DNA from: a virus
Taxonomy: Duplodnaviria; Caudoviricetes
DNA: 63,196 nucleotides
Direction: 5' to 3' (one strand)
Virus record (IMG/VR): IMGVR_UViG_3300046171_000106
Span: 1-63,196 of that record
A program made the translations under genes and the position numbers. Under the pieces are notes generated by a model. The model was not told the DNA's origin, made no database searches, and saw only the letters and a list, made by a program, of their open reading frames with translations. Every line of letters begins with the position of its first letter. Position 1 is the stretch's first letter. Positions 1-63,196 of the stretch are shown piece by piece.

Positions 1-188
1 GCATTTCTATCCATCCATCCCACACCAGATTTACGAGTTTTATGTTCTTCAAATCCATCATCACCACCACCAATTTGTCCAAAACTTAATTCAGATTTTT
101 CTAAACCCAACTGTATAATTTCATTACATATATCTGGTGATATTGCACGAGACTGTATGATTAAAGGTTCTGGAAGAAATGAGGGCAT
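1..188 (-). CDS. probable 2OG-Fe(II) oxygenase, N-terminal part (runs off window)
   Basis: Manually translated MPSFLPEPLIIQSRAISPDICNEIIQLG...HKTRKSGVGWMDRN. The S-x-x-x-C-x-x-II and R-x-S-x-x-x-W patterns are typical of PKHD/P4H-like oxygenase N-termini; catalytic motifs lie outside the window. Confidence 0.55.
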   Translation of the reverse strand, partial: MPSFLPEPLIIQSRAISPDICNEIIQLGLEKSELSFGQIGGGDDGFEEHKTRKSGVGWMDRN

Positions 189-194
189 AATGTA

Positions 195-644
195 TTAACC
201 AGCTGGGTTAGTAAATTTTAACCAATCAATTGCATTCTTTATTGATTGATGTCTCCATGTGATAATATTTAGTATCTCTTTCAAAGCATCTACACACTCT
301 GTAAGATATTCGACTTTTAGTTTCATATCAGACAAATCTTTATCTGCATTGAAGTAATAACTATAATCAGACTTTAAAGGTTTGTTGTACCCATCAAATG
401 GGTCGTAAGACCACCCTAAGTCATCTATTTCCTCTTTAGATAACTTATCAGTGTACCACATCCACTTAGTCTTTAAAAGTTGATTATACTTGACCTCATA
501 CGATTTAAGAGATAGTCTCTTTTCGTTTAGGAGTTCTAGATATTTTGCATGTAGAGAGGGTGTCTGTAAAGATGCCTTATCTAAATCGATTTGGTCGATT
601 ACAGAATCTTCCTTCCACATAGATTGTATTTGTTCTAATGTCAT
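195..644 (-). CDS. uvsY: recombination mediator protein UvsY
   Basis: WKEDSVID..DL...SL.TP.LHAKYL N-terminus and R...IKNAIDW.KF C-terminus; downstream of gp3 as in T4-like phages. Confidence 0.9.
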   Translation of the reverse strand: MTLEQIQSMWKEDSVIDQIDLDKASLQTPSLHAKYLELLNEKRLSLKSYEVKYNQLLKTKWMWYTDKLSKEEIDDLGWSYDPFDGYNKPLKSDYSYYFNADKDLSDMKLKVEYLTECVDALKEILNIITWRHQSIKNAIDWLKFTNPAG

Positions 645-650
645 ACTATA

Positions 651-678
651 ATTATACCATTAAACTGGTATTTGTCCA
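651..678 (-). promoter_or_regulatory. sigma70-like early/middle promoter of uvsY
   Basis: TGGACA-16nt-TATAAT just upstream of the uvsY ATG; spacer contains ATACCAGTT, shared with the gp33 promoter. Confidence 0.6.
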
Positions 679-684
679 CTTATT

Positions 685-1266
685 TTATGATGTGGATGCT
701 ATTTCAAAGTTTGTAAATTGGAAAGATGCAGTACAAGTTACATATGATAAACCACCTGCTACAGTAGTATCCATTGTAATTTCACCTAACGATGTAGGAA
801 ATGCACCTTCTATTCTTATATATCTATTGGGATTATTTGCAGCTGTAGTCACTACGATTGTCATATCTGAATACAATGCATCGTAATCACCACTACCATC
901 ATATGGTAAATCTGCTCTTCTATTTGCACCTACAAGACTTCTAAACTTCTCTGGGTCTGTAGAACTAGTAAGTTGAGACATCCATGTGTATAACTCAGTC
1001 CAGTTTTCCATATTTTCATCAACAATAAAAGTAACAGTTATTTCACCTAGATTAAGTTTATCGCCAGGAATTTTTACATTTAAACCCAGATTAGTAGGTT
1101 GTTGTATCTCTGCAACAGCTACAGATGGTACATTAACACCAGTTGAAAAGTATTTTGTATTAGGTAGTTTTTTAACTAATAGTTCAAATTGAGTTGGTGC
1201 AAGATAAGATAAATTATCTGGAAGATTACCAGCCCACGATGCAGTTGTTATTTGTCTATTTGTCAT
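685..1266 (-). CDS. gp3: tail completion / sheath stabilizer gp3
   Basis: NLSYLAPTQF..LPNTKYF..VNVP and F.VDENMENW.E.Y.W motifs; position after gp23. Confidence 0.85.
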   Translation of the reverse strand: MTNRQITTASWAGNLPDNLSYLAPTQFELLVKKLPNTKYFSTGVNVPSVAVAEIQQPTNLGLNVKIPGDKLNLGEITVTFIVDENMENWTELYTWMSQLTSSTDPEKFRSLVGANRRADLPYDGSGDYDALYSDMTIVVTTAANNPNRYIRIEGAFPTSLGEITMDTTVAGGLSYVTCTASFQFTNFEIASTS

Positions 1267-1271
1267 ACTAG

Positions 1272-1279
1272 TATTTATA
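1272..1279 (-). promoter_or_regulatory. T4-type late promoter for gp3
   Basis: TATAAATA on minus strand 5 nt before the ATG. Confidence 0.8.
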
Positions 1280-1284
1280 CAAAT

Positions 1285-1311
1285 AAGAAAGGGAGTTTTG
1301 ACACTCCCCTT
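1285..1311 (-). terminator. rho-independent terminator after the small YRG ORF
   Basis: GGGAGT-loop-ACTCCC stem followed by TTTCTTATTT on minus strand. Confidence 0.65.
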
Positions 1312-1318
1312 CCATTAA

Positions 1319-1483
1319 TTATGCAACATGTCTAGTTCCACGATAGATTCCTTCTTTAGAACCTTTCGAAGATACTGACTTGATTGCATCATGTTTGACA
1401 CCTCTGTAAATTCCAGATTGAGGTTTTGATTTCTCAATATGTAAATTTTCTTTGGTGACTTTGATACCTCTATAAGTAGTCAT
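1319..1483 (-). CDS. 54-aa small protein with three YRG motifs (DUF4278-like); not in ORF track
   Basis: MTTYRGIKVTKENLHIEKSKPQSGIYRGVKHDAIKSVSSKGSKEGIYRGTRHVA; GGAGG SD, own late promoter at 1501-1508 and own terminator. Confidence 0.75.
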   Translation of the reverse strand: MTTYRGIKVTKENLHIEKSKPQSGIYRGVKHDAIKSVSSKGSKEGIYRGTRHVA

Positions 1484-1500
1484 CACTGCCTCCAGTTTTC

Positions 1501-1508
1501 TATTTATA
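1501..1508 (-). promoter_or_regulatory. late promoter for the YRG ORF
   Basis: TATAAATA on minus strand. Confidence 0.75.
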
Positions 1509-1513
1509 ACAAT

Positions 1514-1542
1514 AAAAAAAGGGACTCCGAAGAGTCCCTTTT
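1514..1542 (-). terminator. rho-independent terminator of gp23
   Basis: GGGACTC-TTCG-GAGTCCC (cUUCGg tetraloop) followed by T7. Confidence 0.9.
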
Positions 1543-1564
1543 AGAAAAGTCTACGACTTTAGGT

Positions 1565-2880
1565 TTATAGAATATTTTCTACTTCAACCTTTCTGTAGTA
1601 GAAGTTTGAACCAGCTGAAGCTAGACCATCACTAGGAGCGCTTCCACGAATGGGTTAGATATCATTCCATATCTTGTTTTAAAACCAATCTTAGGTTGGA
1701 AAGAGTTTTCACCAATTGCACGAACCATTTGTAATGGAACATATGGGCAATAGAAAACACCAGCGTCATATGGGTTTGAACCTCTATAACCGACTGTCAT
1801 GTAACCTTCGTTGTTGTGACCACTTACTGGGTCAAGAGTGTAATATGGGTCAATGTACACTTTGTACTTACCATTTAGAACACCAACAAAAGTGTTACCA
1901 GCATCGTCAACTGTTAATTCAGTGTTAAGTGCTGGAGCATAGTCAAGCATTCCTGCCATTGACAATGCAGAAGCTACATCAGAAGAACAAAGGATAAAGT
2001 TACCTTTTCCTCTTCTTGACTCTCTTGCGATTACATTAGCATCTCTCTCAATTTGGAAAAGCATGCCTTTGAACTTCTCAACTGACCATCTACCAGATGA
2101 ATCAACATCTAGGTCGAATCTACCTGCGTTAGCAACACCAGTTTGAGCACCAGCTTTTGCTTGCAAGTTAACAGTTCTTACAACTTCTCTGTTGATTTCA
2201 GCTAAGATTTCAGCAGATAAGATATTTGCAAGTTCTGTTTCAGCGTCAAGACCATGAATTGCTTTAAGGTCTTGTGCAAGTTCGATTGTGTATTCAGCTT
2301 TAAGAGCTCTAGACTTAGCAGTAACAGTTGCTTTCTCAATTGTGAAAGCCATAGATGCAAATGCGTTTGACGCACTGTCACCTTTTGCTTCTGCCGCACC
2401 AGTAGTCATACCAGTACCAGTTGCATAAGCAGCTGCATCACCGAATGGGTCTGTACCTGCTTGGGCTCCTGCTCCAGAGAAATCTGAATCAGCTTCGTTA
2501 AATAATGCTTCTGACATTGCAAGTCTTGAAGTATTATCGTTATATCTAGCCTTCATACAGAATACTAATCCTGTAGGGCCAGTCATTGGTTGCACACCAC
2601 AGATGTCGTATGCGATTAGGTTTGGAAGAGACCTACGAACTAAAGAAATTAGAATAGGATTCCAGTTGTCTACACCTGTTCCACCAACAGCGCCACCAGC
2701 GTTGTTGATTGGTGCATCCTCAGTTAATCCTTGGATTCCATTTTCTTCGTTAAAGGCTCTTTCTTGGTTCTCAAGAACCACAGAAGTTACAGCTTTTTTG
2801 TATGGGTCAGTGATTTCTGGTAAATCTGGATGACTCAATACTGGCTGCCACTTCTCTTGTAAAGTTTCTGACATAAACAT
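1565..2880 (-). CDS. gp23: major capsid protein gp23 (1-nt frameshift near 1646; true C-terminus ...SNFYYRKVEVENIL)
   Basis: GVQPMTGPTGLVF, KSRALKAEYTIELAQDLKAIHGLDAE, YCPYVPL, QPKIGFKTRYG motifs; the conserved YYR tail is in a shifted frame. Confidence 0.98.
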
Positions 2881-2928
2881 TTTATGTATCCCCTTAATTT
2901 TTAAAAAGTGTTAATATTTAAAATTGAC

Positions 2929-4265
2929 CTATCTATATTTGTTAGGGTCAACTTTTCCTAATGCGGCAGAATATGCAGCCATACTTGGGTCAAGGTTTAC
3001 CTTGGTCGAAGTATTTTCATCGCTATCACTAACCACTTCCTCATCTAACTGTAAAGTCTCTTTAGAGTCATTAAAGTAAGATTCCTTAATTGTTTTAACA
3101 TTAGACTCAAAATTTTCATCTTGGTCGATGTCTTCAATTAACTTTGTAAGTTTCTCGACTTCACTTTCAGTGAGGTCTTTAGAAACCTGTCCAACCACTT
3201 GTGTTCTAACAAGTTCATCTCTTTCTTGAGATAAATCGATGTTTTTAGAAACTTCTTCATTTAGTTTAGCTTCTACTTCTTCGATTTTACTTGCAAGTTC
3301 GTCAACAACATCTAATTTGTCGTCTGGAACTTCAACATAATGGTCTTCAAATAATGATTTAAGTCCTTGTATAAAGTTTTCTGTTAACTCAGACTTAAGT
3401 CCTCTTTCGATTGCAAGTTCGTTATCTTTTACCCACTCTTCTGCAACATAACCTAAGAATGAATCAACTTTATTAACTAATTCTTCTTTGATTTCGTTAG
3501 ATACTTCAACAACTTCGTCTCTCTTTTGAGATTCTAGGTCTTCTTTGATTTCACTAACTTTTGCAGATACAGCTGCTTGGAAAACTGTTCTTGCTTTTGA
3601 TTTGAATTCTTCTGAAAGGTCTTCACCACCAACTAGAGCATCGATGTCGTCTGACATATCGTAAGATTCTGATTTTTCATCTTCGTCTTCGTCTTCGTCT
3701 TCGTCATCTTTTTTGGATGCCATCTTCATAGATGCTTCATCCATCTCTTCTTCGTCTTCATCTTCTTCATCATCTTTTTTAGATGTTTCTAAGATTGCAG
3801 CTAAAGATTCTTTCACAACTTCTTCGTCCTCTGATTTGAAATGTTCAGCAATTTTCTTTAGAAGGTCAGCCTTTGTTGACTCAGATTTTTCATCTTCATC
3901 TTCATCGTCTTCATCTTCGTCATCTTTCTTCATCATTTCATTGACTAAGGACTGGATGTCTTCCTTTTCAAAACCTTTGAGTTCCTCGATAATTTTCCTA
4001 AGAGCTTCCATCTTAGTTAAATCTTCAACTACGACTTCCTCTTCACTATCTGTATCTTCTTTATAAGAAGCTGATAATTTCTGAGGTGCATCTTTCTTAT
4101 CTTGGTCACCTTTTCTTTTTTACTAGGTTTAGTAGCATCACCTGCTTTATCAACAGATGCAAGAGAAGACTTCTCTGGGTCTTTTTCTGGAGTAACAACA
4201 CCCTTATTAGCAACAGGAGCTGACGCTTCCATTACTTCGTCTTGATTTTTAATTTCATCTGACAT
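2929..4265 (-). CDS. gp22: prohead core scaffold gp22 (split by frameshift near 4118)
   Basis: LSEEFKSKA.TVF.AAV, VD.FL.YV.EEW...N.LAIE.G motifs; the 4029-4265 ORF joins through an A-run. Confidence 0.9.
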
Positions 4266-4331
4266 GTGTTTATCCCCTATGTAAATTTCTATAATTACAA
4301 ATTAAGAACGAATTATTTGTTCTTTACTATG

Positions 4332-4339
4332 TATTTATA
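4332..4339 (-). promoter_or_regulatory. late promoter for gp22-gp23
   Basis: TATAAATA on minus strand. Confidence 0.8.
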
Positions 4340-4343
4340 ACTT

Positions 4344-4994
4344 TTATAGTTTAGAGAAGAAACTTTTCATAATTTCTAATTTCTTCTCATCCAATTGGCG
4401 CTGTTTGGTTTGTCGAATCTGGTCTTTCCATGATTCAATCTCTACGGCTTTAATTACACCGCTTTCATTTATCCACTCAACACCTTCCATAATACCATCT
4501 ACAAAAGCATCTGGTGCAGAAGGGTCTGCCACGATATCAGCTGCAGTTGCAAGCATGAAATCTTTCTGGACATATTGTGCATCGTTTTTCTGGGCTACTG
4601 ACCCCATACCCCTACTGGACACGCCTAGTTTAGCACCATCATTCAACAGTCCTTTAACTATATTACCCATTGGAGTATTCATTATTTTTGCCTTACCGAC
4701 AAAATTGTTACCATCTTTCTCTAAAGAAGTAATCAAATGACTAACTCTTTCTAAATTGATGGTAGGGCCTTCTGGATGACCCAGTTCCCCATATGCACGA
4801 TTCTTCTTAATGAATTCTTTATTGTATCGATTTACCTCATTTTCCATGATATCCATTGGGTAAACACGACCATTTCTGTTTTTTAAATTTGTTTGAAGAA
4901 AAACACCTTCAATGAAAGTATCCTTACCACCATTTTTATTAACCTCAGTAATAAGATTTACTTCTTCTGATTGTTGTTCTGAAATTAAAAACAT
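4344..4994 (-). CDS. gp21: prohead protease gp21
   Basis: NRNGRVYP, GELGHP, GVSSRGMGS, DIVADPSAPDAFV. Confidence 0.97.
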   Translation of the reverse strand: MFLISEQQSEEVNLITEVNKNGGKDTFIEGVFLQTNLKNRNGRVYPMDIMENEVNRYNKEFIKKNRAYGELGHPEGPTINLERVSHLITSLEKDGNNFVGKAKIMNTPMGNIVKGLLNDGAKLGVSSRGMGSVAQKNDAQYVQKDFMLATAADIVADPSAPDAFVDGIMEGVEWINESGVIKAVEIESWKDQIRQTKQRQLDEKKLEIMKSFFSKL

Positions 4995-5002
4995 GTCTTC
5001 TC

Positions 5003-5374
5003 CTATTTTATAGTTGCAATCTTTTCTGCAACATCGTTGTAGGTTTGATTACCTTTCAAACCATTCGAGAACCCAAGAGTATCTTCTATCTTCGGTTCAT
5101 CTAAAACTTCTTCTATAAAATCACTAAGGTCTTCTCCTAATAATTTTATTAACTCTTTTGCATTCTTCCTTGCTAACTTTTCATTATTGTAAACTGCAAG
5201 TTCTTGCCCATCTACATAAACTTTATATTTATTAGATTTTTTTGCAATAACGATAGGTACTTTCTTTCCTTTTGCACCTTTTTCCATGTAGGAATCTACC
5301 TCTTGTTCACCACGAGGTAATTTGAATTTTTTCACTTCATCTAATGATTGAACTAATTCTTTAAATTTCTTCAT
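5003..5374 (-). CDS. small head-module protein (possible prohead core, gp68 position)
   Basis: Synteny between gp20 and gp21 only. Confidence 0.45.
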   Translation of the reverse strand: MKKFKELVQSLDEVKKFKLPRGEQEVDSYMEKGAKGKKVPIVIAKKSNKYKVYVDGQELAVYNNEKLARKNAKELIKLLGEDLSDFIEEVLDEPKIEDTLGFSNGLKGNQTYNDVAEKIATIK

Positions 5375-5543
5375 TTGCTGGTTGTTCCTGTTTGTTTAAC
5401 CAATCCAGTTGAACATCCAATCTTTTAGTATCGATTGCTTCTTTTTGTTTATCAACCATAGCTGCACTAAAAGCGTTAGATGCACTAACATTATCACCTG
5501 CTTCAATTGAATCTATTACTTTTTTAACATCTTCTCTTGCCAT
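5361..5543 (-). CDS. small prohead core protein (gp67-like)
   Basis: 60 aa helical protein directly after the portal gene. Confidence 0.55.
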   Translation of the reverse strand: MAREDVKKVIDSIEAGDNVSASNAFSAAMVDKQKEAIDTKRLDVQLDWLNKQEQPANEEI

Positions 5544-5556
5544 AATATTTTACCTC

Positions 5557-7083
5557 TTACATGTCAAAGGAGTCCTCTCCTTCCCCATCTTCGTTATTTT
5601 TTTCGTCTTCGATTTGTCCATCAATCATTTCTATTTCTTCTTCGGATTGTCTAAGAACATTCTTTCTAATCCATTGTTGAGAATAGTATTTACCAACAAA
5701 CTCATCCAACTCCCTTAATGAAGTTACCCTTTCTCTTAAGATTTCGGCATCCTTCATTTCTACAAAATGAGAATCTTTTTGATAATCGAACCTAATGTTC
5801 TCTTTCTCAAGTTCCCATTCTTCAATTGGCATAATTCCTTTCAGTGCCAACTGAGTTCGTAATATATCCATAAACATACTACTAAACTTCATTCTGAGTC
5901 TATCTACAAATCGTGAGAACTTAACCTCATCTCTTGATATCTCAGTTGTCCTACCTAAAGAGAAACCACTTTCAGTTTCTAACCTAGAGATAGGTACATT
6001 TAAACTTCGGAACAGTTTTCTTTGGAAGTATATAATATCTTCTATTTCACCTAGGTTCTGACCGCCAGGCAAGGTGGTAATCTCTGTTCCTCTTCCACCT
6101 TCTCTTCTTGGTAACCAGAAATCTTCCAACATACTCATATGTTTTCTATCATCTCTGACTTCACCTGTATCTGCATTGTAGACTAGTTTATTCTTATATC
6201 TAGTCATAGTATCTGCAAGATACTGTTCTGCTTTTGCCTTCGGAAGATTACCTACATCAATGTAGAATATTCTTCTTTCTGGAGCTCTTGATATTCTGTA
6301 AATAACAAGTGCATCTTCCATCATTCTTAATTGGTTAGCTGCTTTCAATCCTTTGTGCATATAACCGATGATGTTTCGTCTGTTTGCATCCATCATTCCA
6401 GAGGTAGTGTAAACAACTGCATCTGGTGATATCATAAGGGTCTGACCACCCTGTCCACCATAGGACTGGTTTTTCTCAAAACCACTTTGATTATAAGTGT
6501 AGAACTCTTTTACTTTGTCTACAATTTCTACACCATTCTTATCTTTTTTCTTACTAACTTCTCTGACCTTTTTCATTTGAAGAGGGTCAATCATTCTTAA
6601 CCCAACGATACCTTTTTTAGGACTCTTTGGGTCGACTAGTAAGTGGAAGTACATTCTTCCATCTACATACCACTTTCTGAATATTTCAGAAGAGGTCTGG
6701 TTGAATCTCAAAAGTCGTAAGACCTCTGAGAATTCATCCCTAACCTTGGATTTAATTGAATCTGAAAGTTTAGTTGCATCTAGATTGATACCAACCTGTG
6801 CATCTAAATCATTAGAAGAAATTGCTTCTTGAACGATATCGTCAATTGCCATATCAACCTCTGGTATCAATGACATTGTTCGGTATCTTAGAATCAAGTC
6901 TTGTTCAGACTTAATTCCACCTTCCATGTCTACGAATGTCCCTTGGGCCATTCCGCCACCTATTGCATAACCACCTTGCCCAACTTCTAAAACTTGAGCT
7001 CCATCGTCATTAATAGGAGCAACAAAGGATGGTGCTAGTTCCTCTGCGTCTTTCCTCTTTATTTCAAATCCAAATATTTCCAT
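5557..7083 (-). CDS. gp20: portal vertex protein gp20
   Basis: NQLRMMEDALVIYRISRAPERRIFYIDVGNLP, EDFWLPRREGGRGTEI; late promoter at 7090-7097. Confidence 0.98.
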   Translation of the reverse strand: MEIFGFEIKRKDAEELAPSFVAPINDDGAQVLEVGQGGYAIGGGMAQGTFVDMEGGIKSEQDLILRYRTMSLIPEVDMAIDDIVQEAISSNDLDAQVGINLDATKLSDSIKSKVRDEFSEVLRLLRFNQTSSEIFRKWYVDGRMYFHLLVDPKSPKKGIVGLRMIDPLQMKKVREVSKKKDKNGVEIVDKVKEFYTYNQSGFEKNQSYGGQGGQTLMISPDAVVYTTSGMMDANRRNIIGYMHKGLKAANQLRMMEDALVIYRISRAPERRIFYIDVGNLPKAKAEQYLADTMTRYKNKLVYNADTGEVRDDRKHMSMLEDFWLPRREGGRGTEITTLPGGQNLGEIEDIIYFQRKLFRSLNVPISRLETESGFSLGRTTEISRDEVKFSRFVDRLRMKFSSMFMDILRTQLALKGIMPIEEWELEKENIRFDYQKDSHFVEMKDAEILRERVTSLRELDEFVGKYYSQQWIRKNVLRQSEEEIEMIDGQIEDEKNNEDGEGEDSFDM

Positions 7084-7118
7084 AATATATATTTATAACA
7101 CTAAAGAAGGAACTCTAA

Positions 7119-7616
7119 TTAAAGAGTTCTTTCCCAGTGTGAATAACTGAATGTTACATCAAAAGTCTGTATTTCATCAGAAGTATCGTATGATAAATCA
7201 ATTTGTGCAAGTGTTTGAGGGTACATATTGTACAACTCATATGTTGCAATGATACTATCGTCTCGATTCAACTGTGATATAGTAGCTCTTGAAGCTAGAT
7301 ATTCTAGGTCTGTTGCACCAACACCACTATCTAACTCTTGTATGCTTTCCATCCATTGTTCACATGCTGTTCTAGCAGTGAAGTTTACATCGTTAATTAC
7401 TGTAACTGTCCAATCTTCGAAAGTTCTATCCCCAGCTATTTTGAGTTTATGTCCTCTAAATGGGACTTCAACTACTGGAAGGGTAGAGCCAGGAATTGCG
7501 GCAGTCTTGCACATAAATTCTATGTTCTCACCCATTTGAGGAATGTAGACCTTGAACCTGTTGGAACGAACTCCACCAGCAATCAACTGTGACTTAAATT
7601 CATCTATAGTTGCCAT
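7119..7616 (-). CDS. gp19: tail tube protein gp19
   Basis: GG.R.N.F, VPFRG..LKIAGDRTFEDWT.T..ND. Confidence 0.95.
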   Translation of the reverse strand: MATIDEFKSQLIAGGVRSNRFKVYIPQMGENIEFMCKTAAIPGSTLPVVEVPFRGHKLKIAGDRTFEDWTVTVINDVNFTARTACEQWMESIQELDSGVGATDLEYLASRATISQLNRDDSIIATYELYNMYPQTLAQIDLSYDTSDEIQTFDVTFSYSHWERTL

Positions 7617-7626
7617 GTCTTACTCC

Positions 7627-9657
7627 TTAGTTTCCATATTGGGTATTAGTTGCACCATACACTTCTTCGAATTCTACACCAGACCTAGCTGCAACAAAGT
7701 TTAGTGTGATGAAGTTGATACTTCTATTAGGTTTAACGAATATAGACGCTTGGAATTGATTTGCATCCACAATTGCTTGTGAGTTATTTGTGTCATCACA
7801 AACAACTTGGAAATCTACTATTCCTCGTCTTCCTTTTACTTGTCTCAAGAAAGGTTCAATCGTTGCTCTAAATTGAGCTCTTGTAAATGCATCGTTAAAT
7901 TCGAATAATTGGAATTTAGCTGCAGTTGCGATTGCTTTCTCCATGACAATGAATAATCTTCTAACATTAATTCTATCAAATGCACTTGCACTTGAAAGTA
8001 AAGTTTTATCTCCAAATAAACAAGTCCCTTGGCCAGGGAATGTTACTAATGGATTTACTCTCTTCTTATATAGTGCATCTCTTTCTGCTTGGTTAGGATT
8101 AAAGGATAATTTAGTAATACCTAAAATTTGTCCTCTACTAAATCCTGCTGGTGAGAACCATGCATCCCTATCGGAATCAGTTCTTGCCATTACACCTGCT
8201 GTATGTGAACATGCTGGTATATAACAGAAGTTATCTGTATACTTATCGTACTGATAACACCATGCACTATCCATTACTGCATATGAACTTGAAGTTAATG
8301 TTTCTGCAAATGCAATAACACTTGTTGACTCACTTCCACTGTTGTTTACACAATCAGCTTTACGAGGTGAAATGATTGCCATGCAATCTTTTCGTGCTTC
8401 ACATAATGCGATTAAATTATTTGCTTGAGTTGTTGCTTCTGCAAGTGTAGATACTACACTACCAGATGCATACCCATCTAGTGGGCCTGCAATTATAAAG
8501 TCAACATCTTGAGTTTCAGCATCACCAAAAAATGTGGTGTTTGCTGTGTTTTTTGCTCCAGAAGATAAAGGATATCCATCTACTCCATGTGACAAAGACC
8601 CACCTAAAGGTAAGGTATGTTGGTCAAAAGCTGCTCCAGCTCCTGCGAATGTTTTTCCTGCTTCATCTGTAGCTGAATCGTGGTTTGTCCAGAAAATGTA
8701 GTTAGAGTTGTATCTTATTTTATCAACATAGTAGTTAGAGTTGCCCTCTGAATCTTTAGCATCTGATGCTTGTGACAGTCCTTCAAATACTTCTAAGATT
8801 TCGCCAGGTATACCTGTAATCTTACCATCTTCATCGATAACAATAACATGCACTTCATCTAATGATGAACTATTTGCAAGTGCATCTGGACTAGAGCCAG
8901 GAGCTTTAGTAAAGTTACTTGCAAATTCCCACCCTCTAGCAATGTTTGAACCATTGGTTGGTACAACTTGTAGACCTTGTGAACTATCTGTGTTCAAGTG
9001 GAATGTTATATCATTTGATGATATTGCTGATATTTTGTATACATCTGCTGAGTTCGCAAACTGTATTAAGTCACCAACCACAAATTTAGTACCATCTGCG
9101 ACAGTAATTTGTGTATGACCTACTGAAATACTACTATCGGAAACAGTAGTAACAGAAGCTTGTGAAAATGCATTAGCACTTGTACACATAGATATTTTTA
9201 AACTATTACCAAGAGAACCAACACATCTTGCTGAAAATAATCCAGCACTACCAGCTGCACTACCAGAATGGTAGTTTGACTCATAGTAATGTGTAGGGTT
9301 TTTAATTAGTATTCCAGCTGAACCTGTTGTTGCATTAAGCATTTGCCCAGTTTGACCTGCGGCAATACCATTATGCCCACGAACTATTTTTAAATTATTT
9401 CCATATTTTAAAAAGTTTGCAGCTGAATAAAAGTGTTCTTTCTTCCCAAGTACAGTATTGTAACCATCGCTACCTGCGTCTTTAGGTTCTCCAAACACTC
9501 CTACCAATTCCTTCTCGGATGATATAGTTCTAACTTCATCAACTGGGCCCCAACTAAATTCACCAGCGAATGCACCAATACTTGATGAAATAGCTGGAAC
9601 TACATTTGTAACATCGATTTCTCTGACTTGTACGCCAGGTGATACTTGAAATGCCAT
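7627..9657 (-). CDS. gp18: tail sheath protein gp18
   Basis: SPGVQVREID, WFSPAG..RG, FDRINVRRLF, FEFND.FTR. Confidence 0.97.
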   Translation of the reverse strand: MAFQVSPGVQVREIDVTNVVPAISSSIGAFAGEFSWGPVDEVRTISSEKELVGVFGEPKDAGSDGYNTVLGKKEHFYSAANFLKYGNNLKIVRGHNGIAAGQTGQMLNATTGSAGILIKNPTHYYESNYHSGSAAGSAGLFSARCVGSLGNSLKISMCTSANAFSQASVTTVSDSSISVGHTQITVADGTKFVVGDLIQFANSADVYKISAISSNDITFHLNTDSSQGLQVVPTNGSNIARGWEFASNFTKAPGSSPDALANSSSLDEVHVIVIDEDGKITGIPGEILEVFEGLSQASDAKDSEGNSNYYVDKIRYNSNYIFWTNHDSATDEAGKTFAGAGAAFDQHTLPLGGSLSHGVDGYPLSSGAKNTANTTFFGDAETQDVDFIIAGPLDGYASGSVVSTLAEATTQANNLIALCEARKDCMAIISPRKADCVNNSGSESTSVIAFAETLTSSSYAVMDSAWCYQYDKYTDNFCYIPACSHTAGVMARTDSDRDAWFSPAGFSRGQILGITKLSFNPNQAERDALYKKRVNPLVTFPGQGTCLFGDKTLLSSASAFDRINVRRLFIVMEKAIATAAKFQLFEFNDAFTRAQFRATIEPFLRQVKGRRGIVDFQVVCDDTNNSQAIVDANQFQASIFVKPNRSINFITLNFVAARSGVEFEEVYGATNTQYGN

Positions 9658-9746
9658 TTTAGTTTTCTCCCATAAAAAGTTTATTTCTATTCTGACAGAA
9701 CCACATTAATTGTTGTTCGTCCATAGTATTTAGTATTTCTTTGATT

Positions 9747-11348
9747 TTAAAAAGTCCCATAAGTGTCATCATTATCCACAACTGTCCAAACATCTCCACC
9801 TTCTTTGAATAACTTATCATGACCAGTACCTATAATACCTATTGGGACTATATCGTCTTCGATTTCTTTTTGTTTTTCTGCATATAACATAGATTTTAAG
9901 TCTGCACTTGACATATCTTTAAACAATGGTGTACTAACAAACCATGCAAACATAACACAATTCATCACCATATCGTCATGACAACCACCATCTGCTTGCC
10001 AAGATTGTCCTTTTGATACAAAGGTTGCAAACTCTTGGATAGTGTCTGAGTCTCTTATATAGAGTTTATTCTCTTCCATTATCTCTCTAAGAGCTGCACA
10101 TCCCTGTGCTTTGACCTTCTTGGTCATTCTAACTCCTATTCCATCTGCTTTTACAGAACTAGTCATGAACATATTTTCATATTCTAGTTCGTAATATAAC
10201 TCTCTACATACCATTGTACCTTGATTATTATTCTCTACGATAATAAGTGCATCGTTATATAACTTACCATATTTTGCACATATATCTGGTAATAACATAG
10301 GAGATATCATATTATCTCTAAATGTACATACTTGTTCAAACATATTACCATCATGTATATCAAATATAGTAAATGTTGAGTAGTCTAATCCTTTACCTTC
10401 TGCAACATCAACAGTCATTATATACTCATGATGGGGTTTAGGTTTTTTATAAACCCTACATTGACCATATAATTCTTGAGGATTTTCAGACATTAGTCCT
10501 AAAATTACATTAGATGGTATTAATGTTCTCCCTGTTCCTAAGAACGAATTACCAAATTCTTGTTCAAACTGTAACTCAGATGTATTTGCAATGGTAGTTT
10601 CTTTCCACCTTTCATCTCTGCCTGGCACATCATTCCAGTTAACTTGGTAGTTTGCAAACTCATTTGACCCTGTAACTGAGGATTCCCAGATACGATGGAA
10701 CATATTACCTACTCCATTTGCAGTAGATGTAATAATAACCTTCGAGTTTTTACCAGATGTAATTACTGGATATGTACCAGTATAAAATGGTTCTGCATTT
10801 TCTACAAAAGCAAACTCATCAAGATAAAGAAGGTTAACAGATAAACCACGAATCGATGATGTAGTAGTTGCTGATGCAAGGATTCTAGAATTGTTTTCAA
10901 AATCAATACTTCCTTTGTTTAGTGCTTTAGTGCCAGGCTGTAAAAAGAATGGTACATTTTCCAACATGGTTGTTATACGAGATAACATCTCTCTTGCTGT
11001 AGCACCCTTGTTTGCAAGTATGGCCACTGTTTGTTCTGGGTGGAACAAGAGATACCAAAGAAGGTAGGCACATACTGTGATTGACTTTCCAGATTGTCTA
11101 CAGGCAAGGACAATGTTAAACCTGTTATCATTAAAGTGATTAATAAGATTTTCTTGATATTCATAGAGTTTGAATGGTACTAACCCCTCATCTAGTGATA
11201 TGATTTTTATGTATTTTGATATGAAATAAGCTGGGTCACGAGTACATCTTAAATACTCTTGAACCTTTTGGTCATCCCATTCTTCGGCAACCCCACTTCT
11301 TTTTACTTGGGAATTACCTAGATATCCTTCATTCTTCGGTTTCGGCAT
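9747..11348 (-). CDS. gp17: terminase large subunit gp17
   Basis: RQSGKS Walker A, LYLDEFAF Walker B, STANG, HDDMVM nuclease motif. Confidence 0.98.
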   Translation of the reverse strand: MPKPKNEGYLGNSQVKRSGVAEEWDDQKVQEYLRCTRDPAYFISKYIKIISLDEGLVPFKLYEYQENLINHFNDNRFNIVLACRQSGKSITVCAYLLWYLLFHPEQTVAILANKGATAREMLSRITTMLENVPFFLQPGTKALNKGSIDFENNSRILASATTTSSIRGLSVNLLYLDEFAFVENAEPFYTGTYPVITSGKNSKVIITSTANGVGNMFHRIWESSVTGSNEFANYQVNWNDVPGRDERWKETTIANTSELQFEQEFGNSFLGTGRTLIPSNVILGLMSENPQELYGQCRVYKKPKPHHEYIMTVDVAEGKGLDYSTFTIFDIHDGNMFEQVCTFRDNMISPMLLPDICAKYGKLYNDALIIVENNNQGTMVCRELYYELEYENMFMTSSVKADGIGVRMTKKVKAQGCAALREIMEENKLYIRDSDTIQEFATFVSKGQSWQADGGCHDDMVMNCVMFAWFVSTPLFKDMSSADLKSMLYAEKQKEIEDDIVPIGIIGTGHDKLFKEGGDVWTVVDNDDTYGTF

Positions 11349-11769
11349 TCTGTTTCTTCAATAGTTTCTGCAATTCAGCAGTAGACCCTACAAACAAGTT
11401 TTGATTTGTTGTTTGGTGTTTGGGTTTATCATCTTCTAAATCGTCCATCATCTTTTGTATTTGTAATAACTTTTCAGATGTTTCGGATACTGTTTTAATT
11501 AATTGTCCTGCGACCTCATAGGTTCGCGGGTGTTCACTTTCTTTTGCAAGGTCTAGGATTCCTTCAATAGCATCTTGACCCCTCTCTACAAGTCCATACA
11601 GCGTGTTTCTGGTGTATTTATAGTCAACCTGTTGTTCACCCTTCCTTTCTGCAAAACGACCACCAGAGTCCCTAGGAATGAGTTGTTTATTGGTTTCTTT
11701 AACGACTTCTTCTGCTTCGTTGTTGATGTCTAGAAGTTCATCTAGTTTTTCATCTATAGATTTTTTCAT
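11329..11769 (-). CDS. gp16: terminase small subunit gp16
   Basis: HPR.YEVAGQL and FVGSTAELQK motifs. Confidence 0.93.
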   Translation of the reverse strand: MKKSIDEKLDELLDINNEAEEVVKETNKQLIPRDSGGRFAERKGEQQVDYKYTRNTLYGLVERGQDAIEGILDLAKESEHPRTYEVAGQLIKTVSETSEKLLQIQKMMDDLEDDKPKHQTTNQNLFVGSTAELQKLLKKQNAETEE

Positions 11770-11771
11770 AA

Positions 11772-12596
11772 TTAAATATTGGTTTTATCAGTATTATAGT
11801 CTGAGTCATTCCCATCAAAAAAGTTTATTGTTTCAGTTATATTTAGTGGACTTGTTTCTGGACTTGCACCAGTTGGATTAGGTACTTGTTTAATCTCACT
11901 TTGTCTCCCAGCAGTCGAGTCTACTTGACCATCGTCTGATATGTAGGTTCTTGCACGAACATCTCTAATAATTTCAGAAGATGATATAGAACCATATAGG
12001 TATGTTTTCATTTCAAAATTTAGATTCCATGTAATAACTCTACGAGATTGGAAGTCTCCTTCGTATTCGTCTGTATAAGATACATCTGATAATATAATAG
12101 GTACATCCCTTTTCTCATTAGTGCCTGGCACTGTAGTCATTGTAACTGTAAAGTCTGGTGTAAAGAATGGTAGAATTTGTTCTACAATCTGTAATGCATC
12201 TTCGGTATTTTTTGATAAAATATATAAACCAAAGTTTATATTATAAGGAACTGGTGCAAACTGTGTTCTTAAAACTGTATTGTCACTACTATCATGCAGT
12301 TTGTATTGTTTTAATTTACCAAGTTTTCTTTCTGCATCGTATGTTAATCCTGTAATATCAAATGCAATTCTTGGTAAAGTCATTGCAACCCTTGACTTTG
12401 TATTGTCCATAAGGTCTGCGGCAGAATCTAATCTTGCAATAAACTTTTGTTTAGGGCCATAAGATAAAGGAACTCTTACATTCTGAGTTGCTGACCCATC
12501 AACATCTCTTTGAATATCAATCTCATTGAACATAGTACCAAATACTGATACTGCTCTTTTGATTGCTTCATGATAGAAATGTGCTTTACCTAACAT
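11772..12596 (-). CDS. gp15: tail sheath stabilizer/terminator gp15
   Basis: FGT.FN, VPL.YGPKQKF, LPRI.F, QIVEQILPFF.P. Confidence 0.93.
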   Translation of the reverse strand: MLGKAHFYHEAIKRAVSVFGTMFNEIDIQRDVDGSATQNVRVPLSYGPKQKFIARLDSAADLMDNTKSRVAMTLPRIAFDITGLTYDAERKLGKLKQYKLHDSSDNTVLRTQFAPVPYNINFGLYILSKNTEDALQIVEQILPFFTPDFTVTMTTVPGTNEKRDVPIILSDVSYTDEYEGDFQSRRVITWNLNFEMKTYLYGSISSSEIIRDVRARTYISDDGQVDSTAGRQSEIKQVPNPTGASPETSPLNITETINFFDGNDSDYNTDKTNI

Positions 12597-12834
12597 TTTT
12601 GATTCCTAATACATAATTCTCTGCAGCTGATTCTGCATATACTTCACTATGTCCTTTATATATTTCATCTGTTACCCACATCTTGTCTTCGAAGAATCGA
12701 ACACCCCAATGTCCTTGAACACTTTTATATACTTCTGCTCTTCGATTACTTTGCCAATAATCGTGATACTTTTGGTCAAAATCTTTCATTCTTTTTTCAT
12801 CTTCTTGTAACATATTCAAATACCATATTGCCAT
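12586..12834 (-). CDS. hypothetical protein inserted between gp14 and gp15
   Basis: 82-aa ORF overlapping the gp15 start; TATAAATA at 12840-12847. Confidence 0.6.
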   Translation of the reverse strand: MAIWYLNMLQEDEKRMKDFDQKYHDYWQSNRRAEVYKSVQGHWGVRFFEDKMWVTDEIYKGHSEVYAESAAENYVLGIKNVR

Positions 12835-12842
12835 AATTATAT

Positions 12843-13760
12843 TTATAGGTTTCCAAATGGGTTACTTTCACTAAAGTCTATGATATTAGAACCTGCTGTT
12901 TCAAAGTCTTTATTATCTGCAAGTGGGTCATTAGGCATTGTATATTGGTCTGGTGCAGTTGTAATTACTCTGGTAGCATTAGAAGTTGCACCTACAATAT
13001 TACCAGCACCTGCTTGTGCAGATAATACAAACATAGTACTACCAGTTGGTACATCTGTATCACTAAATGTAATATTATTAACTTTAAGTGTTTTAGAAGT
13101 TGCACCTTGAGATGAGTAATCTACTACATTACCAGATACAGTTTTACCAGTTGCAACTGTTTGTGTTACAGTTTCACCCACTACAAAGTCTCCAGAACCA
13201 GCACCAAGTGTCATTGATACTTGATATGAGAATTGGTCTTCGATGTTATCTAGTTCTGCAATACCTACATCAATCTCTTCATGTGAGTACTCGAATGTTT
13301 CACATTGTAGTTTGAATACATTAAGTTTACCTAACTGGTAAAATGGGTTCTCATGTTCTACGAACCTTATTTCAAATACTTGGTTTCCAAGAGGGAAGTA
13401 TATTAAATCACCTTCGTTAGGTCTTGTTGTTACTGCAAGATTACTATCTAATGATACAAATCTATCCCATGTTCTTCTTGATAAAACAAAAGTTGCTTGG
13501 TCTCGTACCTCTACACCAAACTTAGATAGTAAGTCTCCCTCACCATCAAATCCTTCGGTATTTTCTATATACATTTCTACTTGATATGCATCACCATACT
13601 TAGATGCTGTATCTTCACCAAAGAGTTCATCCTCATCTACGATTGTTCGTGGTAAGTAAAAACACTCGTGTCCATAGAATCTAAGAGATTCTACTACCAA
13701 GTCTTCATGCAAATTTTGTTCTGATTGAACTGCATGATTAAAATATACATTAGTAGGCAT
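12843..13760 (-). CDS. gp14: neck protein gp14
   Basis: RPNEGDLIYFP, FEI.FVEHE.PFYQLGK, DFSE.NPFG end. Confidence 0.95.
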   Translation of the reverse strand: MPTNVYFNHAVQSEQNLHEDLVVESLRFYGHECFYLPRTIVDEDELFGEDTASKYGDAYQVEMYIENTEGFDGEGDLLSKFGVEVRDQATFVLSRRTWDRFVSLDSNLAVTTRPNEGDLIYFPLGNQVFEIRFVEHENPFYQLGKLNVFKLQCETFEYSHEEIDVGIAELDNIEDQFSYQVSMTLGAGSGDFVVGETVTQTVATGKTVSGNVVDYSSQGATSKTLKVNNITFSDTDVPTGSTMFVLSAQAGAGNIVGATSNATRVITTAPDQYTMPNDPLADNKDFETAGSNIIDFSESNPFGNL

Positions 13761-13764
13761 AATA

Positions 13765-14580
13765 TTAACCCATCATTAGAGCAGATTCGGTTTGTAATAA
13801 ATTACTTTGTTCTTCTAGCTTTTCAATTTCTGTGTTTGCATCTTCTAGGATTTGTCTACCTTGTAGAGTAACTCCGCCAGGCAACTGAACTCCTTCGAAT
13901 TTAGATAAGTTTTGACCCCATTGTTTTTTAATTAATGCAGTGACATATTTCTTTAACCAAACATCGTTGTATATATCTGTAAATTGTGTTGGGTCTATTT
14001 TTCTATAACAATCTATCAAAATATATTCACCAGATGTAACTGCATTTGACCAATCCATATCTAAGTATAATCTGTTTTGTGCTTTATTAAATCTAATTGG
14101 AACTTGACCGATTAGAATTTCGTCCAGTAATTGAATATGGTTTTGTACCATTTCATATTGTATGATAGATGTAGAAGAAATATCATAAAGGTCATTTAGT
14201 CTTAATTGATATCTTAAGTCGAACATATTAAGTCCAGACTTATCTACAAATGGAAATATTCTTAATACTGATAATACTGATTCTGGAAGAACAACATATC
14301 CTTGTCCTTCTTTAAATGTCATATTAGAAGATATATGTGAACCAGTAGTTGATTGACCTATACTTGCATCCTGTTTTTGGTTTGCAAGGTCGTTATCGTT
14401 AATTTGATGTTTTAAAAATGTACGAATAGTACCATCATAGTGGTACTCTGCAAAATATTGTAATGCATCATCGATGATATCATCAATCTGGTCATCATCT
14501 ACATTGATATCTAACACTGGTTTACCCAGTTGTCTTAGTGCATATTCTTTAAGTGTTGCTTTGCTGTTTGGAGCTGCCAT
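13765..14580 (-). CDS. gp13: neck protein gp13
   Basis: Y.LR.LG.PV..INV, W.K.Y.TAL.K.QWG.NL.KF.G..LPGG. Confidence 0.95.
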   Translation of the reverse strand: MAAPNSKATLKEYALRQLGKPVLDINVDDDQIDDIIDDALQYFAEYHYDGTIRTFLKHQINDNDLANQKQDASIGQSTTGSHISSNMTFKEGQGYVVLPESVLSVLRIFPFVDKSGLNMFDLRYQLRLNDLYDISSTSIIQYEMVQNHIQLLDEILIGQVPIRFNKAQNRLYLDMDWSNAVTSGEYILIDCYRKIDPTQFTDIYNDVWLKKYVTALIKKQWGQNLSKFEGVQLPGGVTLQGRQILEDANTEIEKLEEQSNLLQTESALMMG

Positions 14581-14624
14581 AACATAATCCTATTAGAAAT
14601 TTATTTTCTCTAATACTATTTATG

Positions 14625-14876
14625 TTATTTTTGATTTGAAAGTAAAAAATCGTCTATTTTTTTATTGATGTTATCTAAAGAGTCCATCATTCTTTCCATA
14701 TCTCTTTTTAGGTCTTCTTTAGAAACAAAGTCACGATTCATTTCTTCTCGTGTACGATTTAATAATATTTCTAATCGTTTTGTTTCATTATGTAATTGCA
14801 TTATGAACCACACGAATGGGGCTACTATACCAGTAAGTACTAAATTCCAAAGTAGATGTATTGATTCCAATTCCAT
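14625..14876 (-). CDS. small membrane-anchored coiled-coil protein
   Basis: Hydrophobic N-terminal helix followed by a charged heptad region. Confidence 0.6.
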   Translation of the reverse strand: MELESIHLLWNLVLTGIVAPFVWFIMQLHNETKRLEILLNRTREEMNRDFVSKEDLKRDMERMMDSLDNINKKIDDFLLSNQK

Positions 14877-14915
14877 GATTCTCCTAAAATGCCTAGAAAG
14901 GTTGGTTATATAAGG

Positions 14916-15635
14916 TTATTTAGGGAATTCAAGATTTCCATCTGGTAAAACACTAAACTCCATAACATCATTGAAACTTGGTCGTCCACCCAAATCTTTG
15001 TTTATTTCACCAGTTTGTTTACTTTTAAAACTATTATTAAATGCAATAGATATTCTTTCAAAGTCACTACTATGTGGTTCTACATAATGTATCATTGCAG
15101 AAGGAAATAATAATAAATCACCTTCCTGTGGTATAAATCCAAAATTGTCTGCATCTCTTCTAGACATGTGGGTAAAGTCTGACATGTGATGTGCTTGGCC
15201 ACTCTGGAATTGTACCCACCCATCATTTTTAGTTTCTTCTGGTATTTGTACATAGAATGCACCACTGTACCAACAGCCAGGATGTGTATGGGGATTATTG
15301 TATGAAGTATTGTAATTAATATTTACCCAGTAGTTACCATGTTCTACTTCATAATCATTTTTATATTCACCCATGTAATATGGAAAAACTTCATTGTTGA
15401 AAACACTCTCAACACCATTTAATAAAGATTGGAATATAGGTCTTTCATTTACACCATCATCGGACTGCCAACCAGATGCATTATTAGAACGATTCCTACC
15501 AACTGGATTTTCTTTCCTCATGGTATAAGACTCTTTCTTCATTGCATTAAGTTGTTCACGAGTAATGTATCCCTCATCTACGAGATTTGTTCTAAATACA
15601 TTCCATGAAAACATTGGTATAAACATTAGTTCCAC
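14916..15635 (-). CDS. 2OG-Fe(II) oxygenase (TIGR02466-like)
   Basis: W.N.N....N..HTHPG...SG.FY, P.EGDLLLFPS...H.V, RISIAFN. Confidence 0.88.
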   Translation of the reverse strand: MELMFIPMFSWNVFRTNLVDEGYITREQLNAMKKESYTMRKENPVGRNRSNNASGWQSDDGVNERPIFQSLLNGVESVFNNEVFPYYMGEYKNDYEVEHGNYWVNINYNTSYNNPHTHPGCWYSGAFYVQIPEETKNDGWVQFQSGQAHHMSDFTHMSRRDADNFGFIPQEGDLLLFPSAMIHYVEPHSSDFERISIAFNNSFKSKQTGEINKDLGGRPSFNDVMEFSVLPDGNLEFPK

Positions 15636-16513
15636 TCCTTTTTAGCTGCAAGTTTTTTCCTATAAAAGTGGTCAAATTCTTTTATTCCACCCCTTCCTCG
15701 TTTTTCCATTAAATCTACAATTGGGTCATTCATTCTTTCTAAAAGTTCTTCTTTTGTACGATACTCAATCTTATGTTTCCAAGGATATCTAACAAAAGGT
15801 ACGAGTTGTACTATTGGTGTACCTTTTGGTATAATAAAACTTTTATCTGCCTTTGGATAAAAAATACACATATTATTAGTTGTCAATTGATTAAATTTAT
15901 CAGTATCTATTACTCCTTGCCATGCATGAAAGAATGGATTATTAAATAAAAATGGGTCTAACCAATATGTAGAAGTTCCTTTAGGTGTAGTTATTAAAAA
16001 ATCTAATTTAAATTTAAATGCCATTTTATCGTCATAACCACTACCTCTTGTTTGTGCAGCTGGATGACCACCTACAACATAATTACCTGTTAGTTCCTCT
16101 ACAAGAAGAAGATGTGACATACAATACTCATGTATTCTATCAGTATCATCTAAACTACCAGTCTTATTGAACTCCTTAACCAGTTCTCTAAGTTTTTCAA
16201 ATTTATCTTTTGGAATATCATCTTTTAGTGCAAGTGCAATTGATATCGGTTCATTTTCTTTATCACCTTTACTTAATGCAACAATAACAGTATGTCTATT
16301 TCTAATTAGATAACCCATGTTCATCCAGTCTTGCATAGCTGGACATTTTTTTATGGTTTCAGATGTTTCATCATAATTATCTATATACAAAGGTAATTTT
16401 TTAAACCACTCTGGTCTAACTTTCTTTGCTGGGATGGGTTCAAATAAACTATTTTCTGTGTCTTGAACACATTCAAATAGTATTTCTTGTTCTTTTATTG
16501 GGCATTCGTCCAT
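15626..16513 (-). CDS. conserved phage hypothetical protein (possible dUTPase-like beta fold)
   Basis: P.WFK, TIKKCPAM.D...GY, G.IDTD, I.KGTP.VQ..PF motifs typical of proteins in oxygenase clusters. Confidence 0.55.
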   Translation of the reverse strand: MDECPIKEQEILFECVQDTENSLFEPIPAKKVRPEWFKKLPLYIDNYDETSETIKKCPAMQDWMNMGYLIRNRHTVIVALSKGDKENEPISIALALKDDIPKDKFEKLRELVKEFNKTGSLDDTDRIHEYCMSHLLLVEELTGNYVVGGHPAAQTRGSGYDDKMAFKFKLDFLITTPKGTSTYWLDPFLFNNPFFHAWQGVIDTDKFNQLTTNNMCIFYPKADKSFIIPKGTPIVQLVPFVRYPWKHKIEYRTKEELLERMNDPIVDLMEKRGRGGIKEFDHFYRKKLAAKKEWN

Positions 16514-16731
16514 ATTCGCTCGTGTAAATAATATAATAATAATTTTAAAAAGAAGTCAAAAGTCATGATACCAGCTGCAACCTCAACTGAACCTGTAAGA
16601 AAATAACTAATTAATCCAGTAGTAACTGTTGCAATAATTCTCCATGAAAATGCTTTTGCAATTGACTTACTGTGAGTATCCAAGTTGTCTCCTAATCTCT
16701 GTTGCGGAGATTGATTCTGTCTCTTTATCAA
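16495..16731 (-). CDS. DUF2061-like small membrane protein (true start likely TTG near 16683)
   Basis: S..KA.SWRI.AT and LYY.HERIW motifs. Confidence 0.8.
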   Translation of the reverse strand: MIKRQNQSPQQRLGDNLDTHSKSIAKAFSWRIIATVTTGLISYFLTGSVEVAAGIMTFDFFLKLLLYYLHERIWTNAQ

Positions 16732-17455
16732 AAGACTCCTCTTCTATCTTGTACCCCACATCTCTTCCATATGTTATGTTGACAATGTTCGGTACTTTCT
16801 GTATAATATAGTGTACATTTTCTTCGTATCCTTCTCCTAGTAAAAACATTTTAATGTTTTGTTTTACTGTCTTGAAATCAAATGGATTCTTTGCAGTGTT
16901 TTCCATTGCACGAACCATAATTACTACTTGTCCTGTTTTATCAAAACATCTTTTAAATAGTGCATGATGACCATCATGAAAAGGTTGAAATCTACCTAAC
17001 ATTTGTGTAGTAGGTTTATTTTCATCAAACCTTTTATTGTCTGCAAGTATTTCTCTTGCAATAACTTCTGAATGAAGTTCACCATTCTGGTCTTCTACTA
17101 GATAATCTATTTCATTTTTTAAAGGTCTTTGAAATGCTTTATTAGTATCTGCATATCTACCTTTATCAATTGTATCCATAAAGATTATATAATCTGGATT
17201 TAAAATTTGTCGACCTTGAGTAAATGGACATACGAAATCCATAATTGCATATGGTTTTTCGGATTCTCTACATAGGTCTTTCATCCTATGTACTTGTCTC
17301 ATTCTACCTTCCTCTGAGAAATCCCAATCATTGTGTTGGGCTCGGACTGCATCTGCATTGAAATGGTCTGCATCTAAATGTTCAAGTAGACATTTTGAGA
17401 TGTAAGTTTTTCCACTGCCAGGCAGTCCCATAATTAAAATTGTTTTTGTTTTCAT
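16667..17455 (-). CDS. adenylylsulfate-kinase-like P-loop kinase fused to a cytidylyltransferase-like domain
   Basis: GLPGSGKT, NAD.VR, DFS.EGR, DFVCP in the N-terminal half; GRFQPFHDGH (HxGH) in the C-terminal half. Confidence 0.8.
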   Translation of the reverse strand: MKTKTILIMGLPGSGKTYISKCLLEHLDADHFNADAVRAQHNDWDFSEEGRMRQVHRMKDLCRESEKPYAIMDFVCPFTQGRQILNPDYIIFMDTIDKGRYADTNKAFQRPLKNEIDYLVEDQNGELHSEVIAREILADNKRFDENKPTTQMLGRFQPFHDGHHALFKRCFDKTGQVVIMVRAMENTAKNPFDFKTVKQNIKMFLLGEGYEENVHYIIQKVPNIVNITYGRDVGYKIEEESFDKETESISATEIRRQLGYSQ

Positions 17456-17469
17456 ACTAATACTTATGG

Positions 17470-18387
17470 TTACTCAAAAAGACTACATCGGTCTCCACGA
17501 ACTACCATACTTGTTCGAAAAGGAAATCCATTTTCCTTTGTATATTCAGCTGATGGTGCTGGATGTCTATGTGTTACTGCACCATTCATTACTACCAAAC
17601 GATTAGGTCTATATTGCACTCTACCTACTTCATATTTTTCTTCATCTTCTGGAATACCTGTTATATTATGGTCATGATATTCTCTATTGTAAAAAATTAA
17701 ATCACCACCCCAGTCTTCTTCCCACTTTTCTTGGTCGTAATATAGAAATGATAAATTATCAAGAGCAGATTCATTTAAGTGTGTATCTTCATGCACTGTA
17801 CCATCTTGACCTATTGTTTGTCCATTCCATCCACAATATTGAAAGTATTCCCAATTAAATCTAAAATCTTGTCTTAATTTATGGATAAACCAATCAGTAT
17901 GAACATCCCTATATCCTTCGTGATTTCTTGCTTGAACATTTTCTTTCCAACTAGATGTTAGGAATCTACGATTATTAAAATTGCGTAATGCATAACTAAC
18001 CATCTTACCACTACCATATGCATTTTTTAAACAAGTTCCACTTCCACCTGTTTCTGCAATATTAATGTATACAGCTTCACCCCAATAGAGATGTTGGAAT
18101 TCTCCATCTCTAAAGACTTTATTTTGTCGTCCCCAGTTTATTTGTGCATCTCTCCATTGTCTCCATGAACTCCATATGGCTGGTGATAGATAATTATCAA
18201 TTACCCATACTTGTTGGAAAGGAAGAGATTTTATTGGTTTGGGTCTATCTAGGTATTCAATGTTAAGAGGATGTTCTAACCATGCATAGTTATCCAGATA
18301 TTCATCATAGTTATCTTCTTGTAAACCATTAACTAGTTTAGACTGCTTTTTTGTCTTCACCCAATTTATCCTCACCACCATTAACAT
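17470..18387 (-). CDS. 2OG-Fe(II) oxygenase (prolyl-hydroxylase-like); start uncertain
   Basis: NGQT....G..HED (HxD), W..DWGG.L.F, PNRLV...G...H, R.S. Confidence 0.8.
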   Translation of the reverse strand: MLMVVRINWVKTKKQSKLVNGLQEDNYDEYLDNYAWLEHPLNIEYLDRPKPIKSLPFQQVWVIDNYLSPAIWSSWRQWRDAQINWGRQNKVFRDGEFQHLYWGEAVYINIAETGGSGTCLKNAYGSGKMVSYALRNFNNRRFLTSSWKENVQARNHEGYRDVHTDWFIHKLRQDFRFNWEYFQYCGWNGQTIGQDGTVHEDTHLNESALDNLSFLYYDQEKWEEDWGGDLIFYNREYHDHNITGIPEDEEKYEVGRVQYRPNRLVVMNGAVTHRHPAPSAEYTKENGFPFRTSMVVRGDRCSLFE

Positions 18388-18977
18388 CTAATGTATCGGT
18401 ATTAAATCTTTCATCAATCGGTGAGTCATCCATGAAATGTCCTACTCTAGGAATTTCTGCAAGATTATTTAAATAATGACTAAAGTCTTTGCAATCTTCA
18501 TCTAAAGTTTGTGTTAATTCTTCAACTAGTCTTTCACATAAACCATGTGCAAAGTCACACCACTCCATAATTCTTCTTGCAACTTGTCGTCTAGGGTCTT
18601 GAGAACCTTCTCTACCAGCAATAACCAGAGCAGTTACATCACTCAAATCCACATATACCTCTTGTAAATTCCTCATGAACATAATCGATTTTATCAATTG
18701 TTTCATTTCTTAAATCTTTTATATACTGATTAGCAAGTGTTAAACTTAGAGGTGGTTCTAAAAGGTTTAAATATTCTAGAATTTCAGATTTTTGTTCATC
18801 TGTTATTATAGAAGTTTCTTCACCTAATTCTATTTCAAATAACTCATCTTGTTCTATATAGAATAAAAAATCGTAGTCAAATGAAAATTGTGGTTTGTCT
18901 GCTTTGTCATAATTCCAACGAAGTCCTCTTTCATTGGTAATGTGTAAAACATTGTCGTGGTCATAAATTAATAACAT
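18338..18977 (-). CDS. hypothetical protein (two ORFs joined by a frameshift near 18670); possible partner or chaperone of the repeat adhesin
   Basis: Overlapping ORFs 18639-18977 and 18338-18706; GGAG SD before 18977. Confidence 0.55.
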
Positions 18978-19018
18978 AATAACTCCATAATATAAACTGT
19001 ACTAGTATATAGTAAGGT

Positions 19019-20710
19019 TTAAGGCCAAGGTTTATTCAAATCACCATCCCATGTAGATACTGGTCGAGTCGATGGTCTTGTACTTGGTCTAGTAGAAGGT
19101 CTAGTCGATGGTCTATTTGCTGGTCTAGTCAATGTCACTTCATAGTTGGCAGGTCTACTGATAGTCTGTTCAAAGTTAGCAGGTCTATTGTTTTGCAACT
19201 GAGTTGGTCTAGGAATAGTCTGTTCAAATGTTGAAGGTCTACTAATAGTCTGTTCAAAGGTTGCTGGTCTACTAGTTTGATAGTTAGTAGGTCTACTATT
19301 TTGTAACTGAGTTGGTCTAGGTATAGTCACCTCATAGTTAGCAGGTCTATTAATAGTTTGTTCATAGTTGGCAGGTCTGTTAATAGTTTGCTCATAGTTA
19401 GCAGGTCTACTAGTTTGATAGTTAGTAGGTCTAGGTATTGTTTGTTCATAGTTAGCAGGTCTGTTAATAGTTTGCTCATAGTTAGCAGGTCTATTAATGG
19501 TTACCTCATAGTTAGCAGGTCTATTACCTTGAGTTTGGTAATTTTGTGGTCTAGTAGAATGTCCTTGAGTTTGGTAATTCTGTGGTCTAGTTGCATGACC
19601 AGTAGTCTGATAATTTTGTGGTCTAGTTGCATGACCTTGAGTTTGGTAATTCTGTGGTCTAGTTGCATGACCTTGAGACTGGTAAGTAGTAGGTCTACTA
19701 TTCTGTTGTTGATAATTATAAGGTTGCTGAGTATTTATCTGATTTGGAGACCATGGGCCTACTGGTTGGAAAGCTGGTGAAGCTGTACCACCCCAAATCA
19801 TCTGAGCATTAGGAAACTGTTGGTTTGTTGCACCAGCACCAAACTTAGGGTTTGCCGCAGTATGAAAATTCACTTGGTATGTTTGTTGGTTATTAACTGG
19901 TCTAAAACCATGAGCCCCTGTTTGATAATTAGCTGGTCTATGATTCTGAATCTGATAGTTATACTGTTGTGGTCTATGATTCTGTATTTGATAATTATAC
20001 TGAGCAGGTCTATGATTTTGAATCTGATAGTTATACTGTTGTGGTCTATGATTCTGAATCTGATAGTTATACTGTTGTGGTCTATGATTCTGAATCTGAT
20101 AAGTTGTAGGCCTAGGTATTGTTTGTTCGTAAGAAGTAGGTCTTGGTATAGTTACCTCATAACTTGTAGGTCTTGGTATAGTTACCTCATAACTTGATGG
20201 TCTACTATTCTGTACCTGTGTTGGTCTAGGAATAGTTACCTCGTAAGAAGTGGGTCTAGGTATAGTCACTTCGTAAGAAGTAGGTCTAGGAATAGTCTGT
20301 TCAAAGTTAGCAGGTCTAGGAGTTTGGAAATTAGCAGGTCTACTATTCTGTACCTGTGTAGGTCTTGGAATAGTTACTTCATAAGAAGTAGGTCTTGAAA
20401 TAGTTTGTTCAAAGTTAGCAGGTCTTGGAGTTTGAAAAGTAGTAGGTCTAGGTATAGTCACCTCATAAGTTGTAGGTCTACTAATAGTTTGTTCATAGGG
20501 TTGTTGATACCCTTGTTGAAAAGGTTGTTGAAATGGTTGTTGAAATGTCTGTGTAAAAGGTTGTTGCACCTGTATAGTTCCAGTCTGGAATTCCCATCCA
20601 GTTGGAGTCTTTCTTTTTACATCAACTACTTTCTTCCAGCCAGCTGGAGTTTTAACTCTCCATCCATTGGTTTCATTCCACCCAGCTGGGGTTTTTACTT
20701 TTGAACTCAT
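19019..20710 (-). CDS. RP-repeat mirror-symmetric protein, putative fibre-tip adhesin
   Basis: N-terminal 3x KTPxGW; 4/8/10/12-aa repeats, mostly RP-initiated, on either side of a unique 69-aa centre; directly downstream of a fibre ending GDIWITYS. Confidence 0.7.
   Translation of the reverse strand: MSSKVKTPAGWNETNGWRVKTPAGWKKVVDVKRKTPTGWEFQTGTIQVQQPFTQTFQQPFQQPFQQGYQQPYEQTISRPTTYEVTIPRPTTFQTPRPANFEQTISRPTSYEVTIPRPTQVQNSRPANFQTPRPANFEQTIPRPTSYEVTIPRPTSYEVTIPRPTQVQNSRPSSYEVTIPRPTSYEVTIPRPTSYEQTIPRPTTYQIQNHRPQQYNYQIQNHRPQQYNYQIQNHRPAQYNYQIQNHRPQQYNYQIQNHRPANYQTGAHGFRPVNNQQTYQVNFHTAANPKFGAGATNQQFPNAQMIWGGTASPAFQPVGPWSPNQINTQQPYNYQQQNSRPTTYQSQGHATRPQNYQTQGHATRPQNYQTTGHATRPQNYQTQGHSTRPQNYQTQGNRPANYEVTINRPANYEQTINRPANYEQTIPRPTNYQTSRPANYEQTINRPANYEQTINRPANYEVTIPRPTQLQNSRPTNYQTSRPATFEQTISRPSTFEQTIPRPTQLQNNRPANFEQTISRPANYEVTLTRPANRPSTRPSTRPSTRPSTRPVSTWDGDLNKPWP
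19064..20566 (-). repeat. coding tandem repeats of 12/24/30/36 nt
   Basis: Recurring GGTCT anchor (Arg-Pro codons on minus strand); all unit lengths are multiples of 3. Confidence 0.9.
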
Positions 20711-20742
20711 TAATCAATTTCCTCATTCATTATATATGGTTA

Positions 20743-23700
20743 CTATGAGTATGTTATCCAGATATCACCTACTGCTCCATCAGTACCTTGTGGGGCAGAA
20801 CTGTGTATAAATGTATTTCTGAATGCCTTTGCACTAGAACCTATTGTTGTATAACTTGTTGTTGCAGCTCCTGTAACTCCTAGTGTTCCACCTACTGTTT
20901 GGTTACCACTAACTGCAAGTGAACTCAATGTTCCAACACTTGTAATTGCAGATTGAGCTGCACCTGTAACTGTAGCTGCACTTCCAGAGACATTGCCTGT
21001 AACATTACCTTCTATGTTTGCAACTAATGTTCCAGTAGTTACTGTTAAACCACCTGTTGAAGAACCTGTTGCAGTAGTTGTTCCCATAACAAACTTATCT
21101 GCACTCTCGTCCCAACCCATAAATGCATTGTTACCTGTTGAACCTCTTTCAAGTATAAGACCTAAGTCATTACTGTTTGAACCAGTATTACCAGAACCAA
21201 GTTCTATTAATGCATCTTCAATTGTTGTGTTTGTTGAACTGTTTGTTACAGATGAACCATTAACTGTTAGGTTACCAGTAATTACAACATTACCACCAGC
21301 AGTTATATCTGTTGCAGCTATATCTGCAAAGGTTACATCTGAGGATGTTGATACATCCTGTCCAATACTAATTGCAGGCTCCCATCCTTCACCAGCACTA
21401 CCACTTACAGTAACACCAGTTCCACCAGTAACATTGTCTACATAGTTTCCAGATGTTCCAGAACCTAATGCAACTGTTCCTACTGCTAGGTCAATTGTAT
21501 TGTCTGCATCTTGATATGTTACAGTAATACCTGTTTCAGTATTTGAAGTGAACATTGCACCTACTGTGTCGGATACTGCTTCTGCAAAGTCTGATACTTG
21601 AGATGAAGGCATACTAATGTCTACACTAGATGCACTTGTTATTCTACCTTTTGAATCTACTGCTACTTGAGCAACACTATTTGCATCACCATAAGTTGCA
21701 GCTGATACACCAGAGTTTGCAAGTGTGATTGGTAATGCAACATTTCCTGTTCCATCAAATGATTGTGATGAATCTGTAGTTGCATCTCCACTTACTGTAA
21801 AGTTTCTTGACGATGCAAGTGCAGTTGCAGTTGCAGCGTTTCCTGTTGTACTTCCAGAAGTACCACTTACATTACCTGTAATATTTGCAACTAATGTACC
21901 TACAGTATATCCTGTTCCAGATGTATTAACTGTTGTTGAAGGTTCTACTTGTGTATCTGTAAATAATCTAAATGTATTATCTGTTGATGCATCGTAGAAT
22001 AAACCACCATATTTTGTTGTAGATGATTCTACATATTTACCATAGAAACCAAAGTCTGTTGCATTTCCAGAGTTTGCATCTGTTAAACCTGTAAAGTTTG
22101 AATCTGTAACTGTTGAACCAGTGTTAGTTGTTGTACCACTAACTACTAAGTTACCACTAACTGTTAAGTCATTTGCAACTGTAACATCAGCAGGTAATCC
22201 ATATGTAATTGTTCCAGAACTTTCTGTAACATCTACTTCACCACCTGTTCCAGCAAATGTTATTGTTCCACCCAATGAAGTTGCAGTTGAACTACCAGAT
22301 GTAGCAACTGTTATACTTGAATTTGCAAGTTTACTATTTGCAATAGAACCTGCTAACATACTATTTTCTACAGCACCAGATGCTATTGTTAATGCAGTTG
22401 CAGTATTACCTAGATTGGTCATTGTTGCTGAACCAGTCACATCTCCTGTGAAACTAAGTACTGGGTCTGCAACATTAAAGTCTAAAGTACCATCTGAGTC
22501 ATCATATGTTACTGAAATACCACTTTCTGTGTTAGTTGTTACCATTCCACCAACAACATCTTCGACTGATTCTTCAAAGTCTGAGATGGTTGATGCAGTT
22601 GTGTTTATTACTAAATCTATTGTTCCATCACCATCTTCATAAGATGCAGTAATACCTGTTTCAGTATTTGAACTGAACATTGCACCTATTGTATCTTGAA
22701 TAACTTCTGATAAGTCAATGTTTGCACTACCATCAAATGATACACCATGAATTGTTCTTGCAGTTGCTAATGCTGTAGCTGTTGATGCATTACCTGTTAA
22801 TGCACCTGTGAATGATGTTGCTGTAACACCACCTGTTACTGTTACACCACTTGAAGTTGTTTCTAATTTTTTAGAATTATCGTTATATAAATCTACTGCA
22901 CCATCTTTAGTTGCAACAACCATATTCTCAGTACCAGCCATCAATTTAACACTGTCACCATTGGTTTTAAGTATTAAATTTCCATCTGATGTATCTTCAA
23001 TATAACTGTTTGATGCGTCATGGTATAATTCCATATTACCACCACCATCACCAAAGATAATCTTTTTTATCGTCTCCTAATGTAATGTCTTTGAAGAACA
23101 TGTTTTTGGTGCCAGAAATTAACTGTGCATAGTCATTAGCGGTTGAACCACCAGCGATTGCAAGACCACCAATTAATTGAGTGATTTGACCAAATGTAGT
23201 CCCAGCATCTTTTAAGAATACAGTTCCACCATCTGCATCAACTGTAACATTTCCACCAGCATCTAGTGTTAAATCACTAGCATCAGATATTGTAGAACCA
23301 TCAATAGTAATATCATCTACTGTTAATGAGGTAAGAGTACCTAAACTTGTTATTTGAGATTGAGCTGCATCTACTGATAATGAATGTGCAATACCTTCAC
23401 CAGAAGTTGCACCTGTAGAAGTAAGACCTGTTCCTGCTGTTACTGTCCCTACATAATTACCTGTTGTATCATTACCTAATGCAACTGAGTCTGATTGAAT
23501 TGTTGAACTGATTGATATGTTTCCACTTCCATCAAAGGATGCAGAACCAACTACATCTCCAGATATTGCAATTGTTCTTGCAGTTGCAAGTGCAGAAGCT
23601 GTGGATGCATTACCTGTTAATGCACCTTCAACATTTGAAATTAAAGTACCTGTTGTATGACCTGTTCCAGATGTATCGACTACAGTTGTAGGTTCTGTTT

Positions 23701-24997
23701 GGTTTCCATGGAATAATCTAAACTTATCTGATTCAGATGCATCCCATAAAAGTCCTGCGTATTTTGTAGTTGAACCATCAACATACTGACCATAGTAACC
23801 AAAGTCTACTGAATTTGCAGCGTTATCTTTTGCAACTTTAACAGTACTATCTGCTACTGAAAGTGATGTAGATGATACTGTAGTTGTACTACCACTTACA
23901 GTTAAGTTTCCACCTACTGTCATATTACCACTTGTAGAAGCTGTACCACTAACTGTTAAATCACCTGCGACTGTTACATCGTCTGGTAATCCAATTGTTA
24001 CACCTGCGTTTTCTGAACCAGAACCAGATACTTCAATTTCATTTGAAGTTCCAGTTACAGTTGCAACATAGTTTCCTGTTGTGTCTGTTCCTAATGCAAC
24101 ACTATTAGCTGCAATAGTTGTACTGATAGATGTATTTCCTAGGTTCGTCATTGTTGCAGAACCAGTTACATCTCCTGTCAATGAAATTGTAGGGTCATTA
24201 ACATTAAAATCTAAAGTACCATCTGAGTCTTCATATGTGACACTAATACCACTTTCGGTATTAGATGATACCATTCCACCAACAACATCTTGTACTCTTT
24301 CTGTTGTATGGTATTGGTTTGTTCCTTCTGGTACGAATGATGTACTAGATACTGTTCCTACATCTACTCTTGAACCCATACCACTATGATTTGAACAGAA
24401 GTAATATAATGGGTTTGTTGCATCCATAGCTAATGCAACTTCTGTATATGAACCTGCTGAGCCTGGAGTTCCAACTTTGTTGTAAATGGTATATTCACCA
24501 GAACCTATTTCTGAACCATTTGCAGCTGTACCAATTCTTAAAGGATGAGAACTATTACTATTATCTGATTGGTCGAACCTGTATACTACGCCAGGAGAGA
24601 GCTTAGCTACTTGTTGTGTTCCACCATCTAATTGATACTTATTACCACTTTCATTAACTACTGTAACTGTAATCTTATGATAAAATGGTGCAGTTGTGTT
24701 GTTTAGTTGTTGTTCTACTGCAAGGTCGATAGTTCCATCACCATCTTCATAACCTACAGTTATATTTGTTTCAGTGTTGGAACTAAACATAGCTCCCACT
24801 GTGTCTTGAATAAATTCTGCACCTACTGTTGCACTAAAGGTTGCATTACTGTCATTATAACTGAATGATATACCTGTATGTGAACCAGCTGCAAACAGAG
24901 TTGAAATCTGGTCTTGTATTGCCTCAACTGCACCTGTGGAGTCTAGTTCTCCAGATGCATTTAAAAGGTCTGCAAGATATCTTGCTTTTGTTGGCAT
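20743..24997 (-). CDS. long tail fibre protein (frameshift near 23060 splits it into two ORFs)
   Basis: T/S/G-rich; repeated DTVGAMFSSNTETGI and GDVTGSAT modules, GNASTATALATART motif, C-terminal GDIW. Confidence 0.8.
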
Positions 24998-25028
24998 TTT
25001 AAAGTTCTCCTAATTAAATCCTTTATAG

Positions 25029-26339
25029 TTATTTATGTAAATCATCTATTTCGATGAAGTTTTCTCCTGTGATTTGTTCTAATTTACGAATCATCTTTTC
25101 CATATTAACTTTAAACCTTTTACCAGTTTTCACATTTTCTGAATAGTAAATCCATTCACCTTGATTGTTGTGAGGAGAGATTTGGGTAACATTACCTGCT
25201 TCATCTCTTGCAAACAACTCTGCACTACCACTCACATCTTTTGAATATAAAGATGCACGATTAGTGACTCCAGATGGGTCGGATGCAAGTACTTCTAAAT
25301 GCACTGGCCCATCTTGTACATCTACATAAGTAGATGGTTTAAGTACGACTGAATCAGTCCCACTCGAAATTATTTCCTTTCCATTAGTATCTAAATTACC
25401 ACCAAGGAAAGGTACTGTATCTAAGAACAAGTTTACTTCTGGTGTAACAAACCCATAGTCGATAATATCTACAACATAATTTGGGTCTGTAAGTGCTTCT
25501 TCAAAATTAATTTGAGTACCACTACCAGAACTCCATTGTCCTTTTTTAACTAAGACACCATTCACAAATACTTCTGTATACTTGGGAATGACACTTAATG
25601 TTCTATTATTTGCATCTGTTCCACTTATTTGTGAAGTAGAAGCTGCAGTTATATCATATTGAAATCTTGTAAATGGTGCAGAACCAGTATAACTTTTTAT
25701 TATAACTGTGTCATTTACTTGTAGTCCAGCATTGAAAGTTATTGTCGATGCACTTGTTTCAACATAATCTGCACCAGACCTGTTGTCCATAAGAACACCA
25801 TTTAAGAATACTAAAACTTTGCCTGGCGTATATGATAGAGTAACACTATTTTCATCTGAACCAGTTAATACTGTTTGTCCTGCTGTTGCAGTGAATTCGT
25901 AGTTTGATATACCTGTAATTAATCCAGAAGTGACACCAGCTGTCCATGCAACTATTTCTAAGTAGTCAGAAGATTTTGCACCATCATCTAATACAATTGT
26001 TGAACCATTAGTTGCAGTATAATCATCTGGGTCTAAGAATACTCCATTAAGGAATACTGCAACCTGTCCAGAAGTATACGACAAGGAATCACCATTTGCA
26101 TCGGTGCCTGAAAAAGATGTTTGGTTTGCACTACAGTTATAAAGGTAATGTTTCATTGCAGTGATATCAGTAGAAGTATCTGCACCTACCTCAACGATAG
26201 ATTCAGTTCCACCCACACTTTTCTTAATGTATGCTTTACCATCATAGGTGTTCAATGCCAATTCACCTAACGCTAAGTCAGATGTACTTGGAATTGCACC
26301 AGCAGTAGCAGACCTTTTTAATTGGACTGTCTGTGTCAT
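25029..26339 (-). CDS. tail fibre / virion structural protein
   Basis: LKRS....P...L..GELALN..DG N-terminus; repeated T.GQT.F..VFLNGV modules. Confidence 0.7.
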   Translation of the reverse strand: MTQTVQLKRSATAGAIPSTSDLALGELALNTYDGKAYIKKSVGGTESIVEVGADTSTDITAMKHYLYNCSANQTSFSGTDANGDSLSYTSGQVAVFLNGVFLDPDDYTATNGSTIVLDDGAKSSDYLEIVAWTAGVTSGLITGISNYEFTATAGQTVLTGSDENSVTLSYTPGKVLVFLNGVLMDNRSGADYVETSASTITFNAGLQVNDTVIIKSYTGSAPFTRFQYDITAASTSQISGTDANNRTLSVIPKYTEVFVNGVLVKKGQWSSGSGTQINFEEALTDPNYVVDIIDYGFVTPEVNLFLDTVPFLGGNLDTNGKEIISSGTDSVVLKPSTYVDVQDGPVHLEVLASDPSGVTNRASLYSKDVSGSAELFARDEAGNVTQISPHNNQGEWIYYSENVKTGKRFKVNMEKMIRKLEQITGENFIEIDDLHK

Positions 26340-26386
26340 ATGTCACTCACTTTGTCATTAGGGTATATACCCTATACTTTAATCTG

Positions 26387-26794
26387 TTATATAACAGATA
26401 TTTTTTCTAATGTTGCACTCCATGTTGAAGTGTCTACAGTATATTTGATTCTAATCTGGTCATCTGCATAACCTAATCCTACATAACCTAAACAGTCATG
26501 AGGAACTAATCTGATAACTCTTTGTACATTATCAGACCCAGAATCCCACCAATCTGTTGGGGGCTCTTCACCATTAATCCTAAGTCCTAATGATAATTCT
26601 CTACCACCTTCTGAGTTATCTAACTTCAATTTTGCAGTAAGGTTATCATTATCACTTATATAAACTTTACCATCAATAGGAATGTAAAGTTCTTTCATTA
26701 CCTCTTGAGGTATTTCAATATCAATCAGTCTTTGTTCTACAGTTTCATCTACTATACCAGTATTTACTGAAAAGACTTTCCCATTGTAACTCAT
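26387..26794 (-). CDS. hypothetical protein
   Basis: 135-aa ORF with GAGG SD in the fibre region. Confidence 0.6.
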   Translation of the reverse strand: MSYNGKVFSVNTGIVDETVEQRLIDIEIPQEVMKELYIPIDGKVYISDNDNLTAKLKLDNSEGGRELSLGLRINGEEPPTDWWDSGSDNVQRVIRLVPHDCLGYVGLGYADDQIRIKYTVDTSTWSATLEKISVI

Positions 26795-26810
26795 AATTTA
26801 TCCTCTATTC

Positions 26811-28262
26811 TTAATAACTACCACCATCTATTGCAGTAATTGAAACTGCACCAGATGATACTGTAAACTCATTTGAGTTAAAAGATGCAATACCTTTATT
26901 ACTTGCAGTTGCATCTTCGGCTGATAAAGTTATACTACCAGCACCATTGGTTACATCAAGACCTTCTCCAGCAGTAAGAGTTCCTAATTGCATATCTCCA
27001 TTTGAAGTATGACCCATTAGAATCTGTCCATTAGTTGGTGCAGAACCATCTACACTTGTAATTGAACCTGCTAAGTCTAATCCACCAATATCTAAATTAC
27101 CTTTTGTACCAGAAACTATTGCACCAGTATCGGTTGCATCTGGAATAAAAGTAAATTTACCTGTACTATCATCGAATCCGAAGAAACCTAATTTTGCAGA
27201 TGAACCATTATGCCATCTGAACTCCATACCTCTATCTTTGTTATCATCTGAGCTAGGAGCTGAATCTCCACCAACCATAAAGATTGGGTCGTCAACTGTT
27301 ACAGTAGTACTGTTTACAGTTGTTGAAGTTCCATTGATTGTTAAGTTTCCATCTACTGTAAGGTTGTTACCTATAGTTACATTATTTGGTAATCCAACTG
27401 TTATTGTTTGACCACTTGCAGATGTCTCAATCTCGTTTGTTGTACCAGCAATGGTTAATGATTGTGAATCTAAATCGATTGCACCAGTTCCACTGTCACC
27501 AGCAGTATCTAAATCCTGTGCAGTTACATTTGTATCTACATAGTCTTTAACTGCAGCTGATGTTGGAATAGTTGTATCATTATCATTTGAACCAATTCCT
27601 TCACTTTCTATTACTAAGAAAGAATTGTTTAAACTTACTGCACCACTTGATACAGTAAATTGTGAACTGTTAAATGATGCAAGACCTTTATTAGATGTAC
27701 TTGCATCTTCACCAGCTATGGTAATTGTATTATCTGATACTGTTGTATCAATACCTTCACCACCTGTGAATGTTAAGGTCTCACCAGTTGAGAATGAATC
27801 GTTTGACCCACTATCTGCAGCTAATGATAAACTTGATACTACTGTACCAAAACTTAGTTGACCAGAACCATCTGTTCTAAGAAACTGACCACTTGTACCA
27901 TCACCATCTGGTAATGTTAGTGTAGTATCTGAGGTTACTGCATTTGGAGCTTTAAGTGCTACAAAGTTTGTACCATTGTCGGAATCTTCGTATAGTTTTA
28001 CACTACCACCTGTTGAACTTCCATTCCCTACTTTGAAGTCTGCTGGGGTTGGTGTTGAACCATCTAAAATATCTGTATAGTATTTACCACCTAATTTTTG
28101 TATTACTGCTGCTCCACCACTATTCTGTGACTCTACATAAAGGATAGCACCTGCTCCACTATTGGAAGCATCCATTGAATAGGCTAGTTCTCCTTGATTT
28201 AAGTCAGATGTAGTAGGGGCAGAAACACCTGTGCTTCTTTTAATCTGAATTACTGTTGACAT
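26811..28262 (-). CDS. tail fibre / structural protein
   Basis: IQIKRS...P...L..GELAY N-terminus, KGLASF repeats, IDGGSY end. Confidence 0.72.
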
Positions 28263-28290
28263 TATTTTCTCCTAATTATATCCTTTAGTA

Positions 28291-28503
28291 TTAGTAAGTT
28301 CCACCATCAATAGTGTTTGCGGCTTCGAACTTTCCTGTACTTGCATCAAATATAAGGGTAGTACCACTTTGTAGGGTTGCTGTGGTTGTATCCACATTGG
28401 CCAAATCATTCATATTAATTGAGGATGCATCTACTTTACCAACAGTAACTTGTTTTACTTGTTTGTTTAGTGGACTTGCAACCTTTACTTTTATAGTTGA
28501 CAT
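28291..28503 (-). CDS. small structural protein
   Basis: L.DV-type motif and IDGGTY end shared with the neighbouring fibre. Confidence 0.6.
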   Translation of the reverse strand: MSTIKVKVASPLNKQVKQVTVGKVDASSINMNDLANVDTTTATLQSGTTLIFDASTGKFEAANTIDGGTY

Positions 28504-28509
28504 TGTTTA

Positions 28510-28846
28510 TTAACTCCTACTTACACTTGGGGTTACAATCAACTGTCCCTCTATCAATCTTGTTTTTATCCCATCACTAGCAGTTTGAATGACATCGTAC
28601 ACATATCTTCCACTTTCTAGTGCGGCTGTTTGAGTATCAGTGAGATTTAAAGTTAAATTTCCACCCTACTCCATCATTTGAGGTATTAAATGTAGCTTTG
28701 ACTGTATTTGAACCATGAGACTTTCTTACTTGACCAAGAAAAGTCGTACTTGCAAGGTTTAAAGCCGAATCAGTGGCATCAGTCAAGGAGACAGTAATAT
28801 TAAAATCACTCCCTTGGTCTACGAATAAATTACTAATACTTGCCAT
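28510..28846 (-). CDS. conserved virion protein (frameshift near 28665)
   Basis: NL.VDQGSDF, then in shifted frame GRYVYDV...TRLIEG...VTPSV; late promoter at 28880-28887. Confidence 0.7.
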
Positions 28847-28891
28847 ATACAATACTACCTTTTGATGTTATCTAAGTAGTATTTATACGAT

Positions 28892-31395
28892 TTAAGACTT
28901 TAAACTTTGGATTTCTTCTTTGAGTTCTTTGATAGATTCTACGAGTAATGGTACTAGTAATTCATATCTTACACCTAATGTACCATCTTCTCTTTTACCA
29001 ACTGCCTCTGGAAGTACTTTCTGGACTTCTTGAGCAATGATACCTACATCTGATTTCTTGACAAACATATTATCAACACCACCTCTTGATTCAAGATGAC
29101 TATCTTTCCAATCAAAATTATAACCACCTAGTTGACTTACTTTGTCTAGTGCATTTGATATAGGATTTATGTTTTCTTTTAATGCATAGTCTGAACTATA
29201 GAATGCAGTGATATCACCAGTTGACCTAACTTCTCCAAAAGTCACTGTAGAGTTTGTTGCAACTGCTTGACCAATAGAGAATGTAGTTCCAGATAATGAT
29301 ATACCTGTACCAGCACTATAAGTCGTATTGGTATCAGTATTAGTATCTGTTGAACTAATTGTAAGAGTATTACCACTTCTTGATACAGTAGTTGCACCAC
29401 CACCATTAAATCTTACTGTTTCCCCAGCAGATATGTTATTCGTTTGTACCACCATTTGCATTAAAGTTCCAGTTCGTAGTGTTGGTATCGGTATTAGTAT
29501 CTGTAGAACTAATAACTAATGTGTTAGCTGCATCATTGTATGTTACAGATGTTGCACCAGAACCAGATATCATTGCACCAATAACATCTCTAATCTCTTC
29601 ATCACTTCTTTGTGTATTAGTATCAGTATTAGTGTCGGTTGAACTAATTGTTACTGAACCTGTTGCATCATTGTATGATACAGAGGTTGCACCACCACCA
29701 GATAACATTCCACCAACAATATCTTCGATATGTTCATGGACTAGACTTACTGCACCACTTGATACTGAGAAGTCTGTTGAATTAAACGAGGCAACACCTT
29801 TTGCAGATGTAGTTGCATCGTCTACTGAAAGTGCTAATGTATGTGTTCCACTTGACTCTGAATGTGAAGCATTTAAAGCTCCAGCTGCAGTAATAAAGAC
29901 ATTTTCTGTTTCTGCAACATGTCCTTTATCATTTGAAGCTGTACCAAATTCAAATCCAGAATATGTGTCTACTGATACTTCACTAGCTGCAGTTAATCTT
30001 CCCTGTGCATCAACTGTGAATGTTGGGATTGCACTTGCAGAACCATATGTATCTGCTGTTACAGCAGTGTTGTCTAGGTTTATAGTATGTGCAATACCTT
30101 CACCAGAAGTTGCACCAGTTGATGTTAAAGCAGTTCCTGCTACTAATGTACCAACATAGTTTCCTGTTGTGTCTGTTCCAAGTGCAACTGAGTTAGCTGC
30201 AACTGTAGTTGCAAAAGATACATTACCTAGGTTTGTGACTGTTCCTGTCCCTGTAACATCTCCTGTCAAAGTAATTGAGAAGTCAGCTACATCTAAATCC
30301 ATAGTACCATCTGAGTCTTGATATACTACACTAAGACCACTTTCGGTATTACCAGAGAACATTGCACCAACAATGTCTTCAATCTCTTCTTGAGTTTTAC
30401 CAGATGTATTAATTGTTAAAGTACCAGCTGCATCATCATATGATGTTGTTATGTTTGTACCAGCAGTAATTAATGCATTAACTCTATCGTCAACTCTTTC
30501 GTTTGTATAAAATAAATTTGTATTTTCTGTTAAGTTTGAGGTATTAACAACTCCTGTGACATCTGCTGTTGTTAATGTGACTGCACCTGTTCTACCAAAT
30601 ACACTTGTTACTGGAGCTCCTGCTTGACTAAATGATATGACACCTGTAGAATTATTATATGTGATATCTCCAGATGCACTAATTTGTGTTCTGACACTTG
30701 AAGTAAATCCAGATAAATCAGCTGCAGTAATTTGAGAACCATTAATTTTAATCTGTGAACCAGAGACTAAATCTAAATTACCATTGATGTAAACTTCGTT
30801 TGAAGTTCCACCAACATTTAAATAGATATCATCGACCATCTGATTCTAATTGAATTCCATATCCAGCAGCTGGAGTTGTAACAACACCTTGGTCATCTGC
30901 ATTAATAACTACACCAGCAGATGTATCATGATTGTAAATAGAACCAGCACCAGTCTTAGTCCATTGTGTTGTTGCAGCTTGAGTTGCACCAGCAACACCT
31001 TCATATGAACCAGTAAAGGATGTAATTCTTATAACATCTGAGTTAGCTGCAGAAGCAACAAGAGTAACACTTGTACCATTTGTTGCAGAATAATCTGTAC
31101 CATTTCTAAGTAGTATACCATTTTTAAATACTAAAACTCTATTAACTGAATACCTAAGAGTTTCTCCTAAGTTATCTGCACCACTAAATGTCTTGTTTGA
31201 ACTAGCACCATCTGAACCATCAAATTCAAAATCTTGGAAAAAGAAATACTGGTCAATAATACTATTGACTGCATCTACTAATGAACCCTTTTGACTTGTT
31301 CTAAGTGTACCTAATCCACCAACCTCATCTACAAGGTCGTTATAGGAAGTTCTTAAGACTTCTAGTGTATCATTGTTATTAACATTCTTTGCCAT
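28892..31395 (-). CDS. tail fibre with C-terminal intramolecular chaperone (S74-like); frameshifts near 30835 and 29450
   Basis: SD..LKENI, G.IAQEVQ.VLPEAV, V.YE.LVPLL.E.IKEL; three ORFs are contiguous and share repeat modules. Confidence 0.8.
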
Positions 31396-31591
31396 TACAT
31401 TTATCCAAAATTTGTGTCATCATTACTTTTAATTCTGACATTTCTACTTTTAAAGTTTCTATTTCTTTGTTCTTAGATTGCATAATTATTTTTCTTTTTT
31501 TATACAATGTATATGCATCTCTATCTGTATTTATAACAGCTTGAGAGAATTCATCTTTTATAAGATGGTCTTTTCCTTTAATCTTAGGCAA
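31379..31591 (-). CDS. small conserved coiled-coil protein
   Basis: L..D..S.AVIN.D...Y then a heptad tail; typical position after the DUF4815-like gene. Confidence 0.65.
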   Translation of the reverse strand: MPKIKGKDHLIKDEFSQAVINTDRDAYTLYKKRKIIMQSKNKEIETLKVEMSELKVMMTQILDKCNGKEC

Positions 31592-34500
31592 GTGCTAATC
31601 CTCTAAATGCTCTTATAGCACATGGTTGTGTTGTGTCTTTTGACTTCATTACAATCTTAACTGAGAATCCTAAGAACTCTTCTAAGTTATCTGCATCATA
31701 CTCATATGACCTAAACTTACTTGAGTCTGCATCTGGTACATTGTCTGTTGCAAATTCAGTCCAACCAAGTTCTTCTGTTGGTAAAGTATTATCTGCTTTC
31801 AATAATTTAAAGTATGTTCTAATCTCACCTAATGCAGTTCCAGCTGGTTTGAACCCATCAAAGATGACTTTCAATTGTGTTGCTGGGTTTTCTAATTGTA
31901 TTAATCTTGTACAGTAGATTGCAGAGTTATTATCTCCTTCTGGTTCTGTTGATTCAACAAAAGTTGAGTTTGTTGCAATATCATTAGAAGAACTTATTGA
32001 ATCAATTCTATTCATAATAGTATTTGCACCAATAGAACCTACATCAACAACTGGTGATACGAAATCAGAAGTTGTTGTCATGTCAAGTTCTAACTTGAAT
32101 GATTTTGCAGAACCCATTTCATTAGTTTCATTAATTTGTGATGCAATAATACCAGATGTTGTCATAAAGTTATTATCGTTTAAGACAATCGTCTGACTTG
32201 CATTTGCAAATGAATAACTATTTCCAGTTCCCTGTGGTTGATTTGTACTTGTTTTAAATAGTTCTGAACCTAAAGATGTCTTAGGATAAATTACATTAGG
32301 TACTAAAGTATGAACAACATCAAAGTACATATTCTCTGTTGCAAATATATTTACACCACCACCTGTAACATTGTCTGTACCACCTAAGATGATTTCCTAG
32401 AGATACATTAATCTCATATGAGTCTAAATCAAATGATTGTATTGCAGTGTGAGTTGTATTAATCTTACTAATTGGTATTCCACCTAAAGTATCTTCTACA
32501 GATGCAACTGTAAATGTTGCAAATGTTGTTGCACCAGAACCACCAACTGCATCTTGTCTAATTGTAATTGTTTCGTTTACTGCATAGTTAAAGCCAGGAT
32601 TATTAATTTTAAGTGAACTTATATTTGTGTTTGTATTAAGGATTACATCAAAAGTTGCACCAGAACCATTTCCACTGGAAACTCCACTTATTCCTGTATA
32701 AGTAGCAGATGCACCTGTTCCAGTTACATTACTAGTTGCAGTTAGGATACCATTATCCTTATCTCCCTCAACACCAGATATGATTACATTTGAATCACCA
32801 TCATACATACCATGTGATTGATGCAATACTCTTACTCTGTCTCTATCACTTGTTCCAACAACCTCGATTGCATTTCTTTTTAATTTCTTATTTGGTATTG
32901 ATTTATTTTCTAGAACTACTTTACCAGATGTTGAACTAAACTTACATCTGTTAATATTGAATTTTAAATCTTGTAATTGTTCTGGAGTCCAAGTTGAACT
33001 GTTTTGTGATTTGAATAATACACCAGCATATGGTTGTCTGTCGATTGGTTCTTTTGTATGAACATCGAAATCACCCATCTGACCAACCCAAGCTAAGTAT
33101 GCATTTGAATTTGATTCAAGTACAAAACAATATTCTGTATTTGGATTCAAGTATACTGGTGCTGGGAAAGTAAACTTAGTAGCTGTTTGTGCATTTGCAC
33201 TTGTTGTAATCTCACTTGGATATAATGTTTTCTCTGCAAAAGGTAATACCTTCTGAGTTGGTGAACCATTTAACATCTGTCTAATAGAACATGTTACTGG
33301 TAATCCACCACCATCTTTTGCACTAAAGAATACTTCAATAGAATTTATAAATACACCCTCTTCTCTTTCTACTAAGAATGATTGTGCAAGTGGGTCAACC
33401 CATCTTGTTGTAGTACTAACATCAACAAGTTGATTTGCTCTACCTTCGTTTACTGTTTCATTTACTACTCTACCATTTCTTGTAGAAATAACTTCTGTTT
33501 GTGTAGAAGTTAATGAACCATTTGCCATGAAGTTTGCAAATGCAGAAGTGGTTGACAATGCACTATCGACTGTATCAGTATCAGTAACTTTTAAAGTTCT
33601 AACACCAGTTTCAAATCTTAAGGTGTCATCGTTTGGTACTGTAAAGGTTGCATTAAGTTTACCTTGATTATCTGTTTTAAGTTTTGTTCCCTTTGAAGTT
33701 CCACCACTTACACCATAAGTTCCAGATGCTGGAGTACAATGTGCATTTACATTGATGTTATCAAAGAATACATTTAATGCAGTATTTGGTTTTAACAATT
33801 CACCAGTTAAGGTAATGTCTATTGTTCTCATGAAGTTGATTGCAGATACACCAACAACTCTATCATTTCTTGTTGTTGAAATATCTTCTACTACATTAGT
33901 TATAATACCACTTCTTCTTTCTCTTGTTGGTATAGTTCTAACCTGTGTAGTTGTAACTGCAACTCTACCTCTACCCCTATTAATTCTTTGTCTTCTTCTT
34001 CTAAATCTTCTACCTCTAAGTAATTCAAACTCTTCTGGTTCGTCACCTAACATATTATTTTCTAAGAAGTTACCTACTTGTTGGGTTACAGTTGGAATAC
34101 CTGCCCATGTTTGTTGCCAATCATTCCATACTGTACCTACTTCAACACCAGCTAATACTGCATCAAAGTTTCCTTCTTGAGATGAAGTAATACTTGGTAG
34201 TTGTTCCATGTCATGCCAAACATCCTTGTCTGGACTTAGTTCCATTCTTCCTACAAAGTTTGCAACATCATATGGGTTAACATTGACTTGTTGTGATGCT
34301 TTGTTAGAAGTGATATGAGCTTCTTCTGTAAATGGTAATGTAAGTAAATCACCACTTTTAGTAATATTAGAAGAGATACCTGTATTGTATTCTAGGTCAA
34401 AATAATTTGTTCTATGTGATGGTCTTGCAATACCTTCTTTTTGGTCTACTGCAATACCATAGTCTGGGTGGAATACATCTCCAACTCCATGACCTTTAAA

Positions 34501-37500
34501 TGGGTCGACAACAAAACCAGATTTAAATTTATCAAATCCATCGTCATCTAAAACTTGTAATGTTTCTGTTTTTTCTTCCAACATAGAAAGTGAGACTGCT
34601 GTTTCTAATTGAGTAAGTCTCCTTTGCATACCATCAATATCTCTCATGGTATATCGTCTATGTTGTACTAATTGTGTTTCTATATCTCCTACATCTGGAG
34701 TAAATGCTGGTATGAATACTTCTGCAACTTCAATTGCATTATCAACCTTTGCACCTTTCTTAGGTACATCGGAAGGTTCACCACTTACTACAACAAACTC
34801 TCCTAATGCAGTTAAGAATATTCTATCAAGTCTTGCAAGATAGTGGTCATAGTCTACTGTAATATTTGAACCTATTTTTGCAAGGTCTGGATTGAAAGAA
34901 CCATTCCCTTCAAATGTAGTTGCACTATATGACATTGGTAAAGAACTTATACCAGAAATATTTTGTGGAGATGATATATCATTTGATGGTTGTGTTCCTA
35001 GTAGTCTAGCTGCAACTGGTCTATAGTCAATTGAGTCTGCAAGATGGAATTCACCATCTGCATCAAAGGATGCACTTGGGTCAAATCTATCTGCAACATA
35101 ACTTGGTACTTCGTCAAATGCAAGAGTACCATATGAATTACCAGTAAATACATTACCACCACCAGAGTGAGTAAAGAAGTCAATAATAATCATTAACTTA
35201 TTACTAGGTGCTGGTTTTCCTTTCTTTCTAGTTAATTTAGATATACCATAGTATCCATCTCTTTGACCATCGTCAAACATGAAACTATCTGTAATTTCTT
35301 TTGAACCATTTGATAAGTTACTAATTGTTCCAGATTTTTCTGAACCATCTATAAAGGTTATTCCTTCTCCATTTTGGAATTTTCCAGAACCCTGTTTGTA
35401 ATAGAAGAAACAAGTGTTAGAGTCATTCTCAATTAGAATACCTCTTGCATTTGAAACACTACCTGTAACTTCAACACCACCATTAGATAATGCATTACTT
35501 CCAGCATCTGCTGTATATGTAAACGATGGTGGTACTGGGTCTGTAGATGCAGTTGCACCACCAGACGATATTGCATTACCACCCTCAAAAACTCCTCTTA
35601 CTGCATATACATCTGACATACCTAAAGTAATATCATTATGTTGATATGACTGACCATAATTTGATGTTGAGTTTGCAGTGTCTACTGATAATACACCACC
35701 TTTGACTAATGTTTTAGTTGATTCTGATACTGAACCTCTTTGTACTGTTACGATAACTTTACAATTTACATTATTAACACCTACATCGATATTTACTGTA
35801 CCAGTGTTTGAACCATTACTAATTGATACATCACTAGAAGCTAATGATATCTTAGCACCATTATCACTTCTTGATGCATGGTAATCATCTTCATTAAATG
35901 CAACGAATGTACCATCTGAGGATGTTACTGTGCATATTCCTGTACCACTTGATTGTACTATTACTTCTCTTCGTACTACTTCTGTTTCGATTGAAATGTC
36001 TTTGATACCAGAGTTAGGTAATCCAGATATTGCAACTGTTTGGTCTGGTTTATAAAATTTTGCTCTTTGTCTTACTACTGAACCATTGAATGATGCAGAT
36101 AAATCAGTTACTATTGCTGTGTCATTATCTGTAACAGAAATTACAGTTGAGTTACTACCATCTGGGAATAATAGTTTATCCCCTTCGATTAATTCAGAAG
36201 TGAACTTAGATGCAACACCTGTTATGGTATCGTTTGCAGAATCACCATCAGCAGTACCAAATGCACTACCTGTTAATGTGAAGTTATCTTCTAATACTAC
36301 ATCTCCACCAAATTCTTGGAATACACCTGTTCCTCTATCTTGATGTACTCTTCTTATTCTACCAATATCAAATATTCTTGTTGCACTGACAGCTACACCA
36401 CCAGATGCATTTTGTATTTTTCTTACTACATCACTAGTATTAAATTGTCCTACAACACTATGTACTAATACTGTTGTTCCACTTGATACTGCTTTTGCAA
36501 CAATACCTGTTGCACCAGAAACAGAACCAACAATTTTTTGTCCTTTAGAAAATGATACTGATGCAGTTGTTAATTTTGTAAACATCTGAACATCAAATAA
36601 ATGTAATGCATCACTTGATGTATCAAAGTTTTCGTATGCTCTTACTCTTGCAAAACCTATTTCACTTCCACCACCATCATCACTTGCAACTGAACCCTTT
36701 GCAGTGTCCATAAGTGTGACTGTTGAGAATGCAGATAAATCTCCAGTATCACCAATATCTGGTAGACCATATACATTATTAATCTTTAAGAAGTTACCTA
36801 TTCTAAATGCAGATGCAACATTATCTTTTGATGCAGTTGTTCTTGCTTTATCGAAAGTTAAAAATGAAGGAGTTTGTTTGTCTACTTCGAATCCTCTTAC
36901 ATAAGATTTACCAGCAGATACTACTGCAATAAATTTGGATTCATCTCCAATTGGAGTTGATGTTGAAGTATAAACACCATTATTTGATAAGTCGTTTAAG
37001 TGTTCTCTAAATGCAAGAGTAAATGGTTGTAAAGTGTAATCACCAGACTCATCGAATGTTCTTCTTGCAAGTGTTTCTTGAATTCTATTATATTCTGTAA
37101 TCTCTTGTTTTCTAACTACTTCACCAGCAGACAATCTCATTAATTCAATAAAGTCTGTTGAGTCTGTTGCAGTTAACGATTTCTTTGCAAGAGTTAATTG
37201 TACTTTTAATCTGTCAGCACCTGGCGCATTTTCATTTGATGAACCCTGTGCATTATCTAGTAAAGTTGTATCCTCTGTATAAGTTGTAAAGGTTTCTGCA
37301 ATATCTACACCAACCTTATAGGATGGAGTATTAGAATACTTTTCTAAAATAATTGTTTGTGCTGGAACTTGTACAAACATACCTCTAGTATAAATGATAC
37401 CTTCTGATATACTTGCAGCTGAACCTACCATAGACCCTACATTAATAGAACCTGCTACTGAAAAAATCTTAAATTGATTATTTGATGATACAGAAGAATA

Positions 37501-37995
37501 TCCACCAAGACCATTTGCATCTTGAGTTACTTCATCTATTATTTCACCATCTTGAAATTCTGTAAAGAATGTAGAACCAGAGTTACCTGTTGCTTGATAT
37601 TTAACATGTAATGTTAGATTATCGGTTGTAGTTTTCTGACTTGAGTTTACAACTTTACCTACAACACCAGAGGTTAATCCTTTAAAGAATTTACCTACTG
37701 ATTCTGCACGAAAAGATTCAGTGGCAGACACACCACTTCCATTTGGATTAGTATCTTCAACCCTTACTCCAAAGTATTGATTGTCATAATTAGTTCTTGC
37801 ACCAAGGATGATTGCACCCTCTTTGAACATGTGAGAACCAAATCGTTCAATTTGATTTTGAAGTATTGATTGTAATTGTGTTAGTTCCCTAGCCTGTATG
37901 GCTGCAGATGGTTTGAAGAGGATACGATGAAAACTCTTATCCTCTGCAAAATCATCATAATAAGGACTAACATTAAGGTCTGTTTTTTGAGCCAC
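31584..37995 (-). CDS. large virion structural protein (DUF4815-like); frameshift near 32375
   Basis: N..PYYDDF, QARELTQLQSILQNQ, RT.DESG.Y, RYTM.DI, DPLAQSF, LFKSQN.STW. Confidence 0.85.
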
Positions 37996-38006
37996 TGTTA
38001 GTTATC

Positions 38007-39443
38007 CTACATTTCAATTATTAGTTTAATATCCTCAATCTGGTCAGCTGCCCTTGCTACTGCACCACGATTTTCTAAGTATACAATGTCACCAGAGTTT
38101 CTTTGTACTTCTGGATACGCTGCACTTACACCATTACTTGAGTTGATAGTACCTTTTTGTGTACTACCTACAAAAACACCATTGCTATTTGCAAATGCAT
38201 TAAAGTTTCCAACTGAATCTACACTTGGTAGATAATAAACATATCTATTAGTTGAATCAACTGATACTACTTTACCTGTTGCAGTTCCACTTGTTATGGA
38301 AGCTGCACTTGCTATTGTAGAGTCAACTGCTGGCATTGTTGCACCAGACTGTAATGTAATTCTATTTAATGCACTTAGTGTTGTTGCACTTGACAAAGTG
38401 TTACCACCAGCATTGGTTGGATTTACAATTAAACCAATTTGTCTAAAGTCGTTATCTGTTGGGAAGTCACCAGAACCCTCTGCATATTCTAATCGAGAGT
38501 TTACGATGACATAGTTTCCACCTAATTCTTCTACTGGGTCTGACCCATGTCCATTTTTAGGACTAATGATTATATCAAAAGCTGCACCAGTTCCAGAAGA
38601 ACTTGTTGCAGTTCTGAGTAATGCATTATCTATACTTGCAACTGAGTATCCACTACCCACTGCATTTACTGTTACTGCTGTAATAGCACCAGAAGACACT
38701 GTTACTTGTAGTTGTCCACTTGCACCATCACCACTAATTGCAACATTGAAGTTACCATCTGAACCATATGAAGAACCACCTGCTGTGACTCTTGCATGTT
38801 CTATAGTACCATCTGTTGCACCATTTTCTACATCCCATTGTGCAGAGTTATCATCTGCAGCTGCAGTTCCTAGTCCACCAACATCACCCTCAACTCCTGC
38901 TTTTGCACCAATAGTTTTTACTGGTATGAAATCAGATGTTACAAATTTAATAACATCGGATGCAGAGATAGAATACATAAATTTCCATTTGTATCCATCA
39001 CCTGTTGTTAAGATGTTTGTTGAAGTACCTGTTGGCATAACTGTTGAGTCTGCACCATTATTATTTGAGATTACTTTATATACATTGTAATCACTGGTTA
39101 CAACATGAAATGTTGATGCCCATAAAGTAGATGCATTACTTGTTGATTTGTTACTTGATGTGTAATTATGCCTATACTCATCATATTTTGTTCCACTTGT
39201 CCAGTCTCTTCGGATAATGGCATGACTTACATCTGTTGATGAAACTTTTTTAAGTGCTGTCATATTTGCATATGCATCATACTCATCATTTAGAGAGTCT
39301 ACTGGAGTCGGCGGGTTTGAATCATCTGTCCACGATAAAGGTCTTCCAATAAACATATACATTGCATTACCAGTTTCGGTTGCACTTTGTTTGAATTCCT
39401 TTGCGTTGTGGAGACGAAATTTTTCGGTAATTATCGCTGCCAT
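38007..39443 (-). CDS. gp8: baseplate wedge protein gp8
   Basis: YNVYK.I.N, DGYKWKFMY, PK.GHG.DP..ELG, DFRQIG, Q.EDIK. Confidence 0.9.
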   Translation of the reverse strand: MAAIITEKFRLHNAKEFKQSATETGNAMYMFIGRPLSWTDDSNPPTPVDSLNDEYDAYANMTALKKVSSTDVSHAIIRRDWTSGTKYDEYRHNYTSSNKSTSNASTLWASTFHVVTSDYNVYKVISNNNGADSTVMPTGTSTNILTTGDGYKWKFMYSISASDVIKFVTSDFIPVKTIGAKAGVEGDVGGLGTAAADDNSAQWDVENGATDGTIEHARVTAGGSSYGSDGNFNVAISGDGASGQLQVTVSSGAITAVTVNAVGSGYSVASIDNALLRTATSSSGTGAAFDIIISPKNGHGSDPVEELGGNYVIVNSRLEYAEGSGDFPTDNDFRQIGLIVNPTNAGGNTLSSATTLSALNRITLQSGATMPAVDSTIASAASITSGTATGKVVSVDSTNRYVYYLPSVDSVGNFNAFANSNGVFVGSTQKGTINSSNGVSAAYPEVQRNSGDIVYLENRGAVARAADQIEDIKLIIEM

Positions 39444-39482
39444 TTTATCCTTTCCTCTAAGTTAAAAATTAATACTAGTAAG

Positions 39483-39500
39483 TATTTATATGTATTTATA
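39483..39500 (-). promoter_or_regulatory. tandem late promoters upstream of gp8
   Basis: Two TATAAATA at 39483-39490 and 39493-39500. Confidence 0.7.
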
Positions 39501-42500
39501 CACCAGATTGTACAGAAGCTGGGTAATTTAATATCATTTTCCTACCTACATGTTCCTGTAAATCAGAAACACTTTCATTTGGATATAAAGTACTTATATC
39601 ACTAATTTTAACACCTTCATAAGGTGCTTCTACAAGTACTCTACCTGCCTCATTCTCCATGAGAATATTATCACCATCTTCCTGTGTTATCCTTTCCTCA
39701 AATTTAAGGGATTGAGAGAACCCTATTTTTGCAAGGTCACCTAGTGTTGGGCCAAGTCTTTCGACTGGTTCACCAAATGATATTGCGTTTTCTTGGATTA
39801 CTCTAGTACCATCTTCATATACAAGTGTGTCTTGTAAATCGGATATTATAAAGTATGAACCCAAGTTAAATGACCTTTCAGTCACAAATCTTTCATGTTT
39901 TTCTATATGTGTTGCTTCTTCTAATGCAAGTCTACTATCATCTTCCAGTGTTATTTCTTCTGTTGCATCTACTGTCCACTTGTCTCCAACATAATATTTT
40001 CCATCGGTTGTAGTTAAAGAATTATATCTTTCTGGTTCTGGTTCTGCCATTAAGAATCCATGGTCAATCTCTTCTATTAGATATGAACCATCTTCTGTTA
40101 TGATAAACTCTTCATCGACATTTGCAACTGAGTTAATTCGTTTTGCATCGGATGGAACTAAGTGATTACTATTTCCTGTTGCAAGGTTATTAATTATAGA
40201 ATCTCTATTTGCACTCTTAATTGTTTCACCCCAATCTAATCCACCTGTATATGCAATTGTAGTTGTTGCACCACTACCTCTTAGACCCTGTTGATTTGCA
40301 TCTTCTTTACTATCTGGAACTATAGTTAATGTTCTACCAGATTTAGTATTTGCACTTGCAAAGGTTTGTAGTATTGTAATGTTCTTTCTTTGTTGTCTGT
40401 TTGCACCTTCATAGAATTCAACTGCAATATCTCTTTTAGGGTCAACTGATAATGATGGTCTACTTGGAACTGATACTGGAGAGTTATGACCTATGTCAAC
40501 TTTAACTATTCCCTCATGGACATGATGTTCTTCTACTGTCGTTGCAGTAAAGTGTGTTGTACCACCAGATTCGTTTGTGATTGCCTCAGTTGTAAAACTT
40601 CCTAAGTTTGCACCAAGTAAATCTGCACCTTCCCATACAATAATAAACTTATTAACTGTATCGTGTTCCATAACACGACCTAACTTACCAGAAGATGCAC
40701 CTTTTACATTTTGACCTATTGACAATGCATTGTCTAAAGTGTTATAATAGATTCTGGTATGTGCATAGTGAGGCATTATCTCTAATTCTTTTACAACCTC
40801 ATGACCATGTGCAGTTACATTTGCACGAATAATCCTATCATACAATCCAACATCTGATTCTGTAATATCCTGTCCTATAATAAATGCTTGTCCAGAACCT
40901 TGGTCTGTCTTAGTACTTGCATCTACTACTGTATTAACAATTGCTTTCTTACCAGAAGATGAACCAACAATACCATGGACAAATTCTATATCTGTATCTG
41001 ATTGGTCTGTTTTCCAATCACCATGTGTCTCTTTAAACAAACCAAAGACACCTGCTCTTCCACCTTCGGAAGTTAATTGTTTCATTGCAGTATGGTCTGG
41101 AATAATGTTGTCAATAATTAATGTATTTCCAGATTTAGATACGACTCTACCTGTGATTGTTGCAATGTCTCCACTTTGTGTTTTGAATAAATTCTGTGAT
41201 ACTGTTTCTCCAACTGTAAATGCAGTTGAACCAGCTGGTGCCATATCAGTTGTACTTAATGTTAATTGTAACTTATCATCTGCAAGGAATCTTTCAGTTA
41301 CTACAACACCAGAGTTGTCTTCATAAATTATGTTTTGTTCTTCTGCATAGAATACATCTTCTTCTCCAGATGCAACTGTTCCTTCTTCTAGAATAACTTT
41401 TGCTGGGTCAATCTTAGAACCAATATAAAGTGTTGGTACAAATGACCTTGTAACTCTGTCACCATCGAACCCATCATCGTTAGAACCTGTTCTGTAAGCT
41501 TCTGCACTACCATCTAGATTATTAACAATTGCAACTTCTCCAAAGAATATTGTACCTGCTGGGTTTAATAATTGTTGTACAACTGAACGATAGTTGTTAA
41601 TACTTTGACCAACTTTAATTACATATGAAAAGTCTTGGTAGAATTTTGAATCCTGTATTCTTTGTGCAGTTACAGATGGGAAACCTACATCACTTGTATA
41701 GTTACCATCTACTTTACTAATTGAATTATTTTTTGCACCTACTGTTGCTGGGTTACCTTCTAATATCTGGAATGTTTTACCATCGGATGCAGTTACAGTT
41801 TCACCCTTTCTAAACATACCTTGTGTAGGTTCAATACTTACAAGGTTTTTATCACCATCTACAATCTTAATTGTACCTGTTGCACCAGAAGCTGCACCTG
41901 TAACTGTGGTATCAACTACTGGAATACCAGATGCTCTACCATAAATAAAATGATTTCTAAAGTCTGGTATACCAGAAGATTTATCAAAGTGATTACCTTC
42001 TTCTATAATTCTTAGTTGTCCTATTGAACCAATCTTATCACCATAAGGTAAAAGTTTTGCACCAACACCTGTAGTAAAACTATTTTGTTTGACTGTTGCA
42101 GTTGCACCAGAAGCTGCACCTGTAACTGTATTACCTACACTAAATGTTGTAGTGTCGGTTGTAGTTTGTAGTTTTGCAATGATAAGTTTGTTTGCACCTT
42201 TATCGTGGTCAACTAATCTTCCTGTTGTTGTTCCAGATGTTACTGTTTCACCAATAGTAAAATTAGGTGTTGTTTCTTCTGAGTAGAAAACTTCACCACC
42301 AACAAATGCTTGTGGAAGGGATTGATATCCTACACCACTAGTTAACATTCTAACTCTTGATATTGCACCTGTTGGGTTTGCACCAGATTGGTCAAAGAGT
42401 ACTTTGTTCTCTCCTGTTGACTGCAATCCATCTTCTAAAATTAAAGTTGTTTCTTCTGGGTCTGCAAATACTTCTATCACTGTTCCTGCGTTACCAACAT

Positions 42501-44312
42501 AATTTGCATGTCCATTCTGTGCATAAGTTCCTATAAAGACAATAGAGTTTCCATTGAGACCTATGTTTGCAGCTCCTCGTACTTCTTCAAATACTGAGAA
42601 TGAAACATTACCACCTTGTGCAGTTATGTTCTGTGTTGCAGCTGCTCTTTTAACTCTTACTAATATTTTTTCTGCATCATAAACTAAAAGATTATTATGA
42701 TTATCTTTTCCAGAGAATGTAGTTTGTCCACCTGTTGCAGTGAATTCAAATGAACCAAATGTAGTTCCACTTTCTAAAAGTATATCACCAGATATAGAAG
42801 TAACCTCACCCAATGAAAGTGTTCCACCACTTCCTGTATTATCAAATACAACTAAGTCACCATCTTCGTATCCTGTACCTCTTTGTGATGGGTCTACTAA
42901 AACCTTTTCTACCTTACCATCTTCAATATTACCTACAAGTGTTTTTGCAAATTGACCTACACCAATTTCTGATTGTGGTAAATTAACTGTAACATTTTCT
43001 GATATAGAATACAATGACCCTTTTGAATTTTCTTCGGACTTCATTGCACCACCAATTACAGCTTCTGTTAAAGGTGTGTTTACTGTTTCTCTAACTAAGA
43101 TTGGTGTTCTACCATGGACTTCGTTATTACTATTGTCTACCTGTGTTCCTTCTTCTAATAAGAGAGATTATTGACATCTGGATTTACATTGTCTGTTTCA
43201 GTTTCTAATTGGAATGCTTCAGTATCATCTGATTCAGATGAGAAGAATCCTGTTCCAGTTCCAGACTCAAGTCTGACCATGACATTACTATTGTCTTCGT
43301 CAAGGTCTGAGACTATACCTCTTACTACTGCATTATGAAACTTAAGTTCTGTTTCTCTTGATTGTAATTCTATCTTATCACCAATGTCTAGTGAACCTAT
43401 GTAAGGCTCCATGATTACCACTCGGTAAACATTATCTCCTTCTCCAGAAGTTACTCTGGTGATTGTGTCTGCTTGTATATTTGTTACTACTCTACCTTGT
43501 TCTCTTTTTACAATTTTTCCTTTTGCATATTCGAGTAGATTTTTTTCTGAGAATAAATGTAATACTGTTGATTCTGTCCATTTGGATTCAGATGGTTTTA
43601 CAATGTTATCTCTAGGATATGCAATTTCTATGTCCTCACCATATAATACTCTAAACAAGAAATCATATGATGCCATACTACCTTTTGCAAGATAGATATT
43701 ATTAATGTGTTTTGCAAGTAATCTTTTATCTGCAATTATTTTTGTATCAATCGAAGGCATGAAGTCTTTTCGGAAGTATTCTAAAAAGTCTCCTGTTGTC
43801 TTATCTACATCTGCATAGTCTAACAGATTGTTTGCAGCGAACAATGCACCACCCTCAAAGGAATTAACCTTTGCAGTGTAATTACTGTTCTGACCAACGA
43901 TTGTTTCACCAAGTAAGAATTGTGACTCGGTAAATATTTCACAATAAAGTTTATTAGATGTATTTCCTATAACATCTATTCTTGCAGTTGCACCAGATGT
44001 TGACCCAACTACATATTCACCTATTTCCCAAGAACCAGTTTGTGTAGTTCCTAAAGAATTTTGTTCGTACAAGAATTTTGCTTTATCTAAAGGTGATGGA
44101 GAGAAGGTTGCAGTTTCTTGTAAGACTGAACCCTCTCCATCTTCTAATCCTATTGTCTCAAGGTCTGTACCTTGTTCAAAGATAAGAATACCTTTCTCAA
44201 GAAAGTCGAAGTATGCAGACATGAACTTTTTGAGTCCTTGTCCTTCCTCGTTGACATACTCTGGTAAGAGTTCATCAATCTGGTCTACTATCCTGTCATT
44301 GAGAATTGGCAT
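39496..44312 (-). CDS. gp7: baseplate wedge initiator gp7-like (frameshift near 43160)
   Basis: LPEY...F..AYF.FLE, Y..KG...SY..LFR.LY, IQDS.FYQDFSYVIK, P.G...FG; between gp6 and gp8. Confidence 0.8.
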
Positions 44313-44324
44313 TACTAATTATCC

Positions 44325-44792
44325 TTATGCAATAGTGTAAGAATTACCACCAATAACAACCCAACCATAAGTTGAACCTGTGTACAACATTTGTACACTG
44401 TCACCAGCTGTATCAAGTTGCACATATGAACCACCAGTAAAAGTACCAGATGGAGTTATTCTTGCATTAGCACCACCATCGGATACTAGACAAAAATATT
44501 TAACTTGACCTGTTGAACCATTTCCTAAAGTTAGGATATCAGTTCCACTTGAACTTGAAGTTATATAATGTCCGAACTTACCTACTGTTGCAGTTGCAGC
44601 GTTTGAACTGAATGTTACAGCTTCAGCTGATTGTGCAAAACCAAGGTAGTCTGGAAGGTTATTTAAAACATTACTGACTGTAACCTTTTTGTTTACTGGA
44701 GTACCAGAAGGGTCGTCAATAACATGAAGCAAGTCTTCACCTGCGATGCCTGTCCCTAAGTCGGACAATGCTGTTACTTTTTTATCTGCCAT
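44325..44792 (-). CDS. virion structural protein
   Basis: ADKKVTAL..L...DLL.V.DDP.GTP.NKK N-terminus. Confidence 0.65.
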   Translation of the reverse strand: MADKKVTALSDLGTGIAGEDLLHVIDDPSGTPVNKKVTVSNVLNNLPDYLGFAQSAEAVTFSSNAATATVGKFGHYITSSSSGTDILTLGNGSTGQVKYFCLVSDGGANARITPSGTFTGGSYVQLDTAGDSVQMLYTGSTYGWVVIGGNSYTIA

Positions 44793-44818
44793 TTTTATTT
44801 CCTCTCTAAATTAGCATG

Positions 44819-44840
44819 TTAAAAACCCACAACATGTGGG
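44819..44840 (-). terminator. possible terminator after gp6
   Basis: CCCACA-TGT-TGTGGG followed by TTTT on minus strand. Confidence 0.45.
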
Positions 44841-44873
44841 AATGTTACTTCGTGCATATACACGAATCATAGT

Positions 44874-46745
44874 TTAGGAGTAACTAGATGAGGATGTATA
44901 TCCCACCCCAGCACTCGTATCACCAGAGGCAATGGTGTCTGTTGCACCAGTTACCTTTATCAATGACGAGTTGATGTCTAGAAGATTACTTCTATATGCA
45001 ACACTGTCATATGAATTCGGATTCACTGTAAAGTGAATTGTGTCATCGGTATTATCTGTTTCTATAATGTTAATACCATTTACTGTTATTTTACCATTTG
45101 AATAGTCTACTATCCCTGCTTGGGAATCTGCATAAACTCTTGTTGAACCACTTAGAGAATATCGTCTTAGATTACTTTCTCCATCATCATCAAAATAGAA
45201 TATCTCGGTGAATCCAGATACTTTGAAACCTGTAGTTTCTAAAATACCACCACCATGTTTGTTATGTCCTGTATGTGGATTATAAAATCCATTACCTTCT
45301 CCATAATCTACCTCATATCCTTTGGATTGACCAAAAGTAGGAGTCACAGTTTTTCTAAGTTTGACAGTTGTAATATTCGAAAGAATCGAAGATTCTGCAC
45401 TGTCTATGTCTTTTGCTAGAACTGAGTGCCTAAAGATACTATCAAACCCACTTAGGTAAGTACTGTCATGTGTAATGATTGCAGCTCTTACAAGTGTTTC
45501 TAGTTCAGAGACAGTTTTAGTTGTTGCTCTAGGATTGAACTTAAATGTAGTTGTCACTAGGATATCTATAATATCTGCATCAATTATTTCTGGTCTGACT
45601 GTTAACATATTTAGTCTTCTCATCTTGTCTCTTAATAAAGTTTTTTCAGATGAGGTTAATTTATTTACATTTTGTGAAGGTTTAATTGCAATGAATATCT
45701 TTCCATATTGTGGTGGATTGTTATCTTCACCACCCCAGACTGATATAGAATCTGCGCCAGGATATAGGGTTTGCAATTTAGATTTATAATCATCTACTGT
45801 TACTAATCTGTTTTGTGAGGTATAGAATTTAGAGGCTGCAAATCTTATTGATTCAATTCCTTCTTTATCCTTACCACCAGATGATGCAGTTTTATTAATT
45901 AAAGTTACATCTGAATTACCACCAATTGAATCGGTCATTGAGAATACATTTGCACCTTCTGTATGGGTTGCATTTGTTACTAAGTATGATATAGTTATTG
46001 TATCACCATCTAAAGGTTCTGCACTAATAATACCATCACCAAAATATACTTCAAATAGTCCTTGGTCATTTTCTTGAACATACCATACTTTACTATCTTT
46101 GTCCACTGAACTAATATCTACTGATTGTGACCAAGAAGAAGTAGAACCACCTGTTGATGATACTGTAACTGTAATACTTGTTGTATCAACTAACTCTTCT
46201 GATAATGAAAATCTTTGGTTCTGTATTTGTCCATTGTATGCAAAGATATCAGAGTTCATTGTTCCTTGATATAACTCAAGATTTTCGAATTTAAATACAC
46301 CATTTAATGGAGATATTGTTTGTGATTCTAAAAGAACATATGGAAATACGAATCCATCATAAGTCGTTTTAAATTTGTGTCCTCTATTAAGAGTTAATGA
46401 TGTTGGAACTTCTCCACCAATCAAAGGATTGTTTACCTGTAAATCTATTGTTGCCATAGAGGCAGTTGCACTAGTTGGAGTATATCCAATTTCTTTTGCA
46501 CGAGAAACTACATTCTTTCTTATTTGTGCAGTATCCAAGAACAACTCAGATGCAACCATGTTTGCATTGAAAGCTGATACATGTGAACTGTATGCAAGAA
46601 GGTCTATTAATAAACTAATATTACTTCCTTCAAAGTTGTAGTCTTTAAGAGTTGATTGACCCTTAAGATATTCTTTTAAATTTGATGCAATATCATCGAA
46701 ATCTAAATCGGTGATATTGACTTGTGAACTTTTTACTGTTGCCAT
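44874..46745 (-). CDS. gp6: baseplate wedge protein gp6
   Basis: LDFD.I...L, DYNFEGS, E.FLDTA..R, QNR.VT..DY, WGGE.N.PP.YG. Confidence 0.95.
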   Translation of the reverse strand: MATVKSSQVNITDLDFDDIASNLKEYLKGQSTLKDYNFEGSNISLLIDLLAYSSHVSAFNANMVASELFLDTAQIRKNVVSRAKEIGYTPTSATASMATIDLQVNNPLIGGEVPTSLTLNRGHKFKTTYDGFVFPYVLLESQTISPLNGVFKFENLELYQGTMNSDIFAYNGQIQNQRFSLSEELVDTTSITVTVSSTGGSTSSWSQSVDISSVDKDSKVWYVQENDQGLFEVYFGDGIISAEPLDGDTITISYLVTNATHTEGANVFSMTDSIGGNSDVTLINKTASSGGKDKEGIESIRFAASKFYTSQNRLVTVDDYKSKLQTLYPGADSISVWGGEDNNPPQYGKIFIAIKPSQNVNKLTSSEKTLLRDKMRRLNMLTVRPEIIDADIIDILVTTTFKFNPRATTKTVSELETLVRAAIITHDSTYLSGFDSIFRHSVLAKDIDSAESSILSNITTVKLRKTVTPTFGQSKGYEVDYGEGNGFYNPHTGHNKHGGGILETTGFKVSGFTEIFYFDDDGESNLRRYSLSGSTRVYADSQAGIVDYSNGKITVNGINIIETDNTDDTIHFTVNPNSYDSVAYRSNLLDINSSLIKVTGATDTIASGDTSAGVGYTSSSSYS

Positions 46746-47164
46746 TATCTTACTCTCTGTAATATTACTTCTAATTCTTGTGGTTCTTTAACACCTACAA
46801 CACCATAATGAAGATTGACATGCATAGTGTTATTCCTACTGTTAGTTAGATATATTTCTTCTACTCTAACTCTAGGTTCTAACATTGTTAATGCATCAAT
46901 TATTTGATTTCTTATTTCTGTTTTTGTCATGTCGTCTGCAAGTTCAAATAGGAGTCCCCTAAGATTTGCACCAAAGTTTGGTTTGAAAGGTCTCTCAAAA
47001 TTGTTGGTCAACATGATATTTCTTACTGACCTTTTTACTGCTTCTTTATCTTGTTTCAAAACTAAATCACCAGACGAAGGGTGTGGTGTGATATTTAAAT
47101 CCATATCTGTATACCACTGTCGTGCAGTAATCTTGTTTTTGTTTTGTAGATAATTGTCACTCAT
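46745..47164 (-). CDS. gp25: baseplate wedge protein gp25
   Basis: AVKRSV.N...T...ERPF.P.FG, LFE, EPRV. Confidence 0.93.
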   Translation of the reverse strand: MSDNYLQNKNKITARQWYTDMDLNITPHPSSGDLVLKQDKEAVKRSVRNIMLTNNFERPFKPNFGANLRGLLFELADDMTKTEIRNQIIDALTMLEPRVRVEEIYLTNSRNNTMHVNLHYGVVGVKEPQELEVILQRVR

Positions 47165-47172
47165 AATAGTAT

Positions 47173-48243
47173 TTATGCACCTTCAACGACTAGTTCTACA
47201 ACATCTATTTGTTTTGGGAAACCAATTACTGTTAAGAATGTACATAGAGTAAATGGTATTGGTATTTCTACTGGTATAAAGAATTTAATAAGTTCAGTAA
47301 GTTTTGCAAGACAAGCTTCAAATAATATTTGAGGTAGGTCTTTTATAAATGTTTTAAACCTTTCAAATAATCTTTGTTCATCCCACCTAGGAAAGTTTAT
47401 TTCTTTTTTCTCTCTTTTATCTAAGTCAATTAAATCACCTAGGGTCTCTGGTAAGACATCTTCCAGTCCTAACATCTCTGCTGGTATTTCTGATACAAAA
47501 GGTATTTCTGTTTGTTTTAATAACTCAATTAATTCTAATCCTTCTTTCTCTGCTTGTTCTCTTAACTTTCTAAATAATGTATCTGCATCAAACTCATATC
47601 CACCTTTAGGAAAGGATGCAATTAATTCTAAGAAGAATCCTATAGGGTCTGGTAAAGTTTCTATAATAGTTTTTAATGGTTCTTTATCTAATAGTTTTCC
47701 TATTGCACTAAATCCACCAGTCATTACTATTTTTTTAATCTCCTCAATCATTTCTTTCCATGCTTTAGATAATTTAATCTGAGGACTATCAATACCAAAC
47801 TCACCATTCCAATTCTCTGCACTAAAAGTTTCCATAAGTGAGTCTATTGCATCTAAACCTAGACTCTCTTCTAACTCTTGAAGGAGTTCTGCCTTATAGC
47901 CAGGGTCTTCAAATAGTTTTTTACAGTCTACTGTTATTCCAAATGGTGGAACAACAAACTCTAATGGTACTGCAAGAAACTCTGCAATCTTTACCATCGG
48001 ATATAATTTAAATTCTTCGATGATAGCTTGTATTTTACCTTCCCATTCTAGTTCTGGAATGTCTAAATCTTTGGGCCAAGTATGAGATAAAGGAAATGCA
48101 CCTAATAATTCTTCGATGGGTTTAATATATTCCCATCCATAAGTATTACCTATCTCTATTATTATTTTTTCTAGGTCATCGGCACTTGGAATTAATACTT
48201 CTGGACAGTCGACTGCAACTGATTTTTTATTTTCTTCGGACAT
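47173..48243 (-). CDS. hypothetical acidic helical protein between gp5 and gp25
   Basis: 356-aa ORF coupled to the gp5 stop. Confidence 0.6.
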   Translation of the reverse strand: MSEENKKSVAVDCPEVLIPSADDLEKIIIEIGNTYGWEYIKPIEELLGAFPLSHTWPKDLDIPELEWEGKIQAIIEEFKLYPMVKIAEFLAVPLEFVVPPFGITVDCKKLFEDPGYKAELLQELEESLGLDAIDSLMETFSAENWNGEFGIDSPQIKLSKAWKEMIEEIKKIVMTGGFSAIGKLLDKEPLKTIIETLPDPIGFFLELIASFPKGGYEFDADTLFRKLREQAEKEGLELIELLKQTEIPFVSEIPAEMLGLEDVLPETLGDLIDLDKREKKEINFPRWDEQRLFERFKTFIKDLPQILFEACLAKLTELIKFFIPVEIPIPFTLCTFLTVIGFPKQIDVVELVVEGA

Positions 48244-49327
48244 TAATCAAATGCAGTACCATTTAATGATACTTTACCTTTTATTCTAATTGCTTTATCT
48301 GGATTAGTTGTAGTTAAATCAATATTTCCACCATGTGCAGTGAATTTAATTGAACCACCATCTTCTGATTTACCTTTATATGCATTTATATTATAATTAC
48401 CATTAGATAATTCAATATCTGCACTACCAGCTATTAATACTTTTTTATCTTTTAATATTATTTCGTAATTATTATTTGCAACCTTCATAGTCATGTCACC
48501 ATCTCGGAGAAATTCTATTCTACTACCAGTTCGGTGATATAAATGTATTCTTTCTGCATTTGGAGTATCATCTAGTTCTAAAACATGACCAGATTCACTC
48601 TCAATCATTTTATTAAATGGATAACTAGGAGAAACACTTAAACGAGTCGGTTCTTTGACTGATGTACCTTCATGTTTTATAATAACATCATTCGGATAGG
48701 TTGCACTTGACCCAGTAATTGCATTTTCATTGACATCAGACTTAGATTCTGAGGAATATGAGACTCTAGGATACCTTTCACCAGATTCTTTCGGTTCTAT
48801 AGTCGTACCTTTTCCATCAACTGGGTTATTTAAGGTTAAAGTCGGTCTTCCCAGTGGTGCAGTGTCTAATGCACCTATTAAACTAAAGTTTCTACCATTG
48901 GCAGGTTTATCACTACTTGTTTCATAGTCAGTTTGAGTCCCTCGTCTGGGGTCGTTGAAACCTTCATCGGCACTACGGCTTATTTTTTTGGTTACATCAT
49001 TGTTCGGTATCTTATAAGAGTCGTTTGGTCGTCCAAAAAGACTACCCATAACGACAAAATCTTGCATATCTTCTCATCTCGGAAGAATCCCATGACTGTA
49101 GAACCTTCTACCAGTCCATGAGGAGACAAACCAAGTCCAGAAAGACTCGGAGAAGTGGTCGGCATAAGGATATCAGACCATGGAAGGTCTGGAGTCGGTA
49201 TTAAAAGTTTGTCATCGGTGTGTAAACCATAGACTCGGACACGAACTCGACCCAAATATAGTGGGTCATGTCGGTCTTCGACCACTCCAGTGTAAAAATT
49301 ACTACTTAATCCTGTAAAACCTATCAT
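48243..49327 (-). CDS. gp5: baseplate hub / central spike gp5 without a lysozyme domain (frameshift near 49072)
   Basis: GVVEDR.DP..LGRVRVR..G.H, LPW, G.F.D (OB fold); YPFN...ESESGH..E.DDTP..ERI..YH..G. Confidence 0.88.
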
Positions 49328-49427
49328 TTTCCTTCTCTTTTAACCCTTTTTTATATCCATCCTTCCATATAAAGTACACCATAGGTACTAATACTAACAT
49401 ATGAAAGAATATTACTGTATTACTCAT
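49302..49427 (-). CDS. 41-aa single-TM protein; not in ORF track
   Basis: MSNTVIFFHMLVLVPMVYFIWKDGYKKGLKEKENDRFYRIK; overlaps the gp5 start. Confidence 0.5.
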   Translation of the reverse strand: MSNTVIFFHMLVLVPMVYFIWKDGYKKGLKEKENDRFYRIK

Positions 49428-49460
49428 GTCAATCCCAATAGTTCCCTATAAAGTCGGTCT

Positions 49461-49802
49461 TTAGGGTCGATTATTTTTATTTTCGGTGTATGATTTAGAT
49501 GGAAGAGTCTCATTATTCTCATCATACTGTACATAAGAACAAATAATCAGTTCATCACCTACATCGGTTAAATGGGCACCAGCACCATTGACTGATACCT
49601 CATTTGAACCTCTTGGTAATGGTAGGACATATGTCGTATGTCGGTTACCATTTGTTTTATTATATACATCTACCTGTTCATGGACTAGGAGTCCCACCTC
49701 ATCCATCCAGTTTTCGTCAATTAATATACTACCTTCGTAGTCTAAGTCTACATCGGTGCAGATACAACCATGTATCTTTGCACCTAATAAAGTTCTAATC
49801 AT
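49461..49802 (-). CDS. panD: aspartate 1-decarboxylase (pyruvoyl-dependent)
   Basis: KIH, YEG/S self-cleavage site, NG.R..TY, NGA.AHL...GD..II. Confidence 0.92.
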   Translation of the reverse strand: MIRTLLGAKIHGCICTDVDLDYEGSILIDENWMDEVGLLVHEQVDVYNKTNGNRHTTYVLPLPRGSNEVSVNGAGAHLTDVGDELIICSYVQYDENNETLPSKSYTENKNNRP

Positions 49803-49805
49803 AAT

Positions 49806-49967
49806 TTATATCCAACACACTGGGTAAACACACCAATAGGGATTAAATATCCCCATCATCCATAAGACTAGGAGTCCCATGAGTATTTGCACCCATAATT
49901 TATCTTTAGACCACTCTCTAAACCTTAGAGCATGTGGTGCTAGTTTATTATATATCCAATTAGTCAT
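49806..49967 (-). CDS. 53-aa membrane protein; not in ORF track
   Basis: MTNWIYNKLAPHALRFREWSKDKLWVQILMGLLVLWMMGIFNPYWCVYPVCWI. Confidence 0.6.
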   Translation of the reverse strand: MTNWIYNKLAPHALRFREWSKDKLWVQILMGLLVLWMMGIFNPYWCVYPVCWI

Positions 49968-49973
49968 AATATT

Positions 49974-50114
49974 TTAAAACATCCATACTATAATAGATGT
50001 AAAGATTACACCTTTCATAAAACAAAACCATGATAAGGTATATTCATCCATACCAGTAATGTCCATCAAATCGATTAACATTCTTCTATGTGAGTCTATT
50101 ATATTCTTAATCAT
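49974..50114 (-). CDS. 46-aa membrane protein; not in ORF track
   Basis: MIKNIIDSHRRMLIDLMDITGMDEYTLSWFCFMKGVIFTSIIVWMF; GAGG SD; late promoter at 50133-50140. Confidence 0.6.
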   Translation of the reverse strand: MIKNIIDSHRRMLIDLMDITGMDEYTLSWFCFMKGVIFTSIIVWMF

Positions 50115-50270
50115 ATTATTTCCTCTTATTGTTATTTATAGGAGTCCCAGAAGAATATCTAGGAGTCCCATCATAATAAAATAGCTTTTCCTAGGAAAAA
50201 CTGCCCAAGACATTATAGGGGGTAGCAATGCCCGCCCAAAATAAGTCTAGGAGTCCCAAAACACTGTCCT

Positions 50271-51780
50271 TTAGTATTGTGAGTCTGCTTCCATACCCTC
50301 GAAGGTGTCTGGATTAACTTGGTGTCCATCTGTGGTGCATGAGAGTTGTAATTCTAAGCCATCTCTTGTCCCTGTCCATGTAATACTCTCTACGAGTAAC
50401 TTACCATTATGTTGTAGTTCGTCTCTCTCTCCACCTACTGTAGTGGGTTGTGGTATATCTACATGGATGACCATACCAGCACTTATATTGGTTCTACCAG
50501 ATATCTGGAGATTAACTCTATTCAGTTCGAATAACCTCTCTACTCTACCTCTATTAAACTTGACATGGCTTCCACCACTTGTTATACTATTCCCATCAGC
50601 TTCTGCTTTATTACTAAAGGTATGTGGTACATTATAATCAAAAGAGATAGCCGCTCCAAACCTTTCTGTAATAGGGTCTCCATTCAATGCAGTAGGAGCT
50701 ACTCCCATCACCTCTCCCTCAGCGGCTCCATCGTCTGGTACTCTAATGTTCTCTGCACCTAGTCTAAAGGGTGGTGCAACTGCAAGACCTTTCTTATAGT
50801 TCTTATCCTCTAGTTCAAACTGTTGAGTAAACTGACTAGGGATAACTGTGATTTGTTTGTTGATTGTGTCGTAAGAATGCACTGTGCCTGCATATAAACC
50901 CCCAGAATGACCCAGAAGGGTATCATAGAGGTTCTCTTTATTGTAGGATAGGATATCATTACCTACACCCTTAGAGTAGTCATAGTTCTGAGAGAGCTCT
51001 ACTGAACTATCTCTGGGACTAAACTCTACTGCACCATCCAGATACACGATAGTTTGCATGGTATCTATATTACAGAACCTAAACCCACTTAGAGCAGTCT
51101 GATAGAAGTAGTAAGAATCCCCATAAGGATGACTGTCATCAGCACTGGTGTGGTCTCTCAACCACTCTAAGGTCTTATAGATACTCCAATTAGGACAGAG
51201 AAACCCAGAGACATCTCCCACATTACTATCGAATACTGAGAAGAAGTTACCGAGTTCCTGCCCCCCCCTTCACACGCGGTTTCAAGAACTTTCCATCACT
51301 CTCAGTCTCAACGAAATTTAATTCTTCCTTACATATTTTATTTAATATATCCCCAGATTTACCTCTAAATACTCTGGATAGTCTCTTAGTTCTTGCCTCA
51401 TATAATAAAGGAGAACAGAAATCTAACTGATAAAGAGTCCTTGAGAGGTCTTCTGAGGTATCTCTAAGGTAAGTAGAGACATTAAATACACGAAATACTT
51501 GATTTATTTGTTCGTCTTCTGGTACTTCTTCCTCATTACCCTGTACACCACTGAAATGTATTCGAATATATTCTTGACCAGTAATATTTAATCGATTAAA
51601 TACATTAATATTGTCTGCAATCGTAATACTACCTGTAAGGAACATCTGATAGATACTCTCAGTAATACTAAAAGAGTCTACAAGGTTACTTACATCTATC
51701 TGATTACCCTCTTGATTACTGATAACTACACTGATTAACCTATAAGAATTAGGTTGATTATTACCTATTGATTGTGCCAT
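50271..51780 (-). CDS. baseplate hub protein (gp27-like); frameshift in the C8 run near 51265
   Basis: I.ESI....TG.I...D and L.I.GQE motifs; between gp53 and gp5; C-terminal ISG...AG.V and G..LV. Confidence 0.65.
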
Positions 51781-51781
51781 A

Positions 51782-52510
51782 TTAAGACCTTATGAAGGAT
51801 TTAAACTCTCTGAGTAGTTGTGAGGTATACTCTGGTTTGATGTATCTGATGTTTCTTTTATCGTCATTAAACTTTTGCTCGAAGTCGTGGTTAGTTACTG
51901 GTGTATTACCTGTACTTATGGTAGTTTTATTACCCTCTGAGTCCTCGTAATGATGTGGTGAGTCTGAAAAATTCCGAACCGAATTAATAGTGAAACTCTT
52001 CGAGCTGTTGCTACCTGTGACTGTTTCTCCTACTACGAAGTTGCCTTGTATATCGTTTAATACTAGTTGTTTATTGGTTGGGTCTATGTTAGTGACGAAT
52101 CCGAAGGCCGAACTGGTAGAACCTACTACCTTTTCCCCTTGCAGAAATTTGCTGTCCGAACTGAGTACGATGTCCGACTGCTGTTGACTCACTAATGCTT
52201 TACCAGAATACTTTCTTTTAATGAATTTCTCTAGTACTCTCTGAGACTTGGGCCAATCATTATGTACTGCAAGATGTGGATTAACCATCCAGAATAACCA
52301 ATATAAGGTTGCATCACCATATAACTTGGATGCAGTTACATCTGGTCTATCTTGGTCTTGTATCTGATAGAATTCATACCCTGTAATACCTTCATCTGAA
52401 TTACTTTGAACACGAATACTACGAAAGATATCCTTTGCTTGAATTAAATTACCATCGTTCTTAAGGTCGAAATCAATGGTTGGAAAATGTTTAAAATATT
52501 GTTCTGGCAT
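51782..52510 (-). CDS. gp53: baseplate wedge protein gp53
   Basis: YF..FP, RPD..A..LYGD...YW, N...DWP, HHY, N..KR.I. Confidence 0.9.
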   Translation of the reverse strand: MPEQYFKHFPTIDFDLKNDGNLIQAKDIFRSIRVQSNSDEGITGYEFYQIQDQDRPDVTASKLYGDATLYWLFWMVNPHLAVHNDWPKSQRVLEKFIKRKYSGKALVSQQQSDIVLSSDSKFLQGEKVVGSTSSAFGFVTNIDPTNKQLVLNDIQGNFVVGETVTGSNSSKSFTINSVRNFSDSPHHYEDSEGNKTTISTGNTPVTNHDFEQKFNDDKRNIRYIKPEYTSQLLREFKSFIRS

Positions 52511-53943
52511 TATGTTCCTCTTGGTGTATTACCCTGTGCATTTCTTGGTGAACCATCTGGGTTGTGAGTTGCACCATATTTTTTATTCCACTCATTTATT
52601 TGACCTCGAGACCTAACTCTAGACATAGAAGAAGTGGTATTTAATTTAGGTCTTGGTTTAACTGGTTCTGCAGCCTCTGTTGCAGCTTTTTCTGCAGCTT
52701 TAGATGCTTGTTCTCCAAGTCTATTACCTCTACCCAATTCAAAGTTTTCTAACTCAGACATAGTATCTTGACTTTTACCTCTAGCTACAGCTGCTACTCT
52801 ACCGACATATCTAAGTCTATCGATGTTCAATATTTCTTTAAAAGTAAGAGTTAAATTAATACCATTTGGGTAATGTTGTACTTTTAGATTCTTTTTATCA
52901 ATATCACCTACATTGACCTTTCCTTCGTCTATATCTTCTCTAGTTCTTGCATCTGCACCAGCAGACTCAATAAATGACATATCTTTACCACCAGAATAAT
53001 CGACATCTACAGTACTTAAGAAACAATTCTGTGGATGTTCTATGTGACCTAATATAGGGCCTTTGAAGTTAATCTCCCATTCTGCTGGTAATATTGATAT
53101 TCTAGGGTTTTTATTAGATGACATTGGTAGTGACATTAATTTAAACCAGTAAATAACATCTGTTATTTCCTCTGCATCAGCTTCATTATATGGATTTAAT
53201 GAGAATGAATAAGTATGTTCTCTCATTCCGACCCCAGAATAGTTTAAAAACTTAGGATTTGCAACTGCAACACCTTCTTGTTGTGCAGTTGCATTGAGCA
53301 TACTTTCTTTCATACCTCTAAAACCTTCCCTTACTGGGTCAAGTCCCCCAATAAGGCCTCCCCCAGAAGACATTATTTCATTTAATACTGACTCTCCTAA
53401 TCCGATATCTTTGGTCTCGTAATCTACACTTATGGTGTCTTTTACATTGTTAGGAAAGTATAACATAATAGTACATTCTTTCTGGGCTGCAGTCCACTTT
53501 TTCCCACCAAAACCACCTTCTGGTGCATCCATGTTTATACCATGTGCATTCTCATCTACATCATATGCATTACCTGCCATGTGTTCTTGGTCAAAGTTTC
53601 TTGGTATTGTTCTGAAACTAATCCAATTGTCAATAAATCTATCATTAGAGGTTGGAAATCTTAACAATAATCTATTAGATGGTGTCACTCTTGAACCATC
53701 TTCATTAACTCTTTCATCTGGATTCTTAATCTTTTTTCTTCTAGCTTCAGATGCAATTGCAGCTTCTTGAGTAACCTTTGATGGTATATTAGATATATTG
53801 ATACCTGTTTTCATTGCAATAAGGTCATCTAATGCACCTGCTATCTTAGAATTAAATAGTGCTTGTTTTCCACCCAATGCAGAATTCAAGTCTTCCTTTA
53901 TTGACCCTAATATAGACTCTTTAAGATTCTTAAAAAATTTCAT
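52510..53943 (-). CDS. gp48: baseplate tail-tube cap gp48 (start at MKFFK)
   Basis: LY.P, NP....Y.G...R...Y.F...P....A, C.L..V.VDY, L.L.F.E; late promoter at 53979-53986. Confidence 0.72.
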   Translation of the reverse strand: MKFFKNLKESILGSIKEDLNSALGGKQALFNSKIAGALDDLIAMKTGINISNIPSKVTQEAAIASEARRKKIKNPDERVNEDGSRVTPSNRLLLRFPTSNDRFIDNWISFRTIPRNFDQEHMAGNAYDVDENAHGINMDAPEGGFGGKKWTAAQKECTIMLYFPNNVKDTISVDYETKDIGLGESVLNEIMSSGGGLIGGLDPVREGFRGMKESMLNATAQQEGVAVANPKFLNYSGVGMREHTYSFSLNPYNEADAEEITDVIYWFKLMSLPMSSNKNPRISILPAEWEINFKGPILGHIEHPQNCFLSTVDVDYSGGKDMSFIESAGADARTREDIDEGKVNVGDIDKKNLKVQHYPNGINLTLTFKEILNIDRLRYVGRVAAVARGKSQDTMSELENFELGRGNRLGEQASKAAEKAATEAAEPVKPRPKLNTTSSMSRVRSRGQINEWNKKYGATHNPDGSPRNAQGNTPRGT

Positions 53944-53985
53944 ATAAATACTCTCTATAGATTTAGTTATGTATAAGGTATTTAT

Positions 53986-54420
53986 ATGAGTTACAAGGGA
54001 AGATTCAAACCAAAACAATATAAAAAGTATAAAGGTGACCCCACAAAAGTCATATATCGTTCTATGTGGGAATTGAGGTTTATGAAGTATTGTGATAAGA
54101 ATGATTCTATTCTAGAATGGAGTAGTGAAGAGATTGTGATACCTTATCGTTCTATTGACAATAAAGTCCATCGATATTACCCAGACTTCTGGATTAAATA
54201 CAAACAATATGATGGTAAGATGATTCAAGAGATAATAGAGGTCAAACCTAAGTCACAATGTAAACGACCTAGTAAGAAAGGTAAACACTATGGTAAGTAT
54301 CTTCGTGAGGCAAGAACTTATGCAATCAATGAATGTAAATGGGATGCAGCTAGAGAGTATTGTCTGGATAGAGGATATAAATTTAGAATATTAACAGAAG
54401 ACCACTTAGTACCGAAATGA
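53986..54420 (+). CDS. gp4: head completion nuclease gp4
   Basis: YKG.F.P....KY.GD, YRS.WE, W.SEE..IPY, HRY.PDF, EVKP. Confidence 0.93.
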   Translation: MSYKGRFKPKQYKKYKGDPTKVIYRSMWELRFMKYCDKNDSILEWSSEEIVIPYRSIDNKVHRYYPDFWIKYKQYDGKMIQEIIEVKPKSQCKRPSKKGKHYGKYLREARTYAINECKWDAAREYCLDRGYKFRILTEDHLVPK

Positions 54421-54566
54421 TTATATTAAAACTATTATTGGGATTGGGTACTAAGGAAGACTTTGACCCTACACCTATGAACATCTTTATTACTGGATTG
54501 ATTCTTGGTGCAAGTTTTCTTGGAACTGTATCCTTATTGATATATGTAGTATTGTCTATTATATAA
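54417..54566 (+). CDS. 49-aa membrane protein; not in ORF track
   Basis: ATGA overlap with the gp4 stop; MIILKLLLGLGTKEDFDPTPMNIFITGLILGASFLGTVSLLIYVVLSII. Confidence 0.55.
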   Translation: MIILKLLLGLGTKEDFDPTPMNIFITGLILGASFLGTVSLLIYVVLSII

Positions 54567-54608
54567 TAAAAAACCCAGAGGGTTCTTATGTTTCATTCTG
54601 GGTTTTTA
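54567..54608. terminator. bidirectional terminator
   Basis: AAAAACCCAG...CTGGGTTTTT between convergent genes. Confidence 0.65.
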
Positions 54609-54611
54609 AAA

Positions 54612-54686
54612 CCCACCTCTGGGGAAGGTTGCGAACCTTCAATATCTACCCAAGGTGGGGTCGTGTCTCTTTCGACATCTAGAGAC
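54612..54686 (-). ncRNA. candidate structured RNA element
   Basis: Nested GC-rich stems CCCACCT/AGGTGGG, TGGG/CCCA, GAAGGTT/AACCTTC, plus GTCTCT/AGAGAC. Confidence 0.3.
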
Positions 54687-54743
54687 TAACTCGCCGTTAC
54701 TTTATTCTATGTCATTTTTCCTCATACCTCACTTATTAAAATA

Positions 54744-55070
54744 TTATCCCCAAATTCTTTCTACTACATCGAAGTCAAAATCTTGTATTAAACTGTAGTC
54801 ACTTCTTTCACCACATGCAAGTTGAATTAACTCATCAACAGCTCTTTTTGCATCTTTCATATCATCACCCCACAATTTAGGGCCTTTGATTTGAGATTGT
54901 GCAAACATTGGATTGAACTCATTGTGTATATCGTAGTAAGTATAACCCCAACCAGCGTCTCTCTTTCTATGTAAGATAAACCCTTTGTAGATGAACTCTA
55001 CAGTGCTATCAGTCTTAACAACCTTGTTAAAATTCTTTTCGATTTCTTGGTAGTTTTCGTGGTGTCTCAT
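54744..55070 (-). CDS. hypothetical early protein
   Basis: AGGAG SD and its own sigma70 promoter. Confidence 0.65.
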   Translation of the reverse strand: MRHHENYQEIEKNFNKVVKTDSTVEFIYKGFILHRKRDAGWGYTYYDIHNEFNPMFAQSQIKGPKLWGDDMKDAKRAVDELIQLACGERSDYSLIQDFDFDVVERIWG

Positions 55071-55101
55071 TTTCTCCTTTGTTAACTCACTCTATACATA
55101 T

Positions 55102-55131
55102 ATTATACAAAAAAATGTACCTACTTGTCAA
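55102..55131 (-). promoter_or_regulatory. sigma70-type early promoter
   Basis: TTGACA-18nt-TATAAT with TG extension, back-to-back with the gp2 late promoter. Confidence 0.75.
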
Positions 55132-55136
55132 TGTGG

Positions 55137-55144
55137 TATAAATA
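55137..55144 (+). promoter_or_regulatory. late promoter for the gp2 operon
   Basis: TATAAATA 5 nt before the ATG. Confidence 0.8.
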
Positions 55145-55149
55145 CATAT

Positions 55150-55734
55150 ATGGCAGGTAAACTATTTGACAGATTAGAAAGAGAAGCGTTTCGTGGTGGT
55201 ATCCAAGCAAGGACTAAAGAGTCTATGAGATGGTTCAAACAAAGAGTATCCACAATTAAAGGTGTAAGTAGACAAGAACTACTGAGGGATGCAACTCAAC
55301 GAAAAAGACAAATCTTTGGTGATATGTACATGTATATGTACGACCCAAAACACAAAAAAACCTTACCTTATTATGATAGGTTTCCCTTGTGTATACCAGT
55401 AGAACCTGCTAAAGGTGGATTTTATGGATTGAATCTGCATTATTTACCTCACTCATTACGAGCTCAGTTTTTAGATGCATTATATGATACAACAAATAAT
55501 GATAAATATGATGAGACAACAAGATTTAGATTGACATATGATTTACTTAAACAAATAAGAGGTAAACCATTTTATAAAGCATGTTACAAACATTATCTAT
55601 CTTCACATGTAAGAAGTACATTTGCAAAGGTAGATAGTGCAGATTGGGAAATTGCAATATTTTTACCAACAGAGTCATTCAAGAAATCAAGTATGGATGC
55701 AGTTTGGAAAGAAAGTAGGAAAAAAATGGCATGA
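55150..55734 (+). CDS. gp2: DNA end protector gp2
   Basis: YDPK.K..LPYYD.FPL, GLNLHYL, K.YL..HV.S, W..A..LP...F. Confidence 0.93.
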   Translation: MAGKLFDRLEREAFRGGIQARTKESMRWFKQRVSTIKGVSRQELLRDATQRKRQIFGDMYMYMYDPKHKKTLPYYDRFPLCIPVEPAKGGFYGLNLHYLPHSLRAQFLDALYDTTNNDKYDETTRFRLTYDLLKQIRGKPFYKACYKHYLSSHVRSTFAKVDSADWEIAIFLPTESFKKSSMDAVWKESRKKMA

Positions 55735-56342
55735 AATTAGAAAGATTTAAGGCACAAATAGATAATTTACAACGAGGTAATAGATACAATGTTGCAATGT
55801 TTGGTACTGGTGCAAAGAATGGTGGTCTTAGTATCAGAGGTATTAAATGTGAATCTGCAACATTGCCTGGCAAAGGTTTCTTTACAGTAGAAGAATCAGA
55901 ATATGGCCCTAAGAGAGCAATACCACATAAACCACAATATGATGCATTTGATTGTTCATTCTTACTAGATAATAGTTTTGAAGATAGAGAATTAATTGAA
56001 TTGTGGATGTCTACTATAAATGGAAATGCAGAAGGTAATTTCCATAGTAGATTTCATGATGATTACACTGGTATTATCATGGTTGAGGCATTAGACAAAC
56101 AAGATAATGTTAACTATAGGTGTGTCATGACCGATGCATTTCCTGTACAACTAGGTGTAGTTAATCTTGGAAATGAAAATGGAGATATAACAAAATTTAA
56201 TGCACAGTTTCGATATAGATACTGGCATGGAGAGTTTACTAATTCTAAACCATCTAACCTGTTTATGGGTTTCATGGATAAACATTTAAGTAAATTCTCA
56301 AATAAAATTAAAGGTAAAATTGAAGACAAAATCTTCGGATAA
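55731..56342 (+). CDS. gp54: baseplate tail-tube initiator gp54-like
   Basis: Tube-like motifs R.NRY, CE...LPG, AFP, F.YR.W. Confidence 0.7.
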   Translation: MKLERFKAQIDNLQRGNRYNVAMFGTGAKNGGLSIRGIKCESATLPGKGFFTVEESEYGPKRAIPHKPQYDAFDCSFLLDNSFEDRELIELWMSTINGNAEGNFHSRFHDDYTGIIMVEALDKQDNVNYRCVMTDAFPVQLGVVNLGNENGDITKFNAQFRYRYWHGEFTNSKPSNLFMGFMDKHLSKFSNKIKGKIEDKIFG

Positions 56343-56358
56343 TCAATAGGAGTATATT

Positions 56359-57086
56359 ATGGCATTACCTAAATTAAATACTGTAGAGTATTTTTGTAAA
56401 CTACCTGTATCTGGTATTGAAGCAAAGTACCGACCTTTAATGTCAAGGAACAAAAAATATTGTTACAGACATTAGAAGATGGAACACCGAAAGCAATATC
56501 AAATGGTATGATGATGTTAATAAGGTCATGTTCAGAACTACAAGATGATAATTGGACAGTTGAGAAATTATCTAATACAGATTTAGAATGGTTGTTTATA
56601 CAAATCAGAATGAAATCTGTAGGTGAATCAACTAAAGTATTATTACCATGTGTTAATCAACAAAATGGATGTGAAGAGAAAACACCAGTCGAAATTGAAT
56701 TCGATAGGATGAAAATAATTGGTGAAATGAATGAACCTAAAGTGCAGATTACTGACACTGTAGGTGTAGTTTTAAGAATACCAAGTTATCTAGACATCCA
56801 AGATTTATATGAAAGTGGTGAAGATATCGATACAGATAACATCTTTAAAGTGTTGAATAAATGCATTGTACAAATATTTGATGCAGATGAAGTTCAAAAT
56901 AGAAGTGACTTTACTGAAAAAGAATTAGATGATTTTATGAACGAATTGTCAACTGAACAATTCAATAATGTGATGGAATGGTTTAATGAACTACCAAAAC
57001 TGGTAAAGAATGTGGAGTTTGAATGTAGTAAATGTAGTACTCATAATGAGGTAAAACTAGAAGGAATTCAGAATTTTTTCGTCTAG
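56359..57086 (+). CDS. gp26: baseplate hub assembly protein gp26 (frameshift near 56437)
   Basis: MALPKL..YRPF.VKE.K.LL, D.E.LF..IR.KSVGE, CxxC, LEG...FF. Confidence 0.88.
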
Positions 57087-57268
57087 CCCTTTCTCATGAA
57101 ACACTTGCAAATTACATTCAGACAAACTTTGGTTTAATTCAACACCACAATTGGTCATTGACCGAACTGGATGATATGCATCCTTGGGAAAGGGAGATAT
57201 ATGTCTCTCTACTAGTGTCTCATCTTGAAGATGAAGAATTGAAGATGAAACAACAACAGAACAGATAA
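57074..57268 (+). CDS. gp51: baseplate hub assembly catalyst gp51 (no own start codon; -1 frame relative to gp26); not in ORF track
   Basis: LALSHETLANYIQTNFGLIQHHNWSLTELDDMHPWEREIYVSLL; the M.PWEREIY motif is diagnostic. Confidence 0.85.
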   Translation, partial: FFRLALSHETLANYIQTNFGLIQHHNWSLTELDDMHPWEREIYVSLLVSHLEDEELKMKQQQNR

Positions 57269-57289
57269 CAGATAGAATAGGAGAGTATA

Positions 57290-57673
57290 ATGTCTGAGAA
57301 TAGAGAAAGATTCAGTGGTGACATGAGTCGTAATGAAGTTGAAATAGACTTAAGTAAGTTTATGGAAATGGTTACCGAAAACAATGACCTCAAACAACAA
57401 ATATTTGAGTTAACACATGATGATAAGACTAATCCATGGCAAAAATGGATATTCGCTGCAAGAGCAGTAGATAGTTGGAGAATATGGCCTCGTGCATTCT
57501 TAAGTGTATACATATTCTTAATATACTATGTAGTAATGTGGTTCATAGGATTAGAAGCACCAACAATGGAACAATCTGGTCTTATCAGTATTCTAGTTGG
57601 AGCAGGAGCTGCTTGGTTTGGACTATATGTCAACTCAGCTGCAAAAGAACACTCCACTAACAACGACAAATAG
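57290..57673 (+). CDS. two-TM membrane protein (holin-like?)
   Basis: GGAG SD; D.WRI.PR followed by two hydrophobic helices. Confidence 0.6.
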   Translation: MSENRERFSGDMSRNEVEIDLSKFMEMVTENNDLKQQIFELTHDDKTNPWQKWIFAARAVDSWRIWPRAFLSVYIFLIYYVVMWFIGLEAPTMEQSGLISILVGAGAAWFGLYVNSAAKEHSTNNDK

Positions 57674-57685
57674 ATAAATAGTATT

Positions 57686-59615
57686 ATGGCAGACGATATA
57701 AGCAACGAACAAGCAAGTGTATGGTTATCTCAGATTAATTTAGGTATTAGACAACTTAATGAAAATCTAAAATCCAAAGACTCTTTGAATAGTGTTGGAA
57801 ATCTTAAGAAAGCACTCAAAGAATCTAATTTATCAGATGAAGATACACAAAAAGTTATAAGTAAACAAGGTCTTATGGAACTTGGTTATGACTCAGAAGA
57901 TGCTGATATTCGTGTTGCCGCAAATGCTGAACTCAAACGACTTAGAGAGAAGCAAGAACAACTTAATCAACTCCAAGAACAGTTTGGTGGATTGTCTGCA
58001 AAAGACTCAACTACTCAAGAACAGATAGAATTTGACATCGATAGGATGTTAGAGATACAAAAGTTTGGTAGAGAATTAACTAAATTAGACAAAACTTTTC
58101 TAGGTGGTCTTGATAGACTACAAGGTAGTTTACAGGAACAATCTCAAAAGGGTGAAATAGGTTTAAAGGGTGCAATAGGTGGACTTAAGGGTGACTTAAG
58201 GAATGACTTTGATAAAGTAACTGCATTCTTAGGGGCCAGCTGCAACTGCATTGAGTAACTTACCATTCCTTGGTACTATTGTAAACTTTGGTACTAAACT
58301 AGTAAAACAAGGTGCATTACAACTCTTAAATATTATAAGAGGGTGGAAAGAAGGTAAGAAACAACACAAAGAAAGAGTTAAAATCGAAAATAAAAAAGTC
58401 AAACTATCCAAGAAAGAACAAGAAAGGATAAATCGTCAAAGGGCAAAAGAAGGTAAAGTTCCAGTAAAAAGGGATGGTACACCAGACAAAAGGTTTAAAG
58501 AGAAAAAGACTGATGATGATGGTAATGGATTGTTTGGTGCAGCTGCTGGTGCCATGGCATTAGGTGCTACTGCATCTGTATTTAATCCTATTACTATGAC
58601 TGCATTCGTAAGTGCATCTGCATTAGCAGCTGTTGGTCTTGGATTACTTGGTACTGGTATAGCAGCGTTTATGTCAATGGTTGGATTAGGTGCTGGAGTT
58701 TTAATTTACAAAATAATGCGTGGGTTTGCAAGAGGATTTGCAGAATTTGATGAGACTGGTGCTACCGATGCCCTTCAACGATTAGAAAAACTTGATTTAA
58801 TAAAGATTGCTGGTGGTCTAGCTGCACTTGCTGGAACATCTATGTTGAATTCAATTGCTGGATTACTTGCACTACTGCCTGGCGATGAAGCCCCATATAC
58901 AAAACTAGGTGAAGATGCAGCTGGGTTTGCTAATGCAGTCAATGGTAGTGGATTCTTAAGTATTGACACTGATGCTTTTGCAGCACAAACCTCTGCATTG
59001 TTTGGCCCTTCTGTTAAAAACTCATTTGCTGGTGTATTAGCCTTCTTTAAAGGTGATGCTACACCATTAACTGATTTAGGTGCAGATGCAGCTGGATTTG
59101 CAGAGAAAGTTAAACCATTCGAAGACATGGATGTAGATACCTTTGTTACTAACATTGAGAAAATCAAAGGTGTAATGTCGAATTTTGAACTACCAGAAAA
59201 TAAAGATGGTTTACTTAAGAGTATGTTTGGTGAAGGTGGTGTTGACCAACTAAAAGACCTTGCTGGTATTAAATTTGCAGATGCAGAACTTGGTGGTAAG
59301 TTAGAAAAACTAGGTGATGGTGTAGATATGGTATCTGCTGGTTTAGATAATTTGACTATTGATAAGGCAAAAGCTCTTGGTAGATTAGGTCATGAGATTG
59401 GTAAAAACTTTGATAACTTCAATCTAAACTTTGGTACTATACCACAAACTGCTGGTGCTGGTGCTGATATGACTGTTGCAGAAGGAGAAATGCAACCAAA
59501 TGTAAATGTGGTAAATACTGTATCAAGTCCAACTACAAATACTAATGTAAGAAGAACATACGCTGCAACTGGTGTTCCATTAATGCTTAATAGAGCTTAT
59601 CTGTCTCTACCTTAA
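57686..59615 (+). CDS. tape-measure / gp29-like protein (frameshift near 58235)
   Basis: Helical N-terminus, A/G-rich hydrophobic middle, N/T-rich C-terminus; follows gp26-gp51. Confidence 0.6.
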
Positions 59616-59799
59616 AATCCTTTCTATCGTATTTTGATTTATCTTTATGGACATGAGATTGTCCATGTTTAGGTGTCACTTTGCGTGACTTAACCTTTGG
59701 TTTCTTCTTACCAAATATCTTTTCCCAATTGTCTTGGTATAGTGTTCCTTCTGATGGGCGTTGTTTCGAACCTTTCCCACCATGCCATTGCTTTGTCAT
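59587..59799 (-). CDS. small basic protein
   Basis: 70 aa, K/R-rich, GGKGS..RP and HKDKSKYDRK motifs. Confidence 0.6.
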   Translation of the reverse strand: MTKQWHGGKGSKQRPSEGTLYQDNWEKIFGKKKPKVKSRKVTPKHGQSHVHKDKSKYDRKDFKVETDKLY

Positions 59800-59824
59800 A
59801 AGAAGTTTCCATAATATAAAGATG

Positions 59825-59995
59825 TTAGATTAGCCCCTCGTCTATTAAATAATATCCCGCTACCTAACCGATATCACACTGCCGCATTTGATATCTTACC
59901 ACGATGTATGTACCCAAACCTCAACCAGCCTACTTGGTACATTCTCTGAGTCAAGTGGTTACTCAGCCCCCCTAAGTCAATTCTATTACTGCATA
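59825..59995 (-). ncRNA. candidate late structured RNA or leader
   Basis: Three consecutive hairpins downstream of TATAAATA (59999-60006); no long ORF. Confidence 0.45.
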
Positions 59996-60034
59996 ATGTA
60001 TTTATAATTCAAATAGATTAGGAATTGACAATCC

Positions 60035-60928
60035 TTACACATCATTTGCAAGTTTTTGGAAATATGAGAGTGACTCATCTTCCTCTACATCTGTTGATAC
60101 AGTAGTAGGTTCTGCAACTGTTGGTTCTGGACTTGGATATGCAACATCGTCCATATCAGATGCAACCGAAGCTGCAGTTGATGTAGATGCTGTCATTCCT
60201 AAAACTCTGTCGAGTTTTTGTTTCAGTTCATCGTAAGATTTAAACTGGTCTGCACCAATAACATCTTTTAATGAATGTTGACTATTCCAGACTGCTTCCA
60301 TTCGTGCCTCATCATCTGATAATGGTTTTGGAGTTGCAAACTCTGATTTATCATAGTTCCAGTATCCATCTACTTTACGAACTTTGATTTTAAAGTCTGC
60401 ACCTTCCCATAAATCAAAAGGATTTACTGGTGTTTCATCTTGAAACTGTGGTTGCATTTTGTCTTTCAACATTTCGAAGATTTTCTTCCCATATCTAAAT
60501 AGGAATACTTTACCTTCATTCTCTGGATGTGTAGGGTCAGAAACTACAAGAATGTTTGACACATAGTGCAACCTTCTTTTCTGTTTCCTTGCTATATCCT
60601 TGTTTGACTCAAGACCAGAGTTCCACAATTCAGTATTGTGTTCTGATACTGGGTCTTTCTCATTAAGAGTCGTTAAAGACTTCTCAATGTACCATCCACC
60701 TGGCCCTTGGAAACCATGGTCAAAGTATTGAACCCAAGGCATATCCTCGTTCTGTGATGCTGGTAAGAATCTTACAACTGCATAACCATTACCAGTCTTA
60801 TCTAAGTCGATTTTCCAGTATCGGTCATCATTGTATGATTTAGTTTCAGTTCCACTAGATGATTGTTCTAGTGATTTCTGTAAGGTGTCGAATCCACCTC
60901 TAGATTTTTTTAAGTCTTGAAATGACAT
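60035..60928 (-). CDS. gp32: single-stranded DNA-binding protein gp32
   Basis: D.GNG.AV.RFLP, H.FQ..G.WYIE, P.NEGKVF, G.KIF, Y.NYD.S.F, acidic tail. Confidence 0.97.
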   Translation of the reverse strand: MSFQDLKKSRGGFDTLQKSLEQSSSGTETKSYNDDRYWKIDLDKTGNGYAVVRFLPASQNEDMPWVQYFDHGFQGPGGWYIEKSLTTLNEKDPVSEHNTELWNSGLESNKDIARKQKRRLHYVSNILVVSDPTHPENEGKVFLFRYGKKIFEMLKDKMQPQFQDETPVNPFDLWEGADFKIKVRKVDGYWNYDKSEFATPKPLSDDEARMEAVWNSQHSLKDVIGADQFKSYDELKQKLDRVLGMTASTSTAASVASDMDDVAYPSPEPTVAEPTTVSTDVEEDESLSYFQKLANDV

Positions 60929-60973
60929 AATTTTATCCTCGTATTAGCATTGTATTGCATTTTATTATTGTAT

Positions 60974-61780
60974 TCAAACTAAGTATCCTTCCAATGGAGA
61001 TATACTTAATTCGTCCTTCATTATATAATAGTCTATGTTTTGGAATCTGTCAACTAAAATCTTTAGTTGTTCTGTCTGGGATATCCAACCTTGGTCACCA
61101 GTCTCAACAAGTCTGTTGTTCTCTGGGTCGTCTTCTGTCCCATAACATCGAGTTCCAGCATAGATGTTATTATATTTAGTCGAATCGTAATTCCAAATAG
61201 AATCAAATCCAACAAAAACTACATTATCGTAGTCATGGTTCATAGATGCCATTGCAGCTGCAGTAGTACCTGCGAACCAATTCTCAAATAGATGGTAGTC
61301 TTCGACTGGGCCACCTATCTTTGAAATCTTATAGTCATCCTCTATTCCTATTGCTTGCATTTCTAGGATACCTACATTCCCATTACCCTTTCCATGCATA
61401 GTCACTTTAGAATGACTTGGGTCTATCCACTCTCTTACTGGTACACCCATTGTTCCTTTAATCACATTGTATTCTTCAAATCCTAATGGGTCTTCCCATT
61501 CTCCAGAAAAATAACATTTGTTGTATTTTGGATATCCTGCTTGACAACATTCACCCATGATACTGACATCTATAATGGTGAGATAGTCTGGTGTATAGTC
61601 ACGATATAGTGCATTACACCCCCATATGTCTCCATTAAGAGTCGTTAGGTCTAATCCTATCCTAGACTGACCATTACCTATAATGTATGCAGTACGACCC
61701 TCTGAGAGGTTTAAATACGACATTGCATTATCAATTTCCATCATTTCTTCTAATGTAGGTTCATGTGTTTCAAGAGTCAT
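60974..61780 (-). CDS. conserved protein with IIGNG.SR / GCNA.YRD / GFD motifs (glycosyltransferase or Maf-like fold)
   Basis: Motif pattern only. Confidence 0.5.
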   Translation of the reverse strand: MTLETHEPTLEEMMEIDNAMSYLNLSEGRTAYIIGNGQSRIGLDLTTLNGDIWGCNALYRDYTPDYLTIIDVSIMGECCQAGYPKYNKCYFSGEWEDPLGFEEYNVIKGTMGVPVREWIDPSHSKVTMHGKGNGNVGILEMQAIGIEDDYKISKIGGPVEDYHLFENWFAGTTAAAMASMNHDYDNVVFVGFDSIWNYDSTKYNNIYAGTRCYGTEDDPENNRLVETGDQGWISQTEQLKILVDRFQNIDYYIMKDELSISPLEGYLV

Positions 61781-62358
61781 ATATTTCTAATACCTTCTTT
61801 TTCAATATATCGTTATTGTATCCGATAAAACCTTGAGTCTTTTGCAATCTCTGTTTAACCTCAGGCCCAAACATATTGTTCTGATATTTTTACGCGGGAA
61901 CTCCATCCAACAAGGGCATCAAGTAATACTCCTGTTCCAAAAGATATGGATTTGGATAAAAGACACTGGAGAATGATAGGATGACTAGAATCGTTATTAT
62001 CAAATAGATTGTCCAGTTTTCCTTCAAGTGAGTTAAGGTGTCTGATATCTTTCTCGAAAGAGTAGAGAAGGGATTGGTTATACTTCTTCCACTCTGTATA
62101 GTTTTGTTTTGCTTCTTCACCAAATAAATCTCCTACCCAAAAATCCTTGTACATGAAGTTTGCAATATAGAAATCCTTAAGTTGTCCATTGTGTTGTTTC
62201 CTAAGTTTTGCAAACTGGAACTTATCATTTCTTTTGAGATAACTCTCAAATGATGCACTAACTTTTCCATTGTATCTATTAAAATCATAATCTGAATTAT
62301 AATGTAGTTTAATCCCTAGATATAATTTGTATGATTCATATCCAAATCTTGCATCCAC
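61770..62358 (-). CDS. gp59: helicase loader gp59 (frameshift near 61865)
   Basis: Y..Y...K.H....YD...Y.GK, F.KR.D...F.KL, Y.F..D; upstream of gp32. Confidence 0.85.
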
Positions 62359-62361
62359 CTA

Positions 62362-62637
62362 TTAATACCTATTGGTTCTTTTGTAAGCTTCCAATGCTTG
62401 TTCTTCACGAATCTTATCAATCTTAATCTTTCGTTTCCAACCATTCATTTTCTTTTGTCTCTTTGCACATGGTTTTTCATAGTATCGTCTTTCACGAACC
62501 TCTGCAATGATACCATCCCTCTCTACCTTTTTCTTAAATCGTCTCATTAAGACATCAAATGGTGGTGGCCCAGATGGTTTCTTTGGTTTTCTATCCCATT
62601 CCTTTTGTCTTTGTGGTGTACGATTAAATTTCTTCAT
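62362..62637 (-). CDS. rpsU: phage-encoded ribosomal protein bS21
   Basis: F...MRRFKKKV...GI..EVR.R.YYEKP..KR core of bS21. Confidence 0.88.
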   Translation of the reverse strand: MKKFNRTPQRQKEWDRKPKKPSGPPPFDVLMRRFKKKVERDGIIAEVRERRYYEKPCAKRQKKMNGWKRKIKIDKIREEQALEAYKRTNRY

Positions 62638-62864
62638 ATTGGTAATTTACCTTTTCCTTTCTTTGTGTTTGGTTTTAATAAGTTGTAAGATAATGCATCA
62701 CTCTCTATCTTTTGTTTAAGAGGTGGAGTAATTAAGTTCTTTACTGATTCTGGGTCAAGATGTTGAGTCTCACAATAATACACGATTGCATCAATGTAGT
62801 TTAATCCTTTTTGTAAGACAAGAGTCTCAATTGCTTCTGTAAACCTTTTTTTGGTTAAAATCAT
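62634..62864 (-). CDS. gp33: late transcription coactivator gp33
   Basis: F...IE.......YIDA...YCE......V..LI...LK.KI...A...N.L. Confidence 0.9.
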   Translation of the reverse strand: MILTKKRFTEAIETLVLQKGLNYIDAIVYYCETQHLDPESVKNLITPPLKQKIESDALSYNLLKPNTKKGKGKLPI

Positions 62865-62893
62865 ATAATCACTTTTATTTTCATTACTATACT

Positions 62894-62921
62894 AGTATAC
62901 TACCGAACTGGTATATGTCAA
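62894..62921 (-). promoter_or_regulatory. sigma70-like promoter for gp33-bS21-gp59
   Basis: TTGACA-16nt-TATACT; spacer contains ATACCAGTT. Confidence 0.65.
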
Positions 62922-63196
62922 GTCTTTTTCCACTCACATTGTATATTTTTATCAAATATTTTTAAATATGTATGAAAGGGTTTTTCTGGTTCGTACCAAT
63001 CTCTGTCATATTTCAACCCATAGTATTCGAAGTTTGTAGCTTTGTAGATTGTCCCACCTTTGTCTTCTTCTGCAGCTGTGACTAAAACTTTAGGGTCTAG
63101 TAATTTGATTGCACGAGATAAGAACCATGATGTTATATTATGTTCGTCCTGTGGTTCTACTGCAAGTCTAGCTAACTCATAAAACCCTTCACATGT
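62918..63196 (-). CDS. Mom-like GNAT DNA-modification acetyltransferase, C-terminal part; not in ORF track
   Basis: Manually translated ...YELARLAVEPQDEHNITSWFLSRAIKLL...GTIYKATNFEYYG...; EL.RL, S.F.SR and G.IY.A.NF motifs. Confidence 0.7.
   Translation of the reverse strand, partial: TCEGFYELARLAVEPQDEHNITSWFLSRAIKLLDPKVLVTAAEEDKGGTIYKATNFEYYGLKYDRDWYEPEKPFHTYLKIFDKNIQCEWKKT

Follow-up and report, generated by a model that had tools for sequence, protein, structure and literature searches.

The gene at 19019..20710 (minus strand) of the window, the whole stretch of 63,196 nucleotides that was analysed, encodes a 563-aa protein whose Arg-Pro units are arranged in two arms around a central region, the unit lengths and complementary unit types of one arm recurring in reverse order in the other. 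The protein probably serves as a structural fibre in a T4-like myovirus, marine and uncultured, in which the chain would double back at a variable tip in a continuous register (i+j=599). The evidence consists of the mirror order of the units, the complementarity of their types, compensatory changes between the arms, anti-diagonal covariation and a conservation gradient that is symmetric from both ends.

Organization of the gene and of its product

The gene and the parts of its product, from the N- to the C-terminus, are as follows.

19019..20710, minus strand: whole gene, 563 aa plus stop; open reading frame intact in related loci
20570..20710, minus strand: N-terminal domain, aa 1-47, with three KTPxGW hairpin-like repeats
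20507..20566, minus strand: five N-side 4-residue units, aa 49-68 (QQPF, TQTF, QQPF, QQPF, QQGY)
19904..20506, minus strand: N arm, aa 69-269, comprising a 9-mer (pair 0), 18 paired RP units of 8, 10 or 12 aa and unit 19
19697..19903, minus strand: centre, aa 270-338, 69 aa, with conserved NPKFG and GPW motifs
19127..19696, minus strand: C arm, aa 339-528, 19 RP units with lengths and complementary types in reverse order
19067..19126, minus strand: five C-side 4-residue units, aa 529-548 (RPAN, then RPST four times)
19022..19066, minus strand: C-terminal tail, aa 549-563, 15 aa (RPVSTWDGDLNKPWP), nearly invariant

A GAGGA motif is located 12 nt 5' of the ATG. Cutting the protein at each 'RP' yields 45 unit boundaries, and both this division and the 69-aa centre, proposed in an earlier note on this DNA, were reproduced. 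The composition is biased, the 563 residues including 80 Q, 75 T, 74 P and 51 N. The N-terminal 77 aa close with the five 4-mers and the 9-mer, and five C-side 4-mers are found in all the full-length homologues listed. In the full-length AlphaFold2 model the region of aa 1-47 displays six short strands (pLDDT 52-60); this domain may be the virion-attachment end. At the C-terminal end of the centre, 11-12 residues (QQPYNYQQQNS) resemble a degenerate 12-mer opposite N-arm unit 19 (RPANYQTGAHGF), and pairing of the two would therefore leave an unpaired loop of about 58 aa.

Mirror order of the unit lengths

The lengths of the N-arm units are 10,8,10,10,8,8,10,10,10,8,10,10,10,10,12,12,12,12,(12) and those of the C-arm units 12,12,12,12,10,10,10,10,8,10,10,10,8,8,10,10,8,10,(10). 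In the mirror register all 18 unit pairs of the window protein are of equal length, while shifted mirror registers match at 7-12 of 16-19 units and direct (parallel) registers at 4-9 of 16-19. Eighteen matches were never reached in 200,000 shuffles of all the C-arm units, and in 316 of 200,000 when a conservative shuffle was applied (8/10 units only, best of 7 shifts). The length palindrome described in the earlier note, for which a shuffle test had been proposed, is thus borne out. A search for inverted DNA repeats within the gene returned none, and seven families of direct repeats were found instead, some of them common to both arms (for example 19202-19378 versus 20249-20425, 79% identity). 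The symmetry therefore exists at the protein level only, in agreement with the previous statement that the DNA arms are not reverse complements of each other.

A total of 43 unique homologues was collected from marine viral and metagenome contigs, and 33 of them are exact mirrors, displaying 20 different length patterns. The main set contributed 32 exact mirrors out of 42 in 19 patterns; the twentieth pattern was added by L054 (19/19 units), which had been dropped by the start-motif filter and was analysed separately. When the 19 patterns are joined by a minimum spanning tree, at least 53 one-arm unit edits are required, and every one of them is mirrored in the other arm. Matched length changes in both arms, as predicted, are therefore what the homologues exhibit. 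Their unit lengths differ only by steps of two residues (8, 10, 12).

The remaining 10 of the 43 homologues depart from exact mirror order; in most of them a block of units is missing from one arm, and several are located on short contigs. One (L003) carries an extra 10-mer in the N arm, in two (L030, L066) an 11-mer faces a 10-mer beside the tip, blocks of the N arm are missing from five (L038, L039, L044, L045, L073) and C-arm units from two (L068, L070). They may represent either assembly collapse or real variants, and all ten were left out of the type, mutual-information, flip and edit counts. Six incomplete loci (L034, L071, L072, L074, L075, L076) were left out of the wider homologue set, and L017-L026, L028 and L031-L033, being repeats of contigs from the first scan, were not re-extracted.

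Complementary module types

Mirror partners are complementary rather than alike. In the window protein the four 8-mer pairs all oppose [FY]QT[PS] to Q[VL]QN, nine of the ten E-type pairs oppose EV to EQ (the exception, pair 3, is EQ/EQ) and the four 12-mer pairs all oppose QQYNYQIQNH to QNYQTQGH-type units; each of these pairings had been pointed out beforehand and holds. In the window protein only, the direct duplication between the arms alone accounts for two of the four complementary 8-mer pairs. The rule was examined further in the 588 unit pairs of 32 exact-mirror homologues, pair 0 being excluded. The E-type pairs comprise 270 EQ-EV, 24 EQ-EQ and no EV-EV; TQVQNS 8-mers face NYQTS 8-mers (8Q-8Y) in 97 cases, with no like-with-like pair and two untyped; and the 12-mers form 88 12N-12G and two 12G-12G pairs. 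Three EV-EV pairs appear if pair 0 and L003 are counted: pair 0 of L013, pair 0 of L016 and one misregistered pair in L003.

A further pairing test covered 14 sequences, without L005 (5'-truncated) and L008 (identical to L007). In their mirror register 243 of 270 pairs are complementary, as compared to 1-11 of 17-20 when the register is displaced by one or two units, and for each protein shuffles within length classes match the observed complementarity in 0-290 of 10,000 trials. The two types of a pair can be borne by either arm (83/44, 30/27, 33/8 and 9/9 in these 14 sequences). Pairwise comparisons between homologues of equal pattern revealed 26 V/Q-to-Q/V flips, versus 23 changes confined to one arm and 129 positions without change. 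One such flip, at pair 7, distinguishes the window protein from L002, whose gene is identical to the window gene at 1617 of 1692 nt, and it lies within short multi-substitution patches in both arms.

Residue covariation and structure models

Mutual information was computed over 177 unique E-type 10-mer pairs. The strongest signal couples position 7 with position 7 (excess 0.55 bit, z 60), followed by (3,10) and (10,3) with 0.33 and 0.28 bit (z 14 each) and by (4,10)/(10,4) with z 6-7; a weak (5,5) signal lies off the anti-diagonal (0.06 bit, z 9.6), and these z-scores, obtained by shuffling, overstate independence because the homologues share kinship. Covariation of (3,3) and (10,10), looked for in the same 177 pairs, gave z below 1. 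The covarying positions in paired 10-mers define an antiparallel register.

The strand pairs of the full-length AlphaFold2 model, 145-151/448-454, 250-256/343-349 and 261-267/332-338, all lie on i+j=599. A 217-aa mini-hairpin modeled in the same manner contains seven strand pairs, all on i+j=221, equivalent to 599 in full numbering and to i+j=14 inside a 10-mer pair, and this register coincides with that of the (7,7) covariation. Strand partners were deduced from where DSSP places the strands rather than from coordinates. The anti-diagonal arrangement anticipated for a monomer model is accordingly present in both models at low confidence (mean pLDDT 32 and 50, pTM 0.16 and 0.18 for the full-length protein and the mini-hairpin, respectively), and the models are not independent of the covariation because alignments of the same homologues were used. 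A short non-strand stretch, R-P-x, is observed at every unit boundary in the models. By extrapolation from the 10-mer covariation and from the strands of the two models, the N-side 4-mers would be placed opposite the C-arm RPxx 4-mers in the register i+j=599.

Searches for relatives

A tblastn search against 50,697 phage records with the whole protein, the N-terminal 77 aa and the 69-aa centre, the low-complexity filter being on, returned no match, from a cultured phage or any other. A profile search against all PDB chains produced a single match (E 3.1, a photosystem II subunit), and no fibre family was assigned to the window protein in Pfam, PHROG or NCBIfam. A Foldseek search with the mini-hairpin yielded nothing at E <= 0.001; the highest-ranked entries, among them phi29 tail, lysenin and further pore-forming proteins, reflect long hairpins only and were discarded. 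Viral hypothetical clusters were the only entries found in the Protein Atlas. HMMER returned 68 matches at E <= 0.001 among 1.84 billion representatives. Of the 19 examined, chosen among the long ones, 18 were rejected as unrelated low-complexity tandem repeats, and P0057 shares the N-terminal KTPxGW region only. Short high-identity matches among the other 49 are presumably fragments of this family. The sole word-indexed match, P0001, covers 9% of the query and was set aside as a likely chimera. The literature searched contains neither a description of this family nor of mirror-ordered repeats in phage fibres, and the motifs YEVTIP, YEQTIP, YNYQIQNH and KTPAGW are absent from it.

Genomic context and conservation gradient

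The gene is the last in a run of tail-fibre-like genes of a T4-like myovirus, and its immediate neighbours are as follows.

20743..26339, minus strand: three fibre-like genes upstream (763, 649 and 436 aa), with PHROG tail-fibre hits and conserved synteny
17470..18977, minus strand: three genes downstream (112, 122 and 305 aa), always found after the fibre gene

Baseplate wedge genes are located upstream and neck genes downstream, the latter including a head-tail adaptor (phrog_211) and a head closure protein (phrog_460). The synteny is identical wherever the flanks reach (15 loci, first scan). Judged by the gp6-like wedge protein, the closest cultured relatives are phages of Methylophilales and Pelagibacter (39-42% identity). 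The 305-aa downstream protein bears a weak likeness to 2OG-Fe(II)-oxygenases, and one may speculate that the products of the three downstream genes act in assembly or modification or are partners of the fibre. The rate at which these genes diverge is similar to that of the fibre gene; co-evolution was considered and not retained, as equal divergence could be a plain evolutionary-rate effect, and no functional link is claimed.

The mean pairwise column identity from N to C is 0.93, 0.84, 0.72, 0.66, 0.44, 0.49 (centre), 0.46, 0.61, 0.72, 0.88 and 0.96. The N-terminal domain (aa 1-47, 0.93) and the C-terminal tail (0.96) are the most conserved parts, the N-side 4-mers stand at 0.84 and the centre at 0.49, and the fall toward the centre is symmetric from both ends. 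The length of the centre ranges from 29 to 72 aa among the homologues. This gradient suggests that the variable centre is the distal tip and, together with the gene neighbourhood, that 'receptor-binding tip' and 'adhesin', the terms of the earlier note, may be appropriate; the fibre and receptor-binding function as such would follow from the neighbourhood.

The same neighbourhood allows for a fold-back fibre that is genuine yet serves as a neck whisker or collar fibre, or as another accessory fibre involved in environment sensing or assembly. T4 fibritin, a parallel trimeric coiled coil with a C-terminal foldon, plays such a neck whisker/collar role, and its gene, wac, is located between genes 12 and 13, a position comparable to that of the present gene, which has the fibre/baseplate block on one side and the neck genes on the other. 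The full-length model of the present protein shows no helices. The profile searches did not recognise any receptor-binding domain either. Against this possibility, which we regard as unlikely, the centre and inner arms evolve fastest, as expected of a host-contact tip, and no sequence likeness to fibritin or to another family was found.

Comparison with known systems

The closest precedent for the proposed fibre is the receptor-binding needle of the T4 long tail fibre protein gp37 (domain D11, PDB 2XGF), in which the chain doubles back at the tip (PMC6957217, PMC12609058). The claim of the earlier note that no phage adhesin of such architecture had been described therefore overshoots. As in gp37, where the receptor-contacting part is the turn (PMC6957217, PMC12609058), up and down segments of equal length would run antiparallel here. 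Mirror order (33/43), anti-diagonal covariation and model strands on i+j=599 all point to the same doubling back. The arms of the gp37 needle measure 50 and 50 aa and the fold-back is confined to the last ~130 of 1026 residues, whereas it would span the whole 563-aa protein here with about 240 aa per arm. In addition, gp37 lacks repeat modules and has no counterpart to the modular two-type units of 8, 10 and 12 aa. In both systems the next gene after that of the fibre is a small one (gp38 in T4, the 112-aa ORF here). No likeness to gp37 or to a gp12-like collar domain was detected by sequence or profile (PDB, Pfam, PHROG, NCBIfam).

Seven HxH motifs are present in residues 883-998 of T4 gp37, where they coordinate iron along the needle axis. 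The window protein contains none; among 42 homologues 32 contain none, seven contain one and three contain two. Iron sites of the gp37 kind at the His-bearing 12-mers were therefore rejected as a general feature, 14 of the 42 homologues being devoid of His and other clades carrying Y, T, P or N at the His positions. In the register i+j=599 the His residues would lie on the polar face, six residues apart.

Other architectures share single aspects. Interruptions of the coiled coils of SMC and Rad50 are mirrored between the arms. These proteins resemble the present one in that a long chain folds back and arm lengths must match, their N and C arms running antiparallel around a central domain so that the termini meet (e.g. 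PMC4345284). Their arms are nevertheless alpha-helical heptads in cellular ATPases, while a Pro occurs here every 8-12 residues, strands alone are present in the arms of the models and no homology exists. By analogy, the arms behave like the stems of RNA hairpins, with order-reversed complements, compensatory V/Q to Q/V changes, indels matched on both sides and a Q-Q intermediate tolerated in the manner of G-U; unlike in RNA, the units are peptide modules of 8-12 residues and the physical basis would be side-chain packing in a beta ladder. The triple beta-helix of T4 gp5C and gp12 and the triple beta-spiral of adenovirus also build long, thin fibres from short repeats with Pro/Gly turns. Such parallel trimeric shafts have in common with this protein the short sequence repeats of a phage or viral fibre, but their chains are parallel and in register and need no mirror between halves; the direct register scores reported above and the lack of (3,3)/(10,10) covariation are at variance with that arrangement. 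Collagen-like Gly-X-Y repeats are not found either (Gly 19/563 overall and 7/382 in the arms, with units of 8, 10 and 12 aa).

Proposed architecture and its alternatives

The proposed architecture can be summarized as follows. The N half of ~240 residues (~aa 36-275) would run antiparallel to the C half of ~240 (~aa 324-563), so that the C-terminal tail would adjoin aa 36-50. Each Arg-Pro would act as a joint, the joints of both arms being opposite (R1 versus x3', P2 versus P2') in the register i+j=599. If the joints of the arms face each other, the strand lengths between joints must be equal, hence the length palindrome, and length steps of two residues (8, 10, 12) preserve the in/out alternation of a beta-strand. 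On the Tyr/Ile face a large residue would be opposed to a small or different one across the strands: V7 to Q7 and Y5 to I9 in the 10-mers; Y7 to G9, Y5 to A11 and I9 to T7 in the 12-mers; V5 to T7 and N7 to Y5 in the 8-mers. With such large-opposite-small packing every module type therefore needs its complement opposite; Q-Q would be a tolerated intermediate and V-V would not be tolerated. The two conserved termini would be together at one end, probably that of virion attachment, and the variable centre would be the distal tip, in contact with the host or the environment. New lengths and types would arise by gain or loss of units and by short conversion patches between direct DNA repeats, selection retaining matched states only.

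In its strongest form, this scheme amounts to a discrete pairing code for beta-strand modules of three lengths, each in two complementary types, in which an antiparallel ladder admits a module only where the complement stands across from it, the length and stiffness of a ~70-nm fibre evolve by matched edits, Q-Q serves as a wobble pair and intragenic conversion compensates; we hold the case for and against this code to be evenly balanced. Of the antiparallel two-stranded filament originally proposed, the fold-back is upheld by the mirrored edits, the type swaps between arms, the covariation and the models, while the two strands may be part of a larger assembly. By analogy with gp37, a trimeric six-stranded needle may be formed and is at least as likely as a two-stranded filament. 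At 3.3 A per residue the fibre would measure 65-80 nm if extended.

The arms could also pair between chains, the N arm of one lying antiparallel on the C arm of another to form a two-fold symmetric rod whose middle is occupied by the centres and whose two ends carry the termini. All the covariation evidence fits this arrangement equally well, as self-complementarity permits a duplex as well as a hairpin. Such a rod would however lack polarity, while conservation that is high at the termini and gives way to a centre variable in sequence and length is in keeping with a fibre that has a base and a tip. Moreover, the centre lacks an internal mirror pattern by which it could pair with itself, the monomer models of AlphaFold2 adopt the hairpin form, although with low confidence, and gp37, the known phage precedent, is intramolecular. 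Pairing between chains is thus quite improbable, and a hairpin within one chain is the reading we infer.

A disordered low-complexity spacer or mucin-like linker devoid of a fixed fold would be in keeping with the biased composition, the low AlphaFold2 confidence and a distant search dominated by spurious low-complexity matches. It is hardly credible, as disorder would impose neither mirror order, complementary types nor anti-diagonal covariation, and the two-residue length steps fit strand geometry. Finally, an origin of the mirror in chance, in misassembly or in an event at the DNA level, inverted duplication for instance, which would leave it devoid of structural meaning, may be evoked by the 10,10,8,8,10,10 stretch, itself palindromic and directly duplicated between the arms (79% DNA identity), and by the collapse of repeats known from short-read assemblies, but is refuted in practice by the homologue patterns, mirrored edits and type counts, since 20 exact-mirror patterns from separate contigs are beyond assembly error, inverted DNA repeats are absent, an inverted duplication would not encode the same units, and the type complementarity goes further than the length order that 200,000 shuffles failed to reproduce.

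Implications

The fold-back topology is known from T4 gp37, and the novelty would reside in its span over a whole protein and in the modular two-type code. If the fold-back reading of the fibre is true, the principle of the gp37 tip is extended from a 50-residue stem to an entire fibre protein, showing how a fold-back fibre could vary its length while keeping its register. The 20 patterns, the at least 53 mirrored edits and the many V/Q flips constitute an unusually clean natural experiment in protein covariation that fixes topology and residue register without a solved structure; it would be a rare case of a tertiary topology readable from repeat-level covariation alone. Should the couplings 7-7, 3-10 and 4-10 reflect direct contacts, they provide natural, readable rules for long two-arm beta structures. 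Protein design could draw on the code as a candidate set of rules for building long antiparallel beta ladders from short modules. For the virus itself, the protein is a candidate fast-evolving host-contact fibre in an abundant, uncultured lineage of marine myoviruses.

Organization of the probable fibre protein

The fibre gene carries a GAGGA motif 12 nt 5' of its ATG. Repeat units were defined by cutting the encoded protein ahead of each Arg-Pro, which yields the following layout.

Layout of the fibre gene product
19019-20710, minus strand: fibre ORF of 563 aa
Head: 77 aa, N-terminal
N arm: 19 units of 10,8,10,10,8,8,10,10,10,8,10,10,10,10,12,12,12,12,12 aa
Centre: 69 aa
C arm: 19 units of 12,12,12,12,10,10,10,10,8,10,10,10,8,8,10,10,8,10,10 aa
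Five 4-mers: after the C arm, before the tail
Tail: 15 aa, C-terminal

When the arms are matched in mirror register, unit length is equal in 18/18 pairs, compared with 7-12 of 16-19 in shifted mirror registers and 4-9 of 16-19 in parallel ones. This score was attained by none of 200,000 full unit shuffles and by 316 of 200,000 in a conservative shuffle restricted to the 8/10 units. The length palindrome proposed in the earlier note is thereby borne out, as are its pairings of complementary unit types within this protein (8-mers, 4/4 pairs; EV with EQ, the E-containing 10-mers with V or Q at position 7, 9/10; 12-mers, 4/4). The gene contains direct DNA repeats, some common to both arms, and no inverted ones; the mirror symmetry therefore exists only at the protein level, in agreement with the earlier statement that the arms are not reverse complements. 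Three plus-strand ORFs lying within the gene (19358-19780, 19820-20197 and 20405-20704; 99-140 aa, with LIVSRS-like repeats) are not genes but shadows cast by the repeat array.

Mirror order among homologues

Scans of viral and metagenome contigs provided 75 homologous loci, from which 42 unique sequences running from start motif to stop were retained; locus L054 was added separately. Exact mirrors are formed by 32 of the 42, in 19 distinct length patterns, and L054 (19/19 units) displays a 20th. The patterns are highly diverse: the 12-mers are located beside the centre in the window protein and in mid-arm in homologues L007 and L013, and are absent from L049. A minimum spanning tree of the 19 patterns comprises 53 unit edits in one arm, each matched in the other. 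Indels thus occur in mirror pairs, the outcome for which the earlier note had proposed to test, and the matched changes in both arms support the fold-back interpretation. Misassembly, chance or a DNA-level process as the origin of the mirror is ruled out by the diversity of exact-mirror patterns together with the matched edits.

Ten homologues are not exact mirrors. Compared with the 98% identical L037, L003 has one additional 10-mer, which lies in a stretch of identical units; an 11-mer faces a 10-mer beside the tip in L030 and L066; blocks of N-arm units are missing from L038, L039, L044, L045 and L073, and C-arm units from L068 and L070. Several of these sequences, found on contigs only 1-2.4 kb long, may represent collapsed repeats or assemblies; equally, the ten may be real variants, perhaps defective, or natural unmatched intermediates. 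L038, L039 and L045 are closest to L037, each lacking a different part of the N arm.

Complementary unit types and residue register

Unit types were counted in the 32 exact mirrors, which together contain 588 unit pairs. The E-type pairs comprise 270 EQ-EV, 24 EQ-EQ and no EV-EV; among 8-mers, TQ[VL]QNS-type units lie opposite [YF]QT-type units 97 times and like never meets like; among 12-mers, YNYQIQN-type units oppose YQTQG-type units 88 times, with 2 exceptions. Complementary types make up 243 of the 270 pairs in a set of 14 sequences, as against 1-11 of 17-20 when the register is slid by one or two units. When partners were shuffled 10,000 times within each length class, 0-290 of the shuffles for each protein matched the observed count. 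Each type is found in either arm (83/44, 30/27, 33/8 and 9/9 in these sequences). Comparison of homologues sharing one pattern revealed 26 flips from V/Q to Q/V and 23 one-arm changes; nearly all of the latter lead to or from Q-Q, a pair that accordingly acts as an intermediate which is tolerated. The genes of the window protein and L002 are 95.6% identical, and the flip between them consists of short multi-substitution patches in both arms, which suggests conversion from other repeat units.

Covariation was computed as excess mutual information between N-unit and C-unit positions over 177 unique E-type 10-mer pairs. The z-scores ignore kinship, and the useful control is the contrast among cells of one matrix: (7,7) reaches 0.55 bit (z 60), (3,10) and (10,3) 0.33 and 0.28 bit (z 14) and (4,10)/(10,4) z 6-7, with no covariation at (3,3) or (10,10); the off-diagonal (5,5) is weak (0.06 bit, z 9.6) and reflects a Y/F choice. 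The signal follows the anti-diagonal i+j = 13-14, as expected of antiparallel and not of parallel strands. AlphaFold2 produced three strand pairs at full length (14 sequences, pLDDT 32) and seven for a 217-aa mini-hairpin (aa 190-406; 32 sequences, pLDDT 50). In both models each strand has an equal-length partner at i+j=599 in full-length numbering (pairing taken from DSSP positions, not coordinates), and strands are interrupted by three non-strand residues at every R-P-x. This register equals i+j=14 inside a 10-mer pair, that is, the (7,7) register. Since models and covariation draw on the same input, and the models are of low confidence, the models indicate consistency only.

Very probably, the two arms pair antiparallel. 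In register i+j=599 the R-P-x joints of both arms would lie opposite one another; facing joints would require equal inter-joint segments, with lengths changing only by two residues. The Tyr/Ile face would then bring together Y5-I9, V7-Q7 and I9-Y5 in 10-mers, Y5-A11, Y7-G9, I9-T7 and N11-Y5 in 12-mers, and V5-T7 and N7-Y5 in 8-mers. On this model, the pairing code seems to be one of complementary size.

Conservation is high at both termini and low in the middle: mean column identity declines from 0.93 (aa 1-47) through 0.84, 0.72 and 0.66 to 0.44 on the N side, is 0.49 in the centre, and rises through 0.46, 0.61, 0.72 and 0.88 to 0.96 (aa 549-563) on the C side. The centre varies from 29 to 72 aa among homologues. 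Folding back would set a conserved base, presumably the attachment end, at one extremity and a variable tip at the other.

Genomic context

The 63,196-base window, a viral record with an estimated completeness of 35%, encodes baseplate wedge proteins of T4 type and a large terminase. The closest relatives of its gp6-like wedge protein belong to phages of Methylophilales (42%), Pelagibacter (39-40%) and Prochlorococcus (34-35%). The window comes from a marine, uncultured T4-like myovirus. Plus-strand ORFs form a block at 55150-59615 with reversed GC and AT skew, the rest of the window being almost entirely minus-strand.

The fibre gene is the last in a run of four fibre-like genes (436, 649, 763 and 563 aa). 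Next come a pair of small ORFs, a gene with weak likeness to 2OG-oxygenases, a kinase/cytidylyltransferase gene and, beyond further genes, those of the neck. The 15 related loci from the first scan all have this order as far as their flanks extend. The upstream fibre proteins (20743-23034 and 23048-24997, minus strand) match several PHROG tail-fibre families and contain a repeated SNTETGIT.SY.D.DGTIDL-type motif, which occurs three times in the 763-aa protein.

The small ORFs (112 and 122 aa, 18338-18977, minus strand, overlapping by 68 nt) are always preceded by the fibre gene, have no family matches and diverge as fast as it does (39-98% identity across loci); by position, their products are candidate chaperones or tip partners. 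The kinase and cytidylyltransferase-like protein (16667-17455, minus strand; phrog_10255, 1.4e-50) remains 90-100% identical across loci where the fibre gene falls to 56%, which marks a sharp rate boundary. Two 2OG-Fe(II)-oxygenase-like genes lie shortly downstream on the minus strand: 17470-18387, with weak, below-cut-off matches to Pfam PF13640 (E 2.9e-4) and an NCBIfam FlmC-type family (E 1e-5, far below), and 14916-15635, clearly matching phrog_81 (4e-34). Given the 45 Arg-Pro motifs of the fibre, its hydroxylation by these adjoining proteins can be speculated upon.

Relation to known fibres

No family describing the window protein was found in Pfam, PHROG or NCBIfam, no resembling chain in a profile search of the PDB, no matching record among 50,697 phage genomes, and none of its motifs in the literature searched. 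Two protein database matches share its N-terminus. P0057 (437 aa, distant) has the KTPxGW region in common, followed by other short repeats (PYIANA and RSPFTY types) and a C-terminal Hint/intein-like domain (PF14890, E 7.8e-8, just below cut-off); the N-terminal module could be an attachment domain that different proteins reuse. P0001 (374 aa) is 94% identical over its first ~70 aa and carries peptidase-M16-type Pfam labels over the remainder; its probable origin is a chimera at the level of contig or gene call.

Taken as a whole, the protein is likely to be a structural fibre whose chain doubles back, the arms antiparallel in one register, with the conserved termini as base and the variable centre as tip. 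Its function as a fibre is putative, and the chances that it binds a receptor appear about even. A fold-back topology is shared with T4 gp37, in which, according to PMC6957217, residues 882-931 and 960-1009 make up the stem of domain D11 and residues 932-959 the tip. The gp37 record contains seven HxH motifs, 50/50-aa arms and no repeat modules. The window protein differs from gp37 in the defining iron motifs, in sequence and in scale, and is therefore not filed in that family; we regard it as a new variation on the fold-back fibre principle.
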